Source: Octopus vulgaris
Taxonomy: Eukaryota
Assembly: GCA_951406725.2 (NCBI GenBank)
Contig: OX597831.1
Coordinates: 78,120,001-78,184,000 of the forward strand
Direction of reading: 5' to 3'
DNA: 64,000 bases
Both the position numbers and the translations under genes were made by a program. This document shows positions 1-64,000 of the stretch, piece after piece (positions within the stretch are counted from its first letter, which is position 1; each line of letters opens with the position of its first letter). Under the pieces are notes generated by a model. That model worked only from the letters and a program-made list of their open reading frames with translations. It was not told where the DNA came from and did no database searches.

Positions 1-100
1 TAGTTTGCATATTTGGACTTCCGGTTCTCTGGCGCTGCTACATTTGATGATTATATAAACGACCTGACTACTTGTTACTCCGGGATTGGTCAGGTATGTG

Positions 101-330
101 GGCAGCTGGCAGAATCGTTAGCACGCCGGATGAAATGTTTAGCAGTATATTTCGTATGTCGTTACGTCCTGAGTTCAAATTCCGCCGAGGTTGACTTTGC
201 CTTTCATCCTTTCGGGGTCGATAAATTAAGTACCAGTTCCGCACTGGGGTCGATGTAATCGACTTAATACCTATGTCTGTCCTTGATTGTCCCCTCTATG
301 TTTAGCCCCTTGTGGGTAATAAAGAAATAA
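101..330 (+). mobile_element. tRNA-derived SINE family A (Tx1-like tail), with 14-bp TSD
   Basis: Head AGCTGGCAGAATCGTTAGC ... GAGTTCAAATTCC (A/B box-like), central GCCTTTCATCCTTTCGGGGTCGATAAATTAAGTACCAG, tail ...TTGTGGGTAATAAAGAAATA; GTATGTGGGCAGCT duplicated at 94-107 and 331-344; about 10 further copies in window. Confidence 0.9.
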
Positions 331-1348
331 GTATGTGGGCAGCTCTGATAAGATCCGAATAAGGGTCGAAACAGATTTCAATCTACGGAACAATAGGTAA
401 ATTCCACGTTTGTATGCCTACCACGCATGTTTACACTCTTGCAGATGCACGCACAGATACATACACACACATACATATCTCTCTTTTACTCTTTTACTTG
501 TTTCAGTCATTTTACTGTGGCCATGCTGGAGCACTGCCTTTATATATGCTGTTATATATTGGAAGAGTTGTTATATCAATAACGAATCACAAGCATTAGT
601 TGTGTTTCACTGCGTTAACCATTTACCTAATCAAATAAGCGATTGCTTGGTGAATCGGTCAGAATTACAGGAGCATGTCGTTCATATCATCGTTAAAGGG
701 CAACAAAAAGGACTCAGACGGTATTATCGGATTGATTGATTGACCGAACAATTAATCAACGAACTGATTAGTTAATTTATTAGATGGTTAACTAGTTGGC
801 GAATAATAGATGAAATAAAACAGAACCAGCGCGTGTGATAATCATTGCTATAAAGATTCTCCCGAGTCACAGCAAAGTCTTTATCATCAATAACCTTGCA
901 GACCAAATACAATACACCACACCCAAACACACAAATACCACACATACACACACATACACTTGCACAAACACAGGCACACACATACACACATACACATACA
1001 CACACGCGCACCCACAACACACACACACAAACACACACACACAAACATATATATCGTTTACATTTTCATTACATGTAGATCAACAAAAAAAGAGTTTCAT
1101 CCAGTGAGAAATAAATATCATTTTATGTACACAATTACAAAAGTGCTGCAGAGAGTTTCATGCTTTAAGATACATTAAATTGGTACATGTATATAACCTG
1201 TCATATATCCCCAAACAATCGTTCAGGCTCAGTTCATAATGTTACATGTATTTAAAAACTAGGACACTGGACTATGAGAAAATATGAGGAGAAAATGCTG
1301 GACTATGATAAAAACAAATACGTATTTTATTAAGTCTGTTGCAAGTAA

Positions 1349-1723
1349 TCTATATATATAAAACTGAAGTCGTCTGTGTATGGCATGTTTGGTAATCTTC
1401 AACTAACACTGCGGCGCAAGTTGACCAAAATTAAGAGTATGATAGAAGAAGGCTTGCTCTTCATTCCGTAAAAGATAAAATTCAAATCGGACCATCTTAA
1501 CACCAAAAACTATTTACCTCAAAAAGGTACTTTTTTTTCTATGAAAATCCCTAATTTTTACGATTTTTTTACTGTTATGTTGCCATTTTTCGGTGTAGTT
1601 CAACCAGAAAAAATGTTGACTTAAAGAGAATAACAAGCTACATAATGCAAACTTTTTACTTTTCAGAAATTCCAATTCTAAAGGGTCGAAACAAACCCGA
1701 GCAACGCCGGGCGATACTGCTAG
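1349..1723 (+). mobile_element. non-autonomous Helitron
   Basis: 5' A|TCTATATATATAAAA; subterminal hairpin CCCG-agcaacgc-CGGG (1696-1711) followed by terminal CTAG (1720-1723); no ORF. Confidence 0.7.
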
Positions 1724-2043
1724 CTATAAATAAAACAGAAAATTTATCACGCCTGGGATCTTCAAGAGTATGTTTAACAACCAAGGAATTTTTACGGGTA
1801 ACCGCTAGTTACTTTGTAATACCCAGGCCAGCGATCCCTTGAATTCACTGAAGTGATATTGAAGTAATTTATTTCTAATTTACTTTAGACCAACTAATTT
1901 GTATTTATTTTTGTACGGCAAAGACGTTAGCTGTTGACTTTTAAGAAAGCGTTGTGTATATGATTTTGTGTTTGTTTTGTATATTTATGTATCTGCATGC
2001 ATGTATGTGTGTGTGTCTGTGTGTCTGTGTCTGTGTCTGTGTG

Positions 2044-2099
<56 letters not shown>

Positions 2100-2323
2100 G
2101 TGTCTCTGTCTGTGTCTGTGTGTATGTGTTTTACAGTGGCAAAGATATTAAGATATGATAGACTATAAAGGTTTGATGACAGCTGGTGTTTACCATTTTT
2201 AACTCCGCCCTTCAACCGTACTTTTGCGTATGTGTGGTTGTGCGTGTATTTGTGTGTCTGTATGAGCACATATCTATGTACTCGTACACACATAAACGTT
2301 TGTATTATACACACACACGCACT

Positions 2324-2354
<31 letters not shown>

Positions 2355-2369
2355 CTGTTATATTTAGGC

Positions 2370-2517
2370 GGTTGTCAATAAAACTCAAATTTTTGGATGC
2401 CGGGACTGAAGTCTGCTCCAGCATCTCATCAGTTATTATATGTGTGTTTGTATGTATGTGTACACGCGTGTGTGGGTATGTATATAGATATATATAGATA
2501 CATGTGTGTGTGTGCGT

Positions 2518-2554
<37 letters not shown>

Positions 2555-2755
2555 CCTGTGGATTCTCTGAACGAAGTATTAATTTCCGTATGCCTATTGG
2601 AGTAATTTCACTTTATTCAACCGTTATCTTTTCATAGCATTTGTCTTAATAACTGATGAGATGCCAGAGCAGACTTCAGCCCCGGCATCCGAAACTCTGA
2701 GTTTTAAAATGACAACCAACTAATTGTCACATATTATATGTATAGATAAATTCTC
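2370..2755 (+). mobile_element. PLE-like non-coding element end with 5' inverted copy
   Basis: 2370-2438 is an imperfect inverted copy of 2647-2717; related sequence at 10696-10870 and 29925-30070; flanked by microsatellites. Confidence 0.7.
2641..2715 (+). ncRNA. type I hammerhead ribozyme (somewhat decayed)
   Basis: CTGATGA (2653-2659), stem II GATGCC.../...GGCATC, GAAA (2691), stem III ACT/AGT, stem I TTGTC.../...GACAA. Confidence 0.7.
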
Positions 2756-2835
2756 TGTCTGTCTGTCTCTGTCTCTCTGTCTCTCTGTCTCTCTCTGTCT
2801 CTCTCTCTCTCTTTATATATGTATATATATATATG

Positions 2836-2867
<32 letters not shown>

Positions 2868-2868
2868 T

Positions 2869-3520
2869 ATTTAAATAATGAGGGAGATAAATTAATATTA
2901 ATTTTAATATCAATTTAAAACCAGTAGTCTAGCATACAAAACATCTGAGAAGTCAGAGAAAATTCTAATATATGTGTATATTGACAGGGCAAGACTGCTA
3001 GGTAGTCGGCCGTATGCTAGAAACAGATCATCAACGATCAAACTACAAAGGAAATTCTCTAGAGGAAAAATTCAGCGAACATCAGAACCAAATTTGGCGG
3101 GTAGGACAGATGAAAATTTATATAAAAAAAAAAACAGAATTAAATGCATACCTCGGTTTCGGCCTTTAACAAACGAATTACTTACATAATTCAAATGTCC
3201 GTGGCTTCATCAGTGCATTCGTTCCGTGTGAATGCAAACTGAAAAAACTAACCCCAGCTTTCTGTGCCAAGACAGACACGTGCTTAGTTTTACCGATTAC
3301 ATTAGGGATAAAATTTCAAATGTCTTGGTTCTGGCGCGCTAAGAAATTCCTGAAGCGAAGGGCTGCAGTAAATAATTCACTGCGGTTAGTGCTTACTACT
3401 AGAGAACGTATTTATTTCAATATTTAAATAATGAGGGAGATAAATTAATGTAGTTTGATCGTTGATGATCTGTTTCTAGCATACGGCCGACTACCTAGCA
3501 GTCCAGCCCTGCCAATATAC
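2869..3520 (-). mobile_element. non-autonomous PLE/retrozyme-like element, 553-bp unit
   Basis: 28-bp direct repeat 2869-2896 / 3422-3449; inverted copy 2976-3047 / 3449-3520; internal HHR; (TA)n on both sides; no ORF. Confidence 0.75.
3143..3219 (-). ncRNA. type I hammerhead ribozyme
   Basis: Minus strand: AATGCA-CTGATGA-aGCC...GGCc-GAAAC-cgag-GTA-TGCATT; perfect 6-bp stem I. Confidence 0.8.
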
Positions 3521-3540
3521 ATATATATATATATATATAT

Positions 3541-3858
3541 CCGTCGGTTACGATGACGTGTGTTCCAGCCGATTCGGTCAACGGATCAGCCTGTACGTGA
3601 AAGTAGCGTACAGGTGGATGAGAAATCTCCATAGAAACGCACACACTTATCGTAGCTTTTAGGGAAATTCAGTGTGACACATTTAGTGTACCAAGGCTGG
3701 CCCATTTAACTTCGGGTACAACTGATTTTGGCTATCTGAGTGAACTGGCGTAAAGTGAAATAAATTGTCTTGCTCAAGAATTAAACACGCCGCCAGGAAT
3801 CGAACTCATGTCGTTATGATAGAGTGCCAAATACTCTTACCACTGAGACAAGTGCCTT
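3541..3858 (-). mobile_element. tRNA-derived SINE (decayed)
   Basis: Minus head TCTCAGTGGTAAG ... GAGTTCGATTCC, CORE-like CTTGAGCAAGAC, ends in (TA)n. Confidence 0.6.
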
Positions 3859-4052
3859 CTCTGCTTCATGACATTTCCCTAAAGATGAAGTCTTCATTTC
3901 ATAGTTTTAATTTTTCTTGTTCTTCTGTAAAATGCATCACTTTATTTTGCGACCAATCCAACAACATTCCAGCGATATAACGGTATCATGGAAGCCATAT
4001 TTATGTTGATCACATTAAACATTTGCTGGCCTTGTGCAAACATTCGAAACCA

Positions 4053-4129
<77 letters not shown>

Positions 4130-4134
4130 ATTAT

Positions 4135-4366
4135 GCGTGTAGGCCTTAGGCCTGGTGGTTAGGGTGTTACACTCATGATCGCGAGATCGTGGTTTTGACT
4201 CTGCGACCGGGTGGTGCGTTGTTCTTTAGCCAAAACCCATTATCTCACCTTGCTCTGCCTTCACATCGACACCTGTCGCGTGGCGGCACACTGCGCACCT
4301 GTTCAGACAACGTCGATTTGATGAAGAGAGTGAGCTAATGTGCGGCACGTACATTTGATCACTATA
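4135..4366 (+). mobile_element. tRNA-derived SINE (decayed)
   Basis: GGCCTGGTGGTTAGGG ... GGTTTTGACTC head resembling the SINEs at 19090 and 47128. Confidence 0.55.
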
Positions 4367-4550
4367 GCTGTTCACCACCAGTGAACTAAGGTAACCCCAC
4401 CTAAGTTTCGAGCATCATCCGGAGTAATGGGAGCGGTTCCAGACAGTGCTGTTTTCTGCAAGTGCCCCACTCTTAATGCATCCACTGCACTCTCAAGATG
4501 TACTTCTCAAGAGTTTTAGTCATTGTTCCCAGCGCTCCGACAATTGTTGG

Positions 4551-4616
<66 letters not shown>

Positions 4617-4756
4617 CTTTTTTAGCGACCACAACTGCTTAACCTCCCGAGCTAACCTGTTATACATATCGAGTTTTCTGTCTTCATTATCGCATACCTT
4701 CTTGTCAGCTGGGCATGCTATATCTATCATCCAGCATCGTTTGCTTTCTTTTTCTA
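4367..4756 (-). mobile_element. R4/Dong-like non-LTR retrotransposon 3' fragment (restriction-like endonuclease end)
   Basis: Translates IDIACPADKKV..EDRKLDMYNRLAREVKQLWSLKKVV..PTIVGALG; (TAC)n expansion inside; abuts (TAA)n. Confidence 0.75.
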
Positions 4757-4763
4757 TAATAAC

Positions 4764-4822
<59 letters not shown>

Positions 4823-4882
4823 TAATAATAATATTTTTTATTGTGGCTAATAAAGAAACATATTATTATTATTATTATAATA

Positions 4883-4924
<42 letters not shown>

Positions 4925-4942
4925 GCTATTATTATCATAATC

Positions 4943-5031
<89 letters not shown>

Positions 5032-5388
5032 GCAAGATCCTTAGATCATTGGAAAGACCTGTGGTATTTGTTCTGGGTTTAAATCCTGTTGGGATGAATT
5101 TTGCTTCGAATTCTTTGATGTCATTGAAATGAAATAACAGCCAAGTGTCGTGGTCGATTTAATGACTATTCTCTCCCACTTCCCGTCAAATTGCTAATGA
5201 GCCCTTTTCGCCAAAAATTATTTTTATAATTTTTCTGAAGGCAGAGAGCTGGCAGAATCATTAACATGATGGCCAAAATGGTTAACGGCATTTCACACGC
5301 TTTTGCAACTTTGACGTATGGAGCCTATTCTTTGAGAGAAATGAGGAATGAGCGGGGAATGGAAAGAGAGAAAGAAAAAATGGACATA

Positions 5389-5436
<48 letters not shown>

Positions 5437-5437
<1 letters not shown>

Positions 5438-5835
5438 GGCTGTGTGGTAAGTAGCTTGCTTACGAACCACATGGTTCCGGGTTCAGTCCCGCTTTGTGGC
5501 AGCTTGAGCAAGTTTCTTCTACTATAGCCGCGGGCCGACCAAAGCCTTGTGAGTGGATTTGGTAGACGGAAACTGAAAGAAGCCCGTCGTATATATATGC
5601 ATATGTATATGTATGGGTGTGTATACGTTTGTGTGTCTATGTTTGTCTCCCCAACATTGCTTTACAACCGATGCTGGTGTGTTTATGTCCCTTAACTTAG
5701 CGGTTCGTCAAAAGAGTCCGATAGAATAAGTACAAGGCTTACAAAGAATAATTCCTGGTGTCGATTTGCTCGAGTAAAGGCGGTGCCCCAGCATGGCCAC
5801 TGTCAAATGACTGAAACAAGCAAAAGAGTAAAAGG
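5437..5835 (+). mobile_element. tRNA-derived CORE-like SINE family B
   Basis: GGCTGTGTGGTAAG ... GGTTCAGTCCC head, CTTGAGCAAGT, internal TA/TG tract, tail GGCGGTGCCCCAGCATGGCC...GACTGAAACAAG-AAAAGAG. Confidence 0.9.
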
Positions 5836-5840
5836 GAAGG

Positions 5841-5953
<113 letters not shown>

Positions 5954-6319
5954 GCATATTCATGTGTGTGAAGGGTGTCTACATGTAGAGGTTTGTGTAT
6001 GGAGTACAGTAAGAGCAGACATGAAATAAAACCTTAGCGAGATCAGAAAGCACCGAAAAACGGAAATAAAGAAAGAAAGAAATTCATAAATAAATAAATC
6101 TTAAGTGAGGAGAAAAGAATTTTTACGTCAGCGTTTTTAAAGATTTATTCTGAAAAGGTGTGAATAACAACATAAAAGTATAACAACAAAAGTAATAAAT
6201 AAATAAATAAATACACGATAATAATAATAATAATAATAATGATAATAAATACAAAATGCACTCATTTGTAAAGACCGTCTGGCCTAATTTGTTGGTATTT
6301 AAGTATGCAGCACCCTCTG

Positions 6320-6367
<48 letters not shown>

Positions 6368-6381
6368 TACAATCATACATA

Positions 6382-6423
<42 letters not shown>

Positions 6424-6632
6424 TATTTATGTAAATATGTATGTATATTCGTGTCCACATATAAGCACACATATATACGGGTGTGTGCATATACCTGTGT
6501 TCGTTGACTTAATTCATTTGTGTTGCGATTTTAAGTTATAGTTACCTTCCTGGACTCAGGTGTTTAAATAAATCAGTTGGCCATACGCATGGATAGATTA
6601 CATTTTCGTTGCAGCTTATGGAATATTCTATC

Positions 6633-6917
<285 letters not shown>

Positions 6918-7056
6918 CTTATAAAATAAGAGCAAAAGAAAAAATTCTATTGCCAAATATGCCGAAAATATACAAATTGTCAATAACCATCATAATATAT
7001 CACTATTAACATGCGTCTCGAAACAAGCCGATAGACATTTCTAAAAAATTCCGTTA

Positions 7057-7117
7057 TTACCGTATTGGTCCCAATTTCAGAGTTAGTTCATAAATATTTT
7101 CTCCTCCTCAGCGATAA
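7057..7117 (-). ncRNA. type I hammerhead ribozyme
   Basis: Minus: TTATCG-CTGAGGA-GGAG...CTCT-GAA-ATTG-ggac-CAAT-A-CGGTAA; all three stems pair; AUA site. Confidence 0.8.
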
Positions 7118-7197
7118 ATACGTAAGACATAAATGAAATACTTACTCATACTCATGGAAAAAACAAGCACTAAGTCCTGACCAGACTTAAGTACCTA

Positions 7198-7246
<49 letters not shown>

Positions 7247-7433
7247 AAAGTAAATAAATGGTACAACGAAGCACCGATATTTACTGAAAAATAGTGAACG
7301 TAATAAATACGACGCTAATGTATAGCTTCACTGCGTATGTACTAGTAAAGATGCGTGTGTGCAACAAACATGAAAAAAATTGTCTTACCTCTAGGAAGAA
7401 CATCCGAAAAATGAAAAACCTAAATAACAGATA

Positions 7434-7506
7434 ATGCAGTACCGGTTTCGGATTCTTCAAAATACGATTGCCAAATGTATATTTGATTTGTCTTCATCAG
7501 CTGCAT
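7434..7506 (-). ncRNA. type I hammerhead ribozyme with palindromic stem III
   Basis: Minus: ATGCAG-CTGATGA-aga...tcc-GAAACCGGTA-CTGCAT; ACCGGT palindrome typical of PLE dimeric HHRs. Confidence 0.8.
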
Positions 7507-7584
7507 AAACCTCGCCAATATTTCAAATGTTGCCACATCTATGCCAGTACACTCGTCTGAACGCCAAAACGTTAACAGAACGAG

Positions 7585-7674
7585 AACAGTGAAGAAGTTT
7601 CAATGAAAATAGTAATGCAATACGAGAGTATTGCTTTCCAGTAATACTATTTTCATTGAAACTTCTTCACTGTT
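7585..7674. repeat. perfect 30-bp inverted repeat at the 5' end of the HHR element
   Basis: AACAGTGAAGAAGTTTCAATGAAAATAGTA (7585-7614) / reverse complement (7645-7674). Confidence 0.9.
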
Positions 7675-7699
7675 ATAATAATAATAAATACCAAATATA

Positions 7700-7939
7700 T
7701 GCGTTTTTATTATTATTTTCCAATTTACGTAATCATTGATATATTCTTGTTATTTTATTATTAATATTCCTATAATATGTAATTTTCTAGATGGTATAAT
7801 TTAATTTTTCATTATTGAATTGATAAAAGGTGGTTCTTTTCTAATTTATATATATATATATATATTATATTTTGTGAAATTTGATTTAGTATTTCTAAAT
7901 TGAATTTTTCATTGTAAGTTAGGAATAATGTTCCCTCAA

Positions 7940-7950
<11 letters not shown>
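7700..7950 (+). mobile_element. AT-rich repeat end (PLE-like), second copy at about 21335-21552
   Basis: Shared ATGTAATTTTCTAGATGG...TTCCCTCAAAT end running into (TTA)/(TA)n. Confidence 0.6.
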
Positions 7951-8016
<66 letters not shown>

Positions 8017-8025
8017 ACGTTTGCG

Positions 8026-8077
<52 letters not shown>

Positions 8078-8119
8078 TCAATAAATGGTGGGGTTGTGTT
8101 GACCGCACGTGGAGAAATG

Positions 8120-8634
8120 ATAAGTAAGGAAAAATTTTTTTTTTAAATGCAGAATGCTCAAATGAAAGAAAATTTTAATAAAATGAGAAATTGATAAAAT
8201 ATATAAATATATATTTATTCAACCGGTCTTCGTCATTGTATGACTTGTCAAGAATATTTGTTTTAAAAAGTTTTTTTTTAAATTAGAAAGGGGAAAAAAA
8301 GAAAATTCCAATGTTTTTTGTAAAAGAATAATGATAAAAATGTACAAAAATTAAAAAATAAGTTCTCCGATACATTGTGAGTTCGTTGTGTATCTTGAGT
8401 TTTATGGTTGTTCACGAAAAAATTACCTTGAGGTGTTAAGATCCAAAGGGATTAAGAGCATGTGTTGTGTTGTTAAATTCAACATGTTTGCAGGACAGGA
8501 AGTAGTAGTAATTGTGGTTCTGGTTCTTCAGTTCCTGTGTTGTGAGTAAGGGGAGACAACTCTATCAATTTCTCATTTTATTAAAATTTTCTTTCATTTG
8601 AGCATTCTGCATTTTTAAAAAAATGTTTTCCTTA

Positions 8635-8639
<5 letters not shown>
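8120..8639 (-). mobile_element. PLE-like element with about 77-bp inverted repeat and variant HHR
   Basis: 8120-8196 inverted at 8563-8639; HHR-like fold at 8216-8256. Confidence 0.6.
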
Positions 8640-8671
<32 letters not shown>

Positions 8672-8714
8672 GTAATGTGTGTGTTTAAGATACAATCTCT
8701 CGTCGAATACGACT

Positions 8715-8825
8715 TATGGACATTTTTCTTAAACAACAAAAAAATAGAGTACAGGACAAATAACACAAGGAAAATTCCCCTTCTTCAGTCGCCATGGTTT
8801 CATCTACTCTGCGTTTCGAAGGTGA
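8715..8825 (-). mobile_element. truncated family F2 fragment with partial permuted HHR
   Basis: Matches 30585-30688; retains CCTTC-GAAAC and GGCGA-CTGAAGA-AGGGG but lacks the cleavage strand. Confidence 0.7.
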
Positions 8826-8842
8826 GAGAGAGAGAGAGACAG

Positions 8843-8905
<63 letters not shown>

Positions 8906-9009
8906 CAGACAGATAGATCGATCGATAGATAGATAGATATATATGTATATGTACGTATGTATGTATATATAAGCATATCTTTTCGTACTCATGCAACTAT
9001 GCATATGTG

Positions 9010-9060
<51 letters not shown>

Positions 9061-9717
9061 CTATGTTCAATTGTGTACATACTTATATACATACATATAC
9101 CCATGTATATATGTACTTATGTGCGTGAGCGCGCGAGTGTAGGTATATATGCAGATATATATATACCTATACTCGTATGCAAAATTACATCGACAAACAC
9201 ATTAGCAGAAGCACAAACAATGTCACCGTATTTGCATGCGTGTGTCTAGCAGACCATTCAGGTATTTAAGAGTATATTTATCTTACTCACACAAAATACA
9301 CCCCTTAGATACACCCGTTAAGTAAATAAGCTTCAATTGGTACATTCTCGTCACGGCCTTCCCTGTAGGATTTTTTATTTTTTATTTGTGACCATAATTA
9401 GGGAGAAAGAAAACTTGGCTGCGCATGCGAATTGTTAGGTTACGTTTTTTGCGACGTTCCTCTATGTGTGCATGCAGATAGAAAAGAGAGACGCACATGT
9501 CCGCACGCAGACTCACACATAAATAAACTAGGAGATACACGCGCGCGTTGTTGAGATGTCGTATAAGGACCTGTGTGAATTTATGCATACGTATACATAC
9601 ATACATACATATATACATACATACATACATACTTACATACATACATACATACACACACACTCACACATACACACATATATATATGTGTGTGTAAGAGAAC
9701 AAAGTGTACGTACGCCG

Positions 9718-9763
<46 letters not shown>

Positions 9764-9777
9764 GTATGTATATATAT

Positions 9778-10255
9778 ACAAAATGGGACAAGAACGCAAA
9801 ACATCCAGATAGACGATACAAAAAACATGAACGAGTCATTCGAAGCCTTTAATCCTCAGTCAAGAACCGGATCATCCTCGCAATTTCGGCTGATTAATCT
9901 TGAGATTGCTCCAATCCGGCCGCCCCCTCGAAAAACTAAGCTAACAACATTAGATTCCTTGGAAAAAAGGATCGAATGTATACGAAACAAGGACGGAAAA
10001 ACGGACGATGTTACACGATTATAAATACAAAAATTATACGAAAAAAAAACAATACTACTAATAATAACAGGTTAGAACAACAGGCTTCTTTCGACCGGAG
10101 ACGAATTGAATTCAGCTGGCGTGTTGGGAATTAAGCCTTACGGCAGACGGAAAGGTTCGATGTGACAGTGACCATGGTCGAACGCAAAAGGGCTAACAGT
10201 CGGCCAACGGTCACGTGAGAAGAGAAGAGAAAGAAAAAGAGGAATAAAGGAATTA
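9778..10255 (-). mobile_element. non-coding repeat family F1 (PLE/retrozyme-like)
   Basis: Homologous to 13074-13527, 44820-44937, 52165-52650 and 62885-63400; 3' end GTTCTTGTCCCA.TTTG into (TA)n. Confidence 0.8.
9844..9909 (-). ncRNA. non-circularly permuted hammerhead candidate (F1)
   Basis: Minus: GCAAT-C-TCAAGA ttaatc AGCC-GAA-ATTGC linker TCTTGA-CTGAGGA-ttaaa-GGCT. Confidence 0.7.
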
Positions 10256-10287
10256 CGGAGGGGGAGGAGGTATATATATATATATAT

Positions 10288-10560
10288 GTTTGTTTTGTTT
10301 GTTCCTTCTCGAGCCATGCCTGGCTGATAGGGCCGGTTTCCTTTCCAGTCTGTCGCTGGTGAGCTGCAAGATGCAGGAGGAAAGAGTGAGAGAAGGTTGT
10401 GGCGAAAGAGTCAGCAGAAGTTCGCCATCACCTTCTGCCGGAGCCGCGTGGTGCTTAGGTGTTTCGCTCATAAACACACACATTGCCCGGTCTGAGATTC
10501 GAACCCGCGATGCTTCGACTGCGAGTCCGCTGCTCTAACCACTAGGACATGTGCCTCCAC
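10288..10560 (-). mobile_element. tRNA(Arg)-like SINE family C
   Basis: Minus head GGAGGCACATGTCCTAGTGGTTAGAGCAGCGGACTCGCAGTC...GGTTCGAATCTC. Confidence 0.8.
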
Positions 10561-10586
10561 AAATATATATATACATACATACATAT

Positions 10587-10619
<33 letters not shown>

Positions 10620-10695
10620 TATGTGCGTGTGTGTGTGTGTATGTATGTGTGTTTGCGTGTATGTATATGTTATAATTTAGAGTCAGCAGTTAAGG

Positions 10696-10771
10696 TTGTC
10701 ATTATAGTACTCGGAGTTTCGAATGTCGGAGCGAAGAGCTACGATGCCTTCTCGTCGGCTATTAACGGCAA
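10696..10771 (-). ncRNA. type I hammerhead with CCGACGA core, within a 25-bp perfect inverted repeat (10696-10720 / 10774-10798)
   Basis: Minus: TTGCCGTTaATAG-CCGACGA-GAA...TTC-GAAACT-ccg-AGTA-CTATAATGACAA. Confidence 0.65.
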
Positions 10772-10885
10772 CAGAAACTCCGAGTACTATAATGACAAAC
10801 TTATACTTTGTTCTAAATTATAACATATATAAATAATCACTATTTCTCTAGTATCGAGGTCACTTTCTTTTGCTTTTTCCATTAA

Positions 10886-10931
<46 letters not shown>

Positions 10932-11457
10932 GAGTGAGAGAGCAGTGCATGCCATCAAAGTGACACTGGGTGAAAATATACGAAGTCCAGTATACCCATC
11001 ATGACTACCCGTCTGATAAGGATACACCAGGCACATGCATCACAACCATATGTGCGCGACATGGTGATCTCATATCAAGATAAACAGCAAATGGCCTTGC
11101 AGGTGGGACCCAGTGAGAATTTTCTTCTAGTCGAGTAACCCATCCCACTCAAAAGGTCCCTGAATAATGTTTCCAAAGGAGAATTATTCAAACTCCAAAG
11201 AATCCCTCTCAACACATAGCTATGATGCTCCCCCACTACTTCTGCTCGTTATCAGAGATGCACATATCGTCAGCCACTAAGGGACATGCTCAACTGGTTA
11301 TGGTCAAACAACTGACAAACAAATCTGTGGTATTGAGCAGAATATTTGCTGTAGCCCATCATTTATACCAAGACAAAACAATGTACATGATAACACTTCC
11401 AATCAGTTAAGATCAGAAGCCATGAGAGCCACTGCCTGGTACTGCATCAGGGCATTT
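10932..11457 (-). mobile_element. about 530-bp non-coding repeat inserted in (TAA)n
   Basis: Same termini as 25626-26183; both flanked by (TTA)n; strand inferred. Confidence 0.8.
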
Positions 11458-11813
11458 ATTATTGTCATCATCATCATCATCATCATTATTATTATTACTA
11501 TTATTATATTTATACATATAAATGTTTGTGTGTCTGTTTCTATCTTTGTGTATATGTATGTATTTATGTGTGTATGTATGTATGTATAAACATGCATACA
11601 TATATATGCACTCGTATATACAAGTATAAGTATTTTAGATCTGCATTTCCGCATAAAATACCTCGAAGACATTTTAAGCGTTTTAACTTAATAAATTTCC
11701 CTACGGAAGTCTTTGATGTTATTTTCACAAACCCCACCAAGACAATATTTACCTCTATTATTTTAAATCACGCATTGCTCAGGAGCACAACAGAATAAGT
11801 ATTTGTCTTAATT

Positions 11814-11858
11814 GATATTGCCTGAAGAGACAAGCAGGTGTCGAAACGTCATCATATC
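11814..11858 (+). ncRNA. minimal type I hammerhead ribozyme
   Basis: GATATtGc-CTGAAGA-GAC-aagcaggt-GTC-GAAACGTC-atCATATC. Confidence 0.7.
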
Positions 11859-12677
11859 CCCTGGGGTAAGTACATCCTTAGCATTTTTGTATGGTTTATT
11901 GGATATTCACTTTCCCCTCTATGTTATCATAAAGGTTTTCGACATAACTCCTATCGTCTTGATGAATCATTGAGCACTCGAACTCAATAAATCTCACGTT
12001 TATAGGAATGTAGATGTACCTTATAAGGTTTATGCATTAATATGTTTATTCATCGCGTTCAACAGTTTCTGGATATTAAATAGCTTGAAGCGTAATACAT
12101 TTTGCAATATCTCTCCCGGGACATATTTTCATTAAGTCAGGCGAAATATTTTCGTTTATCTTAATATATGTATACGGTCGTCAACAATCGCTAGAAAAGC
12201 TATTTCGCTCTAAAGGGACCTATTAGAATAGAATCGATAGGGTTTATCACAGAAGCATAAACAGAGAGCAGAAGACTAGAATGAGATTTAATTAGCAGAT
12301 TACACCCAATCAGTTTTTTTCAACGCACTCCTGTTTTTTCGCTCCATCTACCTACAAATGTTCACCCCGGGTGGGCGAATACATTCTTAGAGCTGTAAAA
12401 CAAATAAATATGCCTTAATATACAGCTGTTGAATGGACATAGATTTCTGAAAATATCAGGATGTTTCGGAGTACATGCTATATTCCAGATTTACTTTTAC
12501 TATTAATTTCACTCATAGCTATTTTGGTCATAACCTCCAGTACCTTAATTAACAATTGAGCACTCTCATAAAATAACAAATGATGACTTCAGAAAGTATC
12601 ATGTTTAGCCCATATGATTCGTTTGTCGAGTTACAAAATATCTATCTATTTAACACGTCTCCCTCTCTCTTTGAATA

Positions 12678-12745
<68 letters not shown>

Positions 12746-12767
12746 CATATACATATATATATATATA

Positions 12768-13007
12768 TCATGTGATCACGTGAACGACCAGGTAATCAAA
12801 TGCTATTACACATCGCTGGTCACAATGTGCTTCTGCATTGTTTTAACCTTCAAATGACGCCACCCCGCTGGTAAGGTGACCAGGCCAACATTCGCCCCTT
12901 GGTGCAACGAATTCGCAAGAACACAACACTTCTCCTCAGTAAATCGAACTCCCGATCGCTGGATCGTGAGTGCAACAGCGGAACCACTAGACCACGCAAC
13001 TTCACCT

Positions 13008-13008
<1 letters not shown>
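12768..13008 (-). mobile_element. tRNA-derived SINE (tail shared with 47128-47429)
   Basis: Minus head GGTCTAGTGG...GAGTTCGATT; shared GCGGGGTGGCGTCATT.GAAGG...TGTGACCAGCGATGTGTAA. Confidence 0.7.
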
Positions 13009-13073
<65 letters not shown>

Positions 13074-13080
<7 letters not shown>

Positions 13081-13524
13081 ACTAGCCACTGATTGCTGGC
13101 CTCCTCGTGGCCAGCAGCCGTTGTGGCAAGACACACTTTGTTGTCTCTCTGTAGCCCTAAGGCTTGTTTTCTAACGCCAGCTCAAAAATTTGCTCGTCCT
13201 GTCGAAAAGACGCTTGTCTGTGACGTCCTGTTTTTGTTGTTATTATTATTATCATTATTGTTTTTACGTATTTTTGTATTCTTATTCGTGTAACATCGTC
13301 CGCTTTTCCGTCCTTGTTTTGTATACATTCGAGACTTTCTTCCAAGGAATCTAATGCGCTTGGCTTAGATGTTCCTTTGGGGCTGGTCAGGTCGGAGCAA
13401 TCTCAAGACTAATCAGCCGAAATTGCGAAGATGATCCGGTTCTTGACTGAAGATTGGAGGCTTCGAATGTCCCGTCCGTGTTTTTTGTATCGTCTCCTAA
13501 ATGTTTTGCGTTCTTGTCCCAGTT

Positions 13525-13527
<3 letters not shown>
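13074..13527 (+). mobile_element. family F1 element
   Basis: Homology to 9778-10255; (TA)n on both sides. Confidence 0.8.
13397..13462 (+). ncRNA. non-circularly permuted hammerhead candidate (F1)
   Basis: GCAAT(13397)-C(13402)-TCAAGA; AGCC-GAA-ATTGC (13415-13426); TCTTGA-CTGAAGA (13441-13453)-ttgga-GGCT. Confidence 0.72.
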
Positions 13528-13590
<63 letters not shown>

Positions 13591-13619
13591 ATCTCTTGTG
13601 ATCAACATGTGATCTCTTG

Positions 13620-13818
13620 AGCACCACCAGCAAAAATATTTTTTCCTCTGTCTTCCCTTCTTGGGATCTTTCCTTCTCCTTGTTTCCGACGAAGAGCTCC
13701 GCTCGAAACGTTAAACCCTCCTTCCCTTCTTTCCTGAGCGTCAATAATACTTTAATTGTTCCACGTCCTCGCGTTGCTGTTTTTTCTCTTTTTTTCTGTG
13801 TTTTCTTGTTTGGATTAA

Positions 13819-13820
<2 letters not shown>
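13620..13820 (+). mobile_element. family F3 short element with minimal HHR-like motif at 13682-13716
   Basis: GTTT-CCGACGA-a-GAGC-tcc-GCTC-GAAACGTT-AAAC; homologues at 27553-27742 and 34525-34660. Confidence 0.65.
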
Positions 13821-13868
<48 letters not shown>

Positions 13869-14087
13869 GAGCAGAAGTGTGTACGTACGCCTCTATACGT
13901 ATATATGAATATTAAAAATGGAACAAAAATGAAACTTTCGGACAGGACAAACACCTGTTCTAATTGTCCTTTCCCTGTCCTTCTAATTGTTGTTTTTCCT
14001 GTACGCCTTTGTATCGTCTATCTGTTCGAACGTTTTACTGTCCTCTATTGAGATTTTGTTCCATTATATATATATATTTTTAAAAAT

Positions 14088-14766
14088 ATTTTTATTTTTA
14101 TCTAGTTTCAGCTCACAAGCTGTGGCCATGCTGGGGCACCGCCATTTGGTGTTGCTACATGATTTTACTTCACGAATGCTTTTTAGCAATTGCCATTTGG
14201 TGCATGAGAGAGTTCGATGCCCACATCTGCACCTCCTGCCGTGAAGTTGGTTCATCTGGGATACCTGACAAGAAGAGATCCAGTTTTATTTTAAAGACAT
14301 CTGCATCCACCCCATGCAGGTCTCTTAGGTTCTTCGGGAGGATATTGAAGAGTTGTGGGCCTCGGAAGCCCAGGCTATCACAGTATCTTCTCCTACATCT
14401 TGATGGGAAATTTGGAGTCCTTGGCACTATGCAGTGGCGCCCAGTTCTGGCATTTGTGTAACCCTCGATGCCAAAGTTTGGGACAAGTCCTTCTAGGATC
14501 TTCCAGATGTATATTATGGCATATCTTTCTCGCCTGCGCTCTAAGGAATAGAGTCTCAATCTCTTGAGTCCTTCCCAATAGCTTATATGCTGCACAGAGG
14601 CTATCTTCTTCGTGTAGCTTCGTTGGATCGCCTCAAGTTCTGTGATTAACTTGACACTGGATGGTGACCATAACTGAGAGCAATAGTCAAAGTGGCTTAG
14701 GACAAGTGTCCTTCAGAGGACCATCATGGTTTCCTGGTCTCTTGTTCTAAAGGTTATAAGAATCCT
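14088..14766 (-). mobile_element. CR1/L2-group LINE 3' fragment with 3' UTR
   Basis: LSHFDYCSQLWSP..ELEAIQRSYTKKI..SYWEGLKRLRLYSLERRRERY; tail GGCGGTGCCCCAGCATGGCCACAGC...CTGAAAC-(TAAAAA)n. Confidence 0.85.
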
Positions 14767-14778
14767 TATATATATATA

Positions 14779-14999
14779 AGGCAAGCTGGCAGAAACGTTA
14801 GCACGCCGGGCGAAATGCGTAGCGGTATTTCGTCTGTCTTTACGTTCTGAGTTAAAATTCCGCCAAGGTCGACTTTACCTTTCATCCTTTCGGGGTCGAT
14901 AAATTAAGTACCAGTTACGCACTGGAGTCGATGCAATCTGTCTGTCTTTGTCTGTCCTTGTTTGTTCCCTCTATGTGTAGCCCCTTATGGGCAATAAAG

Positions 15000-15003
<4 letters not shown>
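14779..15003 (+). mobile_element. SINE family A
   Basis: Near-full match to 101-330. Confidence 0.9.
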
Positions 15004-15067
<64 letters not shown>

Positions 15068-15068
<1 letters not shown>

Positions 15069-15222
15069 AGAGACTGTGTGGTAAGTAACTTATTTACCAG
15101 CCACATGGTTCCGGGTTCAATCCCATTGTGTGAAACCTTGGGGAAGTGTCTTCTACTATAGCCTCGGATCTATCAAAGCCTTGTGAGTGGATTTGTTTCA
15201 CGGAAACTGAAGGAAGCCCTTC

Positions 15223-15319
<97 letters not shown>

Positions 15320-15400
15320 TTGAACTCAGAACGTAGCGGCAGACGAAATACCGCTAAGCATTTGGCCCGGCGCGCTAACGTTTCTGCCAGCTCGCCGCCT
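15068..15400. mobile_element. SINE B 5' half (+, 15068-15225) and SINE A head (-, 15318-15400)
   Basis: Matches to the respective heads. Confidence 0.8.
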
Positions 15401-15479
15401 TTATTTTTATTTATTTATATATGTATATATATATATGTTTATTTATATATGTATATATATATATGTATATATATATATG

Positions 15480-15576
<97 letters not shown>

Positions 15577-16131
15577 ATGTGTGTGTGTGTGTGTGTAAGC
15601 AATGACGTCCTTACGGAAATGTGTTGATATAAAGGGTGATACAATATGGAGCTTTCAAAAGAACCAGTACAGCAGCTCCCTTACCTAATGACTCTAGTGT
15701 CTCTCCCTTCTCTCTCAATCTCTCTCACTCTCACTCTGTTCGTCTCTCTCTTATTCTGCTTGTGCCTCTCTTCCTTTCTCTATTTCTCTCTCTACCTTTC
15801 ATTCTATTTCCCAACCTGCTGTATGAGTATGTGTGTATGTGTTTACGTCAGTGTATATGCGCATGTGCATATATGCATGTATATGTGTGTCTGTGTGTGT
15901 ATAAATATATATTGACATGCATATATATGTATATATATATAAACGTATATACTAAGTAATTAAGGGTTTAGCAACGATTTGCCTCACCACACACCGAGTT
16001 TAGAAATAGCAGTCAAAGAGTTATAGCTATTCTTTCTACTAAAAAGGGAGATCTCAGTAAAACCACAGCACTTAGTAGGCAAACGCAGGCAAGAGAGAAA
16101 GAAATGACGACAATCATACAATATTAAGTCA

Positions 16132-16222
16132 CCTACGGACGTACGTTTCGAAATTAAGTTTTAGGAAAGCATAAGAATTAGATAATTATGTCTTACCCAG
16201 CTTTTTTTCTCATCAGCGTAGG
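16132..16222 (-). ncRNA. type I hammerhead ribozyme with long stem II
   Basis: Minus: CCTACG-CTGATGA-GAAA...TTTC-GAAAC-gtac-GTC-CGTAGG; perfect stem I, palindromic ACGTACGT stem III, GUC site; lies in a PLE-like element of about 15950-16420. Confidence 0.88.
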
Positions 16223-16525
16223 ACACTACAATTATGAATAATTGTATATTAAATTTGGAGGTACTAGAAGACATCACCTCAACTCCTAGTATCAGAGCGA
16301 GCCAAAGCCGTTACCAGTATCACCAAATTCAAAGTGTGAATGAAAGTTTGTGTCACCAACCCTCTCCCACCATTATTTTATTCTGTTGGCTTTGGATGTT
16401 CCTATTTAAGTAGTTAATAAATAATATGAATTGGCATTTTCTGTAAGTCGATGATTGAAAGGAAACTGTTCCTCCATTTTCTTATTTGTATATATACATA
16501 CATATATCTTTATATGTACAAATCC

Positions 16526-16556
<31 letters not shown>

Positions 16557-16864
16557 CATACATACATACATACATAAATATGTATGTGTGCATGTATGTA
16601 TGTGCGTGTGTGCATGCATGGATGCATGTTTGTATGCATGCATGTATATATGCATAAATGTTGGTATGTATGTATGCATGCATGTAAGCATGTATATATT
16701 CGCCCTTCTGTTTTTAGTTCCTGTAGTATATATAGGCCTAATGCTAGGTCGCGGCTGGAGTGGCGACCATACCTATAGAACTAGCCCGTGTGTCTACGCA
16801 CGGGTGCAGTAGGGGTGGGGGCAACATGCATGAAAATGCACTTGTTGAACTGCAACTATTTTTG

Positions 16865-17703
16865 TGTAGTCGCAGGTGTTGTGGGTGGTGATGGTGGAGG
16901 TGGCAGTGGTGGAGATGGTGGTGGCACTGGTGGTGGTGGTGGTGGTAGTGGTGGTGGTAATAATAACAGTGGCAGTTGCGGTAGTAATTCCTGTCGATAC
17001 GGTGCCGGTGGTGTTGGCGGCGGTAGTAATTGTTGTTGTGATCGCGGTGATAGGTGTGATGGTGGCGGTGGGGGTAGTGACACAAGGGGTGGTAGTGGCA
17101 GTGGTAATAGTGGTAGCAGTGATAGTGGCAGTTTTTCTTATTGTTGTTGTGGTAGTAGTATTGGTGATGATAATGGTGGTAGTCGTGGTGGTAACAATGA
17201 TGGTAGTATCAGTGGTGGAGGCCGTGGTGGTAGTAATTACGAATGGTGTTTGTTGTTGTTGTCGTGATGACGTGGCAGCGGCGGCGGCGGCGGTGGTAGG
17301 GACGATGGTGTTGTTGTTGTTGTTGTTCTTGCAAAACTGCACTTGTTGATTTCTATAATTGTTGTTTTTCTCATTCTTCTATGCATTTGTCACTCGTTGC
17401 AGCTGCTGCAGCTGTTGTTCTTGTTGCAGCTGTAGTTATTGTTGCTGTTCTTACTGCTGCTGTTGCTTCATTTGGTCATGCTGTACTTGCTGCTACGGTG
17501 GTTGTTGTTGCTTCATTTGGTTCTGTTGCGATGGTGGTGGTGGTGGTGGTGGTGGTGGTGTTGGCGGATGTCGTCTTTGTGGTTGTAGTGGTTGTAATGG
17601 AGGCGTAGGTGGTGGTGGTGGTGGCGGTAGTGTTTGTGGTGGTGGATGGTGGTGGTGGTGGTGGTGGTGGTGTTCTTGGTGATAATGTTTATAGTGTTGG
17701 TTT

Positions 17704-17750
<47 letters not shown>

Positions 17751-17875
17751 CTAGTAGTCGTTATGATGTATATGTAGGAAAGATGTGGAGTTAGTTGCAA
17801 TGATTGCAGTGGTGAAGTTAGTGGTTGCAGAGGTGGTGTTGGTAGTGGTACTGTTTGTTATAGTTGTAATAGTAA
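16865..17875. repeat. degenerate trinucleotide mosaic (GGT/GTA/GTT/GCT)
   Basis: Low-complexity sequence; overlapping ORFs in many frames are a by-product. Confidence 0.85.
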
Positions 17876-18509
17876 CAAGGCGTAACTTTATGATTAGGCT
17901 ATTCGGCTTACGATTGTAAGGTCGTTAATTCTAATTAATTTCTGAATAATGTCAATATAAGCTTATATTTAGAGCAGCTAGTCTCAACTGCAGCTGCCGG
18001 GGCCGCGGCTGAAGCCCCTGCATCCTTCCGGCGGCCCCTAACAGTTTCCCTATGTAAATATGTTTTGTTTTATTGACTTGTGTTTTACGTTTTTCGGTGT
18101 TGAGCTTCAAAAAATCCAGGATCTGCATTTGGGCCGGTTATTAAAACAAAATACCGTGTCCCTACAAGTTATTAAAAATACAGAGAAGCCACTTATCTTC
18201 CATCTAGGGTAAATAACTCATTCTGTTTTCTTGGTTACCCTAAATGCCCTCATTAGCATTACATGGGCTATATCGTCTTTCTAGACTTCACATCTGGGAG
18301 AATTTTCAGTATTTCGTTACCGTTATTCACGTGGCCCTTAGTTGAAATTTCTCAACTTAATCTCTCACAATCTGAGAGAAATGAATCTATGTCTTCCATC
18401 CTTGTTTGTGCTTTCATATTATCTTGTGTTACATATTCCATTTCCCCAAGAGTTCTTCATTTGAATAGTTGTTTTTTGCTACTGTTATTGTTGTTGTTGT
18501 TGGAGTCAT

Positions 18510-18770
18510 GATGGTTAGTCCAAATTATCTGGAAGGAGCATAGGGCTCGTCTCCCGGTTTCCCAATTTCCCAGTTTCACTGGCATATATATATATATATA
18601 TAATATTTTCCACCCTGGACGGGACGTTGATCCTTCGCAGGGTTACTAATTTTTTCCAACTGAATGAACTGGAGTAACGTGAAATGAAGTGTTTTAGTCC
18701 AGGAATCGAAACCACAGTCTTACGACCCTGAGTCCATCACGCCTAACCACTAAGCCATGCGGCTCCGCCT
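18510..18770 (-). mobile_element. tRNA-derived SINE (distinct body)
   Basis: Minus head GCATGGCTTAGTGGTTAGG...GGTTTCGATTCC; body AACCCTGCGAAGGATCAACGTCCCGTCCAGGGTGG. Confidence 0.65.
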
Positions 18771-19089
18771 ACGGAGATCTTTATTAATTATTTTATTATT
18801 GCAGTGATGATGTTTTCCTCGTTGTTGTTTACATTTTGGTTGTAGTTTTTGTTGTTGTTGTTGCATTTGTGGTTTCAGTCACAGTTTGTGTGACTTAAGT
18901 CAGTCCTGATCCAGCGGACCAATAATCAAAAGTACTCCATTCGTAGCTATTCTCTTTTTTAGGAGGATATAGGGACACATTATGTAATATGGATTGAAAA
19001 AAATCAGTAGCTATTTCTAGCAGAAATAAACTCCATTGTTGAATTGCATTCCTATTATTACTGTTGCAGCTGTTGCTGTTGCTGTTGCA

Positions 19090-19420
19090 TTAGTGGGAGA
19101 AGTCCGAAACGTGATCCTTTGCTATTCGTAAGACCCGCAGAAGAAGAAACAGGTCAACCCCCGACACCGAGAGCATCGACGGATGGATGAATGCGCATCC
19201 AGGCTCAGCGGTTGCGTAGGAAGTCGGGGACAAGAAACAGGAAGAAAGAGTGAGAGAAAGTTGGAGCGAAAGAGTACAACAGGTCTCCCCCACCTCTGGA
19301 GCCTCGTGGAGCTTTAGATGTTTTCGCTCAATTAACACACAATGCCCAGTCTGGGAATCGAAACCACGATACTCCGACCGCGAGTCCGCTGCCCTAACCA
19401 CTGGGCCATTGCACCTCCAC
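19090..19420 (-). mobile_element. tRNA(Arg)-like SINE family C
   Basis: Minus head GGAGGTGCAATGGCCCAGTGGTTAGGGCAGCGGACTCGCGGTC...GGTTTCGATTCCC. Confidence 0.85.
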
Positions 19421-20129
19421 TGCTGCTGTTGTTGTTGTTGTTGTTGTTGTTGTTTTTGTTGTTGTTTTTGTTGTTGTTGTTTTTGTTGCTGTTGTTGTTG
19501 TTGTTCTTCTTCTTCTTCTTCTTCTTCGTCTTCTTCTTCATCATCATCATCATCATCATTTTCTTGATGTACTGTCGGTGATACATTGGAGAATAGTTGG
19601 AAGGTTCTTTCATAATAACCTATCCGACGATCTTCCCTTTATCAATAATTCTGGTCTCACATGGTGAGTCGATCTGTCTCACGCAGCTATTTCGCTTCTT
19701 TTCTGGCTGTACAAATTCTACAAACGTTCGTTCGCCCCTTCTGGTTGCGAAAGAAGAAGGAAGAGAGGGATTACAGAATGTATAGGTGTGTTTGTAGAGC
19801 CCTAACTTAAAGGACATTGTAGCAAGTCTAACTTTGTCTGTAGCGGCGGTATTCCTTCGGTACTATTGGGAACTTAGCTATTACTCCAACTGCTGCTGTT
19901 GTTATATCTGACACTGCAGGATTAATCTTAGCCAAAATCATTGAACTCGGTGTTTAGAAGAGATATAGATGGGCATGAATATGTCAATGAATTATTACAA
20001 ATTCCACGTCCTTATTTAATAGCAAGAAACAAGGTAAAAGCCTGCGGAACTGCAAAGAATACTCCTAAACTTCCCCAGTTGTGACACGACTAGCAGGAGT
20101 AGCGAAGAATTTTAACTACTACTACTAGC

Positions 20130-20257
<128 letters not shown>

Positions 20258-20291
20258 TAGTAGTGGTGGTAGTAGTAGTAGTAGTAGTAGA

Positions 20292-20324
<33 letters not shown>

Positions 20325-20325
20325 G

Positions 20326-20387
<62 letters not shown>

Positions 20388-20769
20388 TAAATCTCCCTCA
20401 AATCACAGAGTATTGGTTTTTGAAACGCTACGTTTGACATGGTCGTCCAGGAACTATGCTTGAAGAAATTTAATGAAAAGGGTTCGAGATGCAAAAGTCG
20501 GTGACCATATAGACATGTAGATAGACATAAGCAAATGTGTAGACACACACACGCACACAGAGTGGGAGAAACAAAGAAAAATAAGAGAGAGAGAGAGAGC
20601 AAGGGGTGTATATATGTATATAAATATATATGCGTATGCGTGAGTATGATATGGCTGTGTATGCATGCATACATGCCGCGCACGCGCGTGTGTGTGTGTG
20701 TGTTTGTATATATATTTTGTGTGTGCTTGCGCGAGTGTGTGTGTATGTCGATATGTATGGAAATATATA

Positions 20770-21048
20770 TAAGTTAGAAAAAGCGCCCCCCTTTATCAAT
20801 TCAAAATGAACAATTAAGTTACACCATCTAGAAAATTACATATATAATAGAAATATTAAAATTTATTAATAATTTTAAAACTTATTAGGCGCAGGAGCGG
20901 CCGTGTGGTAAGTAGCTTGTTTACCAACCACATGGTTCCGGGTTCAGTCCCTCTGCGTGACACCTTGGAAAAGTGTCTTCTACTATAGCCTCGGGCCGAC
21001 CAATGCCTTGTGAGTGGATTTGGTAGACGGAAACTGAAAGAAGCCCGT

Positions 21049-21097
<49 letters not shown>

Positions 21098-21550
21098 ATA
21101 TGTTTGTGTGTCTGTGTTTGTCCCCCTAGCATTGCTTGACAACCGATGCTGGTATGTTTATATCCCCGTTACTTAGCGGTTCGGCAAAAGAGACTGATAG
21201 AATAAGTACTGGGCTTATAAAAGAATAAGTCCCGGGGTCGAGTTGCTCGATTAAAGGCGGTACTTCAGCATGGCCGCAGTCAAATGACTGAAACAAGTAA
21301 AAGAGTAAAAGAGTAAAGAGTAAAGAAAGAGATTAATAATATTATTTTATTTTTAATATTTCTATTTTAATGTTTCTATTATATGTAATTTTCTAGATGG
21401 TGTAATTTAATTGTTCATTTTGAATTGATAAAGGGTGTTTTTTTTCTAATTTTTATATATATATTCTATTTTGTGAAATTTGATTTAGTATTTCTAAATT
21501 GAATTTTTTCCCTGTAAGTTAGGATTAATATTCCCTCAAATAATTATTAT

Positions 21551-21552
<2 letters not shown>
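20770..21552. mobile_element. inverted pair of PLE-like ends interrupted by a full SINE B (20887-21325, +)
   Basis: About 20772-20870 is the reverse complement of about 21350-21452; SINE B with (GTAAAAGA)n tail lies between them. Confidence 0.75.
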
Positions 21553-21618
<66 letters not shown>

Positions 21619-22599
21619 TTATATATATATACAAAGAGAGAGAAGAGAGAGAGAGAGCGAGAGAGAGAGAGAGCGAGAGAGAGAGAGGAGAGAGACAAAG
21701 ATCTGATAGATGAAAACGTAGGTAAGTGGGGATGCTGGGGTAAATATACAAACACCTTTTTATGAATTGCATAGGTATATCTATATATGTGTATATATAT
21801 GTGGGGGTGCGGGTGCGCGCACATATATAGACACACCCGCAATGTGCATGTACATATGTACGTCTATATCTATAAATACGAAATACACAAACACAAAAGG
21901 AGAGGGAAAGAAAGAGAAAGACAAAAGTTGAATGATAAACATGGAATGGGAAAACGGAGATGATTGGTCGATAGTTACGCATACATGCACAAGAACAATA
22001 CCCGCAAGCCAACATGTGCATACAAATGCACTAACTCACGCACACAACAAACATACACACAGTCACACACACACACACACACACAATATATACACAATAC
22101 ACACTCACACACACACCCAATGAAAGGCAAGGAAAAATATATTTTCAAAACTCTTTAGAAGGTACTTGTCATGTTCAATTGACACGGTTGTAAGAGAGGG
22201 TGGGGCTGTGAAGAGGTGAGACTGTGAGGTGGACGGTTGGGGGTGTACAGGGTGGTGTGGGGGTGGAGATGGGGTAGAGGACGGGTCAGTCTGGCTTTGA
22301 AGATTTGTACAAACAGGAAGTGGAAGACATTTGAGAACCTTACAAAATACCCCAACCTACAGCAGGTTTGACAGGAAAACTATAGATTATTGAAGCGCTA
22401 GTTGCTGTTGTTGCTGTTGTCGCAATTATTGTTCTTCTTGTTGTAACAAGGGGGTCAACTCTGTAGAACAGCCCATCATCTATTACAAATCTTAAAGTTC
22501 CCCCCGGAATCTTACAAAGACCTTTCTAGCATGGCGAAGAAACCCGCCTCTTTATATTTCCCTCTTTAGTCAGACTCTACCCATGCTGGTATATTGACT

Positions 22600-22768
22600 T
22601 GAAGAATTGTTAGGGGAACGAATCGTCCCCAGTATGTCTTGAGTTTTAGGTCTGGTACTTGTATTCTATCTGATACCCTTTGCCGAACCGCTAAGTTACG
22701 GGGGCTGTAAGCAAATCTACACTGGTTGTCAAAGAATGGTGGGAAACAAGCAAATACAAAGACACACA

Positions 22769-22854
<86 letters not shown>

Positions 22855-23240
22855 TGCATGAGTGGCTGTGTGGTAAGAAGGTTGCTTCCCAACCACATGG
22901 TTCCGGGTTCAATCCTACTGGCTGGCATCTTCTACGATAGCTAGGGTTGACCAAAGCCTTGTGAGTGGATTTGGTAGACGAAACTGAAAGAAGCCCGTCG
23001 TATGTGTGTGTGTGTGTGCATGTTTGTATGTAAGTATGTATGTATGTATGTATGTATGTATGTATGTATGTATGTATGTATGATGTGCGTGTATGTATTT
23101 GTGTATCTGTGTTTGTCCCCCTACCATCGCTGTAGAACCGATGTTGGTGTGTTTATGTCGCCGTGGCCTAGCGGTTCGGCAATAGAGACCGATAGAATAA
23201 GTTTTAGGTTTGCAAAAAATAAGTACTTGGCTCGATTTGT
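22600..23240. mobile_element. two SINE B pieces: 3' part (-, 22600-22770) and near-full copy (+, 22859-23240)
   Basis: Match to 5437-5835. Confidence 0.8.
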
Positions 23241-23550
23241 TCTTCCAAAGCTGACACACCATTAAAGAAAGCGACAGGTTAATTGCCCACAGGTAACAGG
23301 ATAGTCAAATACCATACAAGGAAGATTTCCTGATTTATTAGAATTATTTCGGATTGCAGCAGATGAACCTCCATTACTAAATGGCAATTGAAGCTAGCTT
23401 CATTGGTGAAGAGGAGATAATCTGAAGAGTTAAAATTTCTCCATAGGTGAAATGCCCTTACGAGAACAGGTGAGGTTTATTGTCTGGAAATAAGACGTCA
23501 GTTTTATAGATAAGAGGACCGTAGTTTTACACTAAATAATATATAATCTA

Positions 23551-24010
23551 TGTAGCGGGGATTCGAACCTTAACCGCTAGATAATCTTAGGTCCCACGAG
23601 TGAGCCACCACAGTTTTACGTGTTTGATCGACAAAACAGCGTGAAGATGTGGCGTGATATGGCTTACTAGAATGTACTAAAATTTAACCCCTTGTCACCT
23701 CGTAAAAAAGGTTACAGTCTAATTCACCAAGCAGATAATCTCCGGCTCTCGAGCAGACAGCTTCGGACTTTTGCACAGACGACTATTTACTCAGACCCTT
23801 TCTGAACATTCACACGATGCCTCGTAACTAGCTTCTACGGGCAGCACGGTTTTTCTTTCTCCTTCCAGTCGGCAATTATATTATTAATATTTTTTCATTG
23901 TAAATTGCCAACACAAAGTATATCATGTCCGGCAATAAATATTAACGTGAAATGTTCATGAGTTTGCTCAAGTTATTATTCACGCAGCCCACAAATTCCA
24001 CATCGCTACA
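23551..24010. mobile_element. possible solo LTR
   Basis: TGTAGCG...CGCTACA inverted termini, 460 bp, AATAAA near 23934; no TSD seen. Confidence 0.35.
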
Positions 24011-24071
24011 GTACAACACCACCACAATGGCGGTAGAACTATCCATGGTGACTCAGACGTTTAAAATATAT

Positions 24072-24470
24072 ATTTCTTTACTTCACACAAGGGGCTAAAC
24101 ATAGAGGGGACAAACAAAGGCAGCCAAAGGGATTATACCAGTGCGAAACTGGTACTTTATTTATCGACCCCAAAAGGATGAAAGGCAAAGTCGACCTCGG
24201 CGGAATTTGAACTCAGAACGTAACAACAGACGAAATACCTATTTCTTTACTACCCTCAAGGGGCTAAACACAGAGAGGACAAACAAGGACAGACAAAAGG
24301 ATTAAGTTGATTACATCGACCCCAGTGCGAAACTGGTACTTTATTTATCGACCCTGAAAGGATGAAAGGCAAAGTCGACCTCGGCGGAATTTGAACTCAG
24401 AACGTAGCGGCAGTCGAAATACCGCTGAGTATTTCGCCCGGCGTGCTAACGTTTCTGCCAGCTCGCCACT
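24072..24470 (-). mobile_element. SINE A head-to-tail dimer
   Basis: Full copy 24470-24240 joined at AAAGAAATAG|GTATTTCGTC to a second copy lacking its first part. Confidence 0.85.
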
Positions 24471-25138
24471 TTTCAGACGCTTAAAATATATCAACATTAA
24501 CCAGCTCGATACTAGTGACCAATCAACCCCACGACACCGAGAACAAATAATATAATGGCAGACGAAGTTTACGGCTTCGCCTGCTATTGCTGCAACAATA
24601 GATTATAAGTTCGAAAACTCGAGGCCTATTTAGAGTGGTGAGTGTTAGTCGATATCATGGAGGGCTCGAGTACATGACTGGTATATCTTATTTTGCGATT
24701 TTATCCATCGTGGAGGGAGAGAAAGAAAAATAAATAGAGAGAGAGAGTGGGGGGACAGGGACGATAAGATTATCTTCTCTTGGATTTCAATCAGAATGCA
24801 AAACCAAAACGTAAAAGAAATGCCGGTATTAATAATACCACAAGTTACTTTTTTTTTCTTCCAATGATCTAACGATTCTGCCAACTGAATAATAGCAGTG
24901 AATGCTATTGTTATCGCCACCAACACCACCACTACCACAACCACATCAACAACAACAACAACAATGATTATTTGACAAACTAATGTGAGAAGTATTTAAG
25001 CCTACTATTTCAACATGTTCACCGATTGTAATCCGAACTATTCTCGCTTCTCTCACACTGGGTGGAGTTCTTAACACCCCACTTTATTTCTTTATTGTTT
25101 TATTGTTGCTATAGTTAGCGCTGTTGTTGTTGTTGTTG

Positions 25139-25182
<44 letters not shown>

Positions 25183-25200
25183 GTTATTATTATTATTATT

Positions 25201-25555
25201 TTTCTTTCTTTCTTCAAATTTTCTTCCGTTTCTCGCCGAGTGTTTTCCATACACCTAGGGCAGAGGAGCTCATTGTATGCATTCCCAGATTAAAGACGCA
25301 AATTCACAGGTAAAATATGTATTTAAAAAATTTATGAACAAATAAATTCATGAATGGATGTTGATTTCACAGCAATAATGCGCTTCTCAGTACATGAGCC
25401 GTTCCAGTTAACACGATTTTTTGCACTTCCTGTAAGGATGGTAAGCCTGGAATCATTTTCAAATAGGTTTCAGTACCCTTTTTTTATCATTCCTAGAGCT
25501 CCTACAATCACTGGTACTATAGTCGCCTTGAGATGCCACATTTTTTCATTTTCTA
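25201..25555 (-). mobile_element. R4/Dong-like 3' fragment
   Basis: KMWHLKATIVPVIVGALGMIKKG..YLKMIPGLPSLQEVQKIVLTGTAHVLR; (TAA)n on both sides. Confidence 0.8.
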
Positions 25556-25575
25556 TTACAGAATTATATTTACTG

Positions 25576-25625
<50 letters not shown>

Positions 25626-25626
<1 letters not shown>

Positions 25627-26180
25627 GAGTGAGAGAGCAGAGCATGCCATCAAAGTGAAACTGGGGTAAAATATATGAAGCCCAATATACCCATCATGAC
25701 TACCCGTCTGATAAAGGTACACCAGGCACATGCATCACAACCATATGTGCGCGACATGGTGATCTCATATCAAGATAAACAGCACATGACCTTGCAGGTG
25801 GAGCCCAGTTAGAATTTTCTTCAGGTTGAGTAGCCCATCCCGCTCAAACGGTCCCTGAATAAGGGTTGTTTAAGGATGTTGAAAGAACCACCCATGTTTC
25901 CAGAGGTGAACTATTCAAACCCCAAAGAATCCCTCTCAACACATGGCTATGATGCTCCCCCAATACTTCTGCTCCTGATCAGAGATGCACATATCGTCAG
26001 CCACTAAGGGACATGCTCAACTGATTAAGGTCAAACAACTGACAAGCAAATCTGTGGCATTGAGCAGAATATTTGCTGTAGCCCATCTTTTATACCAAGA
26101 CAAAACAATGTACATGATAACACTTCCAATCAGTTAAGATCGGAAGTCATGAGAGCCACTGCCTGGTACTGCATCAGGGC

Positions 26181-26183
<3 letters not shown>
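25626..26183 (-). mobile_element. non-coding repeat in (TAA)n (second copy, about 560 bp)
   Basis: Homologous to 10932-11457. Confidence 0.8.
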
Positions 26184-26232
<49 letters not shown>

Positions 26233-26344
26233 GTTATTATTATTATTGTTATTATTATTATTCGCTTTTATTGCTGTGCACTTCCTTCCATCACTGCACC
26301 TCACAACAATTATACATAGAAAGAAACTCACACATCATACAATT

Positions 26345-26512
26345 AAGGCGGCTAGATGGTAGAATCGTTAACATGCCGGGCAAAACGCTTTGCGGCATTT
26401 CGTCCGTCTTTATGTTCTGAGTTCGAATTTCGGGATGATAAGCTGGGGGCGATGTAATCGATTATTCCCCTGCCCCCAATTCTCAGGCATTGTGCCTTTA
26501 CTAGAAAGGATT
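26345..26512 (+). mobile_element. SINE A variant with alternative tail (internally deleted)
   Basis: SINE A head plus tail CCCCAATTCTCAGGCATTGTGCCTTTACTAGAAAGGA. Confidence 0.7.
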
Positions 26513-26529
26513 TTAGCTCACTATTCTCA

Positions 26530-27350
26530 GGGCTCCGACAGTTATTGGTACTACTACCATCTTTTTCATCGACCACAGCTGCTTAACTTCCTAATCTGTC
26601 ATATCTCGACTTTTCTTTCTTCCCTATCCCCCTCCTTCCCTTCGTCAGAACCTTCCAGGAAGTAATTCTTTCCCCTCCACCCCTTCCTCGGAACTTTCCA
26701 GGAAGTAATTTATCACCCTTTCTCGGAACATACCAGAAAATAATTCTTCCCCTCCCCTTTGCTCAGAACTTTCCACGAAGTAATTATTTCCCCTCTTCCC
26801 CTTCCTCCGCTTCCTCGGAACATTCCAGGAAGTAATTCTTCCCTCTCCTCCCCTCATTGGAACTTTCCATGAATAATTGTTCCCCTTAACCCATCCTCGG
26901 AACTTTCCAGGAAGTAATGCTTTCCCTCCTCCACTATCTCGGAACTTTCCATAAAGTAATTATTCCCCCTACTCCCCTTCATCCCCTTCCTCGGAATTTC
27001 CAAGAAATAATCCTTCCCCCTACCCTTCTTCCCCTTCCTCGGATCTTTCCAGGAAGTAATTATTCCCCTTCCTCCCTTTCCTTCCCTGCATCTGAACCTC
27101 CTAGGAAGTAATTTATCCCCCCTTCCCCTTTCTCGGAACTTTCCAGGAAGTAATTCATCTCACTCCTCCCCTTCCTGGGAAATTTCCAGGAAATTATTCT
27201 TCCTCCTTCTCCCCTTCCTAGCCATGCTATATTCATGATCCAGCATAGTTTGCTCTCTTCCTCAATTAAGACTATGTCTAGCTTCCTATTCTCTATCTCA
27301 TGGTCGCACTGATTCATAAAATCCCGCAAGATATTTGTATTGTCATTTTG
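26530..27350 (-). mobile_element. R4/Dong-like endonuclease fragment split by a minisatellite
   Basis: 27350-27220: DFMNQCDHEIENRKLDIVLIEEESKLCWIMNIA; continues 26620-26530: EVKQLWSMKKMVVVPITVGAL. Confidence 0.7.
26620..27218. repeat. minisatellite, about 15 units of 33-45 bp, core CCTCGGAACTTTCCAGGAAGTAATT + C/T-rich spacer
   Basis: Direct reading. Confidence 0.9.
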
Positions 27351-27374
27351 CCTTCGGGTTTGTGGTCGTATCAA

Positions 27375-28060
<686 letters not shown>

Positions 28061-28074
28061 GATAGCAAAATAAA

Positions 28075-28520
28075 ACCTATTTTGTTGGAAAATCACAGAA
28101 TTCTTTAACAAAACGAAAACAAATAAAGAACATAACGGACCGAAGCGAAGGTAAACGAAACTGCTGGAACACTGAGTTGTGCCTCTTAGATAGTCATTTC
28201 AGAATTCATTGTATCTATACTGGCTGTAATGTGTCTTAAGGCGGCTTAACTGATTACTCATTTACGGGAAGCTTATACCAAAAAATGGACTCTAAGAAAA
28301 GTCATCATAATGTAAATAATACACTTCTCTCAAAGTATATCTGGCAATTGAAAGATAAAAGCGACTTTTAATACATTGTATGGTCCAACTTGAACAGAAC
28401 CATCTCATTTATTTCACTTAAAACCGTGTAATTGAGGTTTAACTGAGAAATATTATATCGCAAATCACCTCACTAAAAGAGTGAACCGAAAATTTGAACT
28501 AATCCAGGCACGTGAACGGT
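28075..28520 (+). pseudogene. decayed Penelope-like element GIY-YIG endonuclease C-terminal region
   Basis: Frameshifted remnants NCWNTELCLLDSH, NNTLLSKYIWQLKDK, IVWSNL, LTEKYYI, VNRKFEL match my recollection of PLE endonuclease ends. Confidence 0.6.
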
Positions 28521-28930
28521 GTTCGAGTGTTTGCTGTCCTCTTTTTCAGAGGAAGAGAAAAAGCAGAAGTTGCAGATTACTGGACGTCACGTGTAACCAT
28601 TAGTCTCTTGATATTGGCATGAAGGCATAGTATGGAAGTCACTACTGGCTGAATCTATTTGTCTGTGAACATGTACAGGCATCCGTATATGTATGTTTGT
28701 ATGTATGTATGGATGGATGGATGGTTCGATATATGTATGTAAGTATTTATCTATATCTCACTCACTCTCACTTCCTCTCTCTCCCTCTCCCTCTCCCACA
28801 TATACATATATGTATCTATCTAAATATTTATTTTGAAACATACATAGAAGAATATATTTAAATATATGTATTTACATGTACATACGCGTACACACGTGAC
28901 TATATCTATACACACACACACACACACACA

Positions 28931-28975
<45 letters not shown>

Positions 28976-29149
28976 GCATATATATACACACACACACAAT
29001 ACAGAATGTCAAAAACTAAGGAAACGAATTGAAGAGAAGCGTGGGCGGAAGTACCGAACTAGTTAGAAAGACAGTTAGGTAATGCTTACATATATACAAA
29101 CACATACACACACAAGTATGTGTATATATATATATACACACACACACAC

Positions 29150-29186
<37 letters not shown>

Positions 29187-29924
29187 TATATGATGAACAG
29201 ATGCAGAGAGAGAGAAAGAAAATGAGTGAAGGGCAGTGGGGGGGAGTAAATGAAATGTCAACATCCACCACCTACGCCACCCTTTCGACTTGATAAACCT
29301 GTTGTGATAGATTGGTTCATTTATTAAAAATAGATCATCTATAATCTTTTGTTTCTCTATTTCTTAAATGCCCTTTCTCTGCTCCCCCAAGGAATTTAAC
29401 CCCAACTGTACCCCCTTTGTTGTACGCAACCACCCATCCACCGACCCCAACTGATAAACAGATGGCGTGTTGTTGTATGGAATGGTTGTTTCGTCTTGAA
29501 CTCATTTTCATCTTGTCAGTGCTTCTTTTTTTCGAGAGGTCGCTGTCGTCTTCGTCTTCGTTGTCACCATTTTCTTTTCTTCTCTTCGTCGCCATTGTTA
29601 TTGTCATTATCGTTTTGTTGCCATCTCTTTTCGTTATCGCCGTCGTCGTCGTCGTCTTCGTTGTCCTCGCCGTTATCGAGGTTTCTCTCGTCGTAATTCT
29701 GGTTATCAACATCATGGCTTTACTTTTGCGTACATTGGGTGTGCATTCCCCATAATGCGCAAAATAATTTATACAATCACGTGAGGAAGGGCATTTAACA
29801 CCTCCGATGCATGAAAATGATTACACAATATCTCACCAACATAAATCAGGTGTAACAGTGTGTCGAAACACTTGTGGTTTTTAAGTAAAGAATGTCGTTC
29901 TTTCCATTTTCTGTCTCTTATCTA

Positions 29925-30070
29925 TCGGTAGCCATGATAAAACTCCGAGTTTCGGATGTCGGAGTTTTATCATGGCAACCGAATAATTGTCACATATTAT
30001 ATTTACAGATAAATTCCTCTATTCACATAATATCGAGGTCTCTTTCATTCTTTTGATGTCTTACTATTTC
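29925..30070 (+). mobile_element. PLE-like end with a 24-bp hairpin (29925-29948 / 29959-29982)
   Basis: Same family as 2641-2755 (AATTGTCACATATTATAT...GATAAATT). Confidence 0.7.
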
Positions 30071-30187
30071 TATCAATATATACATATATATACATACATA
30101 TATATACATATACATATATATATATATATACATAGGCATTTAAACACGTCTCTATATACATGCATACATTCCCCCCACACACACACA

Positions 30188-30236
<49 letters not shown>

Positions 30237-30380
30237 TATCCATACATTGCAGAAAAACACATTACCGCCCATGGCTGGCCGGTAACGTATCACGCGTTTG
30301 AGAATAGAAAATTTATTTCTGTATGTTTCAATACATCTCAACGCTTCTAAAACAAATTTTGTGTTTACTTTCATCGTAAG

Positions 30381-30428
<48 letters not shown>

Positions 30429-30433
<5 letters not shown>

Positions 30434-31435
30434 TAAATAAAATAAAACATATGCATATATATATAAACATATATGTACGTACCTACCTCTACATGTACAT
30501 ATACACGCATATATGAGTACAGGACACCAAAAGGACGTCGAACACAATGAGAAACGAAAACATAGACACAAACCAAAGGAACTGGACATTTTTTTAAACA
30601 ACAAAAAAATAGAGTACAGGACAATTAACTCAAAGAAAAAACCCCTTCTTCAGTCGCTATGGTTTCATCTACTCTACGTTTCGAAGGATAAAAGCGAGAC
30701 GTATCTTCGACAAGAAACTTTCCTTCCTGCGAAAAGCAAATCAATTAAAATTCTGAGATCTTTTCGCAGAGGGGTAAAAAATGGTAACAAAAACAGGACA
30801 GTAACGACAGTACAAAATATAAACAGTAAAAGACAGGACAAGGAAAAACAAGATAAGAAGGGCTGTTAACGCCGAACGAAAAAAAGTATTGCGAACGCGG
30901 ATTTTTTTATGAACGACGAGCGGAGCAAAAAGAATTGTCGTCCATACCTTGAGATGGCCAGGCCAGAAAGGCAGCAGCGGAAGTCTCGTCGCGGGTCAAT
31001 GACGGGAGGGGGAGGAGGAGCAAGAGAAAGGGAGAGAAGAAGGGGAATGGCTGCGAGAAAACCATGAAGAATGGGGAGGGGGAGAGAGAGAGTGAAGAAT
31101 GAGAGAGAGGAAGAGACAAGTTAAGTAGAGAAAAAGGAAATCAAAGAATGAAGGCTGAGAAAGGGATGGGACAGAAAGGTTAAGAGTGCGCATCAAAGTT
31201 AATATCAAGAACAAAACTTGATATAAAGAACAATCTTACTTAAAAGGGATGCGTGCGTTTCGTCATATAATATATTAATAAATAAAATAAAACATATGCA
31301 TATATATAAACATATATGTCCGTACCTACCTCTACATGTACATATACACGCATATATGAGTACAGGACACCAAAAGGACGTCGAACACAATGAGAAACGA
31401 AAACATAGACACAAACCAAAGGAACTGGACATTTT
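30429..31435 (-). mobile_element. family F2 retrozyme/PLE-like element: about 845-bp unit with about 163-bp terminal direct repeat
   Basis: 30429-30592 nearly identical to 31274-31435; no real ORF; TA-type flanks. Confidence 0.85.
30642..30703 (-). ncRNA. non-circularly permuted hammerhead candidate (F2)
   Basis: Minus: TACGT-C-TCGCT tttat CCTTC-GAA-ACGTA 16-nt linker AGCGA-CTGAAGA-AGGGG; GUC site with C at 30698. Confidence 0.75.
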
Positions 31436-32500
31436 ATAAACATATGTATGTATATGTATATGTGTGTATGTATATGTGTGTGACGGTGTGTATAAAAAAA
31501 TAAGTATAGACATGTGTTAATGTATATACATATGCATGTGTGTGTGTATGCATACCGTAAAGGCAGAAAAAAGAAAAAGGCAATGCGCGAAGAACGAAGC
31601 TTGATAAATATGATAAACGTTTAAAGGAAAGAGAAGAGGCGTTTCGGATGTAAGTCCTTTCTCTTTTATTGTCTCTCTCTCTCTCTCAACTTGGTTATCC
31701 GTCTTTCTATCTACGTATGTGGGGGCGGTTCCTGTTTGCGTGTGTGTGTTTGTGTTTAAGGAAAAAACGATATAGAAATATACAGTTTTATTTAATCACT
31801 GGTGTTGAATGTTCCATCACTTAAGTAACCACAGCTCAGCAAGGTTTTCACGCTCTATCAAATTTATTACTTTCTGTAAACATTCAAACGGCAGTTCCTA
31901 TTGGGCAATGGAAAACGGATACGGTAGCAGTAGCAGAGGAAACGTAACGAAACAGAAGCACGTATATTGCAGTCGGACAACATCATTCGTAATCATGTTC
32001 GATTAGTTAAGAATGGGATAAAACCAGAGTGACTTTGTGAAGCGTACTTTTACACCACAAAAACCAAAAACTGCACCAAATTATGGACTACTTGCATCAG
32101 GAGGAGGCTAGAAGTTTACGATTAAGAAAAGACCATTTCGTATTTCTTCAGACATAAATTAGAAGAAGTGTCAACCCGGATTTCATAGAGAAGCTTGCTA
32201 ACCAATCAAAACTAGAAAAGTCAATGCATTGGCAAATATAACGGCGCCAACCATACACAACTTGTTAGTGAAAGAACGTTTGGAAATCCGACAATGCACA
32301 CAAAATCGATTCACAAAAGAATGAAGAAGCTTCAATGAATGGGCAGCCAGATATATACGCTACAAAAAGAAACAGTTTCTCTGATGATCACATTGGTGAG
32401 AAAATCGTGACACATGTGAAAATGAATTCCATTCAAAAACTACACACACACACACGTATATATATATATATATATGTGTGTGTGTAGATATAGAAATACG

Positions 32501-32542
<42 letters not shown>

Positions 32543-33335
32543 GTGTGTGTGTCTGCATGTATGTTTGTACATAGGTATACATATAAACAAATTGTATATG
32601 TGCGCATGAGAATACCTTTTGTTCGTTTGTTGTGTTGTTTGGCGTATCTCCTGATCGATGTTGAACAACAATGAAAGCAATTGGGACGATCCTCACGGGG
32701 AAGTAAGAAAATATATAGTGTGTGTAAATTACCACGATGATGATACAAACACGCACCCACAACCACACACACACACACATACACACATATATACACATAT
32801 CTCTATAATCATATATATATATATATGCATATATATTTATATATATATATATATGTATATATATTTATGTGTATATATATTTATATGTATATATTGAGGT
32901 TATGAGAGGTAATAGAGTCAAGAAGACCCAAAGGTGTCAGGTAATGCTGAGTAAGTGCTATGGACAGACTATAGTTAAGCTCCAGGTTCGGTGATTATGC
33001 GATTGTGGAGTCCAACGCAGGCCATAAATGTTCTGAAATCTTTGAAGCCTTGGATTTTTTAAATCTCATTCTGTTAATTTCTCCTCTCTTTCTAGACATA
33101 ATAAAGCATAACAACTATGATTGATGTTGAACTTTCTTCCACTGTTACATATGTTTACCCTATCTCCCTCCGATGACAGAATACACAGCCTATGGAATCT
33201 TTGCGCGACACGATGTTCAAATAGTTGGAACATCCTAGAAACAGTTGTCAGAGACTATCGAAGCCTTTATTTCATATATAACTACGTTAAACACCCTTGT
33301 CAAGCCTTACCAAAATGCTTACCTTTTCTGCTTTA

Positions 33336-33452
<117 letters not shown>

Positions 33453-34132
33453 TCGGTTTATCAGCTGAGTCTATCGTTAATATTGTCACGCCTCCCTCCT
33501 TCAAACGGGAAGGAAGAGCTATTTTCATCATCCTTGTGGCTATGGCGAAAGAATGTATCTGGTGGACGCGTCTGAAATGATTGGAGACAAACACTTTCCT
33601 CTCTGGTCAATCTCTCATCAACTTCTTCAAGTACCACTTGAAAAGGAAAGTGAGAGTAGAGAGGCAAGTTTTGTCTAGCGAATGTTTTAAAAAAAGATGG
33701 GTGAATGTAGCAAGAATGGCACGTATGAATGACGAAGCCACCTTGAGCATGATCCTATGAACCCAGAAATTGAAAACAGAGAGTTGCTTATTTGCAAAAA
33801 AAAAAAAAAAAGAAATATAACATGTGACTCCATTGACCGAGGTTACTGTGGTCTTTTCCGTAGGCTTTTCTTTCCACGAGTAAACCTCACCTGTCCTCCC
33901 CTTTACACTTCATATTGACATTTCTGTGATAACGATCCCTATTGATCAATTTTTTTTCCCCTCCCCCTTTTTTTAACCCCCTTTTTTTGTCCTCTTTCTC
34001 TCCTTTTACGATCCCTTTTGATCGAAACTCCCCTTCTTTTTTTTTTTTTTTTTTTTTAAACCTTCAAAAGAAAAGCTCTACCTTGTAATTTGTTCTATCT
34101 GTGTGCAGCCCTGTGTGGCTAATAAAGAAACA
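33453..34132 (+). mobile_element. Tx1-type LINE 3' fragment in (TATC)n
   Basis: Near-identical to 36037-36720; internal stop codon; ends GTGGCTAATAAAGAAACA-(TATC)n. Confidence 0.9.
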
Positions 34133-34279
34133 TATCTATCTATCTATCTATTTGTATGTCTGTCTATCTCTCTGTCTCTTTGTCTCTGTCTGTCTGTCTG
34201 TCCGTCTGTCTCTCTCTCTCTGTCTCTACACACACACATATATATAATTCATATACATATATTTAACTTTGCCTATATA

Positions 34280-34500
34280 TGCGCATGCTAATGTGTGGAT
34301 GTGTGTGCCCATGTTTGTTCCCCATCACCGCTTGACACCCGGGCCGATGTTGGTACATGTAACTTAGTAGTTCAGCAAAAGAGCACGATAGAATAAGTTC
34401 TAGACTCAGAGGAAAGTTCTGGGTTCGATTTGTCCGACCAGAAAGCCATTGAAAGTTGTGTTCCAGCATGGCCACAACCAGCTGGCTGAAACAAGTAAAA
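34280..34500 (+). mobile_element. SINE B 3' half (decayed)
   Basis: Tail CCAGCATGGCCACAACC..GCTGAAACAAGTAAAA. Confidence 0.65.
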
Positions 34501-34755
34501 TAATATTTGTGTGTGTGTGTGTGTGTATCCTCTCCGTTTATTTTCTCGTGTTCCTTACTGCTGAAGAGTGTCAGCTCGAAATATAAAAGACTTTTTCACC
34601 TTCCCGAGCGTCAAACTAAAACACCTGCTTTCGTCTTTTGCTTTTGTCTAAATTTCAACTATATATATGTGTGACTGTATGTGCGTATGTAATGCATATA
34701 TATATATATATACACACACACATATATATATATATATATGTATGTATGTAATGTA

Positions 34756-34849
<94 letters not shown>

Positions 34850-35296
34850 TGTCTATGTATATATATATATATATATTACGAACGATAATAGATATCGAGG
34901 ACAGACATTAATACTGCAATTCCCGCCACCAATATCACACTTCCCCGCCACAATCACTACCCTACCCACATTGCAGCACGTTCAGAAATGTCACAAGCAA
35001 TACAAAAAGCAAACAAAAGAAATAAATTGCTAACAAAAATTAAATATGTAACCAAATAAGAAAATAACAAACAAAAACAAAAAAAGCAAAAATCTCCTTC
35101 CGTATCGTGTTTCAGTCGATACGAGGTCGTAGCGCTGGGCTGCTCTTTCTCGATGCGCTGTCTAACCCTGCTCAGAGTTGTCACTTCACATCAAATCTGT
35201 TCGACTACGAAACAGACAATTGAGCACAGCTTTTTCTACTCTTTCTCTTCCTGAGATCTCTCTGAGAACCTGATTGCATCTTGGATTTACATTTTA

Positions 35297-35374
<78 letters not shown>

Positions 35375-35375
35375 G

Positions 35376-35409
<34 letters not shown>

Positions 35410-35434
35410 GTCTATCTATCTATCTATCTATCTA

Positions 35435-36719
35435 TCAACACCCGTTAAAAGGAGGGCTGGGCATGCCGTGGTTGATGATGCGCAGACACGCGCTGAGACT
35501 GCGGCATCTCTGGCTCTATGTAGACGACGGTGAACAGGTGTGGTCGCCGTTTGTGAGGCACGCTTTCCCGCAGCTCGTCTCCATGACCGAACTGCAGTCG
35601 TGGATCAAAAAGAGGCCGAGGAAGGGCGAATGGCACCGCGAGTGTCGCGTTGCTCTCAAGCAACTCTGCCGTCCTGGGTCGACCTTAAGTGACTTCAACA
35701 CAACCAAAGCATTCTATAGGGGTTTAGTGGAGGGGAGGTACGACGACGAGCTCGGGGCGAACCTGGACGTCGACGAGGAGTACCTGACCCGCCTGTTCAG
35801 GACGACCTTCGGGCCAGGGCCCATGGACAACTTCCAGAGATCCCTGGCCTGGCAGTGCTACCGAGAAGCGCTACCCGTTCGGGATAAGCTCTACAGACAC
35901 GGCTCGAGAAACACGGGGCCGACCTGCCCGAGATGCGGTCAGAGCGACGAAACCGTTCTGCACGCACTCGTTCAGTGCCCAACAATTTCCGACCTGTGGG
36001 CTTGTGTCGAACAACTGCTGTCACGTGTGGGACGAGTCGGTTTATCAGCTGAGTCTATCGTCAATATTGTCACGCCTCCTTCCTTCAAACGGGAAGGAAG
36101 AGCTATTTTCATCATCCTTGTGGCTATGGCGAAAGAATGTATCTGGTGGACGCGTCTGAAAGGATTGGAGACAAACACTTTCCTCTCTGGTCAATCTCTC
36201 ATCAACTTCTTCAAGTACCACTTGAAAAGGAAAGTGAGAGTAGAGAGGCAAGTTTTGTCTAGCGAATGTTTTAAAAAAAGATGGGTGAATGTAGCAAGAA
36301 TGGCACGTATGAATGACGAAGCCACCTTGAGCATAGTCCTATGAACCCAGAAATCGAAAACAGAGAGTTGCTTATTTGCAAAAAAAAAAAAAAAAAGAAA
36401 TATAAAATGTGACTTCATTGACCGAGGTCACCGTGGTCTTTTCCGTAGGCTTTTCTTTCCACGGGTAAACCTCACCTGTCCTCCCCTTTACACTTCATAT
36501 TGACATTTCTGTGATAACGATCCCTATTGATCAATTTTTTTTCCTCTCCCCCTTTTTTTTTAACCCCCCTTTTTTTGTCCTCTTTCTCTCCTTTTACGAT
36601 CCCTTTTGATCGAAACTCCCCCTTCCTTTTTTTTTTTTTTTTTAAAACCTTCAAAAGAAAAGCTCTACCTTGTAATTTGTTCTATCTGTGTGCAGCCCTG
36701 TGTGGCTAATAAAGAAACA

Positions 36720-36720
<1 letters not shown>
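35435..36720 (+). mobile_element. Tx1-type LINE, 5'-truncated (ORF2 C-terminus, ORF 35463-36344)
   Basis: zf-RVT-type motif LAWQCYREALPVRDKL..CPRCGQSDETVLHALVQCP; T-rich 3' UTR; (TATC)n on both sides. Confidence 0.92.
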
Positions 36721-36782
<62 letters not shown>

Positions 36783-36876
36783 TTATCTATCTATCTATTT
36801 GTCTATTTATCTACCTATGTATCTGTCTGTCTATCTATCTGTCTGTCTTTGTATGTATGTATGTATTTATCTATCT

Positions 36877-38112
36877 CCCGTTAAAAGGAGGACAGGGCAG
36901 GCCGTGGTTGATGATGCGCAGACACGAGCTGAGACTGCGACATCTCAGGCTCTCTGTAGACGACGGTGAACAGGTGTGGTCGCCGTTTGTGAGGCACCCT
37001 TTTCCGCAACTTGTCTCCATGACCGAACTGCAGTTGTGGATCAAAAAGAGGCCGAGGAAGGGCGAATGGCACCGCGAGTGTCGCGTTGCTCTCAAGCAAC
37101 TCTGCCGTCCCGGGTCGACCTTGATTGACTCCGACACGACCAAAGCATTCTATAGGGGATTAGTGGAGGGGAGGTACGACGACGAGCTCGGGGCGAACCT
37201 GGACGTCGACGAGGAGTACCTGACCCGCCTGTTCAGGACGACTTTCGGGCCAGGGCCCATGGACAACTTCCAGAGATCCCTGGCCTGGCAGTGCTACCGA
37301 GAAGCGCTACCCGTTCGGGATAAGCTCTACAGACACGGCTCGAGAAACACGGGGCCGACCTGCCCGAGATGCGGTCAGAGCGACGAAACCGTTCTGCACG
37401 CACTCGTGCAGTGTCCAACAAGTTCCGACCCGTGGGCTTATGTCGAACAACTGCTGTCACGTGTAGGACGAGTCGGTTTATCAGTCGAGTCTATCATCAA
37501 TATTGTCACGCCTTCCTTCAAACGGGAAGGAAGAGCTATTTTCATCATCCCTGTGGCTATGGCGAAAGAATGTATCTGGTGGACGCGTCTGAAAGGATTG
37601 AAGACAAATACTTTCCTCTCTGGTCAATCTCTCCTCAACTTCAAGTACCACTTGAAAAGGAAAGTGAGAGTAGAGAGGCAAGTTTTGTCTAGCGAATGTT
37701 TTAAAAAAAGATGGGTGAATGTAGCAAGGATGGCACGTATGAATGACGAAGCCACCTTGAGCATAATCCTATGAACCCAGAAATTGAAAACAGAGGGTTA
37801 CCCACTTGCAAACAAATGTGGTAACATGTAAAAATATTGACCGAGGTTACTGTGGTCTTTTCCGTAGGCTTTTCTTTCCACAGATAAACCTTATCTGCTT
37901 CCCCCTTTACACCGTACATCATGACACTGTGATACACGATCGCTATTGATCGTTCTTTTTTCTTTTATTTTGTTCCTTTTTTCTCTTCTTTCCCTTTTAC
38001 GATCCCTTTTGATCGAAAACCTACCCCACTCTATTTTCCCACCAAAAAAGAAAAGCTCTACTTTGTAATTTGTCCCGTCTGTGTGCAGCCCTGTGTGGCT
38101 AATAAAGAAACA
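36877..38112 (+). mobile_element. Tx1-type LINE, 5'-truncated (ORF to 37774), different 3' UTR variant
   Basis: Same ORF2 end as 35435-36720; (TATC)n on both sides. Confidence 0.92.
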
Positions 38113-38319
<207 letters not shown>

Positions 38320-38705
38320 TTATCCCTCTCTCTGCATATCTTTCTATCTGTCTCTATGTCTCTGTATTTAAATCTGACGAGGTGTTGCTGATCTTTCTCA
38401 ACGACACAGACTTCCAGTGTGAAGAGCAACTCCTGTCTCGCTTCGTCTCTTCGCGTATGCCACGGCGGACAGAAGTTTCATATCCATTGTTTAGAGGCTT
38501 CCACCCTCCCGTTCACTCTATCCCCCTTCATTTATATGTGTGTGTATAAACATATATATTTATATGTATATACATACATATATATATACATTTTTTTCAC
38601 GTTTACTTTTGTTTTTAATAGAGGGTGGACATCCATCATGACGAATATTTGTATCTGGCATTTTATAGGTTTGTCCGCACGTATATATATAGATACGCTT
38701 ACTCA

Positions 38706-38767
<62 letters not shown>

Positions 38768-39104
38768 CACATGTCTAAGGAGGTGAGGAAGCGTATGAAT
38801 GAAGCACTCAACAAAGTCGTTCGGAGTTGTAAGTGTACAATACAAAGTTGATTCAGCTCCCGCTTTATAAATTTCGGAGGCAGAAAATGGGTCTTCGTAT
38901 GTAAGTATGTGTGGATGTTTGGATGGATGGATGGATGGATGGATGGATGGATAGATATATGGATGGATTAATGGTTGGATGGATGGATGGATAGTGGGTG
39001 AAAGAATACAGGTATGGGTATCTATGTCAGGTATGTAATGATAAAGTTAATGGCCCGCCATTCAAGCTATAAATGATACGAACACACACACGCGCGTGTG
39101 TGTT

Positions 39105-39156
<52 letters not shown>

Positions 39157-40527
39157 CATACATACTACATATATATATAGATATACATATATGTAGATAT
39201 GATCCTATACATATATGCCTATCTATATAACCCCCCCCCACACACACACATATGTATGTATGTATATATATGTATTCACATACACGTATATACAATTATA
39301 CATATACACATATATGTACATATAAATGTATGTGTTTCAATAAGGTCCCAAATGCTCATAAAGACCGTTGCTTTGCTCTAATTTCATTCCCTTAAGTGGG
39401 TGAAATGTAAATTTGCCCTCATTCCTTTGTGTGTGTGTGTCTGTGTGTCTGTGTGTGTGCGTTCGCGTGTGCAATATAATATACAATAAACATTTCGAGA
39501 TACGTAAAAAAACTAGGTGTACTTCAAGTCAGGTCTCTAGCTTCGGTTTCATTGCGTTCAAACACCGTAGAGATGTCAAGCTCTTCTCACGATTTACCCG
39601 TCTACTCGCTGTAAAGTTCTGTCTTGATAAGCAGTTCCGACGAAGAGTTTATTTTTGCCATATCAAATCTGAGACAAATCCCCAAATTAATAAGACAATA
39701 GTTTAAGGAGGCTAATCCTTTCCAACTATTTCCCTAAAGGCAATAGGAAGATCCATTAAAAAAAAAAGATTATCTTATTTGAACGTGGTACCGCTTACGG
39801 GACTAAATGCTCCGTTTTTATGACAGAGGACTCAACTAGAACACAGAGTGAAATATTAGACATAACTCCCATATGCTTGTGTCCTGTTATGGCGAGAGAG
39901 AAGTACAAATGTGATGGTGAAAGGCGCCAGCAACAACGTCGACTTCTGCTTGTCAACTTCCAATAACAGTGAATGTGGCCTGTTAATGCAGGGGTGACAA
40001 AAAGTAGCGTTTCGTCTGGAGGGGTCAACATGTACTTGCAATTTTAACGACACCAAAAGCAACAAGACGAAATCACTGCTCACCCCTTTTGAGGGCATCG
40101 AGCCAAAGGATATGTGTCTGAGGGTGCAACACAAAAGACTTAGTTGCTATACATGTGGAAGTAAAATCCTCTTGAGGGCCTTTTTACTCTGAAGAATTGG
40201 GAAGTTAAAAAGAAGTAGAGATAGTAGCAACAGAAAGAAGTGAAGGCAGTGAAACCTGTAGGTACTATATCCGGGTCTTAATAGTGGAGGAATTCACCTC
40301 ATTCGGGGTACCCTCTCTCCCTTCCGTAACAACTAGTAGCACGATGCAGTTATCATATGATGAGTAAAAGGAGCTACAGAACCAACAACTGGTACTAACG
40401 AATTTAGTAGGAAGATCTTTAAAGAAAAAAATAAACAGGCTACTAAAAATGGTTTTGAAAAATTTGGATCTGCTCCACCTCCCTACGAAAACGTCATGTG
40501 GTTTACATTTGTGTGATAATATAACCA

Positions 40528-40757
40528 AGGGCGGTGAGATGGCAGAAACGTTAGCACGCCGGGCGAAATGCTTAGCAGTATTTCGTCTGCCGTTACACTC
40601 TGAGTTCAAACTCCGTCGAGGTCGACTTTGCCTTTCATCCTTTCGGGGTCGATAAACTAAGTACCAGTTACGCACTGGGGTCGATGTAATCGACTTAATC
40701 ACTTTGTCCTTGTTTGTGCCCTCTATGTTCAGCCCCTTGTGGGCAATAAAGAAATAA
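40528..40757 (+). mobile_element. SINE family A with probable 12-bp TSD
   Basis: AATATAACCAAG before and AATACAACCAAG after. Confidence 0.88.
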
Positions 40758-41107
40758 ATACAACCAAGAAACAACGAGTGTTAATTGTGGTAAAATGCTA
40801 GAGGATTTATGGGCAACGTTTATGTTTTTAACGCTGTGAACACTGCTGGATGGAATTGCACTGACCTGGTGCTGAAACCACATTGATACCCGTGTGGGCA
40901 GCAGATGACGGAAATGCACATACATTATGCTCTGTAGTGACTTTCTTATATCTTAGTCTCGTTATTCTGGAGTGTCCTTCATAGATATTGGTGTCTAGTT
41001 TAGTGGATTCAAAGGTTTATATTGGTATTGTTCGGTTTCCTTCTCAGATAATCTAATTAGGCCTGGGCAATGCTTCAGTATTGCTGTCTAGTTCGGGGAG
41101 AATCTGT

Positions 41108-41179
<72 letters not shown>

Positions 41180-41527
41180 AGCATATCTCAAAAGTCTTTG
41201 AATTCCCAGACAAAGTATTTAGGACGTTTTTAAACGCGCGAAAGACTTCTTTGTTCATGTAGTTATAACTTCCTGCAAAAGAAAAAAAAAAGGGAAAAAC
41301 AGAATCCGAAGACGTCGGAATTTTCCTACACCGTCCACCGCCAAAATGCTAACAGCTCGGGGTGCACTAAAACTCAGCATGATGAATGGAAGAAGGGTAC
41401 AATTTGGGAGGGATACGAAATCAGCATAGCCAGTAGGTTCCTTCCTGTGTGTGGGTGGGTTAAACAGCATGCATTTCAAGGCTTAGAAATCTTAAATTAA
41501 TTAATTATTCATACCGTCTTATTTATT

Positions 41528-41610
<83 letters not shown>

Positions 41611-42239
41611 CATTATTATTATTATTATTTTATATTTATTTCATGCATTATTACATTCATATGCGGTGTATCATATAACGCCGCCCTAAGTCTGAATTCC
41701 TTTTATATATAACACTTTGTCAAAGCGCTGACGTTTTCTAAGCGCTATATTCTTTTACGGCCATTGAATTTTATTATATCATTTCTAAATCTTGTGGCCA
41801 TTAAACAGATAAGTAATTAAATAAATAAATAAATGGATAAATAAATAAATGGATAAATAAATAAATGAATATTATTGTTGTTGTGTTTTGGTTTTGCTTT
41901 AATTTATAGGAATTGCAGCCAAGTGAACCCTCAAGGGACAAAAAGGTTTTGTGTCTGAAGATGCTAGCAGGTGAGGTGCTGCCATGCAATTGAAAAGACT
42001 GATGTCTGTGGAAGAAAAAACAAAAGAGAGAGTAAGATTGCATTTATATGGAGAGAACATTTCGTACAACATGCAAGGAACCCATAAGCATGATCTTTTG
42101 TTTTTGGGGGAAGTGTGTAGCTGCATGGGACTTGGGTTGCATATTTGTTGGCTCCTCAAGTGCCGCAAATAATGTTGTGATACCACGTTCTTCTGATTTC
42201 AATTTCCAAGGCCTTATATTTGCTCAGTATTAATATTAT

Positions 42240-43295
42240 TAAGAGGGCGAGCTGGCGTGTTGTCCGCATTGTCATCACTCCGGACAAAATACTTAGAGGC
42301 ATTTCATCCGTTCTGAGTTCAAATTGCACCGATGCCTACTTTAACTTTCATCCTTTCTGGGTCGATAAATTAAGCACCAGTGAGACACTGGGGGGTCAAT
42401 GTAATCGACTATTCTCCTCCCACAAAATTTCAGGCCTTGAGCCTTTAGTAGAAAAGATTATTACTATTTCTATTATTAAGGGCAGCGAGCTGGCAGAAAC
42501 GTTAGCACGCCGGGTGAAATACTTACCAGTACTTCGTCTATCATTACGTTCTGAGTTCAAATTACGCCGAAGTAGATTTTGCTTTTCATTCTTTCGGGGT
42601 CGATAAAATAAGTATCGGTGAAATACTGGAGTCAATGTAATCGACTAGTCCCATCCCCTCAAATTTCAGGCCTTGTGCCCTTCGTAGAAAAGATTATTAT
42701 TATTTCTATTATTAAGGGCAGCGAGCTGGCAGAAACGTTTGCAGCAGGACGAAATGCTTAGCAGTATTTCGTCTGCCGTTACGTTCTTCTGAGTTCAAAT
42801 TCCGCCGAAGTTGACTTTGCCTTTCATCCTTTCGGGGTCGATAAATTAAGTACCAGTTACGCACTGAGGTCGATGTAATCGACTTAATCCGTTTGTCTGT
42901 TCTTGTCTGTCCACTCTATGTTTAGCCCCTTGTGGGTAATAAAGAAATAGGTACTTCGTCTGTCATTACGTTCTGGATGGGTCAACATGTACTTGCAATT
43001 TTAACGACACCAAAAGCAACAAGACCAAATCACTGCTCACCCCTTTTGAAGGCATCGAGCCAAAGGATATGTGACTGAGAGTGCAAGACAAAAGACTTAG
43101 TTGCTATACATGTGGAAGTAAAATCCTCTTGAGGGCCTTTTTACTCTGAAATTGCATGTTGACCCATGTCGATTTTGCTTTTCATTTTTTCGGGGTCGAT
43201 AAAATAAATATCGGTGAAATACTGGGTCAATGTAATCGACTAGTCCACCCCAACAAAAAAATTTCAGGCCTTGTACCTTTAGTAAAAAGGAGTAT
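42240..43295 (+). mobile_element. tandem array of SINE A units (two tail types) with an inserted foreign segment
   Basis: Heads near 42243, 42478 and 42715; partial unit from 42951 interrupted by 42972-43167. Confidence 0.85.
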
Positions 43296-43574
43296 AATCA
43301 TCGCTTAAATCCACTTTACGAAATTTCACAGATCATGGTTCGTTCTCTGAAATCAATTTTTTTTTACAGTTGCTTTTGTTGACGTGATCATTGTCACAAG
43401 CGGTCTTGGTTGTTGTTGCTGTTGTTGTTGTTGTTATATTCTTGTTATGATTGCTGTTATTGTTGTTTAGCAGTTTCTAAGCAATAAAAACGGTACCGGA
43501 CATTCGCATCACCAAACATCGCCATTAATAAAAATAGAAAGAAAGAAAGGAAGGAAGAAGGAAAGAAAGAAGGA

Positions 43575-43605
<31 letters not shown>

Positions 43606-43812
43606 GAAAAGTCAGACGGGAAGAAGAAACAGATACAATATAAATTTGATAAAACATATCTTTAAACAGTCAATAATAACAACAACAATAATAACAACAA
43701 TAATAAAAATAATGATGATGATGATGATGATGATGATGATAATAATAATAATACTAATGCTAATAATAATAATGATAATAATAACAATGATAATAATAAC
43801 AACAACAACAAC

Positions 43813-43868
<56 letters not shown>

Positions 43869-43884
43869 TAATAATAATAACAAT

Positions 43885-43938
<54 letters not shown>

Positions 43939-44318
43939 AAAATCAAGTGAAATGAAAATGGACGCCATAATGCTACAGTGTAGTTCCATATATCGTTCCC
44001 AAGGGTTTTGTATGTTCGTGAGAACTAGTAATCCTATTGTCATGAGATCGCATTCAACGTGCGCCGCATGCGTTTCCTCTTTATTTCGATTCATTTGTTG
44101 TCGTTTTCTTTTCCTTTTTTCCCCCCTGATCTTTGTTCTTATTTTCCATGATGGTTTTGTATTTCAGTTCATTCTATTAGAATTTTTTTTCTTTATATTT
44201 ATTTTATATATTTTATTTGTTTGTATCCTTTCATATTTCGTCGTCTCTTTTCCACTATCAGCAGTGAAATACATCCACATTATCAGCAACAATAAAACAT
44301 ATAAATGGCTAATAATAG

Positions 44319-44353
<35 letters not shown>

Positions 44354-44540
44354 AACAGAGCTTGAATGGATTTCAATGCGATATTTCAACGTTCTCTCTA
44401 TTTTGTATACGTAACTAAATCTACAAAACGTTTTCTGCATTTTAAAAAATATTTCTTTTCTATTTTTTTTGCACCTTAACTTCCTATCCTGGACTGATTT
44501 CCTCTCGGTTGTGTTTGTTGTTGGTGTTTTTTTTTTGCTA

Positions 44541-44601
<61 letters not shown>

Positions 44602-44765
44602 CATTATTATTATTATTGTTATTATTATTATTCGCTTTTATTGCTGTGCACTTCCTTCCATCACTGCACCTCACAACAAATATACATAGAAAGGAACTCA
44701 CACATCATACAATTATTTACTTGTATTTATGGTTGTTTGTGTGTATTTATCTATGACTATATCTT

Positions 44766-44819
<54 letters not shown>

Positions 44820-44820
<1 letters not shown>

Positions 44821-44937
44821 ATACAAAATGGGACAAGAACGCAAAACATCCGGACAGTTACGTGATACAAAAATGAGACAACAAAACATCCGGATAGACG
44901 ATACAAAGAAAGCAAGGACGGGTCATTCGAAGTTTTC
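44820..44937 (-). mobile_element. family F1 3' fragment (ribozyme not included)
   Basis: CAAAATGGGACAAGAACGCAAAACATCC...GGTCATTCGAAG matches 9779-9845. Confidence 0.75.
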
Positions 44938-44939
44938 AC

Positions 44940-45018
<79 letters not shown>

Positions 45019-45022
45019 AAGT

Positions 45023-45099
<77 letters not shown>

Positions 45100-46139
45100 G
45101 GATAGAGGGAGAGATAGATAGATAGATTGACTGATTGATAGAAAAAGAGAAAGAGAGATAAACAGATAAATGTATAGATATAGAAGCATACACAAATTCA
45201 TACGTACATACATAAATGAATGCATATACATACATACATACATACTTGCATACATACATACATACAGGCATACATGCACGCATACATGCATAGATACTCA
45301 CACACGCATACATGTATACACACACATATATACATACATACATAGTACATGCATACATACATACTCACACACATACATACATATATACATACATACATAC
45401 GTACTTGCATACATACATGCATACATATTCACATACACATACATACATACATACATGCAGAGAGATTTAAAATTCCAGGAATCAAAAATATAAAAGAAAC
45501 TGAAGTAATCATATTCCAACCATTCAAGCTTTTCGTAAATGGCTGAAAGAACCAAAGGACTCGGATCAGCCTTGGAATAAGATGTACATCACCAAGGACA
45601 TACATCATGGCTGCAACAGAATTTCCAGCCCAAATTAAGGGTACTACAGAAAATGGCATTAATGTTTGATACTTTGGAAGCAATGACTAAGTTTCTGATA
45701 TCGAAGGCGCCATGTTACGGTTAGAACGGTAATTTGTACCTTGAGGGTGTTTTTGCTTGACTTCTAAGCGAACCAGGTCATATTCCAGGGTAAAAGTTCC
45801 GTCTTCGGTTCATGTCGTTGGTATTATTGTTGTTGTGTTATAAAACCAGATAAATCCTTGATCACTTAGATTTGTAATGAAAAGCGTTTCAACTGTAAAC
45901 ACGTCGAACGAAATGCTTAACAGCATCCCGTTCGCCTTTCGGTCCTGTGTTCAAATACTGCCGAGGTTGGGAGTCGATAAAATAAAGTACCAGTCAATTA
46001 CTGGGGTCAATTAAATCGACTACTCACCATCGCCAAAATTCCAGGCTTTGTGCCTGCAGTAGAAGGCTTTCATCAAGCACCAGAATCGTTAACGCGTTGA
46101 ACAAAATGCTTCACTGTGTTTCTCCTGGATCTTTTACTA

Positions 46140-46535
46140 TTTTGCTTTTTTACTTGTTTCAGTCATTTGACTGCGGCCATGCTGGAGCACCGCCTTTTAG
46201 TCGGGCAAATTGACCTCCGGACTTATTCTTTGTAGGCCTAGTACTTATTCTATCGGTCTCTTTTGCTGAACCGCTAGTTTACGGGGACGTAAACACATCA
46301 GCATCGGTTGTCAAGCGATGTTGGGGGGGGGGGGACAAACACACACACGCATATATACATATACATATATACGACGGGCTTCTTTCAGTTTCTATCTACC
46401 AAATCCACTCACAAGGCTTTGGTCGGCCAGAGGCTATAGTAGAAGACACTCGCCCAAAGTGCCATGCAGTGGGACTGAACCTGGAAACATGTGGTTGGTA
46501 AGCAAGCTACTTACCACACACCGCTGCTGCGCCTA
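46140..46535 (-). mobile_element. SINE family B
   Basis: Full reverse-complement match to 20887-21325. Confidence 0.9.
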
Positions 46536-47092
46536 TAAAAAACAGTTTCCTATCTGCATGGGAGTCGAACCGACATCCCTTTGTTAACACGACTAAGTGT
46601 GTTACCTTTACACATGCCAATCAGCCACAGTCTCAGTTCAAGCCCCTTCGAGGTTAAATTTGCTTTGCATTCTGTTGGGAGAGGAGATAAATAGACTGAA
46701 ATAACAGCGAGGGACTGGGGTCGCTGGTATTGCCCTGCCCCTCCTCAAAATATTCCAGATTTTGTTCCCTAGATAGGAAGCAAATATATAAATATCAGCA
46801 CCACCAACAATAGAAACATCGAATGCAACAAGAACAACAACATACAAAGACAATAGCAATTAAGAAACAACTCATACAGACGATTATCCGGCTTCTGTAG
46901 CGTTCAAATGACGGAGATCACTTCCGCCGGGATGGGACACTGTCTCTATGCTGACTGTTCGGATGGAGTTAGCTATACGTTGGATACACACTATGTTGGT
47001 CTTACAAAGTCTTTGACATTGTGTTCTGGTGTTGCTTTATTCTATATTTAGCCATGGGGACTTCTTAACAACGCAATCAAGCGTGCATCTAT

Positions 47093-47604
<512 letters not shown>

Positions 47605-47850
47605 AAAAAAGGGTGGAATTAATTAATTGTTAATCAATTCGACCAAGCAGTATTCGGTATGTAAAAAGACCATTTACGGTATATTTGAAGTATTATATTA
47701 TAAAAATATGGTAAAGTAAAAAATTCACTTTACCACACACCGAACTGATCAGAAATAGCAGCCAAAAATTTGGCTATTTCTTCAACTGCAAGTAAAAGTC
47801 TCCAGACAATGCATACTCAGAAAAATAACTCACATATATATATATATATA

Positions 47851-50182
47851 TTGTATTGGTATCCTTTCTGTCTCGGGAGACAATAGAGTTGCGCATTTTT
47901 TTTTTTTTTTAAGTCTAGTCCGGCTTTTATACTTCATGTCCTGATACATTTCCTGCTGTGGCTGTGTAGTCCTATCCTGGACAAACACTCCCTCTGGCAG
48001 GTACCGCAAATGTAATGGAGACTGTTCCTGGCTGGTTTTAGTGCCATAGTCTCTTGTTTACGTCTCTTCCTTTCTTTCCATTTCTCCTCTCTCTCTCTGT
48101 CACTCTTTTGTATTCCCTCTTACTGTACGTCGCCATTCTCCACGGTTGCCGGCAACTGCCTCCCAACCGCTAATATTGATGTTGCAGGCCTTCATATCCC
48201 TTTTGCAAACATCCCTGTAACGTAAGATCAGTCTACCCACAGACCTAGTACCCCTAGCAAGCTCTCCGTAGAGTATGTCCTTGGGGATTCTGCCATCTTC
48301 CATACGGCTAACATGCCCAAGCCATCTCATACGTCTTTGTGTGAGGAGTGCAAACATGCTTGGTATTCCTGCTTGCCTGAGGACATCTTTGTTGGGGATA
48401 TGATTCTGCCATTTGATGCGGAGGATTTTTCGGAGGCAGCGCTGGTGAAAGATGTTTAGGCGACACTCTTGGCGTGTGTATAGCGTCCAGGTCTCGCTTC
48501 CATACAGTAGAGTGCTGAGTACACATGCCTGGTAAATCTTCATTTTCGTGGTCTTGGTCAGCTTATTGTTGTCCCAAGCCCGTTTGGAGAGTTGGGCCAT
48601 CGCAGCAGCTGCCTTTCCAATGCGTATATTGAGCTCAGCGTCAAGGGATAGGTTGTAGGTGACGGTAGAGCCCAGATAGGTAAACTTCTCCACCTCTTGT
48701 AGTCTGTGGTCTCCAATATGTATGTTTGGGATGTCCGATGTAGCCTGGCCCATGATGTTGGTCTTCTTAAGGCTGATAACTAAGCCAAAGTCGTTACATG
48801 CTTGCTCAAAACAGTTAATGAGCCTTTGGAGGGCTTCTGTGTGTGTTACCAGAGCGGCAGCATCAGCAAATAACATCTTCTTGATCAGGACGTTTCTGAT
48901 TTTGGTCTTGGCACGCAGGCGCGAGAGATTGAACAGTTTCCCGTCACTTCTACTGTGCAGAAACACTCCGTCATCTGATGTCTGAAAGGCATGTGAAAGT
49001 AAGAGTGAGAAGAAGATGCCAAACAATGTAGGAGCTTTATCCCGTTTTTTATTTGGAAGGCGGATGATGTTGAACCGTTGTGCTGTATGGTGCCTTGCAT
49101 GTCATCATGGAAAGACTTGATGATCCTCAGCAGCTTTGGTGGACATCCGATTTTTTGGAGCAGGAGGAAGAGGCCAGTTCTGCTTACCGAGTCAAAAGCC
49201 TTTGTTAGATCAATGAAGGCCATATATAATGGCATTTTCTGCTCTCTGGACTTCTCCTGAAGTTAGCGTATGGAGAATATCATATCGATAGTTGATCTGC
49301 TTCTTCTAAAGCCACACTGCGATTCCGGATAGATTCGAGAAGCAAGTAGTTGTAGACTGGCCAGGATAATGCGGGCAAAGGTCTTTCCAACAGTGCTTAG
49401 AAGGGATATACCACGGTAATCGTTACAATCACCACGGTCACCTTTGTTTTTGTAAAGCGTAATGATGTTGGCATCCCGCATATCCTGAGGGGCTGTACCC
49501 TCTTCCCAGCACTGACACAGAAGCTCATGAAGGTGCCGAAGCAGGATGGTGTTTTTGCCGGCTTTGATAATCTCTGAGGGGATGCCGTCTTTTCCCGGAG
49601 CCTTATTTCTTGCTAGGGAGTCTGCTATAGATGGCGGACTGTCAAGTTCGCACATGACTGGCAAGATCTTGACACTCTCGACTGCAGCCTCAGCCACTGT
49701 GGTCTCCCGTGAGTAGAGATCCTGGTAGTGCTCCAACCATCTATCCATTTGCTTGCCTTGATCCCTGATGAGATCTCCAGTAGTTGATTTCAGAGGGGCT
49801 GACTTGGTTGCGGGTGGACCGAGGGCCTTCTTCAAACCGGCATACATCCCACGGGTGTCGCCTCTGTCAGCAGCTGACTGGATACTCTGACAGATTTCCT
49901 GCCAATACCTATTTGCACAGCGTCTGGCTGTCAGTTGGGTTTTATTTCGTGCCTTTCTGAGTTCTTCGAGTGACTTTGTAGAAGAGTCGCTCTTGTATTG
50001 CACCAGAGCTGCACGCTTTGCTTCGATAACTGGCTCCAGCATTGAACCAATCTGGGTTTTGCCTTTCTCTCATGCCGAAAGTATCCAATGATGTCGTATA
50101 CAAGGCTTCCCTGATATAGTCCCACCTACTTTCAGCAGAGGAGGCTGGGCAGCTACTGAGGGCAACCATGATAGAAGCAGCA
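47851..50182 (-). mobile_element. RTE-clade LINE, 5'-truncated, frameshifted reverse transcriptase
   Basis: ORFs 49263-50042, 48885-49235 and 48100-49026: NKAPGKDGIP, YRGISLLS, ESQCGFR, FIDLTKAFDSV, LFNLSRLRAKTK, MLFAD, RWLGHV, GRIPKDILYGEL. Confidence 0.95.
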
Positions 50183-50218
50183 AAAAAAACAAAACAAAAA
50201 AACCCCTAATAATAATTT

Positions 50219-50274
<56 letters not shown>

Positions 50275-50323
50275 AATACATATTTCTATGAGAGAGTAAA
50301 TACGAATACATGCATGTATATTA

Positions 50324-50396
<73 letters not shown>

Positions 50397-51159
50397 GTCT
50401 ATCTGTCATCCGATTTACCATATCCATTTCAAGCCTAGTGATTAAATTAAAAGAGAACAGGTCATAAACCAACCAACCAACCAGCTAAGCAGCCAGCCAG
50501 CCAGCCTAGTCTCCTGTTTAGACAACCTCACCTTTTTTGTGTATATAAAAAGCATAGAAAAAAAAGAATACAAAATAAAGGATTCGATGATCAACCCAAA
50601 CAAGAATTACCTGTGCCCCTCCCCTCGTTTGGAGGGCTGGGGGGAGCGGGAGCGGTGAAGGCATCTATCTCAATATTGATTCAATATCATTTTATCACAT
50701 CTACCTGTGACAAAGATAACAGGAAGCAGGTAGCTGGAAATGACTATAAAGCACAATAATGTATAAGAAATCTAACAATGGGGACAGTCACGACTGGAAC
50801 GACAGGAAAGGATGTTTGAACATTTCACACATGCACACACGCACATACACATAGGCACGCACACACAGATTATCTGTATATATATATGTATATATATGTA
50901 TACACACATACACACATCCGTTATTTATTTATGTAGGTGTACGTTTCACATTGTATTTATGAATATGTCCATAAATATAATTGTGTTTCGATTTATACAC
51001 ACATCAATGCAGTTGTATATATATATATATATATATAATTTGCATAAGCATACATCCTTGTCTTTCTCTCCATGCCTCTCTCCTCTGTTTTCCAATAAAT
51101 ACATACATTGCATACATCTCACTTTCTCAATTGTATGAAGTAACAGACACAGTATTGTC

Positions 51160-51233
<74 letters not shown>

Positions 51234-51421
51234 ATGAATAATATGATAATGTAGGGAATATTGCTTCGTTCATTTGAGATAGTGACACATCTGTAAAGTA
51301 AATTTTTATAGACCATAATCTTTTTATGGAACTGGATTTCACGTTTCGCTTCTTACACACACACACACACACGCACACATGTACGTACATTTTTAAGTAT
51401 GCATGTATGTATGTATATATG

Positions 51422-51472
<51 letters not shown>

Positions 51473-51473
51473 C

Positions 51474-51505
<32 letters not shown>

Positions 51506-51535
51506 AATATGTATATATATATGTATGTGTATATA

Positions 51536-51571
<36 letters not shown>

Positions 51572-51606
51572 TGTATGTATGCATGTATGTATGTATGTAT
51601 ATATTA

Positions 51607-51787
51607 GGCGAGTGCGTGGCTGTATGGTAAGAGAGTTGCTTCCCGACCCTATGGTCCCAGTTTCAGTGCCAAACCGTGACACCTTGGACTAGTGTCTTCT
51701 ACTACAGCCTCGGGCCAACCGAAGTCTTGTGACTGGATTTGGTAGACGGAAACTAAAAGAAGCCCATTGTATATATATACACACATA

Positions 51788-51832
<45 letters not shown>

Positions 51833-51849
51833 ATGTGTGTGTATGTATA

Positions 51850-51918
<69 letters not shown>

Positions 51919-52162
51919 GTGCTTGTGTGTGTGTTTCTGTCTATCTGTTTGCCTGCCTGTCTGTGTTTCTCCCTCCCCACTCCATCGCTTGGCACCCGAT
52001 TCTGGTGCGTTTATGTCCCTCTAAATTAACGAGCGATTCGACAATATGGAACGATAGAATAAGCACTAGGCTTACAAAGAATAAATCCTGGGATCGACTT
52101 GTTTGAATAAAACACTTTCAGGTGCTGCTCCAGCATGGCCGCAGTCAAACGACTGAAACAAG
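51607..52162 (+). mobile_element. SINE family B (older)
   Basis: Head, CORE-like segment and tail all recognisable. Confidence 0.85.
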
Positions 52163-52164
52163 AA

Positions 52165-52650
52165 CGTAACAGTCGGACAGTTAGATGATACAAGGAGGGA
52201 GAGGAAATAGTAAGGTCATTCGGAGCCTTCTATCGTCCGTCGAGTTCCAAATCATCCCTTCAGTTTCGACCCGTTAGACTCGAGACTGCTGCAATCTGGC
52301 CGGCCCCAAGAAAATCTAAGCTAAGAGCTCTAGATTCTTTGGAAGGAAGCGGGCGAATATATACGAAAACAAGGAGGCACAAAAAAAACGGAGGAATGTT
52401 ACACAATTGCAAATACACACAAGACAATAACAATAGGTGTCATTCGACTAAAATCAACTTGAATTAACCTGGTATATATGGAGTGAAGCTTTACGGCAGG
52501 AGCATGAGGGATGGAAGTCACGGGAAGGAATATAAGAGATCCAACACGGATGGAAGTCGAACCAAGAAAATAGGGTCAAACTTACCGGAACACCGGTCAC
52601 GTGGAAGGAGAGGAGAGAGGTCGGTGGCAGAGGGACGAGAAAGAGGAAAA
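52165..52650 (-). mobile_element. family F1 element with permuted HHR at 52223-52289
   Basis: Minus: CAGT-C-TCGAGT ctaac GGGTC-GAA-ACTG linker ACTCGA-CGGACGA-tagaa-GGCTC; core mutated. Confidence 0.75.
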
Positions 52651-52679
52651 TAATATATATATATATATATATAATTTTC

Positions 52680-52876
52680 CTATCATTTTATGTTTCAGTT
52701 TATTTTACTGCCGCCATACTGGTGCATCGACCCCAGGACTTATTCTTTGCAAGCTTAGTACTTGCTCCATCAGCTCTTTTGCCGAACCGCTAAGTTACGG
52801 GGACGTAAACACACCAGGATCGGTTGTGAAGTGATGCTCGTGGGACAAACACAGACACACAAATATATACATATAC

Positions 52877-52956
<80 letters not shown>

Positions 52957-52958
52957 TA

Positions 52959-53018
<60 letters not shown>

Positions 53019-53192
53019 AGAGAGAGAGAGAGAGAGACACAGACAGACAGACAGACAGACAGACGAAGGGCTTCTTTTAGTTTCTGTCTACCAAACCCAC
53101 TCACAAGGCTTTGGTCACATCGAAGTTATAGTAGGAAACACTTGACCTAGGTGCCACGTAGTGGGACTGAACCCAGAACCATATGGTTGGTA
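52680..53192 (-). mobile_element. SINE family B (decayed, expanded TA)
   Basis: Reverse-complement match. Confidence 0.8.
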
Positions 53193-53207
53193 ATATATAT
53201 ATATACA

Positions 53208-53272
<65 letters not shown>

Positions 53273-53291
53273 AAATTCACGCACATGGTAG

Positions 53292-54340
53292 AGAGTAGAA
53301 AATGCCATTATATATGGCCTTCATTGATCTGACAAAGACCTTTGACTTGGTAAGTAGAAAAGGCCTCTTCCTCCTGCTCCAAAATATCGGATGTCCACCA
53401 AAGCTGCTGAGGATCATCAAATCTTTCCATGATGATATGCAAGATACCATACAGCACAATGGTTCAACATCAGCCGCTTTCCAAATAAAGAACGGGGTAA
53501 AGCAAGGCTGAGTCCTTGCTCCTATATTATTTGGCATTCTCTTTTCGCTGCTGCTGTCACATACTTTTGAGACATCAGATGATGGAGCGTTTCTGCGCAG
53601 TAGAAGTGACGGGAAACTGTTCAATCTCTCGCGCCTGCATGCCAAGACCAAAATCAGAAGCGTCCTGATCAAGGAGATGCTATTTGCTGATGATGCCGCT
53701 CTGGTATCACACACAGAAGAAGCCATACAAAGGCTCATCAACTGTTTTGAGCAAGCATGTAACAACTTTGGCTTAGCTATCAGCCTTAAGAAGACCAACA
53801 TCATGGGCCAGGCTACATCGGACATCCCAAACATACATATTGGAGACCACAGACTACAAGAGGTGGAGAAGTTTACCTGTCTTGGCTTTACCGTCACCTA
53901 CAACCTATCCCTTGATGCCGAATTGAATATACGCATTGGAAAGGCAGCTGCTGTGATGGCCCAACTCTCCAAACGGGCATGGGACAACAATAAGCTGACC
54001 AAGACCACAAAAATGAAGATCTACCTTGCATGTGTACTTAGCACTCTACTGCATGGAAGTAAGACCTGGATGCCGTACACACGCCAAGAGCGTTGCCTAA
54101 ATATCTTTCACCAGCGCTGCCTCCGGAAAATCCTTGGCATCAAATGGCAGAATCATGTCCCCAACAAAGATGTCCTCAAGCAAGCAGGAATACCAAGCAT
54201 GTTTGCACTCCTCACACAAAGACGTATGAGATGGCTTGGATATGTTAGCCGTACGGAAGATGGCAGAATCCCCAAGGATGTACTCTACGGAGAGCTTGCT
54301 AGGGGCAGTAAGTCTGTTGGAAGACCGTTCTTAGGATACC
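53292..54340 (+). mobile_element. RTE-clade LINE internal fragment
   Basis: FIDLTKTFDLV, GVKQG*, MLFADDAAL, GRIPKDVLYGEL; same family as 47851-50182. Confidence 0.93.
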
Positions 54341-54661
54341 AAGCAAATTCCATTGAACGACAATGAAAACCTTTAATGGTACTGTTCAGACAGAGCAAAC
54401 AATAGTTTTGTCTTTATGCAAACAGCTGCTTAGGTTATCCTTTATTGAGATATTCCCGATGAGCCGAGATGAGAACCCGGCTTCTTTTTACAGACAGCCC
54501 GCTTGTTTAACCTACAAGGTTAAACAAGCTGCGAGGTTTAACCCACAAATGCGTAAGGAATAAGATCTTTTGTTCAATACACTTTCGCACCATTCACTTC
54601 TGCCTTGGTTCAGCATAACAAGGAACAGCCAAGTGACATCTATCTATTTTTCTTTTTATCA

Positions 54662-54752
<91 letters not shown>

Positions 54753-54754
<2 letters not shown>

Positions 54755-54995
54755 GACCGATGTTACCGTGGTATTTTCCGTAGGTTTTTCTTTCCGCGAA
54801 TAAACCTTATTTGTTTCTCCCTTTACAGTTTACATCATTACATTTCTGTGATACACGATCCCTATTGATATTTTTTTTTACGTTCCCTTTTGATCGAAAA
54901 CTTACCCCCACCCTTTTTTTCCTCCCCCAAAAGAAAAGCTCTACTTTGTAATTTGTCCCCTCTGTTTTCAGATCTGTGTGGCTAATAAAGAAACA
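54753..54995 (+). mobile_element. Tx1-type LINE 3' UTR only, in (TATC)n
   Basis: Matches 37837-38112. Confidence 0.85.
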
Positions 54996-54997
54996 TG

Positions 54998-55075
<78 letters not shown>

Positions 55076-55091
55076 GTCGCTCTGATAGATA

Positions 55092-57863
55092 AATTTCTAT
55101 ATTGGCCACACAGGGCTAAACACAGAGGGGACAATTACAATGTAGAGTTTGTCTTTTCGAGGAGGGGTCGGGCGAAAACAAAGTTAAAAAATAGGGACAA
55201 CGATCAAAATGGATCGAAATCGTTGGGGATATATGCAAAAAATGTCGAAATAGTACAAAAAGTTCCCCAAAAATGGGGAGGTTTATCTGGGGAAAGAAAA
55301 ACTTACGAAAAGACCACAGTAATTACGTCACATATTAACATGTATATACAAATAAGTAACTCTCTGTATTAAATTTTTACGGTTCACAGGATCATGTTCA
55401 AGGTGGCTTCGTCATTCATACGCACCATCCTTGCTACATTCACCCATCTTTTTTTGAAACAGTCGCTAAACAAAACTTCCCTCTCTACTCTCACCTTCCT
55501 TTTCAAGTGGTACTTGAAGAAGTTGATGAGAGATCGACCAGAGAGGAAAGTGTTTGTCTCTAATCCTTTGAGACGCGTCCACCAGATACATTCTTTCGCC
55601 ATAGCTACAAGTATTATAAAAATAGCTCTTCCTTTCCGTTTGAAGGAAGGAGGCGTGACGATATTGATGATAGACTCGGCTGATAAACCGACTCGTCCCA
55701 CACGTGAAAGCAGTCGTTCGACATAAGCCCACAGGTCGGAAATGGTTGGACACCGCACAAGTGCATCTCGGGCAGGTCGGCCCCGTGTTTCTCGAACCAT
55801 GTCTAATGAGTTTATCCCGAACGGGTAGCGCTTCTCGGTAACACTGCCACGCCAGGGATCTCTGGAAATTGTCCATAGGTCCTAACCCGAAATTCGTCTT
55901 GAACAGGCGGGTCAGGTATTCCCCGTCGACGCCCAGGTTCGCCCCGAGCTCGTCGTCGTACCTCCCCTCCACTAATCCCCTATAAAATGCCTTCATGGTG
56001 ATGCAGTTGCTCAAGTTCGACCCAGGACGGCAGAGTTGCAGGAGAGCAACGCGACACTCGCGGTGCTATTCGCCCTTCCTCGGCCTCTTTTTGATCCACG
56101 ATTGCAGCTCGGTCATGGACACGAGTTGCGGGAAAACGCGCCGCACAAACGGCGGCCACACCTGCTCACCGTCGTCTACGTAGAGCCGGAGATGTCGCAG
56201 TCTCAGCGTGTGTCTGCGCATCATCAACCACGGCATGCCCGGCCCTCCTTTCAGCAGGTGTTGACCCCAAATGGATCGCCTGACCATCGGAACTTTTCCT
56301 TTTCACAAGAAGCGGAAGTGGATGCACTCCAGTTTGGTGACGGTGGGGTCGGGACAAGGCACGACGGTCAGGCGGTACTCGATGACGGACGCGATGTACG
56401 CGTTCTCCACCTGCGCCCGACCTTTTAGGGACAGCTTCTTCTCGGCTCATTGCCTGGTGAGAGTGGCCACCCTACTCGTTATCTCCTGCCAGTTCTTCTC
56501 CGTCTCCAGGTCTGGACCGAACCAGACTCCGAGCAATTTGACCGGCCCGTCCGTCCAGCGTCCCACTACTGAGGTGCTTATCTAAGTCTAGCGTACACGT
56601 CACACGTTTGTGATCTGTGTAGCTGACTATGTGGAATTGTGGACATCCTAAGCTATCCCTATCTGCTGTCATGCATAGTATCCTATCTAGATACGATCTC
56701 GACGACCCAATGCGGTTGCTCCATGTTCACGTTGGCACATTTGGGTGGTCGAGTCTGAATCTTAAAGTAAAGACGATATTCGTAGACCTGGAGGGTAGAC
56801 TGGTCGTCCTGGATGTCGACGGCAGCGATGGGTGTGCTTTTCGACTCCTGGCAGTCTATGTACCGCCTTTAACAGGTCGGGCGGATTTCTTTCGACGTCT
56901 AGAAGTATTCCTGCGAACATCTCGTCCTTTACTTTTATTGGGGGATTGGAATGCAACCTTGGACACGCATCTAGACTACGTGGGGAGAGACGAAAGTAGA
57001 CGGGGATGTAAAAGCCTCAGAGACCTGCTCAGACGCTTTCAACTGTTGTTTTTTTGCTGTTGGGCAATCATTTTTGAGGTGTTCCTCGCTGCCACACAAG
57101 TAACTGCGAGGCCTCCTACCCTCTACCACCACGTAAAGGAAACTGCCATCTGGCAGCTCAATTTGGTGGGGGATGTTATTGATTTGGTTTTGATCATTTT
57201 GCATCAATAACTGAACCATTTTCCCCGACCATTTCTTTTCCTCTAAGGTGGCATATTCCAGAATATTTATATTCTTCTCCATTTTGTAGCAAATGGCTGA
57301 CAACAGCCATTGTGATTCTATTTCTGGAGGGACATTTTAATCGAAATTTTGGTCACGCGTTGACCAAGGTAGGTCGGAATTAAAATTAGTTTTTCCGAGT
57401 GTAATGTGAGCGTCGAAAGTTCTTTCGCTGTTTCTTCGCTGTCGAAGCGAACCTGTATCGTGGCATATTTATTTGCCCAATTTAAATAAGACTTGTGTGC
57501 CCATATTGGCCGTAAACATTTTTCAATCAGTTCTGGTTGTGCTTGTTCAGGTCTGCGTGTTTTTGCGTTTAGGACTTTGTATATTATTGTTTTCTTTCGT
57601 GTGTTGTCTATGATGTTTTGTGGTATGTGTAAGCGTAGATGTGAACCTTCTTCAGTTAACAGGGCTTTTGTTTGTTTTATTTGTTCTGTTGTGAAGTGTA
57701 ATATTGTCTTTTTTTGTTTTAATGCTTGGTGGTAGTGATGGTGGCAGAGGTGTCACTTGTAGTAGCTGAGGTTGTAGTAGTGGTATTATTGTTGGCTGTT
57801 ATTGTACACGGCAAAACGACGATATTGTTGTTGTTGGTGGTGGTGGTAGTAACAGTGGTAGCC

Positions 57864-57896
<33 letters not shown>

Positions 57897-58296
57897 ACAG
57901 GGCTGTTAACGAAAGTGGTTGCAGCGTTCACTTCCACGTCACTCAGGTTTCTCTTTGATGTCTTGCTGGTCATGTCTGTTCTATTCGAATGTGTGTGCGT
58001 GCAGGAGTTCTTTTTTTCTCCTAGCGTTTCAAGGTTAGGGAAATGCTGGTCCATGAAGGAATTTGACCAGCGTTCAACAATAAAATTTCTCGACATTTTT
58101 TTATTGTCGAGAAGAAAAATATACAAATGACTTAGGGTTGAAACTGATCCTAGGGGCGAATTCCTCCCTTGGAAAAACACTCAAACAAAAGTTGGGTGCT
58201 TTACACAGCTCATTTACAAAAATGTACACCAAATGAGGGCTATAAATAGTCAAAATAAACGATTACCTACGGAGCCGATGTGACAACACGTCAGTC
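55092..58296 (-). mobile_element. rearranged Tx1-type LINE retaining both ends
   Basis: 5' end in (GATA)n; ORF1 remnant with zinc knuckle (VVVEGRRPRSYLCGSEEHLKNDCP); inverted APE endonuclease piece at about 56700-57040 (+; EGRLVVLDV..AVYVP..LLLLGDWNA); ORF2 end 56575-55384; 3' UTR. Confidence 0.88.
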
Positions 58297-58361
<65 letters not shown>

Positions 58362-59010
58362 TCAGACAGAGGGATAGATAAACAGATAAATAGACAAATA
58401 GAGTGGTAAGCCTCCATGTGTTTGTGTGAATGTATATGACAGAAATAACTGAACTGCGTTAGCTGCGCATGTGCGACTGTGTAGATGCTGGCATTTCCCG
58501 TCTGAGCGTGTATGTTTAAATATGTGTCCGTGTTCGTGTTCTGCTTTTCGGGAGATGTTTCTAGTTAGAGGCTAACAACTTTTTTATTGTTGATCTTTAA
58601 GATAATATAACTTCCTCTGTAGAGTTTTAAATAATGACAGCTCGTTCTCACGAGACACATACCGAACGCTTCATATCCTCTTGATGCACATGCACGTTAG
58701 CAAGTAAATACATACGCACACACTCTGTGTGTGTGTGCGTATCGTAATACATATACGTACATACACACACACACATATATATATACACACACATACATAC
58801 ATATATATATATATATACATACACACATATATATATGTATATATATATATGTGTGTGTGTGTATATTACGAGGCACATACCGCTCATACTCACACATACG
58901 CCCACATACACGCACATATACACTTATTTATATAGGCATATGGATTAATTACACGCCAACACCCACGCATGTTATAATATTAATAGGAATATGTTCATTC
59001 AAGGACAACC

Positions 59011-59044
<34 letters not shown>

Positions 59045-59574
59045 CTCTCTTTCTGAGTCTCGAGTCTGCCCTTGTTTCTCCTTCTATGACACACACATGC
59101 ACACATATATGAGCATGCACACACACACACACACATACATATATACACAGCTTTTCCGGTGCTTATGAATGCGTGCACACGTAAAATGTTGCCTTTCAAT
59201 ATATGTCAAATTGCGACTGACATCGGTGTACAATTCTTCTTCATGTGTGTGTGTACAGAGATTACACATATATGTATATGTGTGTCAGTAAGTTTATATA
59301 TATATATATATATGCACCCACACAGATACACACACATATATATATAACATATATAATTTATATATATATATGTATATATAAATACATACATACATATATA
59401 TGTATGCATTTATGCATATATATATATGCATATATACATACATACATAGATACATATATATATCTATATTGGTGTGTATATATATATATATATGCTATAA
59501 TCACACACACATGTATATATGTACATGTCTATATCTATCTATTTATCTACCTTTTATTTCTCTCTCAACACACT

Positions 59575-59608
<34 letters not shown>

Positions 59609-59926
59609 CTCACACACATACACACACACACACACACACAGACATGTTCAGACACACTGTTATGTAAATTCCCATTCGTTGAATTCGCAGAGTCATAATT
59701 TAAGATTAACTTCATTTTCTCTCGCTCCTGCTAATGTAAATCTATCAATAATATAGCTACACGCATGTGTTTAGCCGTATTAACTATGGAAACACCATTA
59801 AAGCGCTTGCAGCGTAGTTTCACTACTATGTCAGAGGTTATTTCTCGATATATAAAATGGCTGATTCGTTCTTTGTCCGTTTCTGCTGGAAATGTATTAT
59901 TTATATACATTTTAGATTCCCCTTTA

Positions 59927-60120
59927 CGGTGGCAAGCTGGCAGAATCGTTCGCACGCCTTTACATTCTGAGTTCAAATTCCACAGAGGTCGACCTTACCA
60001 TTCATCTTTTCCTGGTCGATAAAATAAGTACCAGCTAAATACTGGGTTCGATTTAATCGACTAGCCCGCACCTCCCCACCCAAAAAATTTCAGGCTCTGC
60101 ACCTTCAGTAGAAAGGATTA
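59927..60120 (+). mobile_element. SINE A variant with alternative tail ending in (TTA)/(TTG)n
   Basis: Head and central domain plus AAAATTTCAGGC...TAGAAAGGATTATT. Confidence 0.8.
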
Positions 60121-60144
60121 TTATTGTTGTTGTTGTTGTTGTTG

Positions 60145-60206
<62 letters not shown>

Positions 60207-60208
60207 TA

Positions 60209-60450
60209 TTGTTTTGCACAGCTTGTAACATTGGAGATGTACTACAGTGTCAGCTGTTTACTACCAGTGAACTAAGATAACACCTTTTATTTTTCGAGCA
60301 CCTTCCAGAGTATTCGAGCGGTTCCAAGCAGTGCTATTTTCTGCAAGTGGTCCACCCTTATTACAGCCCCTATTTGTTCCACGTACTTCTCAAGATTTTT
60401 GCTCACTGTTACCAAGGCTCCGACAATTATTGGTACTACTACCACCATTT
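60209..60450 (-). mobile_element. R4/Dong-like 3' end running into (TAA)n
   Basis: MVVVVPIIVGALVTVSKNLEKYVEQIG..LQKIALLGTARILWKVLEK* plus 3' UTR shared with 4367-4410. Confidence 0.82.
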
Positions 60451-61039
60451 GATAGAAGACTTTCGGTAAAATAATGTATCTATTTATTCTCAATACGATC
60501 AGGCAGATTTGAACGTGATCTGATTGCTGTTGTTTTCCGTCATCAGAGAGCACCACCTCCTTTTACACAACGTGCGGTTCACCTGAGTAAAGAGGATTTT
60601 GCACATCGCGATGCTTCGACCTTATTGAGTGTCTTCTCAATGAAAACTACCTCCGAACGAATGAAATTAAACGAGAGTAATCGTTCTTGTTTGTAGAATC
60701 TGCAAGCAAATTATTTACTGATGCATGCTGGTGTCTGCCAAACATGTGGCGCACGCAAAACATGTGGCGCATGCAAAGCAGTGGGAAATCAAATAATAAC
60801 GTATCTATTCATTCTCAATACGTTGAATGCTTCTTGAAGAGCGTTGCGGTAATGTCTTGCACAAGAAACTCATCTGTAATGTGTCGTTTAGGACCCCAGT
60901 CAATCTTGATACACAACGCCCAAGAACATTAGCCACGTGGTGATAGTTTTCAAGATATTTATTTAAATATGCATAAGTGTTTGTGCGTGCGCATGCGTGT
61001 AAATGTGAGTGTTTATATACACCTTTTATCGTTCTAATG

Positions 61040-61217
61040 ACTTGTTTCAGTCATTAGACTGCGACCATGCTGGGGCACCACCCTGATGACCGAACGAATC
61101 GACCCCAGTTTCTTTTGTGTGTGTGCGCGTGGGTATGTATGTATGTATGTATGTATGTATGTATGTATGTATGTATGTATGTATGTATGTATGTGTGTGT
61201 GTGTGTGCGTGCGTGCT

Positions 61218-61265
<48 letters not shown>

Positions 61266-61570
61266 GCCTGGTACTTGTTGCATTGATCACTTTTGCCGAA
61301 CCGCTAATTCACGGGAAAGTATCGACACCAGCATCGGTTGTCAAACGGTGATGGAGGACAAGCAGACACACATTCACACACACACGCCCCCCTCACACGG
61401 ACACACAGACACACGTAAATATATACGACTAACAAATCCTCTGACAAGACTTTGGTCAGCACGAGTTTATAGTAGAAGACACTCGTTCAAGGTGTCACGC
61501 AATGGGATTGAACACGGAAACATGTGATCAGGAAGCAAGCTTCTTAACACGCAGCCATGCCTGCGCCTAT
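61040..61570 (-). mobile_element. SINE family B (older)
   Basis: Reverse-complement match with microsatellite expansion. Confidence 0.8.
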
Positions 61571-62175
61571 TGTACATATTTACATGTATGTATGTTTGTT
61601 TGTATGCATATGTATACATATTTATAAGTGTGTGTATGTGTGTGTGTATACATATATATGTATATATATGTGTGTGAGAGTGAGAGAGAGAGGGGGGAAG
61701 GAGAGGCAAGGAGAGGAAGGGGCAGAGAGGGGGGAAGTTGTATATGAACTATTTAAAAAGGAGTCGTTTAATTGGTTACCGTTTTAGTGTTTTCCACGCA
61801 CAAGAGCAGCAGCAGCAGCAGCAGCAGGGAAGACGACGACGACGCGAACAACAACAACAACAACAATCAAAATAACAATAGTAACAACAACAACAACAAC
61901 GGGGGAATAAAACAACAACCGCGACATCTCATTGAACTTTTTTGGAAAAAAAAAACTTCCTTCAGTGGAACACTTGAAGCGTTGATCGGTTTTGCCAGGT
62001 GAGCCCGGCATTTCGCTGATAAAGTCAGTGTGTACTAAGAAACCAGTGATGTGGTGGCGGTGGTGGTGGTGGTAGTGGTGGTGGTGGTGGAGTGGGAGGG
62101 AGGGGAAGGGATAAAGACGTTTGTTTGTAGATGATCATCAGTGGATTTGTTAATGTAGTCTTTAAATAAACATGT

Positions 62176-62209
<34 letters not shown>

Positions 62210-62272
62210 AGAGAGAAAGAGGAAGATCGAGATAGATAGATAGATAGATAGATGGATAGGTAGATAGATAGG

Positions 62273-62315
<43 letters not shown>

Positions 62316-62490
62316 TGACAAAAAGGGAGAGTGGGAGTAAGTGTGTGTGAGAGGGAGAGAGTAGAAGGGGAGCTAAAATGTGATCATGGGATAGCTTTTC
62401 TAGAAAGTGTTTTAAGACTAAAAATTAGATACAACACACACACACTCTCTCTCACATATATGTAAACGTATGTTTGTAGGAATTTATATA

Positions 62491-62687
62491 CTCTTTTACT
62501 TGTTTCAGTCATTTGACTGCGGCCATGCCGAGCACCGCCTTTAGTCGAGCAAATCGACCTCAGGACTTATTGTATCGGTGTCTCTTACCGAACTGCTAGG
62601 TTGCGGTGACGCAAACACACCACCATCGGTTGTCAAGCGATGTTGGGTGGACAAACACAGACACATAAACATATACACACGAATACG

Positions 62688-62732
<45 letters not shown>

Positions 62733-62870
62733 GACGGGCTTCTTTCAGTTTCCGTCTACCAAATCTACGCACAGGGCTATTTTTGGCCCGAGGCTATGGT
62801 AGAAGACACTTGCCCAAGGTGCCAGGCAGTGGGAATGAACTCGGAAACATGTGGTTGGTAAGCAATCTAC
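62491..62870 (-). mobile_element. SINE family B
   Basis: Reverse-complement match. Confidence 0.88.
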
Positions 62871-62884
62871 TCATATATATAAAG

Positions 62885-63400
62885 GAATACCAAAACTGGG
62901 ACAAGAACGTAAAACATCCAGACAGACGATACAAAAAAACAAGGATGGATCATTCGGAGCTTCCTTTCTTCAGTCGAGTTCCAGATTATCTTTGCAATTT
63001 CTGCTGGTTATACGCGAGATTGCTCCAATCTGGCCAGCCCCTAGAAAAAACTAAGCTAACAGCATTAGATTCCTTGGAAGAAAGCAGCGAATGCATTAAA
63101 AAACAAGGACGGAAATAACGGAGAAATGGTACGCAAATACAAATGCAAATAAGGACATTAACAACAGGTGTCTTTCGACTAAGGACGAATTAAATTAAGT
63201 GTGTGAATGTGAAGCCTTACGGCAGGGACATAAGACATGACAGGCATAGGGAGGAATATACATGTTGCACGGGTGGAAGTCGAACCAAGACAGGAAAGTC
63301 AGACTTGGCCGAACAGCAGTCACGTGGAGAGAGAAGAGAGAGAGGTCGAGGCAGAGGGATAGAAGAATTAGGGAGGAACGAGAAGAAAAGAAAAGGGACA
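62885..63400 (-). mobile_element. family F1 element with permuted HHR at 62958-63023
   Basis: Minus: GCAAT-C-TCGcGT ataacc AGCa-GAA-ATTGC linker ACTCGA-CTGAAGA-aagga-aGCT. Confidence 0.78.
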
Positions 63401-63549
63401 GCATGTATATATATATATATATTTAAATATACATGTACATACATGGGATCATGGGATAGCTTTTCCACAAAGTGTTTAAAGACTAAAGATTGGATATAGC
63501 ATACACACTCTCACACATATATGTAAACGTATGCATGTAGGAATTTATA

Positions 63550-63600
<51 letters not shown>

Positions 63601-63603
<3 letters not shown>

Positions 63604-63913
63604 CGCAAAAAATGTTTATTTAATTCATTTTGCGGGAAGGCTGCTTCGGCCTGGCTGTGTTCTGCCCTTACCTTCGAAACACGCATTGAGTCGAAACAGG
63701 GGCAGCTGAAGAAGGGGAATGTTCCTTGCATTGCTTGTCTTGTACTCTGTTTTTTCGTTGTTAAAAAAATTCGTTTCCTTGTTTGATTTTATGTTTTCGT
63801 TTCTACGTTTATTTGTGGTGTCCTGTACTCATATATGCATGTATATATACACATAGATGTAGGTATGTACATATATGTATGCATGTATGCATATGTTTTA
63901 TTTATTAAATTGT

Positions 63914-63918
<5 letters not shown>
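63601..63918 (+). mobile_element. divergent family F2 3' fragment
   Basis: Shares TGTACTCT..., GTCCTGTACTCATATATGC...GCATATGTTTTATTT with the reverse complement of 30429-30650; (TA)n on both sides. Confidence 0.75.
63656..63717 (+). ncRNA. non-circularly permuted hammerhead candidate (F2, divergent)
   Basis: TGTGT-T-CTGCCCTT a CCTTC-GAA-ACACG 14-nt linker AGGGGCAG-CTGAAGA-AGGGG. Confidence 0.72.
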
Positions 63919-63957
<39 letters not shown>

Positions 63958-64000
63958 TAGCGGAGAATTTTTTGCTACCCTTATATTTATTAATATATAC

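Follow-up and report, generated by a model that had tools for sequence, protein, structure and literature searches.

A probable hammerhead ribozyme variant opened between A9 and G10.1 in non-coding repeats of Octopus vulgaris and in Naiad elements

Background

The hammerhead is a self-cutting RNA, and the locus described here raises the question of whether one can be built when its parts come in an unusual order. The locus lies in a stretch of 64,000 nucleotides of the Octopus vulgaris genome (contig OX597831.1, positions 78,120,001 to 78,184,000; hereafter the window). Copies of a repeat family, F1, carry a putative cleavage site, a GAAA box and a CUGANGA-like core there, and a second family, F2, shares this arrangement. 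The original prediction read F1 as a permuted hammerhead in which CUGANGA is followed by a 5-nt insert and only then by stem II.

Two permuted types are relevant here, both from Eckert et al. 2023 (PMC10085705): SGC, which corresponds to HRIMA-1, and CSG, which comes from two metagenome sequences only. According to the accessible text of that paper, no genome of a known organism was found to contain SGC. The same text assumes that CUGAnGA cannot be parted from the stem strands next to it, and gives inserts of more than 1–2 nt as unknown. The proposed 5-nt insert therefore needed testing.

The motif and its copies in the window

Four related F1 copies were present at the predicted positions, each carrying a site, a GAAA block and a CUGANGA-like block in the predicted order (Table 1). 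The two outer stems also agree with the prediction: stem III is GCAAU/AUUGC in some copies and CAGU/ACUG in others, and stem I is UCAAGA/UCUUGA or UCGAGU/ACUCGA, with the expected mismatch in the copy at 62.9 kb. By hammerhead analogy, the predicted cleavage site after C13402 is at the right position. The core proved less constant than had been claimed, as the copy at 52.2 kb deviates from CUGANGA. This copy and the one at 62.9 kb are likely decayed because of, respectively, the altered core and the A at position 11.1 together with the stem I mismatch. The interval first assigned to the motif, 13397–13462, holds the site, stems I and III and the core, but leaves out the essential bases 13381–13396.

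Table 1. Parts of the split motif and further copies in the window (positions counted from the first base of the window)
Feature	Position	Strand	Remarks
5'-truncated F1a copy	13075..13526	+	~450 bp of 706-bp non-coding unit; (TA)n on both flanks
Stem II 5' strand GGCUGG, G10.1 = 13381	13381..13386	+	upstream of site; partner 13413–13418
Helix B 5' strand (stem I–II clamp, "I" helix of SGC/CSG)	13387..13392	+	partner 13434–13439
Helix C 5' strand	13392..13397	+	partner 13461–13466
Stem III strand GCAAU, U16.1 = 13401	13397..13401	+	
C17, AUC site	13402	+	predicted cleavage 3' of this base, by hammerhead analogy
Stem I strand UCAAGA	13403..13408	+	
Block G: stem II 3' strand UCAGCC, G12-A13-A14-A15.1 (13419–13422), stem III strand AUUGC	13413..13426	+	
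Helix B 3' strand (13434–13439), stem I strand UCUUGA (13441–13446), core CUGAAGA (13447–13453)	13434..13453	+	
Linker leaving the core after A9, with helix C 3' strand CUUCGA	13454..13466	+	
F1a copy	9840..9925	−	core intact; upstream stem II weakened, 3/5 pairs
F1b copy	52220..52305	−	mutated core CGGACGA; likely decayed
F1c copy	62954..63039	−	C11.1 to A, stem I mismatch; likely decayed
F2a copy, split layout	30647..30726	−	upstream stem II GAAGGA/UCCUUC, helix B GUUUC/GAAAC
F2b copy, split layout	63636..63712	+	upstream stem II GAAGG/CCUUC

A descriptor for stems I and III found four matches in the window (F1 at 13401 on the plus strand and 9905 on the minus strand; F2 at 30699, minus, and 63660, plus), compared with two matches in 100 tile-wise shuffles. 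In a 600-kb genome sample that had been shuffled (three times) or reversed, the same descriptor had no match, but the real sample had none either. In an Rfam scan of the window, the best 150 of 262 matches were to simple repeats, with no hammerhead model among these. The RNAfold minimum-energy fold pairs 13381–13387 with 13412–13418. Nested folds were not more stable than those of shuffled sequences (z from −1.2 to +1.2); pseudoknots lie outside this model and the energies are uninformative.

Other elements are found nearby. A repeat that directly follows the F1 copy (13640–13700, plus strand; also at locus L242) starts with a minimal type I hammerhead-like sequence with the core CCGACGA. A further F1 3' fragment, at 44771–44935 on the minus strand, begins past the ribozyme core. 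RTE-like LINE reverse transcriptase (RT) fragments and zf-RVT frames lie at 48100–50069 (minus), 53512–54366, 35376–36344 and 36713–37774 (all plus). The RT-bearing frames were considered and rejected: they look like RTE-type LINE fragments and are unrelated.

Conserved pairing places the 5' strand of stem II upstream of the site

We collected 122 F1 copies by homology (49 of subfamily a, 34 of b and 39 of c), after 36 of 158 profile hits had been discarded as truncated or duplicate. The stem II proposed downstream of the core paired in 92% of cells in subfamily a, 73% in b and 54% in c, and the extra helix of the original prediction in 91, 50 and 29%. The downstream 10.1–11.1 pair was formed in 84% of cells in a, compared with only 15% each in b and c. 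A strand about 20 nt 5' of the site, in turn, pairs with the strand preceding GAAA in 97, 89 and 94% of cells; here a/c and b differ by a U-A to C-G change. Core bases were 89–100% conserved except N7 (56%), and the whole core was present in 84 of the 122 copies. C3, U4, G5, A6, G8, A9, G12–A15.1 and the U-H site were kept in the majority sequences of all three subfamilies.

A second collection was made with a descriptor. Its 170 hits clustered into eight subfamilies (159 copies) and 11 singletons, and the eight majority rows together with four singletons served as 12 representatives. The seven unused singletons comprised four F1b-like copies, one of the L138 type, one chance-like hit and one F2d-like copy with an upstream partner of only 3 bp. 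All 12 representatives, from both F1 and F2, have the split layout. Upstream stem II is at least 5 bp long in each of them and in 138 of the 159 descriptor-passing copies. It always begins with G10.1–C11.1 and comes in different versions (GGCUG/CAGCC, GGCCG/CGGCC, GGGCA/UGCCC, GGCCU/AGGCC and GAAGG/CCUUC). The chance of finding such a stem is 0.06–0.19 per representative, and the representatives are related.

Downstream pairing of at least 4 bp was seen in this collection in 34 of 39 F1a copies, 11 of 12 F1e copies and one singleton (F1f), but in only one of 35 copies of F1b–d. With an insert of 0–2 nt, none of 86 F1 copies had a downstream partner of at least 4 bp. In F2, 63 of 73 copies have a G-run 0–2 nt past the core that pairs over at least 4 bp, G-U wobbles included. 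The G-run that follows CUGANGA in F2b–e can also fold with the U/C run behind it as a hairpin of its own (63713–63730, plus strand, in the window); the G-run would then no longer be free to pair as stem II.

An alignment of 41 F1 copies, in which some F1d rows are mis-registered at helix B, allowed the whole structure to be assessed. A model of five helices paired in 89.6% of cells. Its covariation score was 0.404, compared with 0.228 after shuffling (none of 500 shuffles as high) and at most 0.14 in slid controls; as the copies are related, the shuffle counts are not probabilities. Stem III paired in 99% of cells, stem I in 98%, stem II in 87% (its first five pairs in 94%), helix B in 79% and helix C in 86%. 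Double changes were present in stems III and I, and in five of the six pairs of helix B. Stem II of the original prediction reached 77% and its extra helix 57%. Pair 10.1–11.1 was formed upstream in 38 of 41 copies versus downstream in 23 of 40.

The order of the motif is thus stem II (5' strand), clamp, site, GAAA, clamp, CUGANGA. The linker between stems I and II is 4 nt long in F1a–c and 0–6 nt across the representatives. Helix B, the clamp, has 4–10 bp, with one A·C mismatch in F1a, and uses the bases just 5' of the second strand of stem I. Helix C connects the chain leaving A9 with the base of stem III; it is found in most F1 subfamilies and in F2a, and is not universal. The region of the exit linker and helix C overlaps GGCU 13459–13462, which had been taken for stem II.

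These numbers bear directly on the fold first proposed, a type-SGC hammerhead with stem II downstream (behind 5 nt in F1 and 1 nt in F2), in which the upstream helix would be inhibitory or an alternative. Its downstream stem does pair well in F1a, F1e and F2, and its extra helix in F1a. Both fail in F1b–d, the 10.1–11.1 pair is mostly lost in b and c, and no partner directly 3' of the core was seen by eye in six animal Naiad elements treated below (coral, cubozoan, hydrozoan, ctenophore, acanthocephalan and squid). We therefore regard this fold as very unlikely. Since the conserved partner of stem II precedes the site, the supposed insert is better read as the start of a linker out of the core. 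Downstream pairing in F1a, F1e and F1f may be vestigial or belong to an alternative fold.

Judged by its parts, then, F1 has the core CUGANGA, GAAA and the U-H site of a hammerhead. It also has stems I, II and III with covariation and the G10.1–C11.1 pair, provided that the 5' strand of stem II is taken upstream. What F1 lacks is a junction of A9 to stem II, either direct or through 1–2 nt, that is, an intact block C. With all core bases and covarying stems I–III, the motif is likely a self-cleaving hammerhead with an open A9/G10.1 link that would cut after C13402; from the sequence comparisons we put the probability of this reading at roughly 0.75.

Anatomy and distribution of the F1 element

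F1 is a non-coding unit of 700–810 bp that occurs in partial tandems, is 5'-truncated and is inserted in (TA)n. The full F1a unit between two ribozymes at locus L095 measures 706 bp, and its longest ATG frame has 95 aa, so that there is no long frame. Tandem spacings are mostly 696–776 bp in F1a and 753–812 bp in F1b and F1c; they point to units of ~845 bp in F2a and ~775–800 bp in F2b. The 3' end is constant and runs into (TA)n; the distance from the site is ~140 nt in F1a and 130–235 nt in other subfamilies. The 5' truncations vary, some copies have inverted partner copies, and the partial tandems are head-to-tail. This anatomy is that of Penelope-like elements and of non-autonomous retrozyme derivatives, as the accessible parts of two reports describe them (PMC8557442, PMC7229834).

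The family is dispersed in the 2.8-Gb genome. First-look searches returned 1,205–4,588 candidates per ribozyme-region query, which are candidates only and not copy numbers. Some subfamilies are young, with 98–100% (F1e) and 97–99% (F2a) identity to their queries. F1 subfamilies were also found in contigs of four organism labels (query L095:1640–1955). An unbiased genome sample of 600 kb (60 stretches) held no intact descriptor match and three loci with partial or decayed family matches; the 64-kb window is therefore enriched. F1, F2 and Naiad copies are often inserted in one another's (TA)n tails (L378:2295–2756, L098, L368), which explains local clusters such as the six motifs in the window.

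Elements in partial tandems could also form the same helices between two units or transcripts, in the way that minimal Penelope hammerheads do; metazoan Penelope hammerheads indeed appear to act as dimers (PMC4209133). For F1 such a dimer seems improbable. All strands lie within 75–90 nt, stem III has a full 4–7 bp and is non-palindromic, and the linkers are short and conserved in length.

The same layout in Naiad Penelope-like elements

Naiads are described by Craig et al. 2021 (PMC8557442) as elements that prefer (TA)n and, as far as the accessible text goes, lack canonical hammerheads; some are said there to have "core" or "half-core" strings that fit no descriptor. We inspected by eye the last 240–650 nt of 24 of the 54 consensus records in supplementary File S5 of that paper. 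Record identities were taken from the file order, and two ends with ~200 characters of context were not counted. Nine of the 24 ends show the split layout, with unrelated stem sequences: two from octopus and one each from bobtail squid, a cubozoan, a hydrozoan, a ctenophore and an acanthocephalan, plus two near-identical ones from corals. Upstream stem II reads GGCUCC/GGAGCC in coral, GGGGA/UCCCC in the cubozoan, GGCC/GGCC in the hydrozoan, GGCCCA/UGGGCC in the ctenophore, GGCCCC/GGGGCC in the acanthocephalan and GACACC/GGUGUC in octopus. Weaker cases are the ctenophore, with a stem I of only 2 bp, and the squid, with four of five stem II pairs.

Four other ends, from three nematodes and one spider (Naiad_Hpol, Naiad-2_Nbra, Naiad-3_Nbra and Naiad_Smim), have an intact type CSG motif with a stem I–II clamp. 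No clear motif was seen in the remaining 11 within the stretch inspected. The 3' end of Naiad-1_Dst has core strings in C-G order and a possible upstream stem II partner, with neither layout clear.

A pattern made from the Naiad-type motif had 286 exact matches in the octopus genome and none in a reversed control. Of 30 of these loci, 23 had upstream stem II, and a wobble-rich downstream partner of at least 4 bp was likewise present in 23. Among 30 longer copies, one (L378) has a decayed Penelope-type RT upstream on the same strand. This RT was recognised by motifs only, and a tblastn search with a Neptune-like RT gave no match.

Like Naiads, as their accessible description has it, F1 and F2 use (TA)n targets and have partial tandems, inverted 5'-truncated copies and the same ribozyme layout, which in Naiads lies in the 3' UTR. 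The (TA)n targets, the constant 3' end, the partial tandems and the inverted and 5'-truncated copies are traits expected of non-autonomous Naiad derivatives. The 6-bp stem I of F2b is identical to that of the local Naiad motif. Unlike Naiads, F1 and F2 have no ORF, and BLAST of their units against the Naiad 3' region detected no homology beyond neighbouring insertions and TA repeats, so that the partnership with Naiads is one that we infer.

A Neptune-like Penelope family (L307–L335) was considered as autonomous partner and rejected. The split motif was absent from 29 of 29 of its loci, with one weak, chance-like hit, and its matches to F1 and F2 units were of low complexity only. The family is young and abundant (150 scored matches) and encodes an RT, a CxxC finger and GIY-YIG. 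Its 3' repeat carries a minimal type I hammerhead variant with a non-consensus core, CUGUUGA or CUGUCGA.

It is true that copies within a family are not independent, and a chance pattern or an assembly artefact could have been spread by repeat copying. Yet F1, F2 and the Naiads of four phyla each have independent stem sequences, shuffled controls came out near zero, and the family is present in contigs of four organism labels. Such an origin has a negligible probability, and covariation across families largely refutes it. The prediction of a conserved, non-circularly permuted hammerhead-like motif common to F1 and F2 has thus held up, and as the same layout occurs in Naiads of several animal phyla, the motif likely cuts the RNA of these elements into unit lengths.

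Proposed fold and function

In the fold that we propose, helix B and stem III would form a long bent hairpin whose loop contains the site, a stem I strand, the linker, a stem II strand and GAA. Stem II would be formed by the 5' flank pairing into this loop, and stem I by the 3' flank; CUGANGA would dock next, and the chain would exit the core past A9. As each flank helix would span no more than about half a turn, threading should not be needed. In Penelope hammerheads, a base between positions 9 and 10.1 is usually left unpaired (PMC4209133), which suggests that the backbone can exit the core at this point.

The open A9–G10.1 link could weaken the core, and the motif might be a hammerhead-derived fold that no longer cleaves and instead serves RT as a binding or priming structure. 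Many Naiad ends lack the motif, and two of the four F1 copies in the window are decayed. Yet core bases and the U-H site have been kept across subfamilies and phyla while the stems and N7 vary, and we consider a fold without cleavage unlikely. The motif appears to be a real, conserved and probably active variant outside the six named permutations.

If it is active, read-through transcripts of partial tandems would be cut once per unit, giving unit-length RNA. The ends of this RNA could refold the ribozyme and ligate to a circle, as in non-LTR retrozymes. The RT/endonuclease of a Naiad would nick (TA)n, and priming would take place at the internal TA-rich site of the unit, ~130–230 nt past the cut; more than one unit would be copied. 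The layout could have arisen by tandem duplication of a type-CSG ribozyme whose outer halves were then lost. On this view, the old stem II strand would survive as the G-rich stretch that follows CUGANGA in F1a/e/f, in F2 and in the local Naiad; this stretch may be a relic of the ancestral CSG stem II or, in F1a/e/f, a switch.

We think it reasonably probable, if somewhat less so than self-cleavage of the motif as such, that this seventh connectivity is an active ribozyme and, together with CSG, the hidden standard hammerhead of Naiads and of "Naiad retrozymes" across animals. Since all descriptors require stem II immediately 3' of CUGANGA, it would have been overlooked. A break between A9 and G10.1 contradicts the assumption behind the six-permutation scheme, and the families provide genomic, animal examples of non-circular hammerhead permutations. 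With compact monomeric motifs in young families, it becomes possible to test what self-cleavage contributes to Penelope transposition. For ribozyme engineering, the motifs offer a new opening point, with cargo between A9 and G10.1.

Comparison with known hammerheads and retrozymes

In the literature searched, types SGC and CSG occur only in the 2023 paper, and neither an A9/G10.1-open hammerhead nor a permuted hammerhead in Naiads was found; this search did not extend to subscription papers, nor to the supplementary files of Eckert et al. and of a bioRxiv preprint cited below. A 2011 survey of core variants, in its accessible part, likewise has no A9/G10.1 break.

Non-LTR retrozymes (PMC7229834; bioRxiv 10.64898/2026.07.22.740005) resemble F1 in being non-coding tandem units with one hammerhead each. 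They are thought to be Penelope-derived and have units of up to ~970 bp, according to the accessible text of these sources. Unlike F1, they carry type I hammerheads, and circular RNA has been demonstrated for them (PMC7229834), whereas F1 is known here from genomic sequence alone.

A pseudoknot hammerhead (PMC11300833) also builds its core with pseudoknots and an extra helix. It differs from F1, as described in the accessible text, in that A9·G12 and G10.1–C11.1 form the short stem of one loop, in a connectivity that is pistol-like rather than S-G-C.

The closest relatives are the two permuted types. F1 shares with SGC (PMC10085705, accessible text) the S-G-C block order, a short stem I–II linker, a clamp helix and a stem III joined to the second strand of the clamp. 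In SGC, the 5' strand of stem II and a clamp strand lie 3' of CUGANGA, whereas both lie upstream of the site in F1; an SGC-style 3' placement of stem II and clamp is partly possible only in F1a/e/f and F2. SGC was also not seen in genomes of known organisms, in contrast to the F1 motif in animal retroelements. With CSG, F1 shares the cyclic block order and the link of the first clamp strand to the site strand of stem III. It does not have the order C-S-G with an intact block C that characterizes this type: F1 is opened after A9, CSG after block G. By the block C test, the motif is therefore neither SGC nor CSG, and from its sequence it is expected to work like both. As F1 combines the stem III–clamp links of both types with an open A9/G10.1, it can be described as a circular permutation with the break inside block C.
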